Notes under the pieces: model-generated | The model's database searches: none | Told to the model about the DNA's origin: nothing | The model's input: only the letters and a program-made list of their open reading frames with translations | Source: Actinomycetales bacterium | Lineage (GTDB): Bacteria > Actinomycetota > Actinomycetes > Actinomycetales > CAWJMD01 | Reading direction: 5' to 3' | Assembly: GCA_039812305.1 (NCBI GenBank) | Contig: JBDIAG010000001.1 | Span: 1 to 31,648, forward strand | DNA: 31,648 bases | Position numbers and translations under genes: made by a program | Shown: positions 1 to 31,648 of the stretch, one piece after another | How the letters are laid out: every line of letters starts with the position of its first letter | Numbering within the stretch: the first letter of the stretch is position 1

Positions 1-149
1 GCGGCTGGCCGCCGCCCTGCCGTCCTGGCGCTCGTCCAACCGGTTATTCGCACGTCAGCCGGTTGTGGGTCGAGTAGCCCGTGATCGCTGGTTGCTCGGC
101 CCATAGCTGGTCAGCGCGGGAACGGCTGGCTGGACGCGCTTGGGCGCCG

Positions 150-245
150 GGCGCCAACCGGAGGGCAGTGGGCGGCCAACCGCAGGCAGTAGGCGCCAAA
201 CGGCAGGGAGCGGAACGCCAACCGCTGGCAACGGGGCCCAGCGGC
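150..245. repeat. Degenerate ~21-bp tandem repeat (core GCCAACCG) downstream of metK
   Basis: Core seen at 153 (gccaaccg), 175 (gccaaccg), 195 (gccaaacg), 217 (gccaaccg) and 236 (gcccagcg), spacing 19-22 bp. Confidence 0.5.
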
Positions 246-328
246 AGGTGGTGGGACGCGCAGTCGCCGGCGGCCGCAGGCGCCCGCGACCCCCAGCCGT
301 CGGCCAGCCCAACCGCCGAACAGTCTGC

Positions 329-1537
329 TCAGCCGGAGGTGACGACCGACTTCAGGGCGTCGGCGCGGTCGGTGCGCTCCCAGCTGAATTCGGGCAGTTC
401 GCGCCCGAAGTGGCCGTAGGCGGAGGTCTGGGAGTAGATCGGGCGGAGCAGGTCGAGGTCGGCCACGATCGCGGCCGGACGCAGGTCGAAGACCTCGCGG
501 ATGCCCTTGGTGATCGACTCGACCGAGACGTTCTCGGTGCCGAAGGTCTCCACGTAGAGGCCGACCGGGTGGGCCTTGCCGATCGCGTAGGCCACCTGCA
601 CCTCGCACCGGGACGCCAGGCCCGCGGCCACGACGTTCTTGGCCACCCAGCGCATCGCGTAGGCGGCGGAGCGGTCGACCTTCGACGGGTCCTTGCCGGA
701 GAACGCGCCGCCACCGTGGCGGGCCATGCCGCCGTAGGTGTCGACGATGATCTTGCGCCCGGTGAGGCCGGCGTCGCCCATCGGGCCGCCGATCACGAAC
801 ACCCCGGTCGGGTTGATGAAGGTGCGCATCCCGCTGGCGTCGAGCTCGACCCGCTCCAGGACGGGCGTGATCACGTGCTCGAGGATGTCCGGCGTGAGCA
901 GCGACTCCAGGCTGATCCCGTCGGCGTGCTGGGTGGAGAGCACGACGGTGTCGACGGTGACGGCGCGGTCGCCGTCGTAGCCGATCGTCACCTGGGTCTT
1001 GCCGTCCGGGCGCAGGTAGGGCACCAGGCCCTCCTTGCGCACCTGCGTCAGCCGCTCCGACAGCCGGTGCGCCAGCCAGATCGGCAGCGGCATCAGTTCG
1101 GGGGTGTCGTCGCAGGCGTAGCCGAACATCAGGCCCTGGTCGCCGGCGCCCTGCAGGTCGTAGGGGTCGGTGCCGCCCTCGACGCGCGTCTCGTGCGCCT
1201 TGTCCACGCCCTGGGCGATGTCGGACGACTGCTCGCCGATCGACACCTCGACCCCGCACGAGCGACCGTCGAAGCCCTTCTCGGAGGAGTCGTAGCCGAT
1301 CCGCAGCACCGTCTCGCGGACCAGCCGGGCGATGTCGGCGTAGCCGTTGGTGCGCACCTCGCCGGCCACGTGCACCAGACCGGTGGTGACCATCGTCTCG
1401 ACCGCCACCCGGCTCTCCGGGTCTTGGGCGATGAGGTCGTCGAGAATGGCGTCACTGATCTGGTCACAGATCTTGTCCGGGTGGCCTTCCGTGACGGACT
1501 CGGAGGTGAACAGACGCAGGGCGGACTCGGACAACAA
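329..1537 (-). CDS. metK: S-adenosylmethionine synthetase (methionine adenosyltransferase)
   Basis: Motifs [43 protein letters not shown] upstream; true start may be the TTG at 1534. Confidence 0.97.
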
Positions 1538-1685
1538 CAGCTCCTAGGTAGAACTCGCGAGGACTCTCGGTTGACCAGCCTAGCGGCTGAGCTTCTCCAG
1601 GGAATTGCGCAACTTTGAGCTTTGGCTCACGCTCCGAGCGCCTCCAGCCCCACACGGCGCGTCTCGATCACGTCGGGGCACGCGG

Positions 1686-1707
1686 TGTCGGCCGGATCTG
1701 CTTGAGT
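1686..1707 (+). promoter_or_regulatory. Possible PafBC/RecA-NDp-type promoter for leaderless priA
   Basis: TGTCGG(1686-1691)-N10-TTGAGT(1702-1707), then 6 nt to GTG 1714. The -10 deviates from TANNNT at position 2. Confidence 0.4.
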
Positions 1708-1713
1708 GGGCGG

Positions 1714-3849
1714 GTGAGCGATGCGGAGGGGGAGCAGCTGCCGCTGCTGGCGGCGCCGGCCGAGGCCCCGTCGCGTTCGTCGAAACGCTCCACGACGGGC
1801 ACCGCCGGGCTGGCCGAGCGGGATCCGGTGGCCGAGGTGCGGGTGGAGCTGGCGGTCCCGCACCTGGACCGGGTGCTCGACTATGCCGTGCCGGCCGAGC
1901 TCGCCGAGACCGCCCGGCCCGGGGTGCGATGCACCGTGGTGGTGGCCGGTCGCCAGGCGCCGGGCTTCGTCGTCACCCGCAAGGACCGCAGCGATCACCC
2001 GGGCCTGCGCAGACTGCACCGGATCTCGTCCGCGCTGCCGGTGCTGACCCCGGCGGTGCTGGGGCTGGCGGAGCAGGTCGCCGCCGAGCACGCCGGCTCG
2101 GTCAGCGACGTGCTGCGACTGGCGGTTCCGCCCCGGCACGCCCGGACGGAGAAGTCGGTGCTGGCCGCCGAGCCGGTGATCCCGCCCACCCCGGATCGTC
2201 CCGACGCGACGATCTGGGAGTCCTTTCGAGGGGGTGTCGCGTTCCTCGAGCGGGTCGTCGCCGGGCAGGCGCCGCGGGCGGTCTGGACGGCCCTGCCGGC
2301 CGCCGACGATGCCGCCGGCTGGCCACGGGCGCTGGCCGTCGCTGCGCTGACGGCGGCGTCCGCGGGCCGGGGGAGCCTGCTGGTGGTGCCGGATCGTCGT
2401 GACGTGCATCGGCTGGTCCACCAGCTGGACGAGCTCGACGCCGGCGATCTCGTCGCCCGGCTGACCGCGGATCTCGGCCCGTCCGCGCGCTATCGGGCGT
2501 TCCTGCAGATCCTGCGGGGGGAACGGCCGATCGTGGTCGGCACCCGCGGGGCGGTCTTCGCCCCGGTGCCGCGGCTGGGCCTGGCCGTCTGCTGGGACGA
2601 CGGGGACGACCTCCTGGCCGAGCCCCGGGCGCCCTATCCGCACGCCCGGGACGTGCTGATCCGGCGCAGTGAGCTCGAGGGCGCCGCCGCGGTGTTCGGC
2701 GGCCTGGGCCGCAGCGCGGAGGCCGAACTCCTCCTGCACACCGGATGGGCCAGACAGATCGCGGCCGATCGCACCATCGTGCGGCAACGTGCCCCCCGAG
2801 TGGTGACCGCGGGGGACGACGACCTGCGCGATCCGGCGGCCCGCACCGCCCGGATCCCCTCGCTGGCGCTGCGGGTGGCCCGGGAGGCGCTGTCGTCCGG
2901 CCCGGTGCTGGTGCAGGTTCCGCATGCCGGCTACGTGCCCGGGCTGGCGTGTCAGGAGTGCCGCCGGCCGGCCAGGTGTGCCCACTGCGGCGGCCCGCTG
3001 GCGCTGACCGCTCGGGCCGGCACCGCCTGCTGCGGATGGTGCGGGCGGACGGTGACGGTCGGGCCGGCGGTCGGACCGTCCGGGCAGTGGCGGTGCGGCA
3101 CCTGCCGATCCACCCGGCTCCGTGCCGTACGGGTCGGTTCGAACCGCACCGCGGAGGAGATCGGCAGGGCCTTTCCCGGTGTGCCGGTGCGGATCTCGTC
3201 CGCCGAGAAGGGCATCGTGGACGGCGCGGACGTCACCGGCGGGATCGTCGTCGCCACCCCGGGCGCCGAACCGGTCGTGACCGGGGGGTATGCGGCGACG
3301 CTGCTGCTGGACGGCTGGGTGCCGCTGTCCCGGCCGAGCCTGGACGCCGCCCTGGAGGCTGCCCGCCGGTGGTTCACGGCCGCGGCGCTGACCCGGCCGG
3401 CCCCGGACGGCGGCCAGGTCGTCCTCGTGGCCGAGAGTGCGCAACCGGCGGTGCAGGCGCTGGTCCGCTGGGATCCGGCCGGCCTGGCCGCTCGTGAACT
3501 GGGTGAGCGGACCGAGCTCGGACTGCCGCCGGCGGGGGTGCTGGCGGAGGCGGTCGGGACGGAACTCGACGGCTTCCTCCAGGTGCTGAGACTGCCGGCC
3601 GGCGTGGAGGTCATCGGCCCCCTGCCGCTGCCGTTGCCGACCTCCGACTCCGCCGCCCGGCAGGCGCGTCCCGGTGACGAGCCCACCCCCCGGATGGACG
3701 TCGTCGAGGCCGGGGCGGCCCGCGTGCTGTTCCGCGCCCCCGGCAGCCAGCGACTCGCGCTGGCCCGGGCGCTGGCGGCGGGCGGCGGCGTGCGGTCGGC
3801 GCGCAAGGCGGCCCTGCCGCGGGTCAGGATGCGCGCGGACGCGTTCTGA
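1714..3849 (+). CDS. priA: Primosomal protein N' (actinobacterial type, degenerate helicase motifs)
   Basis: HLDRVLDYAVP N-terminal domain, VVGTRGAVFAP, WDDGDD..EPRAPYPHARDV, Zn-binding CxxC pairs (CQEC, CAHC, CGWC, CGTC). Start taken as GTG 1714 (MSDAEGEQLPLL), in frame with the track ORF. Confidence 0.93.
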   Translation: MSDAEGEQLPLLAAPAEAPSRSSKRSTTGTAGLAERDPVAEVRVELAVPHLDRVLDYAVPAELAETARPGVRCTVVVAGRQAPGFVVTRKDRSDHPGLRRLHRISSALPVLTPAVLGLAEQVAAEHAGSVSDVLRLAVPPRHARTEKSVLAAEPVIPPTPDRPDATIWESFRGGVAFLERVVAGQAPRAVWTALPAADDAAGWPRALAVAALTAASAGRGSLLVVPDRRDVHRLVHQLDELDAGDLVARLTADLGPSARYRAFLQILRGERPIVVGTRGAVFAPVPRLGLAVCWDDGDDLLAEPRAPYPHARDVLIRRSELEGAAAVFGGLGRSAEAELLLHTGWARQIAADRTIVRQRAPRVVTAGDDDLRDPAARTARIPSLALRVAREALSSGPVLVQVPHAGYVPGLACQECRRPARCAHCGGPLALTARAGTACCGWCGRTVTVGPAVGPSGQWRCGTCRSTRLRAVRVGSNRTAEEIGRAFPGVPVRISSAEKGIVDGADVTGGIVVATPGAEPVVTGGYAATLLLDGWVPLSRPSLDAALEAARRWFTAAALTRPAPDGGQVVLVAESAQPAVQALVRWDPAGLAARELGERTELGLPPAGVLAEAVGTELDGFLQVLRLPAGVEVIGPLPLPLPTSDSAARQARPGDEPTPRMDVVEAGAARVLFRAPGSQRLALARALAAGGGVRSARKAALPRVRMRADAF

Positions 3850-3885
3850 CCGGCGTGCGCCCGAACTGACCGGAGTACGCCCGAG
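3846..3885. repeat. 20-bp direct tandem duplication at the priA stop
   Basis: ctgaccggcgtgcgcccgaa / ctgaccggagtacgcccgag. Confidence 0.7.
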
Positions 3886-3902
3886 CCGGCGACCCGCCGC
3901 GG

Positions 3903-5636
3903 TCAGCCGACGACGTCGAATCCGTCCGGGCCGACGACGAGCACCCCACCCGGGACAGTCGTCACCGTGGACGACCGGCCGGAGCCGGCGCGGAAGGCCG
4001 GTTCGTCCGAGAGTGGCTGGACGAGAACCCCTTTCGTCGAGGTGTTGGAATCGTCGACACAGGTCACGACGATCGCCTCCGGCGTGGCCGCCGCCTGGGC
4101 GACATTCGGGCAATCGGCGGGCCAGGTCACCTCGCGGATCGTCTGCAGCCGTGGGTCCCAGTACTGCCGGGCGTCCCCGCCGATGACCGGGACCGGCCCG
4201 GTCACGTACACGTAGGTGTTCGGTGGCAACTCCTGCAGCGCCCGGCCGGTGTGCGCGTCGAGCAGGACGGTCGGCAGGGCGACGCTGCCGAGCGTGAAGA
4301 AGGCGATCACGTCGCTGTGCGGGGAGGTCGCCAGGTACGGGTCGAAGGAGACCCGCTCGGAGGGAAGGGGAAGCTCGTAGGTCCAGGCGATCTTCCCGGT
4401 CCGCTGGTCCACCGCGTGCACCACGGCGTCGCCGTCGCAGCGGACCGTCCGCAGCGCCACCTCGTGGGTCGCGGCGGGGAGGGCGAACATGTACTCGCAC
4501 TCGGTGGGTGGCCGCCACCGCCACCGGTCCTCGCCGGTGCGGGCGTCGATGCCGAGCGCCTCACCGTCGGCTCCGGCGACCACCAGGGTCTCGTCGGTCA
4601 TCGTGAACAACCCCGATTCGCCCGCCAGAACGCGCTGGGCGAGCACCTCGCCGGTGAACCCGTCGAGGAAGACGACTCTCGTCGCCCGGGTGTCGCGGCC
4701 TCCGCCGGCGCTGAACGGCACGGCGACCACGGCTCCGTCCGGACTCGCGTACACCTGGAACGCGTTCGCCCCGCGCAGTTCGTACGACCAGCGCACCTTG
4801 CCGGTGGCAGCGTCGACGCCGGCGGCACCGCGGTCGGGCGCGCCGGGGTATTCCAGCACGGTGGCGAACCCGGTGCCGGCCGGGACCAGCGCGTTCTTGA
4901 CGATGCCGATGCCTCGGTCGGTGTCATCGTTGTGCCACAGGGTGTTTCGCGGAACCGGCGGTATCGGTGCGGCCTCCTGCGGGCTAGCCGTCGTCGAGCG
5001 CGCGGGCAGGTCGCGCAGCGTCGGCGCGGCGCCCGCGCCGGCGGCGAGCAGCGCTGCGCAGGTCAGGACGGCGGTGACCGGGGGCGCCCAGAGCCGGTTG
5101 GGTCCGGCCGACTCGCCGCGCGCCGGAGAGCCGGGCCGCCCGGTGGTGACCTGGGCCGCCTGGAGCGGGTTCGACGCAACGGCCGCGTCGCGACCCGGTG
5201 CGTCGGACCGCGCCTCGGTGACCTGGGTCGCCTGGGGCCGGTTCGACCGATCGCCGTCCGACGGCGCGCGGTCACGGCCCCGCACCGACAGGAGCAGGCT
5301 GATCGTGAGGACGAGGCCGCACAGGGCCAGCACCGCCAGCACCGGCCCCGGCGTCCCCCGGCCGACGTCGCGACCGAACAGCACGGCGGCGGTCACGGTG
5401 AGTGCGGCCGCGATGCCGGCCACGACCCAGGTCCCCCGGGCGCCGGTGCGCCGACCGGATGCGGAACCGTCCCGGCGGAAGGCGAGCGCCACCGCACCGA
5501 CTCCCAGGACGCCGAGGACGCTGACCGGCAGACCCAACGAGGACGGCGTCGCCGCGTCGCCGTCGAAGAGCCAGCTCGCCGCCACCGCCGCGACGATCGA
5601 ACCGAAGGCAAGGCCGAACCACCATCGGGCGAACAC
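3903..5636 (-). CDS. Membrane-anchored PQQ-like (BamB-type) beta-propeller protein
   Basis: About four N-terminal hydrophobic helices, then repeated blades (GVDAATGKVRW, GIDARTGEDRW, AVDQRTGKIAW, LLDAHTG). GAGAGGA RBS before GTG 5636. Confidence 0.75.
   Translation of the reverse strand: MFARWWFGLAFGSIVAAVAASWLFDGDAATPSSLGLPVSVLGVLGVGAVALAFRRDGSASGRRTGARGTWVVAGIAAALTVTAAVLFGRDVGRGTPGPVLAVLALCGLVLTISLLLSVRGRDRAPSDGDRSNRPQATQVTEARSDAPGRDAAVASNPLQAAQVTTGRPGSPARGESAGPNRLWAPPVTAVLTCAALLAAGAGAAPTLRDLPARSTTASPQEAAPIPPVPRNTLWHNDDTDRGIGIVKNALVPAGTGFATVLEYPGAPDRGAAGVDAATGKVRWSYELRGANAFQVYASPDGAVVAVPFSAGGGRDTRATRVVFLDGFTGEVLAQRVLAGESGLFTMTDETLVVAGADGEALGIDARTGEDRWRWRPPTECEYMFALPAATHEVALRTVRCDGDAVVHAVDQRTGKIAWTYELPLPSERVSFDPYLATSPHSDVIAFFTLGSVALPTVLLDAHTGRALQELPPNTYVYVTGPVPVIGGDARQYWDPRLQTIREVTWPADCPNVAQAAATPEAIVVTCVDDSNTSTKGVLVQPLSDEPAFRAGSGRSSTVTTVPGGVLVVGPDGFDVVG
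5073..5246. repeat. Three copies of a 30-bp motif at an exact 72-bp period inside the propeller gene linker
   Basis: Copies start at 5073, 5145 and 5217; peptides SNRPQATQVT / SNPLQAAQVT / PNRLWAPPVT at 24-aa spacing. Confidence 0.75.
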
Positions 5637-5719
5637 AGGGGATCCTCTCGTCGGGCGGGCTGGTCGGGAATCGTAGACGTTGGTCGTCGCGACGACGTTC
5701 CCGACCCGACGACGGCTGG

Positions 5720-5738
5720 TTAGGTTAGCCTTACCTTT
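5720..5738 (+). promoter_or_regulatory. DtxR/IdeR/DmdR1-type iron box overlapping the -10 of a leaderless gene
   Basis: TTAGGTTAGCCTTACCTTT matches TWAGGTWAGSCTWACCTWA at 18/19. It ends directly at GTG 5739 and contains TAGCCT 7 nt before the start. Confidence 0.8.
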
Positions 5739-7478
5739 GTGTCTGAGACAAAGCGGTCTGAACGTCGCCTCTCCGCCACCGTGCTCGTGATCGGCACCGG
5801 TGGATCCGGCCTGCGGGCCGCCATCGAACTCGCCGAGGCGGGCGTCGACGCGCTCGTCGTCGGCAAACGTCCCAAGGCGGACGCCCATACCACCCTCGCC
5901 GCCGGCGGCATCAACGCCGCCCTCGCCACGATGGACCCGCAGGACTCGTGGCAGCAGCATGCGGCGGACACGATCACCGAGAGCTATCTGCTCGCCGACC
6001 CGCGCACGGTCGAGATCGTCACCCGCAACGCGGCGCGCGGCATCGAGGATCTCGAGCGGTACGGAATGCCCTTCGCGCGGGAGGACGACGGCCGGATCTC
6101 GCAGCGCTTCTTCGGGGCGCACACCTTCCGGCGGACCGCCTACAGCGGCGACTACACCGGTCTGGAGATCCAGCGGACGCTGCTCAACCGCGCGGCGCAG
6201 CTGAACGTCCCGATCATCGACTCGATGTACGTCACGCGGCTCCTGAGCCGCGACGGAGCCGTCTTCGGCGCCTACGGCTTCGACGTGGGCGACGGCACCC
6301 GGTACCTGATCCACGCCGACGCCGTCATCCTCGCCGCCGGCGGGCACAACCGGATCTGGCGGCGCACCTCCTCGCGGCGCGACGAGAACACCGGCGACTC
6401 GTTCCGGCTCGCGGTGGAAGCCGGTGCGAGACTGCGTGATCCGGAGCTCGTCCAATTCCACCCGTCCGGCATCCTCGAGCCCGAGAACGCGGCCGGGACG
6501 CTGGTCTCGGAGGCTGCCCGCGGCGAGGGCGGCATCCTCCGGAACGCGCTGGGCGAACGGTTCATGGAGCGCTACGACGCGGACCGGATGGAGCTGTCCA
6601 CCCGGGACCGGGTGGCCCTGGCCGAGTACACCGAGATCAAGGAGGGTCGTGGCACGCCGAAAGGCGGTGTCTGGCTGGATGTCTCGCATCTGCCGCGAGC
6701 CACGATCATGCGCAAGCTGCCGCGCGTCTACCAGACGCTCCTCGAACTGCAGATGCTCGACATCACCACGAGCCCGATCGAGATCGCGCCGACCGCGCAC
6801 TACTCGATGGGCGGGGTGTGGGTGCGTCCGGAGGATCACTCGACCGACGTGGCCGGCCTGTACGCCCTCGGCGAGGCCGCCAGCGGACTGCACGGCGCGA
6901 ACCGGCTGGGCGGCAACTCGCTGATCGAACTGCTCGTCTACGGACGGATCACCGCGGCGGCCGCGGCCGCCTACGCCGACGGGCTGGACGCCCAGCGCAG
7001 GTCGGCGGACGCGGTGGCGCGGGCGCGGGCCGAGGTGGACGACCTGCTCGCCGCGGACGGACCGGAGAACGTCCGGGCGCTGCAGCGGGCCGTCCGCGAC
7101 ATCATGACCGAGTACGCGGGCGTCGTCCGCGACGAAGCCGGGCTCGTCCGCGGGCTGGCCGAACTCGACGTGGTCGAGGAGCGCGTGGCGTCGGTCGGCG
7201 TGCACCCGGACCTGGCCGGCTATCAGGATCTGGCGCACGCCTTCGACCTCAAGGCCTCCATCCTGGCCGCCCGGGCGACCCTGCAGGCCGCCCTGGAGCG
7301 GCGTGAGACCCGCGGTTGCCACAACCGCGGCGACTACCCGAATCTGGATCCGGAACTGCAGGTGAACCTGGTCTGGAGCGGTGACGGCACGGTGACGCGG
7401 GAGGAGATCGCGCCCGTGCCGGCCGAGATCGCCGCGATGATGCACGAGGTGTCGAGCACCGGGAAGTTCGTCGAGTGA
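5739..7478 (+). CDS. Stand-alone SdhA/FrdA/NadB-family FAD-dependent oxidoreductase
   Basis: GTGGSG FAD loop, AHTTLAAGG (His at the covalent-FAD position), QFHPSG, SEAARGEG, STRDRVA, HYSMGG, LHGANRLGGNSL, RRETRGCH. No Fe-S subunit gene adjacent. Confidence 0.9.
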   Translation: MSETKRSERRLSATVLVIGTGGSGLRAAIELAEAGVDALVVGKRPKADAHTTLAAGGINAALATMDPQDSWQQHAADTITESYLLADPRTVEIVTRNAARGIEDLERYGMPFAREDDGRISQRFFGAHTFRRTAYSGDYTGLEIQRTLLNRAAQLNVPIIDSMYVTRLLSRDGAVFGAYGFDVGDGTRYLIHADAVILAAGGHNRIWRRTSSRRDENTGDSFRLAVEAGARLRDPELVQFHPSGILEPENAAGTLVSEAARGEGGILRNALGERFMERYDADRMELSTRDRVALAEYTEIKEGRGTPKGGVWLDVSHLPRATIMRKLPRVYQTLLELQMLDITTSPIEIAPTAHYSMGGVWVRPEDHSTDVAGLYALGEAASGLHGANRLGGNSLIELLVYGRITAAAAAAYADGLDAQRRSADAVARARAEVDDLLAADGPENVRALQRAVRDIMTEYAGVVRDEAGLVRGLAELDVVEERVASVGVHPDLAGYQDLAHAFDLKASILAARATLQAALERRETRGCHNRGDYPNLDPELQVNLVWSGDGTVTREEIAPVPAEIAAMMHEVSSTGKFVE

Positions 7479-7868
7479 TCAGCCGGCGTAGGTGCCGAAG
7501 CTCCAGGCGTTGCCGTCGTTGTCCCGGACGGCGAAATCGGTTGAGCCGTAGTCCGTCTCCCCGAGTTCGCGGATGATCGCGGCGCCCAGCGCCTGAGCCT
7601 TGGCGAAGACCTCCGCGGGCCGGTCGGTGACGACGTAGAGGGACGCCTTGCCCACCGGCACGTCGAAGTCGCTCTCCCGGAAGGTGGCGACCATCACCCG
7701 GCCTCCCTCCGGCCAGATCATCTCGGAGTGCTGCACGACGCCGTCGTCGTCGGCGACGAGAATGCCGTCGACGAAGCCGAGTTCGCGCAACCAGGCGCGC
7801 AGTGCGAGCGGGTCGTGGCTGCTGATGGCAGACCAGATGTTGTGATCCTGTACGGGTGTCTCACTCAT
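7479..7868 (-). CDS. VOC/glyoxalase-bleomycin resistance family protein
   Basis: HSEMIWPEGGRVMV and ETDYGSTDFAVRDNDGNAWSFGTY. Start ATG 7868 (MSETPVQ). Confidence 0.85.
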   Translation of the reverse strand: MSETPVQDHNIWSAISSHDPLALRAWLRELGFVDGILVADDDGVVQHSEMIWPEGGRVMVATFRESDFDVPVGKASLYVVTDRPAEVFAKAQALGAAIIRELGETDYGSTDFAVRDNDGNAWSFGTYAG

Positions 7869-7872
7869 GACT

Positions 7873-8871
7873 TCATCCTGACGCCGTGCCGTCGCCTCGT
7901 CTTGAACCTTTGGGAAGCGTCTGCCGTCGAGAGGCCACGACCCGCCGTCGGTCGGCACCCTCCACGGCGGGTTGCGACCCCTCGACCACCTCGACGTCGT
8001 GGGTGGTGGGGAAGACCTCGGTGGCCAGCCACTGGGTCGGGGTGCAGCCCGCCAGGTCGCGCCACTCCCGGGTGAGGTGGGCCTGGTCGGCGTAGCCGCA
8101 GGCCGCCGCGACGTCCGCCAGCCTCGGCGTGGGCGTCTGGCGCACCAGGCGGTGGGAGCGTTCGAACCGCATCACCCGCGCCGCGACCTTGGGCGGGTGG
8201 CCGAACTCGGCGCCGAACCGGGTGGTCAGCTGCCGCCGGGACCAGCCGACCCGCCGGGCGACCTCCGCGACCGGGAGCGTGCCGTCCGAACCGGCGAGCA
8301 GCCGCCAGGCGTGCCAGGTCGCCGGATCCCGCTGGCTGGCGCGTTCGAGCGACGACAGGCCGCGTTCCAGCCGTCCGACGAGGAGTTGCTCGACGAGGGC
8401 CACGCGGGTCGGCCAGTCCGGTGCGGCGGCGAGACCGTCCAGCAGGTGCCGGGCGCCGGCGCCGACGACGTCGGCCAGCGAGATGACGTGGCCGGCCAAC
8501 TCCGACGACGGCATTCCGAGCAGGGCGCGGGCGCCGGCGGGGGTGAGATCCACCTCGATGCCCGCCTGATGGCCGTCGTGATGGATGTGGACCGGCGAGT
8601 CGTGGATGCCGCCGACGAGGCCGGCGAACGGGGTCGGTTCGCGCAGCGGTCGGCCCGCTCCGTCGGCAGCCCGGCCGGAGATGACGATCGCGCTCTCGAA
8701 CGGCAGGATCAGGGTCAGCGACCGGGCCGGCATACCGACGTGGGTGCCGGCGGGGAATCCGGAGAGCTGGTAGCCGATGGTCGCGGTGAAGAAGGCGCGC
8801 GTGGCCCGCTGCCCGGGAACCCGGTGCAGATGGATCGCCGTCGGCTGCGCCGGGTGAGACCTCGCGTCCAC
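7873..8871 (-). CDS. AraC-family transcriptional regulator (C-terminus altered by an insertion)
   Basis: C-terminal HTH: [15 protein letters not shown]...[35 protein letters not shown] lies 6 nt upstream of GTG (leaderless-like). Confidence 0.88.
7926..7986. repeat. 61-bp REP-like palindrome, solo copy (inverted relative to the others)
   Basis: Minus strand reads gtcgaggggtcgcaacccgcc-19 nt-ggcgggtcgtggcctctcgac; same length and arm family as 13676-13736. Confidence 0.8.
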
Positions 8872-8985
8872 ACCGGCATTGTCCTCCGCCGGCGGCGAGG
8901 GGGCGCGGCGACGGTTCGTCCTGGTTGCCAGCGGCGGGGCGGCCGCGCCACGTAGGCTGGAGCCGGTTCAAAGGGAAGGTGTGGC

Positions 8986-9531
8986 GTGGCTATCAAGGAC
9001 ATCCGGTTGTTCGGCGATCCGGTCCTGCGGGCGAAGGCGGAACCGGTCGTCGACTTCGACAAGCAGATCCGGCAACTCGTGAAGGACCTCGAGGACACCA
9101 TGCTGGACGCGCCGGGCGTCGGCCTCGCAGCCCCCCAGCTCGGCGTCAGCCTGCGGGTCTTCACCTACTACGTCGACGGCGTGCTCGGTCACCTGATCAA
9201 CCCCTCGCTCGACCTCACCGAGGAGGTGCAGGACGGCGAGGAGGGTTGCCTGTCCATGCCGGGGATCTACTTCGACACCCGGCGCGCCTACGGTGTCGTC
9301 GCGACCGGGCAGAACATGTACGGCGAGCCGATCACCGTCGAGGGCACCGAGCTGCTCGCCCGGTGTGTGCAGCACGAGACCGATCACTTGGACGGCATCC
9401 TGTTCATCGACCGGATGGACAAGGCCACCCGCAAGCTGGCGATGAAGGCGATCCGCGAGGCGGAGTGGAACGGCGGGCCGGCGCCGACGGTGAAGGTCAG
9501 CCCGCACCCGACGTTCGGCCGGGCTCTGTGA
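8986..9531 (+). CDS. def: Peptide deformylase
   Basis: [24 protein letters not shown] motifs. Confidence 0.97.
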
Positions 9532-10559
9532 GGCTGCTGTTCGCCGGGACCCCGGAGGTCGCGGTTCCCGCCCTCCGGGCGTTGCTGGCGTCGCGCCACG
9601 AGGTGGTCGCGGTGCTCACCCGCCCGGACGCCCGAACCGGCCGGGGACGCCGGACCGCGCCCAGCCCGGTCCGGGTCGTCGCCGAGGACGCCGGGATCGA
9701 GGTGCTGACGCCGGTCACGTTGCGCGACCCCGAGGTGGTGGCCGCGATCGCCGCGCTGGACGTCGACTGTGCTCCCGTCGTCGCCTACGGAAATCTGGTT
9801 CCCGCTGCGCTGCTGGAGGTTCCGCGGCACGGCTGGGTGAATCTGCACTTCTCGCTGCTGCCCGCCTGGCGGGGGGCCGCGCCGGTGCAGCGCGCGATCA
9901 TCGCGGGCGACGCGACGACCGGGGCCAGCGTCTTCCAGCTGGAGGCCGGTCTGGACACGGGTCCCGTTTTCGCTAGCGTGCCTGAACCGATCGGGCCCTC
10001 GGACGACGCGGGCGCGTTGCTGGGCCGGCTCGCCGACCGTGGCGCGGGCCTGCTGGTGGACGTCCTGGACGGGCTGGAGGACGGGACCGCGGTGGCGACA
10101 CCTCAAGCCGCGGAAGGCGTCTCGCTGGCACCCAAGCTCGAGGTGGCCGACGCCCGGGTCGACTGGGCGGCCGATGCGGCGGTCGTCGACCGGCTGGTGC
10201 GGGGCTGCACGCCGGCCCCCGGAGCCTGGACGACCTTCCGCGGCGACCGGGTCCGTCTGGGACCGCTGCGGCTCGTCGGCGGGATGGACGGTGCTGCGCC
10301 ACGCGGCGTGTCGGCCGGGAGTTCTGCTTTCGGGGAGCCGGCGTCCCGGACGTCGATTTCGGGTGAGTCGACTTCGGGCGAGTCGACCTTGGGGGAGCTG
10401 GCGCCCGGGGAACTGTCGGTGACGAGCCGACGAGTGCTGATCGGGGCCGGGGACGGGCCGATGGAGCTGGGGATTGTGCGAGCGGCGGGGAAGAAGCCGA
10501 TGCCGGCCGCGGATTGGGCCCGTGGCGTGCGACCCGAGGTAGGGGAGAGATTCGAGTGA
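9528..10559 (+). CDS. fmt: Methionyl-tRNA formyltransferase
   Basis: [46 protein letters not shown] overlap with the def stop. Low-complexity insert near the C-terminus. Confidence 0.95.
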
Positions 10560-12634
10560 GTGGCGATGGTGGACGGCGACCTTCCGGCGGAGGTCGTGGT
10601 GGCTCCGGTGACCGTGGCCACGGCCGGGGTTCTGGCCAGGGTCGTGCTTCTGGCCAGGGGCGCGGCTCCGGCCAGGGACGTGACTGGGGCCGGGGCGGCG
10701 GCTCCGGCGGCGGACGCGATTCGGGTGGGGGCCGGGGTTCTGGCCGTGGTTCGGGCGAGGGTCGTGGTTCGGGCGAGAATCGCGGATCGGGCCAGGGGCG
10801 TGGTTGGGGCCAGGATGGCGGTTCCGATCGGGGTCGTGGTTGGGGCGAGGGCCGTGGGTCGCGTCGGGATGGCGGTTCCGGTGGGGGTCGTTCGAGTGAC
10901 GGGCGTGACTGGGGTCGAGGTGATGGTTCCGGTCGAGGTCGTGGTTCGGGTGAGGGCCGCGGGCCAGGCCAGGGGCGTGGTTGGGGTGACGGCCGTGGTT
11001 CGGCTGACGGGCGTGACTCGGGTCGGGGCGAGGGTTCCGATCGGGGTCGTGGTTGGGGCGAGGGCCGTGGGTCCGGCGAGGATCGTGCGGGCCAGGGGCG
11101 CGGCGCTGGCCGGGCGTACGGGTCCGGGCGGGACAAGCCGGGCCAGGGGCCGCGCCGGGATGATCGTCACGGGGGCCCACGTGCCCCGCGCCAGCGGTCG
11201 GCACAGGCTCCGGCGCAGCGGGCCAAGTCCGCTGATCCGGCGAGAACCGTTGCCTTCCAAGCGCTGCGAGCGGTCGACTCGGAGGACGCCTACGCCAATC
11301 TGGTGTTGCCCAAGCTGATCCGCCGGGCCCGGCTCGACACCCGGGACGCCGCGCTGGCCACCGAACTGGTCTATGGCACTCTTCGGTGGCGAGGACGCTA
11401 CGACGCCGTGCTCGAGGCCTGTACCGATCGTCCGCTGGCCACCCTCGACGCGCCGGTGCTGGACGCTCTACGGCTCGGAGCGCATCAGCTGCTGGCCACC
11501 CGGATTCCGCCGCACGCCGCGGTGTCGGCCACGGTCGGCCTGGCGCGGTCCGAGATCGGGTCCGGCCCGTCCGGCTTCATCAACGCCGTACTGCGCAGGG
11601 TGGGCGAGCGGGACGCCGAGACCTGGCTCGGCGAGCTGACCGAAGGCCTGACGACGCTCGAGGCGCTCGCCATGCGGGAGTCGCATCCGGCCTGGATCGT
11701 CCGTGCTCTGCGGGAATCCCTTGTCTTGCATGGCCGTTCGGTGGCCGAGCTGCCGCAGCTGTTGGCCGCCGACAACCTGGCGCCGCTGGTGAGCCTGCTG
11801 GCACGACCGGGACTGTGCACCGTGGAGGAACTGGTCGCCGCCGGGGCCGAGCCGGGCCGCTGGTCCGCCTACGCGGCCACGCTGCCTTCCGGGGATCCGG
11901 GGCGGATCGAGGCGGTGGCGGAGCGACGCGCCCGCGTGCAGGACGAGGGCAGTCAGTTGGTGGCTCTCGCCCTGGCGGGAGTCGAACTACCGGGAGCCGA
12001 CCGGGACGCGGGTGCAGCCGGCACGGACGCAGGTGGAACCGACCCAGACACCCGCTGGCTGGATCTCTGCGCGGGGCCGGGCGGCAAGACCGCCCTGCTG
12101 GCCGCCCTGGCCACCGAGCGTGGGGCCCGGGTCACCGCCGTCGAGGTGGCGCCGCACCGCGCCGAACTGGTGAGTTCGGGTCTGCTGGAGACCGACCCGG
12201 TCGAGGTGATCACCGCCGACGGTCGCACCTTCGGAGACGACCACGCGGCCTCCTACGACCGGGTGCTCGTGGACGCTCCCTGCACCGGACTGGGTGCCCT
12301 GCGCCGACGTCCGGAGGCCAGGTGGCGGCGCCAGCCCGGCGATCTCGCGACCTTGGCCCCACTGCAGCGCGCGCTGCTCGACTCGGCCCTGGCCGCCTGC
12401 CGTCCGGGTGGCGTGGTCGCCTACGCGACCTGCTCGCCGCACCCCGCCGAGACCCTGCTGGTGATCGAGGACGCGCAACGCCGCCACCCCGGCCTCCGCC
12501 TGCTCGATGCCCCCGCCGCGATCCGCCGGGCCGCCGACAAGGATCTGGGCGACCTGGGCACCGGCCCCACCGCCCAACTCTGGCCCCACCACCACGGCAC
12601 GGACGCCATGTTCCTGGCTCTCCTCACTCCGTGA
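10556..12634 (+). CDS. rsmB: RsmB/NOP2-family 16S rRNA m5C methyltransferase with a ~200-aa Gly/Arg-rich N-terminal extension
   Basis: NusB-like domain (AYANLVLP...[10 protein letters not shown]), [31 protein letters not shown] 10556 overlaps the fmt stop (GTGA). Confidence 0.9.
10622..11131 (+). repeat. Coding tandem repeat, about 28 x 18 bp (GRG[S/W]G[Q/E/D/R])
   Basis: Translation in the rsmB frame: [24 protein letters not shown] ... [12 protein letters not shown]; units are diverged at synonymous sites. Confidence 0.9.
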
Positions 12635-12646
12635 CCCCCAACCTCC

Positions 12647-12707
12647 GTCGAGGGGTCACAACACGCCCCAAAATCGCCGGAATCAGGGCGTGTCGTGACC
12701 CCTCGTT
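12647..12707. repeat. 61-bp REP-like palindrome, left flank of the nuclease gene
   Basis: gtcgaggggtcacaacacgcc-ccaaaatcgccggaatcag-ggcgtgtcgtgacccctcg; 20-bp arms with 1 mismatch. Confidence 0.92.
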
Positions 12708-12755
12708 TGAGGCCTGTGGATAGCGAGAGCACGATGTTGCGATTGCCGCCACCCT

Positions 12756-13700
12756 ATGGGCGTGGCAGGTACACCTCTTCCGGACGGATTCGACGCCCGG
12801 CCGTTCCGGGTCACGGAGGCGCTGGGTAGCGGCCTGACCCGGCGCCGGCTTCGTCAACCGGATCTGGTCGCTCCGACCCCCGGCGTGCGGACCGGCCGGG
12901 AACCGACGTCCCTGGCCGAGCTCGTGCGAGTCTTCGCTGTGGCGTTGCCCGACGGCGTGGCGTTCTCGCATCTCACCGCGGCCCGTCTGCTGGGTATCCC
13001 GCTGCCCATGGCCGTCGAACAAGAGATCTCATCGCTCGACGTGATGTGCCGATCGACGGCCACCCGGATCCGCAGGACGGGATGCCTCGGTCACCGAGGC
13101 CTGGAGCTGCGCGACACCGTCCAGCACAGCGGGGTTCGGGTCACCGGGCTCGCGGACACCTGGATCGATCTCGGAGAGGTGATGGATCGAGGTCTCGGCC
13201 TCGACGATCTCATCGTCGCCGGGGACTACGTCGCCGGCCGGCTCCGCACCACGGATCCGCTCAGGCAGCGGCTGGACCGCAGAACCCGTCCCCGGGGCAA
13301 GAGGTTCCTGACGGCCGCGCTGCGGGAGATCCGGGTGGGAGTCCTCTCGCCCATGGAGACCCGGGCCAGGCTGATGTTCGTCCGGGCCGGGCTGGCGCAG
13401 CCGGAGGTCAATGCCACCGTCGACGACTGGGCCGGGGAGTGGCTCATGATGGGAGACCTGGTGTGGCGTCGTCCGCGCGTGGTCGTGGAGTATCAAGGCT
13501 CGGTACACGCGCCGATCGAACAGCGCTCGATCGACGCGCAGCGCCGCGACCTGGCCGAGTCGAATGGATGGCTGTTCATCGAGATGTTCAAGGAAGACGT
13601 CTACCGTCCCGCACGACGTGCCCAGCTCATCACCCGTCTCCGTGTCGCGCTCACCCGCAACTCCGACCTGCGCCCGTCGAGGGGTCACAACACGCCGTGA
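12756..13700 (+). CDS. DUF559/Vsr-like (PD-(D/E)XK) putative endonuclease with AbiEi-like N-terminal region (Rv1482c/Rv3714c-like family)
   Basis: N-terminal [15 protein letters not shown]...[15 protein letters not shown]; C-terminal [21 protein letters not shown]...DLVW...VVVEYQG..H...D..R....GW. The stop codon lies inside the right palindrome. Confidence 0.8.
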
Positions 13701-13736
13701 AACGGCCGGAATCGGGGCGTGTTGTGACCCCTCGAC
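13676..13736. repeat. 61-bp REP-like palindrome, right flank of the nuclease gene (perfect arms)
   Basis: gtcgaggggtcacaacacgcc-gtgaaacggccggaatcgg-ggcgtgttgtgacccctcgac; perfect 21-bp inverted repeat. Confidence 0.95.
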
Positions 13737-13753
13737 AGGTTAGGTTGGCGCCT

Positions 13754-14422
13754 ATGGGCGTCCAGATCTCACCGAGCATCCTGAACAGTGACTTCTCCGA
13801 TCTCCGTGGCGAGTTGGAGAAGATCGCGTCGGCCGACTGGGCCCACATCGACGTGATGGACAACCATTTCGTGCCCAATCTGACGCTCGGACTCCCGGTG
13901 GTGGAGAGGATCCTGGACGTCAGCCCGGTGCCGGTCGACTGCCACCTGATGATCGAGGACCCGGACCGCTGGGCGCCGGGGTACGCCGAGGCGGGGGCCC
14001 AGTCGGTGACCTTCCACGTCGAGGCGGCCACGGCGCCGATCCGGCTGGCCCGGGAGTTGCGGCGGCTGGGAGCCCGCGCGGGGATGGCGCTGCGTCCGGC
14101 GACCCCGGTGGAACCGTTCCTGGACCTGCTGCCCGAGATGGACATGCTCCTCGTGATGACCGTCGAGCCGGGTTTCGGCGGACAGAAGTTCCTCGACGTC
14201 TGCCTGCCCAAGGTGCGTCGGGCTCGCGCGGCGATCGAGGAGGCCGGCCTGGAGGTCTGGGTGCAGGTGGACGGCGGCGTCTCGACGGAGACCATCGAGC
14301 GGGCCGCCGAGGCGGGCGCGGACGTTTTCGTGGCCGGTTCGGCCGTCTACGGAGCCGACGACGCGTTCGCCGCGATCGCCGATCTCCGCAAGCTGGCGGA
14401 GTCCTGCGCGGCCGGCGGGTGA
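13754..14422 (+). CDS. rpe: Ribulose-phosphate 3-epimerase
   Basis: [49 protein letters not shown] lies 7 nt before ATG (leaderless-like). Confidence 0.96.
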
Positions 14423-14479
14423 TTCCCCTCACCGGTGAGGCGGACGACCCACTCGCCGGGGCAGGTAGGCTGAACACCT

Positions 14480-14743
14480 GTGAAGACGTTCGATGCGCTG
14501 TTCGCCGAGCTGGCCGAGAAGGCCCAGACCCGTCCCGCGGGCTCGGGCACCGTGGCCGAGCTGGATGCCGGCGTCCATGCCATCGGCAAGAAGATCGTCG
14601 AAGAGGCGGCCGAGGTGTGGATGGCCGCCGAGCACGAGTCGTCGGAGCGGGCCGCGGAGGAGATCTCCCAGCTGCTCTACCACCTGCAGGTGCTGATGCT
14701 GGCACGTGGGCTGACTCTCGCCGACGTCTACGCCCATCTCTGA
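14480..14743 (+). CDS. hisE: Phosphoribosyl-ATP pyrophosphatase
   Basis: [11 protein letters not shown]...[19 protein letters not shown]...[12 protein letters not shown]; directly upstream of hisG. Confidence 0.93.
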
Positions 14744-14772
14744 GGCGCCGCGGCGGCACGCTCCACTCGATG

Positions 14773-14788
14773 TGAAACTCATTCTCAA
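14773..14788 (+). promoter_or_regulatory. Possible Zur (Fur-family) box in the hisE-hisG spacer
   Basis: TGAAACTCATTCTCAA versus TGAAAATCATTTTCAA = 14/16. AT-rich patch just upstream of a TAAGCT -10 candidate (14792-14797). Confidence 0.45.
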
Positions 14789-14833
14789 CCATAAGCTTTC
14801 GCGGGCGCGAGCCCGCCGATCACGAGGCAGAAG

Positions 14834-15676
14834 ATGATCCGTATCGCCGTCCCGAACAAGGGATCCCTGGCCGAGCCCTGCGCCGAGATACTCGCCGAGG
14901 CGGGGTACGCCGTGCATCGGGACGGCAAGACGCTGGTGCTCGCCGACCCGGCCAACGACGCCGAGTTCTTCTTCCTGCGTCCGCGCGACATCGCGGTCTA
15001 CGTCGGCTCGGGCACTCTGGACGTCGGCTTCACCGGCCGCGATCTGCTGCTGGACTCCCGCGCGCAGGCCGAGGTGGTGCTGCCGCTCGGCTTCGCCAAG
15101 TCCACCTTCCGGTTCGCCGCGCCGGCCGGATCCGCGACCGGCCTGGCCGACATCCAGGGCAAGCGGGTCGCCACCAGCTACGACGGCCTCGTGCGCGACC
15201 ACCTGGCGGCCAACGGCATCGAGGCCAGCGTGGTGCGGCTGGACGGCGCGGTGGAGTCCTCGATCCAGCTCGGCGTGGCGGACGTCATCGCCGACGTCGT
15301 GGAGACCGGGACCACGCTGCGGGCGGCCGGCCTGGAGGTCTTCGGCGAGCCGCTGCTGCAGTCCGAGGCGGTCCTCATCGCTCGCTCCGGTGAGCAGCCC
15401 TCCGGCATGGGCGTCCTGATCCGGCGCCTGCAGGGCGTGCTCGTCGCCCGGCAGTACGTCATGGTCGACTACGACGTGCGGGTCGACCTGGTGGAGAAGG
15501 CCTGCGCGATCACGCCCGGGCTGGAGTCGCCGACGGTCTCGCCGTTGCACGACAAGGGCTGGGTCGCCGTGCGCTCGATGGTGCCGCGGGCGATCACCAA
15601 CCAGGTGATGGACGATCTCTACGATCTCGGGGCCCGGGCGATCCTGGTCACCACCATCCACGCCTGCCGGTTGTGA
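14834..15676 (+). CDS. hisG: ATP phosphoribosyltransferase (long form)
   Basis: [55 protein letters not shown]. Confidence 0.96.
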
Positions 15677-15680
15677 CCCG

Positions 15681-16115
15681 ATGACGACGCCACCGGATCT
15701 CTACGCCGTCTTCGCTCCGCGCCGGGCGCGGGTGGTCGCGGTGGTCGTGGCCGTGCTGTTCATGCTCATGATGATCCTGCTCGGCCTTCTCGTCCCCGGT
15801 GCCGGTCTCTTCGACCTGGTGGCGTTCATCGCCTGCGGAGTGCTCGTCGCCTGGCTGCTGTACCGGCTGGCCGGCGTGTACGCGAAGCCCTCACCGTCCG
15901 GGCTGGTGGTGCGCAACCTGTTCATCACCACCCGCCTGGAGTGGGCCCAGATCGTCAGCGTCCGGTTCGGCGACCGCCCCTGGCCGCAGCTCGACCTGTC
16001 GGACGGCGACACCCTGGCGGTGATGGGCATTCAGCGTGCCGACGGCGACTTCGGCCGGCAGGAAGCGGTGCGGCTGGCGGATCTGGTCGAGGAACACGGC
16101 GCTCAGGATCGCTGA
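15681..16115 (+). CDS. Membrane protein with bacterial PH domain
   Basis: Two TM helices, then GLVVRNLFITTRLEWAQIVSVRF...LDLSDG; typical position after hisG. Confidence 0.8.
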   Translation: MTTPPDLYAVFAPRRARVVAVVVAVLFMLMMILLGLLVPGAGLFDLVAFIACGVLVAWLLYRLAGVYAKPSPSGLVVRNLFITTRLEWAQIVSVRFGDRPWPQLDLSDGDTLAVMGIQRADGDFGRQEAVRLADLVEEHGAQDR

Positions 16116-16144
16116 ACCCGGCGTCGGGATGGCAAGGTTGGGCC

Positions 16145-16363
16145 ATGGGATGGACCTGGAAGTTCCACGACGCGGCCGGCGGCGACCTCACCACGACGGC
16201 CGACACGAGCATGACCGACACCGACTTCCCGACGCAGGCGGACGCCGAATCCTGGGTCGGGGAGGAATGGCACAACCTGGTCGCCGACGGTGTCGATTCG
16301 GTCACCCTCTACGAGGACGGCGACCGTCGCTACGGCCCGATGTCCCTGCGCCCGGCGGAATAG
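16145..16363 (+). CDS. Small conserved actinobacterial hypothetical protein
   Basis: MGWTWKF...FPTQADAESWVGEEW..L...GVDSVTLYE...YGPMSL; GC3-biased codons. Confidence 0.7.
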   Translation: MGWTWKFHDAAGGDLTTTADTSMTDTDFPTQADAESWVGEEWHNLVADGVDSVTLYEDGDRRYGPMSLRPAE

Positions 16364-16374
16364 CCCCGGCGGAG

Positions 16375-16435
16375 AACGAGGAGTCACAACACGCCGTGAA
16401 CCTGAGTTCTCCAGGGCGTGTTGCGACCCCTCGAC
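16375..16435. repeat. 61-bp REP-like palindrome, solo copy between convergent genes
   Basis: aacgaggagtcacaacacgcc-gtgaacctgagttctccag-ggcgtgttgcgacccctcgac; 19-nt spacer. Confidence 0.9.
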
Positions 16436-16468
16436 TGGCTCGGGTAGCCCCTAGCCTCGGGGTAGCCC

Positions 16469-17077
16469 CTAGCGACGAGGCGCCTCGCCGCGGGCGACGG
16501 CGGGACGGGGGAGACGCCAGCGACGGATCTGCAGGGCCCGGGAGACGCCGTAGGCGACGTGGCCCTTCGGGTTGAAGTCCTCCCCGAAGCGCTCCTTCAG
16601 TCGCTTGCGCAGCAGGCGAGCGAGACGGGTGCAGTCGAGGACGACCAGCAGGATGGTGCCCCACAGCACCGCGGTCGAGATCAGCTGGAAGCGTGCGGCG
16701 TTCTCCACCGTCAGACCCAGGAGCTGCGGGCCCAGCACCAGCACGATCGCGGCGAACGCCAGCAGCAGATAGAACTCGCCGACGTTCCAGCGGCCGTCGA
16801 CGACATCGCGGACGTAGCGGCGCACCGGGCCCGCGTCGCGCGGACCGAGGCCACGCTCGTCGCCGGAGTAGAGCGCCTGACGTTGTGACTCCCGCTGAGA
16901 CCGGGCACGTTCGCGATCCCGCTTGGCGGCCGCCTTGCGGTCGGTGGGCACCATCGGACGCTTGCGGGCCTGCTCACGCTCCTTGCGGGTGGGCGTGGGG
17001 CGGTTCTTAGCGCCCGGCCGTTCAGGGGCGGCGGGCGCCGGGGCCTCGGGAGTTTCCTGCTTCTTGCGTCCAAACAC
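16469..17077 (-). CDS. DUF3043 family membrane protein
   Basis: GAKNRPTPTRKE, RDAGPVRRYVRDVVDGRWNVGEF, RALQIRRWRLPRP. TAGGAT lies 6 nt before GTG. Confidence 0.88.
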   Translation of the reverse strand: MFGRKKQETPEAPAPAAPERPGAKNRPTPTRKEREQARKRPMVPTDRKAAAKRDRERARSQRESQRQALYSGDERGLGPRDAGPVRRYVRDVVDGRWNVGEFYLLLAFAAIVLVLGPQLLGLTVENAARFQLISTAVLWGTILLVVLDCTRLARLLRKRLKERFGEDFNPKGHVAYGVSRALQIRRWRLPRPAVARGEAPRR

Positions 17078-17340
17078 ACGGATATCCTAACCGGCGCCGA
17101 GCCATGCACCGTCCGCGGCGGGCTGAGTCCAATGCCATGAGTGGTGCGAATGCCTTGCGTGCCCGACCTGAACCGCTCCGATCAGATGTTCGGCGCCTCG
17201 GCCGGGCTGAGCATCTGGTGGAGTTTCTTGATCGTCAGCCTGATGTGCTGACGCTTGGAGCATTGGGCTGCCCTGGTTGATCGAGGTCCCGGCAGAATGC
17301 TGAACGCTGGTGGTGTTGAGGAAGGTGATTGGACGTGAAG

Positions 17341-17616
17341 TTATCTCCGCTGTGCCAAGCGTTTACTTAGCAACCGACCTATAAGACTTAGACCATGTGC
17401 TAATATGAAGAATCCACCTGCGGAAATCGCCACACCCAAATACAGAATTTTCCTTGAAGGTATCTATTCCAAGGGCACAAGAATGGAACCGGCCACTATG
17501 CATAGGAGGGATGAGATAAGGAGTAACAACCTCCAGTAGCGTACTCGCCAAACGTGGGCGGGGAGGCGCTGGGCAAAGTCATCAATGTCGCGTATCCACT
17601 CCTCTGACCAGACTAG
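17341..17616 (-). pseudogene. 3' remnant of a low-GC two-TM membrane protein gene with an internal TAG; 5' end lost at the IS remnant
   Basis: Single frame: ...YWRLLLLISSLLCIVAGSILVPLE*(17464-17466)IPSRKILYLGVAISAGGFFILAHGLSLIGRLLSKRLAQRR*. Confidence 0.5.
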
Positions 17617-17833
17617 GCCGTCAAGGCCCGAGGGCACTTCCCCAACGAGCAGGCCGCGCTGAAGTGCGTCTACCTCGCCGTCATGGCACTGGACCCCACC
17701 GGCAAGGGCAGAGCCCGCTGGACCCAACGATGGAAGCCAGCACTCAACGCATTCGACATCCGATTCGACGGCCGACTCAGCGCCGCCCGAGCCTAAACAA
17801 CACAACCAGTTACACCGTTAAGTTGACAGGCCC
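17617..17833 (+). mobile_element. IS256-family remnant: transposase C-terminus plus right terminal repeat
   Basis: AVKARGHFPNEQAALKCVYLAVMALDPTGKGRARWTQRWKPALNAFDIRFDGRL* (stop 17794-17796), followed by ttacaccgttaagttgacaggcc(c), typical of IS256 ends. Confidence 0.88.
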
Positions 17834-17920
17834 GCATGCGGCGGTTTGAGACCACCCCCTGAAGGGCGATCCCGGAGGGCCAGACCTCCATGTCTCCTAC
17901 AGCATCGACTCAAATGCACC

Positions 17921-18090
17921 CTAACTACCCATAAGGAACCTTTCGTCGGTCGTGGCACAATGAATGGTTACGTCTGCTTCTATCACGTAGACCTCTGGAT
18001 CTTTCGGATTGTATCGGATGAGTATGCTATCGCCCGTGCGATACTCCTTGGTAGCCCACAGTTCGTCGAAGATCCCTTCAAGGGTGGATA
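17921..18090 (-). pseudogene. Possible DUF3592-like gene remnant
   Basis: Only the motif YRTGDSILIRYNPKDPE (G-x-x-[IV]-x-[IV]-x-Y-x-P-x-x-P); upstream part is not convincing. Confidence 0.3.
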
Positions 18091-18360
18091 GACTCACACA
18101 ACGAAAGAACCTCTGAAGCAGCCATACGCAGTCTGCTAGAATGCACAGAGGGCTGATCGGATGAGGTCGGTAGACGACAAGGGAAGTCGATGGACAACTC
18201 TCCGGGAAAGTTGCGATCCGACAAACCACCGCGGTGTGTCACGTACCGAACTGCCAGTCCCGTTCTGTCTGGCATGCTGGGACCCAAATAACCCTCAGGC
18301 ATCCAGGCGTGAGCAGAGGCAGGGTTGCCTTGCGTGGATTCAAATGGAATTACGCGAGCT

Positions 18361-18726
18361 CTACTTGACCCTTTTTGTCAGGTCGAATTCAGATCCATCC
18401 TTCAGCTTGAATACCAATTTCCTGCGTTGCAAAAACCGTGCATTGCGACGTTCGAATCTTGCGTTTAAGTAGTCGATAGAGATGCTGACATAGTCCGCCG
18501 CCAACTCGGAAAGCAGACGCTGGTCCCATTCGAATAGAACACCCTCAAATCCCTGGTCCGTGCGGATTAGGTAGGCTTCGGAACCAAACTCTAGACGCGT
18601 CCATTGCGAACTATCCCGAAGGTTCTCTATCCTGGTTCCACCATAAGGTAGATCATCGCAGTAGGCACATCGAGCTTGATCCCCTACAAGGCCTATTATC
18701 GCTTCATGCATTGAACGTGGATTCAT
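18361..18726 (-). CDS. Putative immunity protein for the RHS C-terminal toxin
   Basis: 121 aa, low GC, immediately downstream of the toxin, ATG overlapping the toxin TGA (ATGA). Confidence 0.7.
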   Translation of the reverse strand: MNPRSMHEAIIGLVGDQARCAYCDDLPYGGTRIENLRDSSQWTRLEFGSEAYLIRTDQGFEGVLFEWDQRLLSELAADYVSISIDYLNARFERRNARFLQRRKLVFKLKDGSEFDLTKRVK

Positions 18727-20651
18727 TTCTTCCACAATCCTACATTGTAGGATTTCTTAGTCGTGTGGAAGTCGATCCCGCCATACCTCCGACTGAAGTG
18801 TCCGTGCAGCCGCGTGGCCTGTCGCTTAGCCCCAGAACTCTTTAACCAGTGTTTCCGAGTGTTCCCGAAGGAGACGTGGAACTCTCCCACGCCTTGACTT
18901 CGGCCAATGCGCAACACGGGATTGCCATCCCGCACGAAGTGACGTGCTTTCGCCACCACCTTGGCGATCCGCGAAGCACCTTTTGCTGCATGAAGTGTGG
19001 TCTGAACGACTCTAACTGCCCGATAGGCGCGATAGGCCCAAACGGCCGCCCCGAGACCTGGTACAAAACCTACCGCGGCGAGGGCGATCGCTGTCTTATG
19101 TTTCCAAAGGAACTTCCCGACCTTTTTCAAAGTGATCTTGTGTCCGTCGAGGTCGGCGCCGTTGATGGGGTCGGTGGGGTGGGTGTAGGTGGTGTCGTTG
19201 CCGCCGTATTCGGGGTCGGGGCTGGTGAAGTGGCCGGTGATGGTGTTGTAGAGGCGGGCGCCCATGAGGATGAGGCGGGCGGGGGTGTCGGTGGAGCGTT
19301 CGGCGGTGCCGTGCCAGTTGTAGGCGGCGGGGGTGGCGCCTGGGGTCGTCCCGGTGAGGGGGTTGCCGTATTCGTCGGTGGCTTGCCAGGTGTCGATGCC
19401 GGTGGCGTCGCCGGTGGCGGGTAGTTGGCTGGTGGTGACGATGTCGCCGTGCAGGTTGGCCAGGGTGAGGGTGGAGGTGGTGGTGGGTCCGCTGAGGGGT
19501 GGTTCGGTGGTGTCGGTGGTGGCGGCGAGGCCGTTGCCGAGGCCGCCCAGGTAGCGGGTGGTGGTGGTCTGGTTGCCGCCGGTGACGGGTCGGGTTTCGA
19601 CGGTCCAGGCGGGGTTGTCGCTGGTGTCGGCGTAGGCCCGGGTGAGGGTCTTCGGGGTGGTGCCGGTGGAGGTGGCGGCCAGGCGCCGGCCCATCGTGTC
19701 GTAGGTGTAGGTCTGGGTGGTGCCGTCGCTGGTGATGGTGTCGACGGAGTCGTCGGCCCGGTAGGTCAGGGCGGTATTTCCCCCGGTGGGGGTGTCGACG
19801 GCGGGCAGCGTGGTCACCCGGCCGAGCGCGTCGTAGGTGTAGTTGCCGGTGGCGGTGCCACCGGCCGTGGTGTTGCTGCTGGTGGTGATCCGGTCGGCGG
19901 TGTCGAGGGTCCACGCCCGGGTCGACGTGGTCGTGGTGCCGGTGGTGCAGTCGGAGCCGGTCCCGGCCTGCCGGGTGGTCTGCCCGGCGCGGGCGCCGTT
20001 GGCGGTGAAGGTGTAGTCGCGGCGGGTGCAGCCCAGGCTGGTGTCGGGGTTGGCCGGGTCGAGGGTGGTGTCGACAACGCTGGTGAGTTGGCCGAGGCCG
20101 TTGTAGCTGTAGGCGTGCCGGTACTGGTCGGCACCGGTGGCGCCGGGCCCCGGCGTGCCGGACAGGTCCGGAGTGAGATCGGCCACGACCCGGCCCTGGG
20201 TGTCGTTGGCCTGGGTCCAAGCCATCCAGGGCTGGTCGTCGGGGCCGGTGTAGGTCAGGCCGACGGGCTCGCCCGCGGTGTCGTAGCTGGTGGTCTGGGT
20301 CAGCCCGCCGGGCATGGTCTGGACCACGAGGTTCCCGGCGGCGTCGTAGGCGCCGGCGAAGGTGAGCGTGCGCCCGCTGGTGGTGTGGGTGATGCTGGTG
20401 GCCATGCCGCGGCGTTCGACCTTGCCGTTGGCGTCCGGGCCGTACCCGAACGTGGTGCTGCCCTTCGGATCGGTCACCGTCAACACGCGATCCAGGTTGT
20501 CATACGTGGTGGTGGTCGCGGTCTGTCCGGACGGGGTGTAGGTGGTCTCCCGTCCCCATCCGTCGTAGCCGGTGGTGATGGTGCCGGCGGTTGAGGTGAG
20601 GCTGGTGGCCAGCCCCGTGGTGAGTGAGTAGGCAGTGGTGGTGGCGGGCAC
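18723..20651 (-). CDS. 5'-truncated RHS/YD-repeat polymorphic toxin with an unrecognised 139-aa C-terminal domain
   Basis: YD repeats (YDGWGR, YDNLDR, YDAAGN, YDTAGE, YDALGR, YDTMGR); core ILMGARLYNTITGHFTSPDP...TDPINGADLDG; GC drops after 19143. Start taken at GTG 20651 after GAGGTGA. Confidence 0.88.
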   Translation of the reverse strand: MPATTTAYSLTTGLATSLTSTAGTITTGYDGWGRETTYTPSGQTATTTTYDNLDRVLTVTDPKGSTTFGYGPDANGKVERRGMATSITHTTSGRTLTFAGAYDAAGNLVVQTMPGGLTQTTSYDTAGEPVGLTYTGPDDQPWMAWTQANDTQGRVVADLTPDLSGTPGPGATGADQYRHAYSYNGLGQLTSVVDTTLDPANPDTSLGCTRRDYTFTANGARAGQTTRQAGTGSDCTTGTTTTSTRAWTLDTADRITTSSNTTAGGTATGNYTYDALGRVTTLPAVDTPTGGNTALTYRADDSVDTITSDGTTQTYTYDTMGRRLAATSTGTTPKTLTRAYADTSDNPAWTVETRPVTGGNQTTTTRYLGGLGNGLAATTDTTEPPLSGPTTTSTLTLANLHGDIVTTSQLPATGDATGIDTWQATDEYGNPLTGTTPGATPAAYNWHGTAERSTDTPARLILMGARLYNTITGHFTSPDPEYGGNDTTYTHPTDPINGADLDGHKITLKKVGKFLWKHKTAIALAAVGFVPGLGAAVWAYRAYRAVRVVQTTLHAAKGASRIAKVVAKARHFVRDGNPVLRIGRSQGVGEFHVSFGNTRKHWLKSSGAKRQATRLHGHFSRRYGGIDFHTTKKSYNVGLWKK

Positions 20652-20957
20652 ATGTGTCACCTCTAAGGCAAAACCGCTGTAAGTGACATTGTGGCCGAAC
20701 AGAGGAATCCAACCCGACCTCAATGTGCCCTGGCGACAAGACCTGGCCTTATCACCCCAAAGTCCCAAACCAACTACTGATATCAATCGCTCAATAGCCC
20801 GTTCGGCGGTATCAATAGCCCGTCCGGTCGAATCGGACCACAGAGTGCCATGTCAACATGGCTTAGGTGTGCGCATTGCGAAGCGGTCGAACGGCCGCCC
20901 GGGCCACCCACTAGCCTGAGGCGATAGTCCGTACGAGTTCACTGGGAGACCTTCGAT

Positions 20958-22013
20958 ATGACCGGCAGCACTCCGTCCTCGCTCAAGATCGCCGTCGTCC
21001 CGGGTGACGGCATCGGCCAGGAGGTGACGGCCGAGGCTCTCAAGGTGCTCACCGCCGCCGCGGAGCAGGACGGCGTGGCGATCGCTCCCACCGAGTACGA
21101 CCTGGGCGCCCGGCGCTGGAACGCGACCGGGGAGGCCCTGCCGGCCAGCGTGCTGGAGGAGATCCGCGACCACGACGCGATCCTGCTCGGCGCGGTGGGC
21201 GACCCGTCCGTCCCGAGCGGGGTGCTGGAGCGCGGGCTGCTGCTGAAGCTGCGCTTCGAGCTCGACCACTACGTCAACCTGCGCCCGTCCAAGCTGTTCC
21301 CCGGCGTACCCGGCCCGCTGGCCGACCCGGGCCAGATCGACTTCGTCGTCGTGCGCGAAGGCACCGAGGGTCCGTACACCGGCAACGGCGGTGCGCTGCG
21401 CGTGGGCACCCCGCAGGAGGTCGCGACCGAGGTCAGCGTCAACACGGCGTTCGGCATCCGGCGGGTCGTGCAGGACGCCTTCACTCGCGCCGCCGCCCGC
21501 CCGCGCAAGCACCTGACCCTGGTGCACAAGCACAACGTGCTGACCTTCGCCGGGCACCTGTGGCGGCGCCAGTTCGAGGCCGTCGCCGCGGAGTTCCCCG
21601 ACGTCACCACCGACTACCAGCACGTGGATGCGTCCACCATCTTCCTGGTGACCAACCCCTCGCGGTTCGACGTCATCGTCACCGACAACCTCTTCGGCGA
21701 CATCGTCACCGACCTGGCCGCGGCCGTCACCGGCGGCATCGGGCTGGCCGCCTCCGGCAACATCAACCCGGACCGGACGGCCCCGTCGATGTTCGAGCCC
21801 GTGCACGGCTCCGCGCCCGACATCGCCGGGCAGGGCAAGGCCGACCCCACCGCCGCGATCCTCTCGGCCGCGATGCTCGCCGAGCACGTCGGCCTGGCCG
21901 GGGCGGCCGCGCGGATCGACGCCGCGGTGACCGCCGACATGGCCGACCGGATCTCCGCGACCGCCGTCCGCAGCACTCCCGAGATCGGCGACGCGATCGC
22001 GTCCCGGCTCTGA
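20958..22013 (+). CDS. leuB: 3-isopropylmalate dehydrogenase
   Basis: [64 protein letters not shown]. Confidence 0.95.
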
Positions 22014-22059
22014 GGCTGCCGGGCGGCTGCCAGCCGCTCCGGTGAGATAACGTGCCCCT

Positions 22060-23163
22060 ATGAGCGCGAGCACCACCGAAACGGCCACAGCGGGCTTCAC
22101 GATTGAACGTCGTTCCGATCCGCGGCCGGTCGCCGAGCGGGAGGCGATCCTGGCCGACCCGGGCTTCGGCAAGTTCTTCACCGACCATCTGGCCCGGGCG
22201 ACGTGGACGAAGGGGTCCGGCTGGAGCGACCTGCGGGTCGAGGCCTACGCCCCGCTGCAGCTCGACCCCGCGGCGGCGGTGTTGCACTACGCGCAGGAGA
22301 TCTTCGAGGGGCTGAAGGCCTACCGGCACGCGGACGGCTCGGTGTGGGGGTTCCGGCCCGAGGCGAACGCGGCCCGGTTCGCCCGCTCGGCGAAAAGGCT
22401 TGCGCTGCCGGCGCTTCCAGCCGAGACGTTCCTCGCGTCGCTGGAGGCGCTGGTCGCCACCGACATCGACTGGGTGCCCTCGGGCGGGGAGACCAGCCTG
22501 TACCTGCGCCCGTTCATGTTCGCCTCCGAGGCGTTCCTCGGGGTGCGTCCCTCCAACCAGGTGGACTATCTGCTGATCGCCTCGCCCGCCGGCGCGTACT
22601 TCTCCGGCGGGGTCAAGCCGGTGTCGATCTGGCTGTCGCAGGAGTACTCCCGGGCCGCTCCCGGAGGCACCGGCGCCGCCAAGTGCGGCGGCAACTACGC
22701 GGCGAGTCTGCTGGCCCAGTCCGAGGCGAGCGAGCACGGCTGCGACCAGGTCTGCTTCCTCGACGCGATCGAGCACCGCTGGGTGGAGGAGCTCGGCGGC
22801 ATGAACCTCTACTTCGTCTACGACGACGGCTCGGTGGTCACCCCGCCGACCTCGGGCACGATCCTCGAAGGGGTGACCCGCGACTCCATCCTCACCCTGC
22901 TGCGGGAGCGCGGTCTGCAGGTGAAGGAACAGCGCGTCGACATCGCCGACTGGCGGGCGGACGCGGCCAGTGGTCGTCTCACCGAGGTGTTCGCCTGTGG
23001 CACGGCCGCCGTCGTCACGCCCGTCGGGCGCCTGGTCGAGCCCGACGCCGAGCACGCCACGAAGGGCAGCGGCGAGGTCACCATGGGCATCCGCCAGGCC
23101 CTGCTGGATCTGCAGTACGGCCGGGCCGAAGACACCCACGGCTGGCTGCACCGGCTGGCCTGA
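22060..23163 (+). CDS. ilvE: Branched-chain amino acid aminotransferase
   Basis: FGKFFTDH, LHYAQEIFEGLKAY, AKCGGNYAASL (PLP Lys), EELGGMN, ILEGVTRDS, FACGTAAVV. Confidence 0.96.
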   Translation: MSASTTETATAGFTIERRSDPRPVAEREAILADPGFGKFFTDHLARATWTKGSGWSDLRVEAYAPLQLDPAAAVLHYAQEIFEGLKAYRHADGSVWGFRPEANAARFARSAKRLALPALPAETFLASLEALVATDIDWVPSGGETSLYLRPFMFASEAFLGVRPSNQVDYLLIASPAGAYFSGGVKPVSIWLSQEYSRAAPGGTGAAKCGGNYAASLLAQSEASEHGCDQVCFLDAIEHRWVEELGGMNLYFVYDDGSVVTPPTSGTILEGVTRDSILTLLRERGLQVKEQRVDIADWRADAASGRLTEVFACGTAAVVTPVGRLVEPDAEHATKGSGEVTMGIRQALLDLQYGRAEDTHGWLHRLA

Positions 23164-23183
23164 AAACGATCCCGTCCGGGTCG

Positions 23184-23244
23184 AGGTCTCGTCCGACTGG
23201 GACATCGTGGTCGGGACGCAACCACGATGTTCCGTCTGAGACCT
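23184..23244. terminator. Long imperfect inverted repeat between convergent genes (terminator or second REP-like family)
   Basis: aggtctc...gggacatcgtggt-cgggacgca-accacgatgttcc...gagacct. Confidence 0.6.
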
Positions 23245-23251
23245 GGCCGCG

Positions 23252-23956
23252 TCAGGTTTCGCCGGCCGGCTGGTCGGGCCCGAAGGTCGCGTCCTCGAAC
23301 GGGTCGGTATCGGGGCCGAACCTGCTGAAGGTGGTTCCGGTGAAGCCGGTGGGTCCGCAGAATCGCGTGCCGCCGAAGCCGGTCTCGGCCGCGAAGCTCG
23401 CCTGGGTGAAGCCGGCGGCCGCGTAGAACGTGGCCTCGGCGAAGGAGGCCTCGGACAGGAAGGCGGCGCCGGTGAACCCGGCCGGGCCGACGAAGGTCGC
23501 CCCGGTGAAGGTGGCGTCGGCCTCGAACCGGGCATGGGTGAACCAGGCCGTCTTCTCGAAGGTCGCCCGGGCGAAGGTCGCGTTCGTGCCGAAGACGGCC
23601 GCGGTGAAGTCGGCGGCCGGCAGGTCGGCGCCGCTGAGGTCGATGCGCAGACCGGACCAGCTCGTCTCGCCGGCCGCGGCGCGCAGCCGATCGGCGAGCA
23701 GGGCCGTGATCGCGGCCCGGACGTCCTGCTCGGCGGTGCTGACGGGATCGATCGCCATCCTCAGGTAGCCGCACAGGACGTCGACGCAGGTCTGTGCCCG
23801 GCCCGGGGACCCCTCGTCGAGCCAGTCGTCGGCCACCGCCGCCAGGCCGTAGACGCCGGCCAGCCGTACCACGGCCTTGTCGTGCCCCAGATGGGTCGCG
23901 GCCACGGCATACCGCTTGCGCAGGTCACGCAGCAACGGTGTGCGGGTGAACGACAT
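23252..23956 (-). CDS. Pentapeptide-repeat-containing protein
   Basis: RYAVAATHLG...VRLAGVYGLAAVAD domain, then A(D/T/A)FxxA-type repeats (ADFTAAVF, ATFARATF, ATFTGATF, ASFAEATF). GGAGG RBS before ATG 23956. Confidence 0.85.
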   Translation of the reverse strand: MSFTRTPLLRDLRKRYAVAATHLGHDKAVVRLAGVYGLAAVADDWLDEGSPGRAQTCVDVLCGYLRMAIDPVSTAEQDVRAAITALLADRLRAAAGETSWSGLRIDLSGADLPAADFTAAVFGTNATFARATFEKTAWFTHARFEADATFTGATFVGPAGFTGAAFLSEASFAEATFYAAAGFTQASFAAETGFGGTRFCGPTGFTGTTFSRFGPDTDPFEDATFGPDQPAGET

Positions 23957-23981
23957 CTGGCCTCCGACGGGGACGATAGGG

Positions 23982-24004
23982 TTTAGTTTCGTAGCAAAGA
24001 AAAT
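23982..24004. promoter_or_regulatory. Possible ROK-family operator in the divergent promoter region
   Basis: AT-rich TTAGTTTCGTAGCAAAGAAAA upstream of the ROK gene, in otherwise GC-rich DNA. Confidence 0.35.
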
Positions 24005-24024
24005 CTGTGTCAAGGGGAGGAACG

Positions 24025-25215
24025 ATGACGGGCCAAGATGTACGCGTGACCGTGCGCGGCGTGGATCCGGCCTGGAGCGACCTCAGTGAGACCTCGCGTC
24101 GCGTGGTCCTGCATCTGCTGCGGCGGGGGGCCACCTCGCGCACCGACCTCGCGCGGTCGCTCGGCCTGTCGACCGCGAGCCTGACCAGGCTCACCTCCCC
24201 CCTCGTCGAGAGCGGACTGCTGGTCGAGAAGGCCAGGTACGAACTGGCCGGCACCCCGGGGCGACCGCAGGTGCCCCTGGACGTCAACGGCGACATCGAG
24301 CTCTTCCTCGGAGTCTCGATCACGCGGGACGATCTCAATGTCGTCCTGACGGATATCCATGCCCGGGTGCTCGATCACCGGCGGCAGCCCACCCGCGATC
24401 TGGACCCGGCGGCCGCGGTGGCGCAGGCCGGCGAACTGATCGGCCACCTCGTGGCGGCCCTGCCCGCCGGGCGCGACGACCTGGTGAGCTCGGCGGGTGT
24501 GGCCATCGGCGGCAGCGTGCGGGACGGCCGGACGGTGACGCGGGCGCCGTTCCTGGAGTGGAGCGACGTGCCGCTGGCGGAACTGATGGCCGGCGCCACC
24601 GGACTGCGCACGCTGGTCGGCAACGACCTCACGGCTCTGGTGCACGCCGAGAACTGGTTCGGCGCCGGGCGGGCGCACCGGCAGTTCGTCGTCGTCACGA
24701 CCGGCGTCGGGGTGGGATACGGCGCGGTCGTGGCCGGGGAGGCGATCGCCGGCCCGGACGAGGGAGCGGGCCTGGCGGCCCGGGCCCTGGTCACCGGCTT
24801 CGAGGGGACACCCGAGCCCGTCTTCCGGGTGCTCTCCGAGATCTCCCTGGCGGAACGGGCGACCCAGGTGATGGGCCGTCCCGCCTCGATGGAGGAGGCG
24901 CTGGCCGCGGCCGGGTCCGGCGACGCCGCGGCCTCGGAACTGGTGGCGGCGGCGGTGTCCGCGCTCGGTGAGTTCTCCGCCCTGGCCGCGGCGTTCACGC
25001 TGACCGACACGGTGGTCATCTCCGGCGAGAGCGCGCGGATGGCGACGCTGGCGCCGGCGGCCCTGACGGCCGGCATTGCCCGGATCCGCCCGGACGATTC
25101 GCCGTTGAACGTCATCGTGCGGCCGCACGACTTCGCGTTCTGGGCACAGGGCGCGGCGGCTCTGGCGATCCGGGACAGGGTCCTCGGCCGGGCGGACGAC
25201 TCGACGGGCGCATAG
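24025..25215 (+). CDS. ROK-family transcriptional regulator
   Basis: N-terminal HTH (SRTDLARSLGLSTASLTRL...GRPQ), sugar-kinase-like domain (GVAIGG, GNDL, TTGVGVG), WAQGAAALA. Confidence 0.88.
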   Translation: MTGQDVRVTVRGVDPAWSDLSETSRRVVLHLLRRGATSRTDLARSLGLSTASLTRLTSPLVESGLLVEKARYELAGTPGRPQVPLDVNGDIELFLGVSITRDDLNVVLTDIHARVLDHRRQPTRDLDPAAAVAQAGELIGHLVAALPAGRDDLVSSAGVAIGGSVRDGRTVTRAPFLEWSDVPLAELMAGATGLRTLVGNDLTALVHAENWFGAGRAHRQFVVVTTGVGVGYGAVVAGEAIAGPDEGAGLAARALVTGFEGTPEPVFRVLSEISLAERATQVMGRPASMEEALAAAGSGDAAASELVAAAVSALGEFSALAAAFTLTDTVVISGESARMATLAPAALTAGIARIRPDDSPLNVIVRPHDFAFWAQGAAALAIRDRVLGRADDSTGA

Positions 25216-25229
25216 TGTTAGCGTAAACA
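25216..25229. promoter_or_regulatory. LacI-family operator upstream of the LacI gene
   Basis: TGTTAGCGTAAACA versus TGTTAGCGCTAACA (12/14); overlaps a TAGTGT -10 candidate. Confidence 0.65.
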
Positions 25230-25338
25230 TTCACGGCCTCGCGCGGGCCGTCCGGGAGGATTCGCTTCGCCGGTCGACCGCGGTGGCGCGGGCGTCGACT
25301 TTCCGGAGCCGCCCGCGGTGGGGAACACTGGTCCGGCG

Positions 25339-26385
25339 ATGGACGAGGACAGGACGGGCCACCCGCCCCGAGGCGGTGGGCGGGCGAGCGGGCGGATCAG
25401 GGCCGAGGACGTCGCGGTGCTGGCCAAGGTGTCCTCGCAGACCGTCTCCCGGGTGGTGAACGGCGCGGACAACGTGCGCCCGCAGACTCGCGCGCGCGTC
25501 GTCGAGGCGATGGCGAAGCTCGGCTACGCACCCAGTCAGGCGGCCCGGGCCCTGCGGTCCGGTGGCGGTTCCGCCACGATCGGGGTCGTCGTCCATCACC
25601 TCGCGCGCACCGGCGAGGCGCGCATCATGGAGGCGGTCGCGAGGACCGCCCACGCGCGCGGCTACGCCGTCACCCTGCTGGACGCCTCCAGCGAAGACGC
25701 CGGCGACATGAATCGTGCGCTCGGCCACCTGGGGCACGACATCTCCGGCCTCATCGTTCTCAGCCTGGAGACCGCCCGGATCGAACGGGTCGACGTGCCG
25801 CCGAGACTTCCGGTCGTGGCCGCGGACAACCGGGCCTTCCTGGTGCCGGCCGTCGGGTTCGACCAGCGCGGCGGCGCCCACCTGGCCGTGACGCATCTGT
25901 TGGGCCAGGGGCATCGCACGGTCCATCACCTGGCGGGTCCGCAGACGTCCCTGCAAGCCCGGTCCCGCGAGGAGGAATGGCGTCGGACGCTGGCCGCGGC
26001 GGATCGCGACGTGCCCGAGCCGCTGCACGGCGACTGGACGCTGTCCTCGGGGTACGAACTCGGCCGGCGACTGGCCGCCGATCCCGGGGTGACCGCGATC
26101 TTCGCCGCCAACGACGAGATGGCCGCGGGCCTGCTGCGGGCGCTGCACGAGGCGGGCCGCCGGATTCCGCGGGACGTCTCGGTCGTCGGCTTCGACGACA
26201 TCATCGGCGGTTATCTGTGGCCGCCGCTGACGACGATCCACCAGGACTTCGCGGCGATGGGGGAGAACCTCGTGCGGCTCCTGCTGCGCCAGCTCGACCC
26301 AGGTACGGGCGACGACGCGGCGATCGAGTCGCTGATCCCGGCGCGGCTGGTGATCAGGTCGACTACCGGGCCTCCCCGGGGCTGA
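25339..26385 (+). CDS. LacI-family regulator, probable gal operon repressor
   Basis: DVAVLAKVSSQTVSRVVN HTH; FAANDEMAAG, VSVVGFDD, PPLTTIHQD. Alternative start at 25318. Confidence 0.9.
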   Translation: MDEDRTGHPPRGGGRASGRIRAEDVAVLAKVSSQTVSRVVNGADNVRPQTRARVVEAMAKLGYAPSQAARALRSGGGSATIGVVVHHLARTGEARIMEAVARTAHARGYAVTLLDASSEDAGDMNRALGHLGHDISGLIVLSLETARIERVDVPPRLPVVAADNRAFLVPAVGFDQRGGAHLAVTHLLGQGHRTVHHLAGPQTSLQARSREEEWRRTLAAADRDVPEPLHGDWTLSSGYELGRRLAADPGVTAIFAANDEMAAGLLRALHEAGRRIPRDVSVVGFDDIIGGYLWPPLTTIHQDFAAMGENLVRLLLRQLDPGTGDDAAIESLIPARLVIRSTTGPPRG

Positions 26386-27358
26386 TCGCGGCGCTGCGGG
26401 CCTCCCAGCCGGAACGGACCATCTCGTCGATGGTGTGTCGCATCCGCCAGTCGAGGTCGCGCGCGGCGAGCTCACCGGAGGCCACGATGCGGTCGGGATC
26501 GCCGGGGCGGCGCGGCCCGACCTCGGGCACGAAGTCGATTCCGGTCACTCGGGCCATGGCGTCCATGATCTGCCGCACGGACAGGCCGTCACCGGAGCCG
26601 AGGTTGTACGCCGGCTCGATGGCCTGCCCGGCCGCGAGGCGCTGCGCGGCGGCGACGTGCGCCCGGGCGATGTCGCCGACGTGGACGTAGTCGCGGACGT
26701 TCGTGCCGTCCGGCGTGTCGTAGTCGTCGCCGAAGATCGCCGGCGTCCGCCCCTCGATGAGGGCCTCGAAGACGAGCGGGAAGAGGTTGTGCGGGCTGGA
26801 GTCGTGGACCTCGGGGTGGGCCGAGCCGACGACGTTGAAGTAGCGCAGCGACGTGTGTCGCAGTGGTGCGTCGGTGTCCGCGGTCGCCGCCGCCTGGTCG
26901 CGCAACAGCCACTCGCCGATGAGCTTCGACTCGCCGTAGGGACTGGCCGGGCGTTTCGCGGTGTCTTCCGTCACCAGTGCCGTGTCGGGCGTGCCGTAGA
27001 CCGCGGCACTGGAGGAGAAGACGATGTTCGGCACCCGAACCGCCGCCATCGCCTCGAGGATGACGCGGGTCCCCTCGACGTTCTGGCGGTAGGTGTGCAG
27101 CGGCCGGCGCACCGACACGCCCGCGTACTTGAAGCCCGCGACATGGATGACGCCGTCGACCTCGTGATCACGTAGCGCGCGCTCGACGAGCGGGCGGTCC
27201 AGGATCGTGCCGCGGACGAACGGCACCCCGTCCGCGACGAACTCCTCACGTCCGCTGGAGAGGTCGTCGACGACGACCGGCGAGAGGCCGGCCCGCGACA
27301 GAGCCCGGACGACGTGCGCCCCGATATAGCCGGCGCCGCCGGTGACGAGCCAGGACAT
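26363..27358 (-). CDS. galE: UDP-glucose 4-epimerase
   Basis: VTGGAGYIG, FSSSAAVYG, YGESK, LRYFN, RDYVHV, RRPGDP. Confidence 0.95.
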   Translation of the reverse strand: MSWLVTGGAGYIGAHVVRALSRAGLSPVVVDDLSSGREEFVADGVPFVRGTILDRPLVERALRDHEVDGVIHVAGFKYAGVSVRRPLHTYRQNVEGTRVILEAMAAVRVPNIVFSSSAAVYGTPDTALVTEDTAKRPASPYGESKLIGEWLLRDQAAATADTDAPLRHTSLRYFNVVGSAHPEVHDSSPHNLFPLVFEALIEGRTPAIFGDDYDTPDGTNVRDYVHVGDIARAHVAAAQRLAAGQAIEPAYNLGSGDGLSVRQIMDAMARVTGIDFVPEVGPRRPGDPDRIVASGELAARDLDWRMRHTIDEMVRSGWEARSAAISPGEAR

Positions 27359-27373
27359 GGTGGTACTCCTCGT

Positions 27374-27406
27374 GGTTCGGGGACGGTTCGGGGACGGTTC
27401 GGGGAC
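27374..27406. repeat. Perfect 3 x 11-bp tandem repeat just upstream of the galE RBS
   Basis: ggttcggggac three times. Confidence 0.9.
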
Positions 27407-27426
27407 GGGTACCCGGCGCGGATCGT

Positions 27427-27468
27427 GGTGGTCACCACCGGAAGGCGTTCCCTCCGGCGGTGACCACC
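27427..27468. terminator. Stem-loop in the galK-galE spacer
   Basis: ggtggtcacc-a-ccgga-a-gg(cgtt)cc-c-tccgg-c-ggtgaccacc. Confidence 0.6.
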
Positions 27469-27483
27469 GGCGACCGGACGGGA

Positions 27484-28662
27484 TCAGGCGTCGCGCGCGG
27501 CGCCGCCGGAGGGGGTCACCGCGAAGATGTGCGGAGCCTGGAATCCGGCGGTGGCGAAGGCAACCGAAACGGCCTCCGTGACGGCGGGCGCCAGTTCGCG
27601 GTCGACCAGTGCGATCGCCGCCCCGCCGAAGCCGCCACCGGTCATCCGGGCCCCGATGGCGCCGGCGGCCAACGCCGTGTCGACGGCGGTGTCGAGCTCG
27701 GCCACCGAGATCTCGAAGTCGTCGCGCATCGAGGCGTGCGAGGCGTTGAGCAGCGGCCCGATGCCGCGCGGCCCCTGCTCGCGCAGCACTCGCGCGGTGT
27801 CGAGAACCCGCTGGTTCTCGGTGACGATGTGCCGCACGCGACGGAAGGTGACGTCGTCGACGGCGGCCGCCACCCGGTCGAGATCGGGGACCAGGAGATC
27901 CCGCAGGGCCGGGACGCCCATCGCGGCGGCCCCCCGTTCACACGCCTCCCGCCGGGCGCGATAGCCGCCGGTGGCGTGCGAATGCCGTACCCGGGTGTCC
28001 AGGACGAGCACCTCCAGCGCCGCCGCCGCGAAGCCCATCGGCACGTTGTGCGCCTCGAACGTGCGGCAGTCGAGGAAGAGGGCGCTGTCGGCCCGGCCGA
28101 GCATCGAGGCCATCTGGTCCATGATCCCGGTGGGCGCGCCGACCGCCTCGTTCTCCGCCCGGCGACCGGCGCGGGCCAGCGTGACCGGATCCAGCCCGAG
28201 CCCCCACAGGTCGTTCAACGCGACCGCCACCGCGCCCTCGATCGCGGCGGACGACGAGAGACCCGCGCCGACCGGCACGGTGCTCGCCAGGCAGATGTCC
28301 ACGCCCGGGTGCGCCGGCGCATCACCGGTCAGCTCCCGCAGCGCCCAGGCGACGCCGAGCGGGTACGCCGCCCATTCCGGCACCGCCGGCGGGTCGTCGC
28401 CCCGGGGGAAGAGCGCCTCCAGGTCGGTCAGCGCCACCTCGACAGGTTCGTCGGCGAAGGTGGACGCCACTCGGATCCGGTCGTCGTCGCGCGGACCCGC
28501 GGCCGCGTGGGTGCGGTGCTGGATGGCGAACGGCAGCACGAAGCCGTCGTTGTAGTCGGTGTGCTCACCGATGAGGTTCACCCGGCCCGGTGCCGACCAG
28601 CTTCCGGCGGGGGCGGCACCGGTGAGTGCGGTGAAGAGCTCCGCAGCCGCGTCCGACGTCAT
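27484..28662 (-). CDS. galK: Galactokinase
   Basis: APGRVNLIGEHTDYNDGFVLP, PVGAGLSSSAA, GARMTGGGFGG. ATGA overlap with the galT stop. Confidence 0.96.
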   Translation of the reverse strand: MTSDAAAELFTALTGAAPAGSWSAPGRVNLIGEHTDYNDGFVLPFAIQHRTHAAAGPRDDDRIRVASTFADEPVEVALTDLEALFPRGDDPPAVPEWAAYPLGVAWALRELTGDAPAHPGVDICLASTVPVGAGLSSSAAIEGAVAVALNDLWGLGLDPVTLARAGRRAENEAVGAPTGIMDQMASMLGRADSALFLDCRTFEAHNVPMGFAAAALEVLVLDTRVRHSHATGGYRARREACERGAAAMGVPALRDLLVPDLDRVAAAVDDVTFRRVRHIVTENQRVLDTARVLREQGPRGIGPLLNASHASMRDDFEISVAELDTAVDTALAAGAIGARMTGGGFGGAAIALVDRELAPAVTEAVSVAFATAGFQAPHIFAVTPSGGAARDA

Positions 28663-29786
28663 ACGATCACGCCCTCCATCGCCTCGCGCAGACGGGTGGC
28701 GCTGACCTCCGGCGGGATGTCGCCGATCCAGGCACCCATCGCGGCTTCCGAGCCGGCGAGGTACTTGAGCCGGTCGGCGGCCCGGCGCGGCGAGGTGAGC
28801 TCCAGGCGCAGGCGGACGGTGTCGCGGCCCGGGCCCAGCGGCGCCTGATGCCAACCGGCGATGTACGGCACCGGTGAATCGTAGAGCGCGTCGATACCGC
28901 GGAGGAGGCGCAGGTACACGGGCGCGAGCTCGTCGCGCTCGGCCTCGGTGAGCGCGGCGAGATCCGGCACATGCCGGTGCGGCAGCAGGTGCACCTCGAT
29001 CGGCCAGCGGGCGGCGAACGGGACGAAGGCCGTCCAATGCTCGCCGCGCAGCACCACGCGCTCGGCCGCCTGCTCGAAGGTGAGGATCTGGTCGAACAGG
29101 TCGTCCCCGTGCGCCTCGATGCGCTCGAGCAGGCGTCGGGTGCGGGGCGTGACGTAGGGGTAGGCGTAGATCTGGCCGTGCGGATGCGGCAGGGTGACGC
29201 CGATCTCCTGGCCGCGATTCTCGAAGGGGAAGACCTGGGCCACGCCGGGCAGGGCGCTGAGCGCGGTGGTGCGGTCGGCCCAGGCCTCGATCACGGTGCG
29301 AGCGCGGGTGACGGACTGCGACCCGAAGGAGCCCTCGTGCGCGGGGGAGAAGCAGACCACCTCGCAGCGCCCGACGGCGGGACGGGACACGCCGTGCGCC
29401 GCCGGGTCCGCGGGAGCGGCGTCGTCGCCCAGACCCGGGCCGAAGGACGGTGAGCGGTTCTCGAAGACGGCGACGTCGTAGTCCGACGGGATCTCGGAGG
29501 GATTCGCCGGAGTCTGCGGAGCCAGCGGATCGAGCTCGGGCGGAGGGAGGAAGGCCCGGTTCTGCCGGGCGGCCGCCACGGAGATCCAGTCCCCGGTGAG
29601 CACGTCGAAGCGCATGGTCGCGGTCGGCGGGCGTGGGTCGAGTGCCCGCCGGTCCGCGGGGCGCTCCGGCGGCAGCGTCGTGCCGGGGTCGTCGTAGTAG
29701 AGGAGATCGCGGCCGTCGGCGAGCCGGGCCGACCGCCTCACCACGCCGCCGCCCAGCATCGTGGGCGGTGAATCGGTGATGTTCAC
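28659..29786 (-). CDS. galT: Galactose-1-phosphate uridylyltransferase
   Basis: HPHGQIY catalytic motif, FENRGQEIGVT, LKYLAGSE. TAGGAT lies 6 nt before GTG. Confidence 0.95.
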   Translation of the reverse strand: MNITDSPPTMLGGGVVRRSARLADGRDLLYYDDPGTTLPPERPADRRALDPRPPTATMRFDVLTGDWISVAAARQNRAFLPPPELDPLAPQTPANPSEIPSDYDVAVFENRSPSFGPGLGDDAAPADPAAHGVSRPAVGRCEVVCFSPAHEGSFGSQSVTRARTVIEAWADRTTALSALPGVAQVFPFENRGQEIGVTLPHPHGQIYAYPYVTPRTRRLLERIEAHGDDLFDQILTFEQAAERVVLRGEHWTAFVPFAARWPIEVHLLPHRHVPDLAALTEAERDELAPVYLRLLRGIDALYDSPVPYIAGWHQAPLGPGRDTVRLRLELTSPRRAADRLKYLAGSEAAMGAWIGDIPPEVSATRLREAMEGVIV

Positions 29787-29793
29787 GTTAACA
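29780..29793. promoter_or_regulatory. LacI-family operator overlapping the galT start
   Basis: Minus strand TGTTAACGTGAACA, similar to the 25216 site; spans the predicted leaderless start. Confidence 0.7.
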
Positions 29794-29959
29794 TCCTAGC
29801 CTTTCGTAGTGGGTCGGTGACCGTGCTGACTCCTCGGACGGCGTGCGCCGCTTACGATCAGGAGAAGATCGACGCCGCCAGTTGCGCATCGATGACCCGC
29901 GTCGACGGACGGACAGTCCACGCACGCCACATCGATGACGCCCGAGTCAGGAGTATCGG

Positions 29960-30652
29960 ATGCGCCTCTACCTGATCCGCCATGGTCAGACGCCGTACAA
30001 CGTGACCGGAGCCCTCGACACCGCCTTCCCGGGGGCGGGTCTCACCGAGCTCGGACACGCCCAGGCGCGGGCCCTCCCGCAGGCCCTCGCCCGCGAGTCG
30101 GTCCACGGCATCTACGCCTCGCCGCTGGTGCGCACCCAGCTGACGGCGGCTCCGCTGGCGGAGTCGTGGGGGATGCGGGCGGAGATCCAGGACGGTCTGG
30201 AGGAGGTCGCCGCCGGCGAGCTCGAGCTGCGTGCCGACGAGGAGGCCGTGCGCGTCTACGCCACCTGCGTCGCCGCCTGGCTGGAGGGTGACCTCGACCG
30301 CGGCACTCCCGGCGGGACCGACGGCCACGCCTTCTTCGCCCGGTACGAGAACGCGGTACGCCGCATCGCCGCCAACCATGCGGCCGACGACACCGTGATG
30401 GTCTTCAGCCACGGCGCCGCGATCCGGGCCTTCACCGCGTACGCGGCCGGGCTCGCGCCGGAGGTGTCCGCGGAACTGCGCATCCGCAACACCGGCGCCA
30501 GCCTGCTGGAAGGGGATCCGCGCGACGGCTGGCGTCTGGTCCAGTGGTACGCCGAACCGCTCGGCGGACCGGACCTGCTGGACACCGCCGCTCACGACGT
30601 GACCGGTGACAGCGCCGAGGACGAGGCGGACGACTCCGTCCTCGAGCGCTGA
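29960..30652 (+). CDS. Histidine phosphatase (phosphoglycerate mutase-like) family protein
   Basis: LIRHGQT, SPLVRTQLTA, FSHGAAIR. Confidence 0.9.
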   Translation: MRLYLIRHGQTPYNVTGALDTAFPGAGLTELGHAQARALPQALARESVHGIYASPLVRTQLTAAPLAESWGMRAEIQDGLEEVAAGELELRADEEAVRVYATCVAAWLEGDLDRGTPGGTDGHAFFARYENAVRRIAANHAADDTVMVFSHGAAIRAFTAYAAGLAPEVSAELRIRNTGASLLEGDPRDGWRLVQWYAEPLGGPDLLDTAAHDVTGDSAEDEADDSVLER

Positions 30653-30724
30653 CCGGCCGGTCGGTGACCCCGACCCCGGCCGGCGTCCGCGGGTTCCGCC
30701 CGCCCAGGAGGCGACACGCAGTGT

Positions 30725-30943
30725 TCATTCACTGGCGGGCCGATGGTCCTCGGGGACGACGATGGGCCGCAGTCGGGCCCAGCCGAGGAAGATCCCGGCC
30801 ACCACGAGCAGCGAGATGCCGGCGATGAGATTCGCGTTGACGCCGCCGGTCTTGTCCAGCGCCTTGTCCCCGAACAGGCCGAGCCCGGTGAGAATGACCG
30901 CGTAGATCGCCAGGAGCAGGCCGATCACATTGCGAAGGTCCAT
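30725..30943 (-). CDS. Small two-TM membrane protein downstream of the symporter
   Basis: MDLRNVIGLLLAIYAVIL...GGVNANLIAGISLLVVA; GAGGAG RBS. Confidence 0.75.
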   Translation of the reverse strand: MDLRNVIGLLLAIYAVILTGLGLFGDKALDKTGGVNANLIAGISLLVVAGIFLGWARLRPIVVPEDHRPASE

Positions 30944-30971
30944 GACGTGTCTCCTCTTGTTCCACTCGGTT

Positions 30972-31648
30972 TCAGAACATCAGGTTGAGGGCGATGGTCA
31001 TCGCCAGAGCGATCAGCGCCAGCGGCACCGTGCGGCGGAACCACGGCATCGCGGCCTCTTCCGGATCGGTCCGCCGCTCCTTGGGCGTCTCCGAGTACAC
31101 CAGGCCGACCAGCTCGCTGACGGGCTTGGGCTTGGTCACCATCGTCACGACGACGGAGACCACGATGTCGGTGCCGAAGGCGACCGAGGCACACAGGAAG
31201 GCCAGGCCCTGACCGGGCAGTTCGAAAGCGCCGAGGAACTCCGAGCTGTACCACAGGACGACCGCGGCGACCGTCCCACTGACCAGTCCCGCCCAGCCGG
31301 CTGTCGGTGTCATCCGCCTCCAGAACATTCCCAGGATGAAGGTGGCGAACAACGGCGCATTGAAGAAGCCGAACAGGGTCTGCAGGTAGTCCATGATGTT
31401 GGTGAACGACCCGGCGATGGAGGCCGTGAAGATCGCGATGATCGTCGCGGCCACCGTCGCCAGACGGCCTACCAGCACGTAGTGCGAATCCGGCTTGCCC
31501 TTGACCAGGTAGTCGCCGTAGAGGTCGTAGGAGAACACCGTGTTGAAGGCCGAGATGTTGGCTGCCATCCCGGCCATGAACGCCGCGAGCAGACCGGTGA
31601 TCGCCAGGCCGAGCAGGCCGTTGGGCAGGATGTCGCGCATCAGCAGGA
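30972..31648 (-). CDS. Sodium:solute symporter (SSS) family protein, 3' part (runs off the window)
   Basis: GLLAAFMAGMAANISAFNTVFSYDLY, GRLAT, FFNAPLFATFILGMFWRR; probable sugar (galactose) transporter by context. Confidence 0.88.
   Translation of the reverse strand, partial: LLMRDILPNGLLGLAITGLLAAFMAGMAANISAFNTVFSYDLYGDYLVKGKPDSHYVLVGRLATVAATIIAIFTASIAGSFTNIMDYLQTLFGFFNAPLFATFILGMFWRRMTPTAGWAGLVSGTVAAVVLWYSSEFLGAFELPGQGLAFLCASVAFGTDIVVSVVVTMVTKPKPVSELVGLVYSETPKERRTDPEEAAMPWFRRTVPLALIALAMTIALNLMF

Follow-up and report, generated by a model that had tools for sequence, protein, structure and literature searches.

What is an SdhA/FrdA-like flavoprotein, with no iron-sulfur partner encoded beside it, doing directly behind an iron-responsive operator? 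The question is raised by a stretch of 31,648 nucleotides from an Actinomycetales bacterium (the window), in which a predicted DtxR/IdeR-type operator, or iron box, ends where the gene for such a protein begins. The original prediction, made from the sequence of the window, was that iron starvation induces an iron-free soluble fumarate reductase or aspartate oxidase, which could serve as an iron-sparing bypass. Earlier work has described DtxR/IdeR boxes, SIP genes under such boxes, and iron regulation of canonical sdh operons (PMC1382209). In literature searches, we found no iron-box-controlled orphan SdhA-like gene and no functional study of the orphan family to which this flavoprotein belongs.

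A strong predicted iron box abuts the flavoprotein gene

The iron box, TTAGGTTAGCCTTACCTTT, matches the degenerate DtxR/IdeR consensus TWAGGTWAGSCTWACCTWA at 18 of 19 positions (1 mismatch), as had been claimed. The match to the strict corynebacterial consensus TTAGGTTAG(G/C)CTAACCTAA (PMC1382209) is weaker, at 16 of 19 positions (3 mismatches), so the claim of 18/19 holds for the degenerate consensus and not for the strict one. Across 100 dinucleotide-preserving shuffles of the window, there were no sites with three or fewer mismatches. In a scan of the whole 4.6-Mb genome, the iron box was the second-best site: there was one perfect site (on contig C448), then this site with 1 mismatch, and then four sites with 2 mismatches. 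The other strong boxes have mixed neighbors, including genes for an FprA-like reductase and an ABC exporter as well as an AraC gene that adjoins a siderophore-binding protein, and none of them is flanked by a gene for an iron-sulfur partner. The genome encodes one DtxR-family protein (an ORF on contig C307), which scores 298.2 bits against the DtxR equivalog model NF053665 (cutoff of 290). In corynebacteria, an operator that lies within the promoter is associated with repression (PMC1382209). The operator is strong, and judging from these matches, expression of the flavoprotein gene is likely to be repressed by iron.

Table 1. Features of the window around the iron box
Feature	Position	Strand	Description	Evidence
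Island between priA and def	3850..8985	.	5.1 kb; PQQ-repeat gene, box and flavoprotein gene, glyoxalase-like gene, AraC-family gene	
Divergent PQQ/beta-propeller-repeat gene	3903..5636	-	Membrane-anchored protein, 577 aa	PQQ_2 match
Predicted DtxR/IdeR-type operator (iron box)	5720..5738	.	19 bp, TTAGGTTAGCCTTACCTTT	Consensus match, shuffles, genome rank
Candidate -10 hexamer	5726..5731	+	TAGCCT (TANNNT type), in the box, 7 nt before G5739	Read from the sequence
Orphan SdhA/FrdA/TfrA-like flavoprotein gene	5739..7478	+	579 aa, GTG start	Pfam domains, catalytic residues, dN/dS
Glyoxalase-like gene	7479-7868	-	Stop abuts the flavoprotein stop	
AraC-family gene	7873-8871	-		

The 3' end of the box (5738) directly abuts a GTG codon at 5739-5741. 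The reading frame of the flavoprotein opens at 5724, and this GTG, its first start codon, is the only one that could lie ahead of the conserved N terminus of the protein. Because the motif ERRLSATV, just downstream of the GTG, is conserved in the orthologous proteins, the recorded gene call (P0002, 565 amino acids, with its start at 5781) probably lacks the N-terminal end of the protein. The first part of this motif, ERRLS, might suggest a Tat signal, which we rejected: the twin arginines are only 5 residues before a Rossmann strand, so there is no space for a hydrophobic region or a cleavage site.

Since the box reaches the GTG, a Shine-Dalgarno sequence or other ribosome-binding site would not fit between them, and the transcript is most simply read as leaderless. 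We consider it reasonable that the mRNA is probably leaderless, and the gene is probably monocistronic as well. Hexamers of the TANNNT type lie inside the box, including the candidate -10 element in Table 1. A scan for consensus sigma-70 promoters at the start of the flavoprotein gene found no promoter and no -35 element. It had been claimed that the box covers the -10 region and abuts a leaderless GTG: the abutment is plain, and the leaderless start and the overlap with the -10 region (via TAGCCT) are plausible interpretations of it. A terminator-like match at 5714-5730 was discarded, as it is merely the palindrome.

The flavoprotein retains SdhA/FrdA-type active-site residues

The flavoprotein contains the FAD_binding_2 and Succ_DH_flav_C domains and none beyond these two SdhA-type ones. 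It does not reach the cutoff of any curated NCBIfam model. The best score is for TfrA (NF004900; 487 versus a cutoff of 718, with an end-to-end alignment); other scores are for Rv0248c-type SdhA (NF005866; 480 versus 819), sdhA_frdA (TIGR01812; 469 versus 567), nadB (TIGR00551; 339 bits versus 453, with full-length similarity), and flavocytochrome c (TIGR01813; 146 versus 285). The best match in PDB is SdhA from Sdh1 of M. smegmatis (7d6v_A, 1.2e-103). In databases, the names of its orthologs vary among L-aspartate oxidase, succinate dehydrogenase, and FAD-binding protein. We rejected a flavocytochrome c-type soluble fumarate reductase, given the score below the cutoff and the lack of a heme or extra redox domain. 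A thiol:fumarate reductase (TfrA) was rejected because of its score and because there is no extra SdhB/TfrB-like gene (see below).

We aligned the flavoprotein to SdhA, FrdA, and NadB of E. coli (from the MG1655 record). It is about 33% identical to both SdhA and FrdA, and it retains His50, His241, Ser257, Glu258, Arg289, His354, and Arg389. His50 aligns with His45 of SdhA, which is the position of the covalent FAD (8-alpha-N3-histidyl-FAD), and Ser257 is at the position of Thr254 of SdhA. The dicarboxylate-site residues and the covalent-FAD histidine that were originally read from the sequence are therefore present in the alignment.

NadB uses Glu121 as the base for the aspartate amino group; in SDH/FRD enzymes, this position is neutral (PMC10249383). 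It corresponds to Phe125 in the flavoprotein and is phenylalanine in SdhA and FrdA too. Similarly, the position of Ser389 of NadB is Gly392 in the flavoprotein, as in SdhA. The alignment indicates that the substrate site is of the SDH/FRD type and is not that of an L-aspartate oxidase. The aspartate oxidase alternative in the original prediction is disfavored by the change of Glu121 to phenylalanine, by His50 at the covalent position, and by the canonical nadB elsewhere in the genome.

The flavoprotein gene has a dN/dS of about 0.12 relative to its ortholog at locus L007, and the value between L007 and another ortholog locus (L009) is 0.10. When these same distances are split among the three taxa (our own arithmetic), the branch leading to the window has a dN/dS of about 0.13. 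These ratios indicate that the gene is under purifying selection and is not decaying.

No dedicated iron-sulfur partner is apparent

The window does not contain any SdhB-type or membrane-anchor genes, as had been noted from its sequence, and neither nadA nor nadC is near the flavoprotein gene. In the whole genome, the only matches to Fer2_3 are SdhB on contig C277, which follows a canonical B. subtilis-type SdhA that is cut by the contig end, and a weak match on contig C122 (25 bits, below the cutoff), which, judging by its sequence, is in our view a CoxS-like 2Fe-2S protein. Contig C39 also carries the gene for a canonical NadB, beside panC (784 versus a cutoff of 639). The genome is a metagenome assembly of 740 contigs (78% complete, with 5.5% contamination), so it might also have a partner gene at an unlinked site, or an additional regulator. 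Because of this incompleteness, we repeated the SdhB count in four near-complete genomes that carry an ortholog. Each of them has three paralogs, which we read as the orphan flavoprotein, the canonical SdhA, and NadB. Each also has exactly one SdhB, as identified with the SdhB-family model, and it adjoins the canonical SdhA. Thus, the search for a cognate partner encoded elsewhere turned up no second SdhB, either in the genome of the window or in the four near-complete carriers, which indicates that the orphan family does not have a dedicated SdhB- or TfrB-type partner.

The flavoprotein resembles SdhA and FrdA of complex II (from E. coli or from Sdh1 of M. smegmatis, 7d6v) in its two Pfam domains, its catalytic His/Arg/Glu, and its histidine at the covalent-FAD position, but it has no adjoining SdhB or anchor gene and no spare SdhB, it is below all of the curated cutoffs, and Thr254 is replaced by serine. 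Archaeal thiol:fumarate reductase TfrA is the best-scoring curated model and aligns end to end, but searches of the four near-complete carriers (SdhB-family model) and of the genome that contains the window (Fer2_3) found no TfrB-like Fe-S/CCG partner. For a flavoprotein without a partner, the best functional parallel is NadB, which is soluble, belongs to the same superfamily, acts on its own without iron-sulfur subunits, and exchanges electrons directly at its flavin. Unlike NadB, the flavoprotein lacks Glu121 and Ser389, has the covalent-position histidine, and scores below the nadB cutoffs.

Most orthologs have a LysR neighbor instead of an iron box

Ortholog loci were gathered from three sources, namely species genomes (80 loci), relatives in the order, and metagenomes (68 loci), and we scored each locus for an iron box, a LysR-family gene, and a SIP-like gene. 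There were 176 loci above 65% identity, and 166 of these were informative (at least 700 bp of upstream sequence). The most common layout was a divergent LysR-family gene without a box (103 of the 166 loci); another 52 loci had neither. In eight loci (7 nonredundant), a box, a short SIP-like ORF (127-147 amino acids), and the flavoprotein gene follow each other on one strand, without a LysR gene; this layout recurs at 79-89% protein identity. In two Herbiconiux genomes, a box-SIP unit is followed by a convergent LysR gene and the flavoprotein gene. Only in the window does the box abut the start of the flavoprotein gene, and we observed this junction on a single contig.

Overall, the box is present in 11 of the 166 informative loci, including the window, and all of these are in or near the window's subclade. 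It is missing from about 94% of the informative loci, most of which have the divergent LysR gene, so iron control is not a trait of the family. Every locus with an upstream SIP-like gene also has a box, and all of the box loci except the window have the box by way of the SIP-like gene. The expectation that the box would be conserved upstream of orthologs failed for the family as a whole; the box recurs in a subclade that includes the closest relatives, where it precedes the SIP-like gene. This comparison indicates that the link between the flavoprotein and iron regulation is real, lineage-specific, and second-hand. NCBIfam typing of the LysR neighbors was uninformative, with GltC, CynR, and CidR all below cutoff. 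Homologs at 87-89% identity, including one from the cultured Protaetiibacter intestinalis (P0008), are known from proteins alone.

The operator may have been captured from a SIP-like gene

The short SIP-like ORFs correspond to the C-terminal SIP domain (PF04954) only; the FAD-binding half is absent. If a SIP-domain gene was the ancestral owner of the operator, then this operator is akin to those of the IdeR-controlled SIP/ViuB family and of IrtA, with its SIP domain. Unlike full SIP proteins, these ORFs are C-terminal halves (127-147 amino acids), and no such ORF is left in the window. At L007 and L009, the boxes are identical to the window's box over the first 17 nucleotides, and the box abuts the ATG of a 130-amino-acid SIP-domain ORF exactly as the window's box abuts its GTG. 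The flavoprotein gene starts 8-35 nucleotides past the stop codon of the SIP-like ORF at these loci. We found no terminator-like site between the SIP-like gene and the flavoprotein gene at L007 or at another locus (L197). At one more locus (L016), a divergent gene for an IrtA-like SIP-ABC fusion shares the box.

In a maximum likelihood tree, the window's protein groups with those of L007, L009, and L008 (SH-aLRT of 100), so its closest relatives have the box-SIP operon. The Herbiconiux proteins are near the base of a larger group that contains all of the SIP-linked proteins. DNA homology between the window and L007 or L009 begins only at about 5760 (82-83% identity over the gene), so common descent of the boxes rests on the sequence of the box and on its position relative to the start codon. 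We think it likely that the window's box shares descent with the box-SIP operator, while noting that convergence could produce both the sequence and the position. The SIP homologs in the window's genome are distant (about 40% identity), so the short SIP was not simply relocated.

From these layouts, the flavoprotein gene appears to have taken over the operator of a neighboring iron-uptake (SIP-like) gene. The simplest series would be a stepwise capture of the promoter: a LysR-controlled flavoprotein gene came to adjoin an iron-controlled SIP-like gene; the LysR gene was lost and the two then became cotranscribed; and finally, once the SIP-like ORF was lost, the flavoprotein gene was fused to the operator-promoter.

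The flavoprotein gene lies in an island

The window has a GC content of 70.6%. Using a codon log-odds gene caller, we found the gene order metK (-), priA (+), the PQQ-repeat gene (-), the box and the flavoprotein gene (+), the glyoxalase-like gene (-), the AraC-family gene (-), def, fmt, and rsmB. In two genomes from the same genus (G001 and G002), def is about 0.5 kb from priA (in G001, the gap contains one extra ORF of 74 amino acids), and both the flavoprotein gene and the PQQ-repeat gene are absent. The PQQ-repeat gene was not found in four genomes from the same genus or family. The short priA-def gap and the lack of these genes in relatives mark the region from priA to def in the window as an island. 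The GC content of the island does not differ from that of its flanks, so there is no sign of transfer from GC content. Orthologs were found in none of the 10 genomes sampled from the window's family and, across its order, in 46 of 400, and the window's protein is nested in a Microbacteriaceae clade, which points to horizontal acquisition. Orthologs are also found in Streptomyces, Nonomuraea, and other genera, and the family is widespread among Actinobacteria. Homologs of the window's glyoxalase-like, AraC, and PQQ genes were not found beside any other orthologs, so these three genes do not give any clue about function.

A proposed mechanism and its alternatives

We propose that the protein is a stand-alone FAD enzyme that acts in the cytoplasm and is a member of the succinate dehydrogenase/fumarate reductase flavoprotein superfamily. 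It belongs to an uncharacterized orphan family that is patchily distributed across Actinobacteria, usually beside a divergent LysR regulator. In a Microbacteriaceae-type subclade, the flavoprotein gene lies just downstream of a short SIP-like gene whose start follows a DtxR/IdeR operator; in the window, the SIP-like ORF is gone, and the same operator-promoter would now abut the GTG of the flavoprotein gene. When iron is present, Fe2+-DtxR (from C307) would bind the palindrome and block the -10 region and the transcription start; once iron runs short, the gene would be transcribed into a monocistronic mRNA without a leader. The substrate may be fumarate or succinate, or a close C4-dicarboxylate, which would be oxidized or reduced by hydride transfer to N5 of the flavin, with Arg289 as the proton shuttle. 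The flavin is probably covalent. As in NadB, the flavin itself would exchange electrons with a soluble partner, and iron-sulfur clusters would play no part. Taken in its entirety, this outline of the regulation and biochemistry is one that we lean toward accepting.

The palindrome of 19 bp and the repressor family are those of the DtxR/IdeR regulons of Corynebacterium and Mycobacterium, which include DtxR sites at sdhCAB. The DtxR site of the corynebacterial sdh genes is far upstream, and it is associated with activation of an iron-rich complex (PMC1382209). In contrast, the window's site is on the start of a partner-less paralog, which predicts the opposite response.

The iron control might instead be incidental: the operator historically belonged to the SIP-like gene, a deletion left the flavoprotein gene behind it, with neutral effects, and the enzyme's real job is in the metabolism that LysR controls. 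This fits with the 103 informative loci that have a divergent LysR gene and no box, with Herbiconiux, where a box-SIP unit and a LysR-flavoprotein unit are merely adjacent, and with the uniqueness of the window's junction. But the box-SIP-flavoprotein layout without LysR has persisted across lineages at 79-89% identity, and the flavoprotein gene, which is the only gene of the window's operator, is still under purifying selection. We view incidental control as a serious rival, if somewhat unlikely. The operator could also act mainly, or in addition, on the divergent gene for the PQQ-repeat membrane protein, as the box lies in their 102-bp divergent intergenic region, 83 bp from the start of the PQQ-repeat gene, and single DtxR sites that serve genes on both strands are known (PMC1382209). 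However, the box touches the start codon of the flavoprotein gene and is far from the ribosome-binding site of the PQQ-repeat gene, which is not linked to the box or to the flavoprotein gene at any other locus; we consider this control unlikely. That the flavoprotein is a second L-aspartate oxidase is suggested by the name on many ortholog records and by full-length similarity to nadB models, but the nadB score (339 versus 453), the change of Glu121 to phenylalanine, the covalent-position histidine, the canonical NadB on C39 (784 versus 639), and the lack of nadA or nadC nearby make it highly improbable.

Two other ideas give the flavoprotein a role in iron limitation itself. One is the iron-sparing bypass of the original prediction, in which an enzyme free of iron-sulfur clusters would carry the flux between succinate and fumarate in place of the iron-rich complex II during iron starvation. 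Known iron-sparing swaps include FumC for FumA and flavodoxin for ferredoxin. A bypass would be consistent with the SDH/FRD-type active site and its histidine at the covalent-FAD position, with the lack of a second SdhB, with the strong iron operator, and with the iron regulation of complex II genes in corynebacteria (PMC1382209). On the other hand, we did not identify an electron donor or acceptor, most members of the family are not iron controlled, and literature searches gave no such substitute for complex II. Any benefit of this kind under iron limitation is speculative, and we regard the bypass as rather unlikely. A more specific version, with a soluble succinate/fumarate oxidoreductase that is induced by iron starvation, replaces complex II, and in relatives may be driven via the half-SIP as an NAD(P)H-binding partner from the same operon, seems a little less likely still. 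The other idea is iron acquisition: the flavoprotein and the SIP-like NAD(P)H-binding half-protein might form a two-part reductase, for ferric siderophores, for example, with another SIP taking part in the window's genome. Short SIPs without an FAD-binding half are immediately upstream of this FAD enzyme in 7 lineages, and at L016, the box is common to the IrtA-like gene. Against this, most members of the family do not have a SIP neighbor, the window has lost the short SIP and its genome's other SIP homologs are distant (about 40% identity), and the enzyme's dicarboxylate site is intact, which favors a carbon substrate. We consider a role in iron acquisition quite improbable.

Implications for the orphan family

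This locus and the box-SIP-flavoprotein operons of its relatives are the first regulatory clue that links part of this orphan family to iron limitation. If the enzyme does carry succinate/fumarate flux without iron, then it would represent a new kind of iron-sparing substitution. If it does not, then a common misannotation of the family, as L-aspartate oxidase, is still corrected.

Gene start and setting of the flavoprotein

The recorded gene call for the window flavoprotein (P0002) begins at an internal GTG at position 5781 rather than at the GTG at 5739, which abuts the iron box. The recorded protein has 565 amino acids, and this start removes 14 residues, among them a motif that is conserved across the family.

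The flavoprotein gene lies in the priA-def interval, in a 5.1-kb island (3850-8985) that is missing from two genomes of the same genus. The four genes of the island are not linked to each other in any of the other loci that we examined, and the island therefore looks mosaic. The flavoprotein gene and a convergent glyoxalase-like gene meet stop to stop (7478/7479), with no terminator between their ends (7476-7481), so the two transcripts would overlap.

In six orthologue loci, mostly from outside the Microbacteriaceae (L011, L038, L041, L061, L065, and L086, from Streptomyces, Nonomuraea, Catenulispora, Kibdelosporangium, and Compostimonas), a gene for a Rossmann-type protein of about 250 amino acids often immediately adjoins the orphan flavoprotein. 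The N-terminal sequence of this neighbor suggests an NAD(P)H-binding protein of the NmrA type. Genes that appear to encode sigma factors are frequently close by as well.

Other genes with iron boxes

The short ORFs related to siderophore-interacting proteins (SIPs) encode a family of 127- to 147-amino-acid proteins, which consist of the C-terminal SIP domain alone, without the FAD-binding half. An iron box stands in front of every short SIP-like ORF in the table. It directly adjoins the ATG in L007 and L009, which suggests a leaderless start.

Short SIP-like ORFs in orthologue loci, and further iron boxes in the window's own genome (G000)
Feature	Locus	Contig	Positions
Short SIP-like ORF	L007		3568-3960
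Short SIP-like ORF	L009		3582-3974
Short SIP-like ORF	L016		3525-3935
Short SIP-like ORF	L021		2381-2794
Short SIP-like ORF	L040		2480-2902
Short SIP-like ORF	L159		2581-2964
Short SIP-like ORF	L197		2438-2881
Perfect DtxR/IdeR box (only one in G000)	L090	C448	570-588
Iron box, 3 mismatches	L100	C447	4019-4037

The C447 box is flanked by divergent genes for a cupin-AraC regulator and a lipoprotein; the lipoprotein has a weak match, below Pfam's cutoff, to Peripla_BP_2 (siderophore binding). This arrangement is reminiscent of a DtxR-RipA type of circuit. The perfect box on C448 is followed, after 66 bp, by a gene that the end of the contig truncates. Its product is an NAD(P)H flavoenzyme (Pyr_redox_2) resembling FprA/adrenodoxin reductase, a further flavin redox enzyme that is possibly under iron control.

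Follow-up and report, generated by a model that had tools for sequence, protein, structure and literature searches.

The rsmB-type gene described here begins with a long, repetitive stretch rich in glycine and arginine codons, which raises the question of whether this stretch is translated and, if so, what it does for an rRNA methyltransferase. The gene lies in a stretch of 31,648 nucleotides (here, referred to as the window) from the metagenome-assembled genome (MAG) of an activated-sludge actinobacterium (740 contigs, 78% completeness, 5.5% contamination). We compared the gene, its product and its surroundings with related genomes, protein families and structures, and weighed several explanations of the repeat against one another.

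Gene layout and family assignment

The genes def, fmt and rsmB follow one another through GTGA overlaps. The GTG start of fmt overlaps the def stop and, as a first-pass annotation of the repeat had already read correctly from the sequence, the rsmB GTG (10556-10558) overlaps the fmt stop TGA (10557-10559). The rsmB-type product consists, in order, of the tail, a basic linker, a NusB-like domain and an m5C methyltransferase domain (Table 1), and the part that follows the tail, termed the core, is 477 aa in length.

Table 1. Positions of the features of the fmt-rsmB region in the window
Feature	Position	Strand	Basis
fmt (methionyl-tRNA formyltransferase)	9528..10559	+	Pfam Formyl_trans_N E 1.5e-35, Formyl_trans_C E 1.7e-16
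Shine-Dalgarno-like GGGGAG, 8 nt 5' of the rsmB GTG	10542..10547	+	direct sequence reading
Complete rsmB-type gene as proposed, 692 codons and stop	10556..12634	+	
Gly/Arg/Ser/Asp/Trp low-complexity N-terminal tail, 215 aa	10556..11200	+	composition, charge, predicted disorder
Periodic core of the tail, ~29 imperfect 18-nt (hexapeptide) units	10592..11110	+	
Basic linker, residues 216-227, before the DPAR motif	11201..11236	+	invariant columns, 32-sequence alignment
NusB-like RNA-binding domain, residues 228-349	11237..11602	+	Pfam PF01029 E 9.9e-27
TTG (Leu251), start of the public gene call, judged a miscall	11306..11308	+	443-aa product, MLPKLIRR
RsmB/F-type SAM-dependent m5C methyltransferase domain, residues 497-690	12044..12625	+	Pfam PF01189 E 1.1e-50

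Judging by its domains and motifs, the gene is an RsmB-type 16S rRNA m5C methyltransferase, with methylation of C967 as its putative activity. In addition to the Pfam families NusB (E 1e-26) and Methyltr_RsmB-F (E 1e-50), the TIGR01951 (nusB) model matches the N-terminal domain (E 7e-13), and the NusB-like domain is modelled with helices at 228-242, 247-258 and following at pLDDT >90. The SAM motif from D503 to K511 is present, and D503, A506, G507 to K511 as well as both catalytic cysteines, in P575-C576-T577 (DAPCTG) and T625-C626 (ATCSPHP), are invariant in the alignment. PDB 1sqf matches the protein with an E value of 1.8e-36. The best four NCBIfam matches are all RsmB equivalogs, yet they score below the cut-offs (models NF011494 and TIGR00563; 223.9 against 319 and 217.9 against 269), and the names given by NCBI to the orthologues are 'RsmB/NOP family' or 'NusB'. 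In the loci of 29 relatives examined, fmt is found directly upstream of rsmB. E. coli RsmB (Fmu/Sun; PDB 1SQF/1SQG) has the same NusB-like and m5C core and the same fmt-rsmB order; its chain of 429 aa is shorter than the core alone, and the window protein is extended by a further 215 residues at its N-terminus.

Start of translation

The 645-nt repeat is almost certainly coding sequence translated from GTG 10556, as comparison with the relatives indicates. The NTGA overlap is kept in 23 of the 29 loci, a purine-rich GGAG/GAGG occurs at the matching position 5' of the start in most relatives, and the frame is open from start to core in 29/29, with no locus (0/29) showing the frame-breaking indels that the first-pass annotation had named as a point against translation. 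Matches to the relatives by tblastn start at core residues 1-3, and the linker residues P219 and R222 are invariant in an alignment of 32 sequences. In addition, orthologues with tails of 98-185 aa are annotated at full length in isolate genomes and MAGs. We propose that translation of rsmB is coupled to fmt termination via the GTGA overlap.

The public gene call begins at TTG 11306 and yields a product of 443 aa (P0001) that has lost 250 residues. After GTG 10556 the tail is free of ATG, GTG, TTG, CTG and ATN codons; as M, L and I are absent and the initiating V is the only one, no NTG or ATN start occurs between 10559 and 11303. The invariant residues from P219 to P252 and helix 1 of the model (228-242) lie upstream of, or span, the sole downstream start codons. 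A start at TTG 11306 would remove the invariant residues R230, A233, V240, D244 and Y246 to V250 together with helix 1 of the NusB-like domain and is therefore judged a miscall. Hence, the view of the tail as a translated part of RsmB is upheld, and no downstream start preserves the conserved N-terminus. Upstream, TTG 10514 was rejected as the rsmB start, since it is the NTGA overlap that keeps its position in the relatives, which favours GTG 10556. Four overlapping ORFs in alternative or antisense frames were without a Pfam match and were rejected as open frames driven by GC content. Neither the 692-aa nor the 706-aa product has an exact match in the protein collection, which may partly reflect a first residue written as V or L and not as M.

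Composition and repeat structure of the tail

The tail is continuous in frame with the NusB-like and RsmB/F methyltransferase domains. Residues 1-215 comprise G 89, R 43, S 25, D 18, Q 9, E 7 and W 6 (G 41%, R 20%, S 12%, D 8%), and the sole V is the start codon. The tail includes 25 acidic residues (D/E) and has a pI of 11.8 and a net charge of +19, against a pI of 5.7 and a net charge of -9 for the core. [quoted passage not shown] The earlier description of a disordered, basic and RG-rich tail dotted with aromatics thus agrees with the models and the composition. The RG/RGG label fits in part: the tail has 24 RG and 20 GRG, but only 2 RGG triplets within 215 Gly-rich residues and is hence of the di-RG/GRG type rather than the RGG type.

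Tandem Repeats Finder reported periods of 18, 36, 54 and 120 nt with 62-80% matches. The match at lag 18 is 0.605, compared with 0.42 +/- 0.02 in codon shuffles (z = 9.3). About 28 units had been counted at first; there are ~29-30 hexapeptide slots across residues 13-192, although the exact pattern GRG[SW]G[QEDR] occupies only 11 of them and the looser GR[GDA][SWP]G 17. Variation from unit to unit is largest at the third codon position (lag-18 match of 0.74, 0.63 and 0.44 for positions one to three), and where two neighbouring units share an amino acid at a site, the codon is identical in 42% of cases against 36-40% expected at random, which bears out the synonymous divergence noted in the first-pass annotation. 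The tail has grown through in-frame tandem duplication of an 18-nt unit, with later divergence that was mostly synonymous.

The aromatic residues are Trp 44, 84, 96, 119, 143 and 167 and Tyr 188, with gaps of 40, 12, 23, 24, 24 and 21 residues, i.e. ~24 aa apart; the CV of the spacing is 0.34 (P 0.016-0.03 for a statistic chosen post hoc). A 72-nt super-repeat behind this 24-aa spacing was considered and is unsupported because the DNA match at lag 72 is lower than at lags 18, 36 or 54. The codon usage of the repeat is atypical (GC3 0.61 vs 0.85; GGT 36%, CGT 49%).

A homology search with the tail only against 5.8 billion proteins gave no match at E <= 0.001, a Pfam search of the tail found no family in any frame and an Rfam search of both strands of 10200-11500 returned chance-level matches only. 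Among PDB sequences, the sole match of the tail was the tail of the trypanosomatid ribosomal protein eS10, a low-complexity match with an E value of 0.004 in which the matched segment is C-terminal, RG-rich and Phe-bearing. The best score in a feature search of the ESM Atlas was 0.79, which we treat as a lead only.

Tails in related genomes

According to the first-pass annotation, RsmB of bacteria is usually without a tail this long; this needs correction for the present order, where a Gly/Arg tail is the rule. The relatives' tails are Gly/Arg-rich and 6-185 aa long (median 49 aa, maximum 185 aa in 115 close homologues), and one more distant cluster reaches 244 aa. Cultured relatives with a long tail include Pseudokineococcus basanitobsidens (669 aa), P. 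lusitanus (571 aa) and Arthrobacter/Pseudarthrobacter (about 545 aa). The window tail is, by this comparison, the long extreme of a hypervariable tail found on RsmB throughout the actinobacterial order, where it lies between a start codon of conserved position and the conserved basic linker with the NusB-like domain. Close relatives with 71-74% core identity have tails of 34, 112, 183 and 215 aa, and a single genus spans 34, 183 and 215 aa. A long tail is thus clearly dispensable for RsmB function, given lengths of 6-244 aa and such variation even within one genus.

The relatives' tails could not be aligned with one another. Their composition is G 28% and R 19%, with G, R, S and Q enriched 2-3 fold, Ala depleted in spite of the high G+C (6.8% in tails vs 16.5% in cores), hydrophobic residues at 3% and Trp rare at 0.3%. 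All 120 tails of at least 20 aa carry a net positive charge (120/120; median NCPR +0.14), a count that overstates independence as the sampled homologues are related to one another. As a supporting point, selection appears to act on tail composition and not on sequence. Two other long RsmB tails have one aromatic per repeat, Phe in P0124 and Tyr in L030. A literature search found no paper describing RsmB tails in the limited library that was searched, which is not proof of absence.

Comparison with known systems

The fibrillarin analogy drawn at first holds for the general character of the tail, and a closer analogue is Nop2/p120 (NSUN1), the eukaryotic nucleolar 25S/28S rRNA m5C methyltransferase, which belongs to the same Nop2/NSUN/RsmB catalytic family. 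PDB chains of Nop2 match residues 495-690 of the window protein (E ~1e-16 to 1e-19), and each protein has an Arg-rich N-terminal extension of ~200 aa. However, the N-terminal domain of Nop2/p120 is rich in Lys, Arg and Glu and lacks the Gly/Arg hexapeptide repeat, the tails are not homologous in sequence and, unlike Nop2, the window protein has a NusB-like domain between tail and catalytic domain. The resemblance of the tails is convergent. The GAR domain of fibrillarin is likewise N-terminal, disordered, Gly/Arg-rich and dotted with aromatics on an rRNA methyltransferase, but the two methyltransferases are unrelated in fold and chemistry (2'-O vs m5C) and the window tail is built of GRG/RG units with Ser/Asp/Glu/Gln, 2 RGG, and Trp rather than Phe. 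To our knowledge, PRMT-type arginine methylation is not to be expected in bacteria.

Among bacterial proteins, the insertions in actinobacterial Rho (M. luteus, M. tuberculosis) share with the window tail a high-GC Actinomycetota host and a location adjoining an RNA-binding domain. Like the RsmB tails, they are compositionally biased (R, G, D), hypervariable in length and sequence and predicted to be disordered; the RsmB tails follow the same pattern of kept composition with hypervariable sequence and length (6-244 aa). The Rho segment is an internal insertion without regular hexapeptide repeats, whereas the window segment is an N-terminal tail on another host protein. A search for Rho in the same 78%-complete MAG did not find it. 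The tails of RhlE and CsdA/DeaD are also Arg/Gly-rich low-complexity segments on enzymes of RNA metabolism or ribosome biogenesis, but unlike the window tail they are C-terminal, shorter and attached to helicases. Among the genes of this MAG is one for a DEAD-box helicase whose C-terminal tail is of the GQRGTGQRG type.

The tail as a probable RNA-binding arm

The best explanation as a whole, to which we assign a probability of about 0.6, is that of a translated, disordered, basic tail that grew in frame and acts as an RNA-binding arm. The arm would bind RNA non-specifically through multivalent electrostatic contacts, with Arg providing charge and hydrogen bonds, Trp stacking, and Gly and Ser flexibility. 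It would offset the acidic catalytic core and might help the enzyme to catch nascent G+C-rich 16S rRNA or early 30S intermediates, or to stay bound to them for longer; RNA-chaperone activity is also conceivable. The charge complementarity of tail and core (+19 vs -9) counts in favour of this reading. In Nop2/p120, the Arg-rich N-terminal domain suffices to bind rRNA; ribosome synthesis and nucleolar localisation depend on it, whereas methylation does not (PMC4510066). [quoted passage not shown] Points against an RNA-binding arm are the non-conserved tail sequence, the dispensable length, the atypical codons, the exclusion of the region from the public gene call, the gap in independent contigs over the mid-part of the repeat and the relatedness of the sampled homologues.

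Weighing of alternative explanations

Two alternatives concern the repeat itself. If RsmB started at TTG 11306, the repeat would be a non-coding spacer or leader, for example a G-rich structure. The public gene call fits this, as do the low GC3 of the RsmB frame, the typical high-GC coding pattern of the +1-shifted frame and the G-rich coding strand (G 269 vs C 121, 38 runs of >=3 G), and a link between RGG-motif coding and RNA G-quadruplexes has been proposed in eukaryotes (PMC11789052). The repeat, however, holds one canonical G4 motif only, no protein family or Rfam entry corresponds to the other frames or to the opposite strand, orthologues retain the frame and the NTGA start, and neither the conserved residues and helix lost with the 11306 start nor the lack of near-cognate codons up to 11303 is accommodated. 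Comparison with the relatives thus already largely refutes this explanation, which we consider highly improbable. It is also improbable, if less so, that a short-read assembler collapsed or expanded the imperfect repeat and left the unit number or the frame wrong. The fragmented and incomplete MAG speaks for such an artefact, as do the independent Logan contigs of the source study, which have a depth of 2-6, break at 10514-10531, 10680 and 11358, and cover the flanks and 10525-10680 only, leaving 10681-11357 uncovered, so that the exact repeat length has no independent confirmation. Set against this, 10525-10680 is identical in the Logan contigs and the window, the units are only 62-80% identical and hence most 31-mers are unique, the region is exactly in frame and open between two independently conserved anchors, and complete genomes of relatives carry comparable tails.

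The other alternatives accept a translated tail. It could be a tolerated low-complexity expansion without specific function, an N-terminal linker resized by replication slippage or unequal recombination that selection merely keeps soluble and harmless. The differing lengths at 71-74% core identity, the failure of the tails to align, the T-ending codons common to the units, which fit propagation of a founder unit, and the many orthologues that work with tails of <20 aa all suit this view. It accounts less well for positive charge in 120/120 tails, for the strong depletion of Ala, Val and Leu where GC-rich codons favour Ala, for the retention by most members of the order of a tail at a fixed position adjoining the RNA-binding domain, and for a peptide pattern that persists while synonymous sites among units are nearly randomised; overall we find it unlikely. 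More doubtful still is the stronger suggestion of the first-pass annotation, a phase-separating module: an RG tail whose Trp stickers are evenly spaced would make RsmB phase-separate with rRNA or, alternatively, partition it into a condensate of rRNA transcription or ribosome assembly. RG/GRG motifs, Gly/Ser spacers, 6 Trp and 1 Tyr match the sticker-spacer grammar of eukaryotic RG/RGG proteins, the Phe and Tyr tails noted above repeat the arrangement, the helicase of the same MAG has an RG tail, the Rho disordered regions phase-separate (PMC11347177; 10.1101/2025.08.28.672908), and the Arg/Gly-rich disordered regions of E. coli CsdA are reported to form, at rrn loci, a condensate that resembles a nucleolus (preprint 10.64898/2026.09.17.752289). 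On the other side stand the post hoc spacing statistic, the Trp-poor tails of the relatives, in which the feature is not conserved, and the 25 D/E and low net charge density, which may favour a soluble polyampholyte. A condensate role for the tail is plausible, and we infer it purely from such likenesses. Carried further, and equally doubtful, actinobacterial RsmB RG tails, here with Trp stickers, would be convergent counterparts of the N-terminal domains of Nop2 and fibrillarin that recruit the enzyme to, or contribute to building, a nucleolus-like condensate of rRNA transcription and 30S assembly in high-GC bacteria, with tail length tuning the partitioning. Within this reading, the G-rich mRNA that encodes the tail might even be bound by it, with autoregulation as the result.

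Implications

Gene callers can truncate genes of this kind, here with the loss of 250 residues that include part of a conserved domain, and disordered tails in high-GC genomes may hence be under-annotated. The natural series of 6-244-aa tails on conserved enzymes constitutes a ready length titration, at a time when proposals of a 'bacterial nucleolus' are emerging. Should the tail prove to work as an arm for RNA binding or condensate formation, RsmB could be added to Rho, RhlE/CsdA and RNase E, bacterial RNA enzymes that Arg-rich disordered regions govern in their behaviour, and would represent a striking convergence with its eukaryotic homologue Nop2/p120.

Gene organization and domain content

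The features of the region are listed in the table below. The two GTGA overlaps that chain def, fmt and the rsmB-type gene suggest serial translational coupling. A conserved basic linker, in the same frame as the tail (the 215-aa N-terminal extension), leads to the NusB-like domain. The SAM motif and both catalytic cysteines are intact in the methyltransferase domain, and the nearest solved structure is that of E. coli RsmB (1SQF, E 1.8e-36). Since the top four matches of an NCBIfam search, all RsmB equivalogs, scored under their curated cut-offs, the protein is, judged by its sequence, an RsmB-type enzyme in a conserved fmt-rsmB context and is not named here as a proven C967 methyltransferase.

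Features of the def-fmt-rsmB region (forward-strand positions; residues counted from GTG 10556)
Feature	Position	Strand	Remarks
def	ends 9531	+	GTGA start/stop overlap with fmt at 9528-9531
fmt	9528-10559	+	GTGA overlap with rsmB-type gene at 10556-10559
Insertion in fmt C-terminal domain	~10290-10425		~30 aa, Ser/Gly/Glu/Thr-rich, with short direct repeats
rsmB-type gene	10556-12634	+	starts with GTG 10556
Tail	10556-11200	+	first 215 codons, low-complexity sequence
NusB-like domain, PF01029	residues 228-349		Pfam, E 1e-26
RsmB/F methyltransferase domain, PF01189	residues 497-690		Pfam, E 1e-50
Public gene call P0001	11306-12634	+	443 aa, start TTG, leaves out the tail
GC-rich palindrome	12647-12707		directly 3' of the rsmB stop

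The Pfam domain Formyl_trans_C in the window fmt covers 132 residues for 100 profile positions. The palindrome, GGGGTCACAACACGCC ... GGCGTGTCGTGACCCC, may be an operon terminator or a REP-like element.

Composition and repeat structure of the tail

The tail consists of G (89), R (43), S (25), D (18), Q (9), E (7), W, P and A (6 each) and V, N, Y and K (1 each), with a net charge of +19 and a pI of 11.8. Tandem Repeats Finder detected periods of 18, 36, 54 and 120 nt with matches of 62-80% in its DNA, and the lag-18 self-match was 0.605 vs 0.42 +/- 0.02 for codon-shuffled sequences; this z of 9.3, together with a frame that runs into PF01029 and PF01189, confirmed the first-pass annotation of a repeat in frame with RsmB. 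There are approximately 29-30 hexapeptide slots, of which only 11 match GRG[SW]G[QEDR] exactly and 17 match GR[GDA][SWP]G. Trp occurs at residues 44, 84, 96, 119, 143 and 167 and Tyr at 188, a spacing more even than random placement (P 0.016-0.03, post hoc); a 72-nt DNA super-repeat was considered as its source and does not account for it.

The coding strand holds 269 G vs 121 C and 38 runs of at least 3 G, but a single canonical G4 motif. The tail is enriched in T-ending Gly/Arg/Asp codons (T3 0.34 vs 0.09 in the core, the remainder of the protein), as are, more mildly, relatives' tails (0.22 vs 0.08 at locus L003); at locus L030 the values are 0.39 and 0.15. In the window and at loci L003, L005, L016 and L030, T-ending codons are far more frequent in the tail-coding region than in the core of the same gene. 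Such a bias could stem from a founder unit, from selection against G-runs or mRNA structure, or from codon choice linked to expression.

The source MAG (activated sludge) is 78% complete in 740 contigs. Logan contigs from the same study match the flanks and 10525-10680 without differences and leave 10681-11357 uncovered, where the number of repeat units rests on the MAG assembly. Elsewhere in this MAG, contig C511 carries on its minus strand (~2982-3944) a DEAD-box RNA helicase with visible DEAD, SAT and HRSGRTAR motifs, the C-terminus of which is an RG-rich tail (GQRGTGQRGTGQRGGG...) in an ORF running past the contig end; it is a second RG-tailed RNA enzyme beside the RsmB-type protein. A 1056-aa open frame on contig C168 (minus strand, 1977-5147) has an Ala-rich coiled-coil-like region and, at its C-terminus, GPSWG repeats that lead into a Ser/Arg/Gly-rich tail.

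Translation of the tail

We place the probability that the tail is translated at roughly 0.9. At the local G+C five of six frames are open in this region, and an open frame alone is uninformative; GC3 in the RsmB frame is 0.61 in the tail vs 0.85 in the core. Besides the tail, the public start at TTG 11306 cuts off about 35 conserved residues, among them helix 1 of the NusB-like domain. The low-GC3 repeat probably misled the gene caller, and four independent lines of evidence overturn this start: start codons, invariant residues, the NTGA anchor and the codon-position pattern.

Met, Leu and Ile are absent from the tail, and Val occurs only as its first codon; the frame therefore offers no ATG, GTG, TTG, CTG or ATN codon between 10559 and 11303. 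An alignment of 32 sequences shows P219, R222, R230, A233, V240, D244 and Y246 to P252 to be invariant, and initiation at Leu251 would remove these together with helix 1 (residues 228-242 in the AlphaFold2 model). GGGGAG lies 8 nt upstream of GTG 10556, which overlaps the fmt stop, and the rsmB ATG/GTG overlaps the fmt TGA in exactly this NTGA form in 23/29 orthologous loci of the same bacterial order. Missing alternative starts, invariant upstream residues and this anchor uphold the earlier proposal that the tail is translated as part of RsmB. In 29/29 loci the reading frame runs unbroken between the start region and the conserved core, where a non-coding spacer would be expected in frame in about one third, and the orthologues are thus free of the frame breaks that would have spoken against translation.

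Unit-to-unit matches at codon positions 1, 2 and 3 were 0.74, 0.63 and 0.44, and the same amino acid one unit apart used the same codon in 42% of cases vs 36-40% expected at random. The synonymous divergence noted on first pass is therefore real, and the peptide pattern has outlived DNA identity. Neither the remaining frames nor the antisense strand of the tail region matched a Pfam family, and the region had no Rfam match.

Predicted disorder

In an AlphaFold2 model built from the 32-sequence alignment, residues 1-218 have a pLDDT of ~40 and no secondary structure, and the core exceeds 90. Mean hydropathy of the tail (0.30) is well under the disorder boundary of 0.445, in agreement with the RG-rich disordered character first proposed; the charged-residue fraction is 0.32, with opposite charges well interspersed. 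The core by itself is acidic (pI 5.7, net -9); with the tail, the sign of the net charge flips. The tail is hence predicted to be a disordered basic extension directly N-terminal to the RNA-binding domain of an rRNA-modifying enzyme.

Tails in related bacteria

The tail is not unique to the window protein and is a lineage-wide, hypervariable trait: among the 115 closest database homologues its median length is 49 aa (maximum 185 aa), and P0124, a 693-aa representative of a 50%-identity cluster, has a tail of 244 aa with ~35-aa repeats. Measured from the conserved start, relatives' tails span 6-183 aa; lengths within the window's own genus are 34, 183 and 215 aa, and the homologue P0002 (74% identity) has 112 aa. 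Tails of 179 and 98 aa occur in Pseudokineococcus basanitobsidens (NCBI-annotated, 669 aa) and P. lusitanus (571 aa), and tails of ~65-100 aa with QGRG-type repeats in Arthrobacter and Pseudarthrobacter; representatives of 50%-identity clusters include 7-8 genuine tails longer than 80 aa. The window tail is the second longest and the most regular among those seen. A search with the tail alone returned no match, and tails of different proteins do not align.

Net charge was positive in 120/120 tails of at least 20 aa (median +0.14 per residue), a count of sampled homologues that share kinship and are not independent events. Relatives' tails contain 28% G and 19% R (R:K ~14:1), are enriched in S and Q and have ~3% hydrophobic residues, with Ala at 6.8% vs 16.5% in cores despite GC-rich codons. 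Trp is otherwise rare (0.3%). The P0124 tail has one Phe per ~35-aa unit, in PGFGRGA, and the 111-aa tail at L030:1168-1500 has one Tyr per ~25-aa unit, in RRGSYDRRDR; such aromatic-bearing Arg-rich repeats look to have arisen independently in the two.

Possible role

The main rival explanation, a tolerated slippage product selected only for solubility, fits the extreme variation in length and the many orthologues that do with almost no tail; the steady composition favours selection that acts on charge and solubility over pure drift, and we regard a tolerated slippage product as unlikely. Condensate formation is compatible with the sequence grammar of the tail and seems to us distinctly improbable.

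A literature search for RsmB tails found no paper describing them. We infer that the tail most likely acts as a multivalent, non-specific RNA-binding arm because of three precedents. The ~220-aa, Arg-rich N-terminal domain of Nop2/p120 suffices to bind rRNA, and ribosome synthesis and nucleolar targeting require it, whereas methylation does not (PMC4510066); this eukaryotic homologue belongs to the same family, and its extension is likewise Arg-rich. In Rho of M. luteus and M. tuberculosis, Arg-rich insertions increase RNA affinity (PMC11347177; PMC13650167), and in RhlE and CsdA both RNA binding and condensation are tuned by Arg/Gly-rich IDRs (PMC11260450; preprint 10.64898/2026.09.17.752289). 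Such an arm would help the enzyme to capture nascent 16S rRNA or 30S intermediates at an early stage, and it may also be a chaperone for G+C-rich RNA.

RsmB joins the bacterial RNA enzymes already known to carry Arg/Gly-rich disordered extensions; its tail offers an instructive case of convergence with Nop2, and relatives supply tails in a natural series of lengths.

Follow-up and report, generated by a model that had tools for sequence, protein, structure and literature searches.

A nuclease gene between paired palindromes at the rsmB-rpe junction: a candidate actinobacterial counterpart of REP/RAYT partnerships

In an actinobacterium from activated sludge (Intrasporangiaceae/Dermatophilaceae group), the genes rsmB and rpe are separated by a gene for a 314-aa protein that lies between two copies of a 61-nt palindrome. 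This locus raises the question of whether the gene and the palindromes belong together as one unit, and whether the palindromes are the sites on which the encoded protein acts. REP-type repeats are known to owe their formation and upkeep to a single enzyme family (the HUH-type RAYTs), mostly in Proteobacteria; the numerous palindromic repeats of Actinomycetota are not known to have an enzyme partner. A first-pass annotation had proposed that the locus is a REP-plus-nuclease module. The DNA analyzed here (the window) is an entire contig of 31.6 kb (31,648 nt). The assembly comprised 740 contigs totaling 4.64 Mb (69.5% G+C) and was rated 78% complete; its incompleteness and fragmentation count against the explanation favored below.

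The left neighbor of the unit is rsmB (10514..12634, plus strand; NusB and RsmB/F methyltransferase domains according to Pfam). The left palindrome (12647..12707) begins 12 nt past the rsmB stop codon and consists of 21-nt arms around a 19-nt loop. It is followed by a 48-nt leader (12708..12755, plus strand) and by the gene itself (12756..13700, plus strand). The right palindrome (13676..13736) has perfect 21-nt arms, overlaps the 3′ end of the gene and stops 17 nt before the start codon of the right neighbor, rpe (13754..14422, plus strand; ribulose-phosphate 3-epimerase according to Pfam). Both neighbors lie outside of the unit.

The palindrome copies were 89% identical (12645-12705 compared with 13674-13734), their loops pointed in the same direction, and GCCGGAATC was common to both 19-nt loops. 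Coordinates and loop direction agreed with the earlier description of same-orientation 61-bp copies with a 19-nt spacer bracketing the ORF. Exact matches to the arm named in the first-pass annotation lay at 12647 and 13676 and, on the minus strand, at 13716; the right arm of the left copy differed from it by three mismatches. In total, seven matches to this arm were observed in the window and none in 100 window shuffles. When folded as single-stranded DNA, both copies were far better than shuffled sequence (z scores of -6.2 and -7.9). The ORF extends across the left arm of the right copy to a TGA (13698-13700) within that copy's loop, as had been noted, so that the right palindrome supplies the last eight codons of the gene plus its stop. 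Homologs of the protein end in a conserved LDPxxLxI tail; the last residues of the window protein are encoded by the palindrome instead. The reading frame also ran into the downstream palindrome in seven other loci.

Several simpler signals were sought around the gene. No intrinsic terminator (a GC-rich hairpin followed by a T-tract) was present in 12500-13900. Actinobacterial terminators lacking U-tracts may still occur here, and the position of the palindromes after stop codons is terminator-like. A promoter is presumed to lie within the 48-nt leader, which contained no match to the sigma-70 consensus. Rfam gave only noise matches, to miRNA models, and no conserved target motif was seen at the flanks of the unit.

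The rsmB-rpe junction was compared in 20 relatives. In 12 of the 20, the two genes followed each other directly at a distance of about 25-150 nt and the palindrome was absent from between them, which bears out both the expectation that the pair is normally adjacent and the existence of empty sites in relatives. The other eight relatives carried other DNA at this position, including an oxidoreductase gene in one genome of the same genus, 9.6 kb of DNA in the other same-genus genome, and a methyltransferase with a PIG-L deacetylase in another genus. Neither the window's gene nor a solo palindrome was found at rsmB-rpe in any of the 20. Among public reads, the stretch was present only in Logan contigs from activated-sludge runs; these joined rsmB to rpe in relatives, and none was informative for the joint in this organism. 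In the window, the non-unit remainder of the intergenic space is only 12 plus 17 nt. Because of this, the inserted piece in a normally tight junction is the 1,090-bp unit itself.

The protein was assigned by sequence profiles and by predicted structure. The Pfam model PF04480 (DUF559) scored 17.5 bits, under its gathering cut-off of 20.6, and only 7 of 36 homologs matched it at E ≤0.01; NCBIfam and PADLOC gave no match for the protein. A structure model built on the 36 homologs reached a pLDDT of 92.8. In an all-against-all structure comparison, residues 196-304 resembled the catalytic domain of I-Bth0305I (3r3p, Z 12.3), the DUF559 protein NGO0050 (3hrl, Z 11.9) and Vsr (1cw0, Z 10.5), and residues 4-193 resembled the whole AbiEi antitoxin 6y8q (Z 12.1) and Rv2827c (Z 8.8). 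Foldseek returned the same two-part assignment. The DUF559 identity proposed in the first-pass annotation was therefore weak at the level of sequence and confirmed by the predicted fold; judged by its sequence, the protein is a divergent subfamily of DUF559 nucleases, carrying an AbiEi-like module and a Vsr/DUF559/EDxHD-type PD-(D/E)XK nuclease domain.

Five residues were invariant in the 36 homologs: E201, D234, E245, H251, and D260. These align with the E/D/H/D set of DUF559 (3hrl); their correspondence to the E, D, H, and D residues of Vsr and I-Bth0305I was drawn from motif spacing and the published description (PMC3239194) rather than from a residue-level superposition. Q247 occupies the position of H64 in Vsr, N208 in I-Bth0305I and an Asp in DUF559. 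With its catalytic residues invariant and aligned with the DUF559, I-Bth0305I and Vsr sets, the modeled protein is likely to be an active nuclease.

A nhmmer profile of the window's palindrome type, searched against the whole assembly, identified 28 loci, about 26 of which were solo copies. The genuine copies represented one type of fixed length: TCGAG, a GGGTCRY core, RACACGC, a 21-nt interior and the mirror image. Two solo copies were in the window. One (16375..16435) lies between the convergent ORFs 16145-16363 (plus strand) and 16469-16825 (minus strand). The other (7926..7986) is degenerate, with an ACCCGCC/GGCGGGT variant, and overlaps the 3′ end of a minus-strand ORF (7873-8871). To place all copies relative to genes, a simple finder based on third-codon-position G+C was used, which predicted about 4,100 genes. 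Fourteen copies lay between convergent genes, 9-10 after the upstream gene of a tandem pair, and three between divergent genes. Altogether, 24 of the 28 loci directly followed the 3′ end of a gene, most of them 5-30 nt from the stop codon. With 28 loci and about 4,100 genes, a given gene would have a copy on each side by chance with a probability of roughly 5e-5. The genes flanking solo copies were only 69-81% identical to those of same-genus genomes, and the intergenic regions did not align.

One further bracketed ORF was found in this genome, a Fic/DOC ORF (on C45) between two degenerate copies with a duplicated flank of about 25 nt. This locus was considered as a second, decayed copy of the nuclease gene and rejected as such: the DNA between its two palindromes had no homology to the nuclease gene and contains the Fic/DOC ORF instead. 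The genome holds only one member of the nuclease family. Its other two weak DUF559 matches were not accompanied by this palindrome type, and one of them, a paralog on C46, had a different hairpin and only upstream. RAYT (PF01797) had no match in the genome at its 78% completeness.

The same unit was found in related actinobacteria. The four nearest database homologs (54-59% identity) were in two other neighborhoods, and each had a palindrome of ~60 nt on both sides, with a sequence peculiar to its genome. Screening species-representative genomes added 49 further loci, from Knoellia, Janibacter, Phycicoccus, Pedococcus, Terrabacter, Ornithinibacter, Nostocoides, Oryzobacter, Fodinibacter, and metagenome-assembled genomes (MAGs). 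A strict hairpin finder detected a matching palindrome pair in 34 of 54 homologous Intrasporangiaceae loci. A lack of flanking palindromes at homologs in relatives, the second outcome that the first-pass annotation had named as contrary to its idea, was therefore not observed, and more distant paralogs had pairs of unrelated sequence.

The geometry of the unit was near-constant. Units with a strict pair were mostly 1,145-1,230 nt long. Across the homologous loci, the upstream copy mostly ended 52-95 nt before the start codon, and the downstream copy started 4-40 nt past the stop codon or overlapped it. Among the loci with no strict pair, five were at contig ends and several had one degenerate copy. 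The Terrabacter clade (L064, L067, and L076) was the only one with the gene and no palindromes, which counts against the explanation favored below. Frameshifted or internally deleted copies of the gene in Janibacter and Knoellia locipacati were still flanked by palindromes.

Hairpins with stems of at least 18 pairs were counted at 53 loci. They occurred at 1.98 per kb in gene flanks vs. 0.03 per kb in control DNA (75 vs. 7 hairpins, a 62-fold difference), and none of the seven control hairpins was of this family. The first-pass annotation had named, as an outcome contrary to its idea, a palindrome that is spread genome-wide with no enrichment beside DUF559 genes. The palindrome is indeed genome-wide (the 28 loci above), and the 62-fold excess in gene flanks shows that enrichment is present. 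The palindromes shared a common form: GTCGAG, a 7-nt core, RACAYGC, a loop and the mirror image. On the sense strand of the gene, the mismatches in their stems were 31 G-T and 48 A-C, a bias too weak to indicate the folding strand.

The loci fell into 11 neighborhood clusters besides that of the window; these are single-linkage clusters rather than exact sites, and there was rearrangement within the largest. The unit has thus been seen in dozens of Intrasporangiaceae genomes and in at least 12 chromosomal neighborhoods. The site of one Pedococcus unit (L061) was unoccupied in another strain and in one MAG, where about 140 nt with a different, unrelated hairpin were present. At shared neighborhoods, the unit was in direct orientation in 183 locus pairs and flipped in none. 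A programmed inversion switch was considered and rejected on this count (0 of 183 locus pairs with shared flanks).

The palindromes differed in their cores, both between genomes and between paralogs of one genome. The paralogs of Pedococcus bigeumensis had AGTGCAC and TGGCCAC, those of Knoellia pratensis had ATAGACC and ATAGCGC, and the cores GTAGTAC and AGGAGAG were found in Janibacter. Paralogs of 29-44% identity had pairs of unrelated palindromes, with 11 clear cases. Palindrome type therefore follows the gene copy, even between paralogs of one genome, and the proposal that nuclease and palindrome types co-vary was borne out. In the protein tree, core types mostly followed clades, and GGGTCAC and TGGCCAC each occurred in two clades; this imperfect agreement counts against the favored explanation. 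Two sister proteins at one and the same site, between a GSDH gene and a hypothetical gene, had cores that differed at four positions, and the change was present, with its complement, on every arm of both the upstream and the downstream copies.

A match between a gene and its own flanks is weak evidence alone, because linked DNA co-varies with a gene in the absence of any function. The solo copies and the cross-genome co-occurrence are stronger, with the genomes there related to one another. A generic family pattern was fixed before the genome runs, and the same pattern read backward served as the control. The strict pattern had 5-14 matches in each of five gene-bearing genomes and 11 in the present genome; the backward control had zero. 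The pattern was present in all six gene-bearing genomes and in none of 30 relatives with no close homolog, of which ten were of the same family, two were of the same genus and 22 were at least 90% complete. Since the genomes compared are kin, this co-occurrence should be read as a pattern, with no P-value attached. Forty-three of the 48 strict-pattern copies in the six genomes had a core type that was also present beside a nuclease-family gene of the same genome. A few solo copies in some genomes had no cognate intact gene (e.g., AGGAGAG in Knoellia pratensis), which counts against the favored explanation. The co-occurrence of gene and palindrome across genomes and the concerted core switch at one site are the additions made by the analysis of this window.

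Overall, the explanation that we favor, with a probability of roughly 60%, is that 12647-13736 is one copy of a conserved palindrome-gene-palindrome unit of ~1.1 kb whose flanking palindromes are its putative cognate sites, a partnership like that of REP and RAYT with an unrelated enzyme. The REP-plus-nuclease idea of the first-pass annotation is supported in this respect by the flank enrichment, the pairs in relatives, the co-variation and the empty rsmB-rpe sites. In the mechanism that we propose, a dimer of the protein would read the palindrome arms, in which a variable 7-nt core separates a conserved outer end (GTCGAG) from a conserved inner end (RACAYGC). Reading would be the task of the winged-helix module, probably dimeric, and the Vsr-type domain would do the cutting, either within the palindrome or at it. 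Host repair or copying after such a cut could keep the arms alike, give rise to more solo copies and occasionally move the whole unit. A duplex-binding dimer is plausible because I-Bth0305I, the closest characterized nuclease, acts as a homodimer and has a footprint of about 60 bp around a pseudopalindromic site (PMC3239194).

The broader proposal is that these proteins form a non-HUH class of palindrome-handling enzymes, in which a winged-helix dimer reads a 7-nt core code, the nuclease domain cleaves the palindrome, perhaps in an extruded hairpin form or where the arms are mismatched, and repair homogenizes the arms and seeds solo copies and gene sites. This proposal is tentative, and we put it at somewhat short of an even chance. 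If it is true, actinobacterial REP-like repeats have a dedicated enzyme family with many paralogs, each with a private repeat. Two further observations count against the favored explanation: solo copies occupy terminator positions, and the Fic/DOC locus indicates that the palindromes may be general insertion sites.

An alternative is homing or cut-and-paste, in which solo palindromes are cleaved by the nuclease and receive the gene, copied or pasted, through repair against the flanking copies, so that solo copies are targets or footprints rather than products made in trans. Recombination between the two 61-nt direct repeats that flank the gene could also reduce them to one, and solo copies would then be comparable to solo LTRs. 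The closest solved relative of the nuclease domain is indeed a homing endonuclease, a homodimer with a footprint of about 60 bp. Conserved sites either have or lack the unit, a genome can contain several copies, decayed ones included, and the same core type is found in different protein clades, as expected if incoming genes adopt resident palindromes. Homing leaves unexplained how palindromes arrive at new sites. The unoccupied L061 site contained its unrelated hairpin and no solo copy of the unit's type, no relative had a solo palindrome at rsmB-rpe, and this genome has 26 solo copies vs. one gene. The gene is flanked by two intact palindromes and does not split one, empty alleles exist, and the loop halves of the window's two copies did not have the chimeric pattern expected from a central cut and insertion. 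We consider homing unlikely on balance.

In two other readings, each of which we regard as improbable, the nuclease does not act to spread the palindromes. The gene may be a frequent passenger, with REP-like or terminator hairpins that spread by other means serving as landing hot spots and being duplicated on insertion. Such a passive association would fit the solo copies just past stop codons and the scarcity of divergent positions (three, vs. 14 convergent and 9-10 tandem), the unrelated insertions at rsmB-rpe in 8 of 20 relatives, and the different hairpins present in different genomes at one intergenic site (that of the L061 unit); the Fic/DOC ORF between degenerate copies is its best argument. 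It leaves unaccounted for the palindrome types that differ between paralogs of one genome and the 6/6 vs. 0/30 co-occurrence. A matching pair was present at over 40 loci of one protein family, distant paralogs included, with almost none in control DNA, and the T-tract signature of terminators was absent. The other reading is regulatory or defensive: an AbiEi-type autoregulator with the upstream palindrome as its operator, the downstream copy as a terminator, and a nuclease domain that serves as a toxin or acts against phage. In its favor, AbiEi antitoxins are known to bind to inverted repeats within the promoters of their own genes; the complete AbiEi fold in the N-terminal 190 residues, the end of the upstream palindrome 48 nt before the start codon (a possible operator position) and the C46 paralog with its upstream hairpin only also fit. 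An AbiEii-type partner was lacking, with rsmB and rpe as the neighbors, and PADLOC had no match. For an operator, a second identical palindrome behind the gene would be superfluous, as would the 26 that follow unrelated genes at their 3′ ends, and pseudogenized copies that keep their flanks look like selfish DNA.

The partnership between this gene and its palindromes would matter in several ways. It ties a large family with no assigned function (AbiEi-like plus DUF559, often annotated as hypothetical) to private palindrome families, by locus and by genome, which gives the proteins a testable function and the repeats a candidate maker. The matched protein-DNA pairs, with their 7-nt core variants, are a natural set for studying the evolution of specificity. 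Genome annotation is affected as well: operons such as fmt-rsmB-rpe are interrupted by the unit, which also provides genes with stop codons, and hairpins remain where genes end.

A full-text literature search found no description of a DUF559/AbiEi-like nuclease gene with its own palindromes. What comes closest among publications is the work on RAYTs and a single table row on DUF559 proteins, in which "DUF559 domain-containing protein" is 14-fold enriched among genes with flanking inverted repeats that were predicted as targets of programmed inversion (PMC9881135). That enrichment is probably the same repeats seen from another angle; unlike inversion targets, the unit described here is always in one orientation at shared neighborhoods.

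The evidence points to the gene and its palindromes as an undescribed counterpart of the REP/REPIN-RAYT partnerships (REPtrons) of Proteobacteria. Common to both are one enzyme gene with its short palindrome on either side, further copies of that palindrome in intergenic positions next to the 3′ ends of genes, a separate repeat version for every copy of the enzyme, and joint occurrence of enzyme and repeat from genome to genome. The two differ in the enzyme, a Y1/HUH transposase in REP/RAYT and an AbiEi-like winged-helix plus a Vsr-type PD-(D/E)XK nuclease here, and the present system is further distinguished by its low copy number (about 5-30 per genome), the direct repeat of its flanking copies as judged by loop orientation, and its occurrence in Actinomycetota.

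Three other systems share parts of this design. I-Bth0305I and the EDxHD/Vsr-like homing endonucleases have the same nuclease fold (Z 12.3) and E/D/H/D residues, a multidomain protein with an N-terminal DNA-binding part, presence or absence at conserved host sites and a footprint (about 60 bp) the size of the palindrome. The gene here, in contrast, is free-standing and intergenic, with no intron or intein, encodes an AbiEi-type N-terminal domain, and is flanked by two intact putative target sites, neither of which is interrupted. IS200/IS605 elements are likewise ~1-kb units with hairpin-forming ends, one enzyme gene and no obvious target-site duplication; the present unit has neither a Y1 transposase nor TnpB, and its two ends are near-perfect 61-nt palindromes of identical sequence. 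The AbiEi antitoxins of type IV toxin-antitoxin systems (6y8q and Rv2827c) share the AbiEi fold of residues 4-193, whereas here the AbiEii nucleotidyltransferase partner is absent and a nuclease domain is fused C-terminally.

The rsmB-rpe junction, in which the window carries its 1,090-bp palindrome-gene-palindrome unit (12647-13736), is a variable spot among relatives. Unrelated insertions of 1.2-9.6 kb separated rsmB and rpe in eight of 20 relatives (loci L013-L020); for example, one genome of the same genus had a pyridine-nucleotide oxidoreductase at this position, and a genome of another genus had a methyltransferase together with a PIG-L deacetylase. In the relative G022, the spacer between rsmB and rpe (321 nt; L029:615-935) contained its own tandem hairpin repeats, with units carrying AAGGGGTCACCTGCGGCAC / GTGAGGGGTCTTGTGCGGCAC. 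These repeats are of a family other than the window palindrome.

Three related genomes each had a different hairpin at one convergent intergenic site, that of a Pedococcus nuclease unit (L061): the first carried the unit itself, and the other two carried unrelated palindromes (L118:1361-1500; L119:3509-3656). The presence of three different hairpins at this one site suggests that hairpin elements turn over at fixed slots at gene ends.

Within the window, a degenerate solo palindrome (7926-7986) overlapped the 3' end of an ORF on the reverse strand (7873-8871), the region concerned being 7873-7988. Because of this overlap, the palindrome may supply the last codons and stop of this ORF, as the unit's right palindrome does for the nuclease gene (12756-13700, forward strand).

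Elsewhere in the source genome, contig C45 contained two degenerate copies of the window-type palindrome, 1,091 nt apart (C45:4939-6029; locus L127:1040-2130), which matches the length of the window's unit. Approximately 25 nt of 3' flank was also common to both copies. No homolog of the nuclease was found between the two palindromes; the ORF that they enclose is of the Fic/DOC family (170 aa; PF02661, E 5.6e-9). This Fic/DOC ORF may be another cargo picked up at a palindrome.

A second, distant DUF559-like gene of this genome (C46:6732-7637; 301 aa) had its own 66-nt hairpin (6606-6671; 20-bp stem), which differed from the window palindrome and ended 61 nt before the start codon. No downstream copy of this hairpin was detected.

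Additional hairpins occurred near units in relatives. In one neighborhood cluster (L049, L053, L072, L087, and L094), the left palindrome of the unit was preceded, at a distance of ~120 nt, by a conserved hairpin of ~50 nt, GGTGGTGTGGCTGGAGAC...GTCTCCAGCCACACCACC. A second conserved hairpin, GTGCCGCAGGGC...GCCCTGCGGCAC, was found repeatedly (L071, L077, L083, L092, and L095). For the homolog in Phycicoccus sp. CSK15P-2, the upstream position expected for the left palindrome was occupied by 76 nt of nearly pure G then C (L084:2362-2437); this run may be an assembly artifact.
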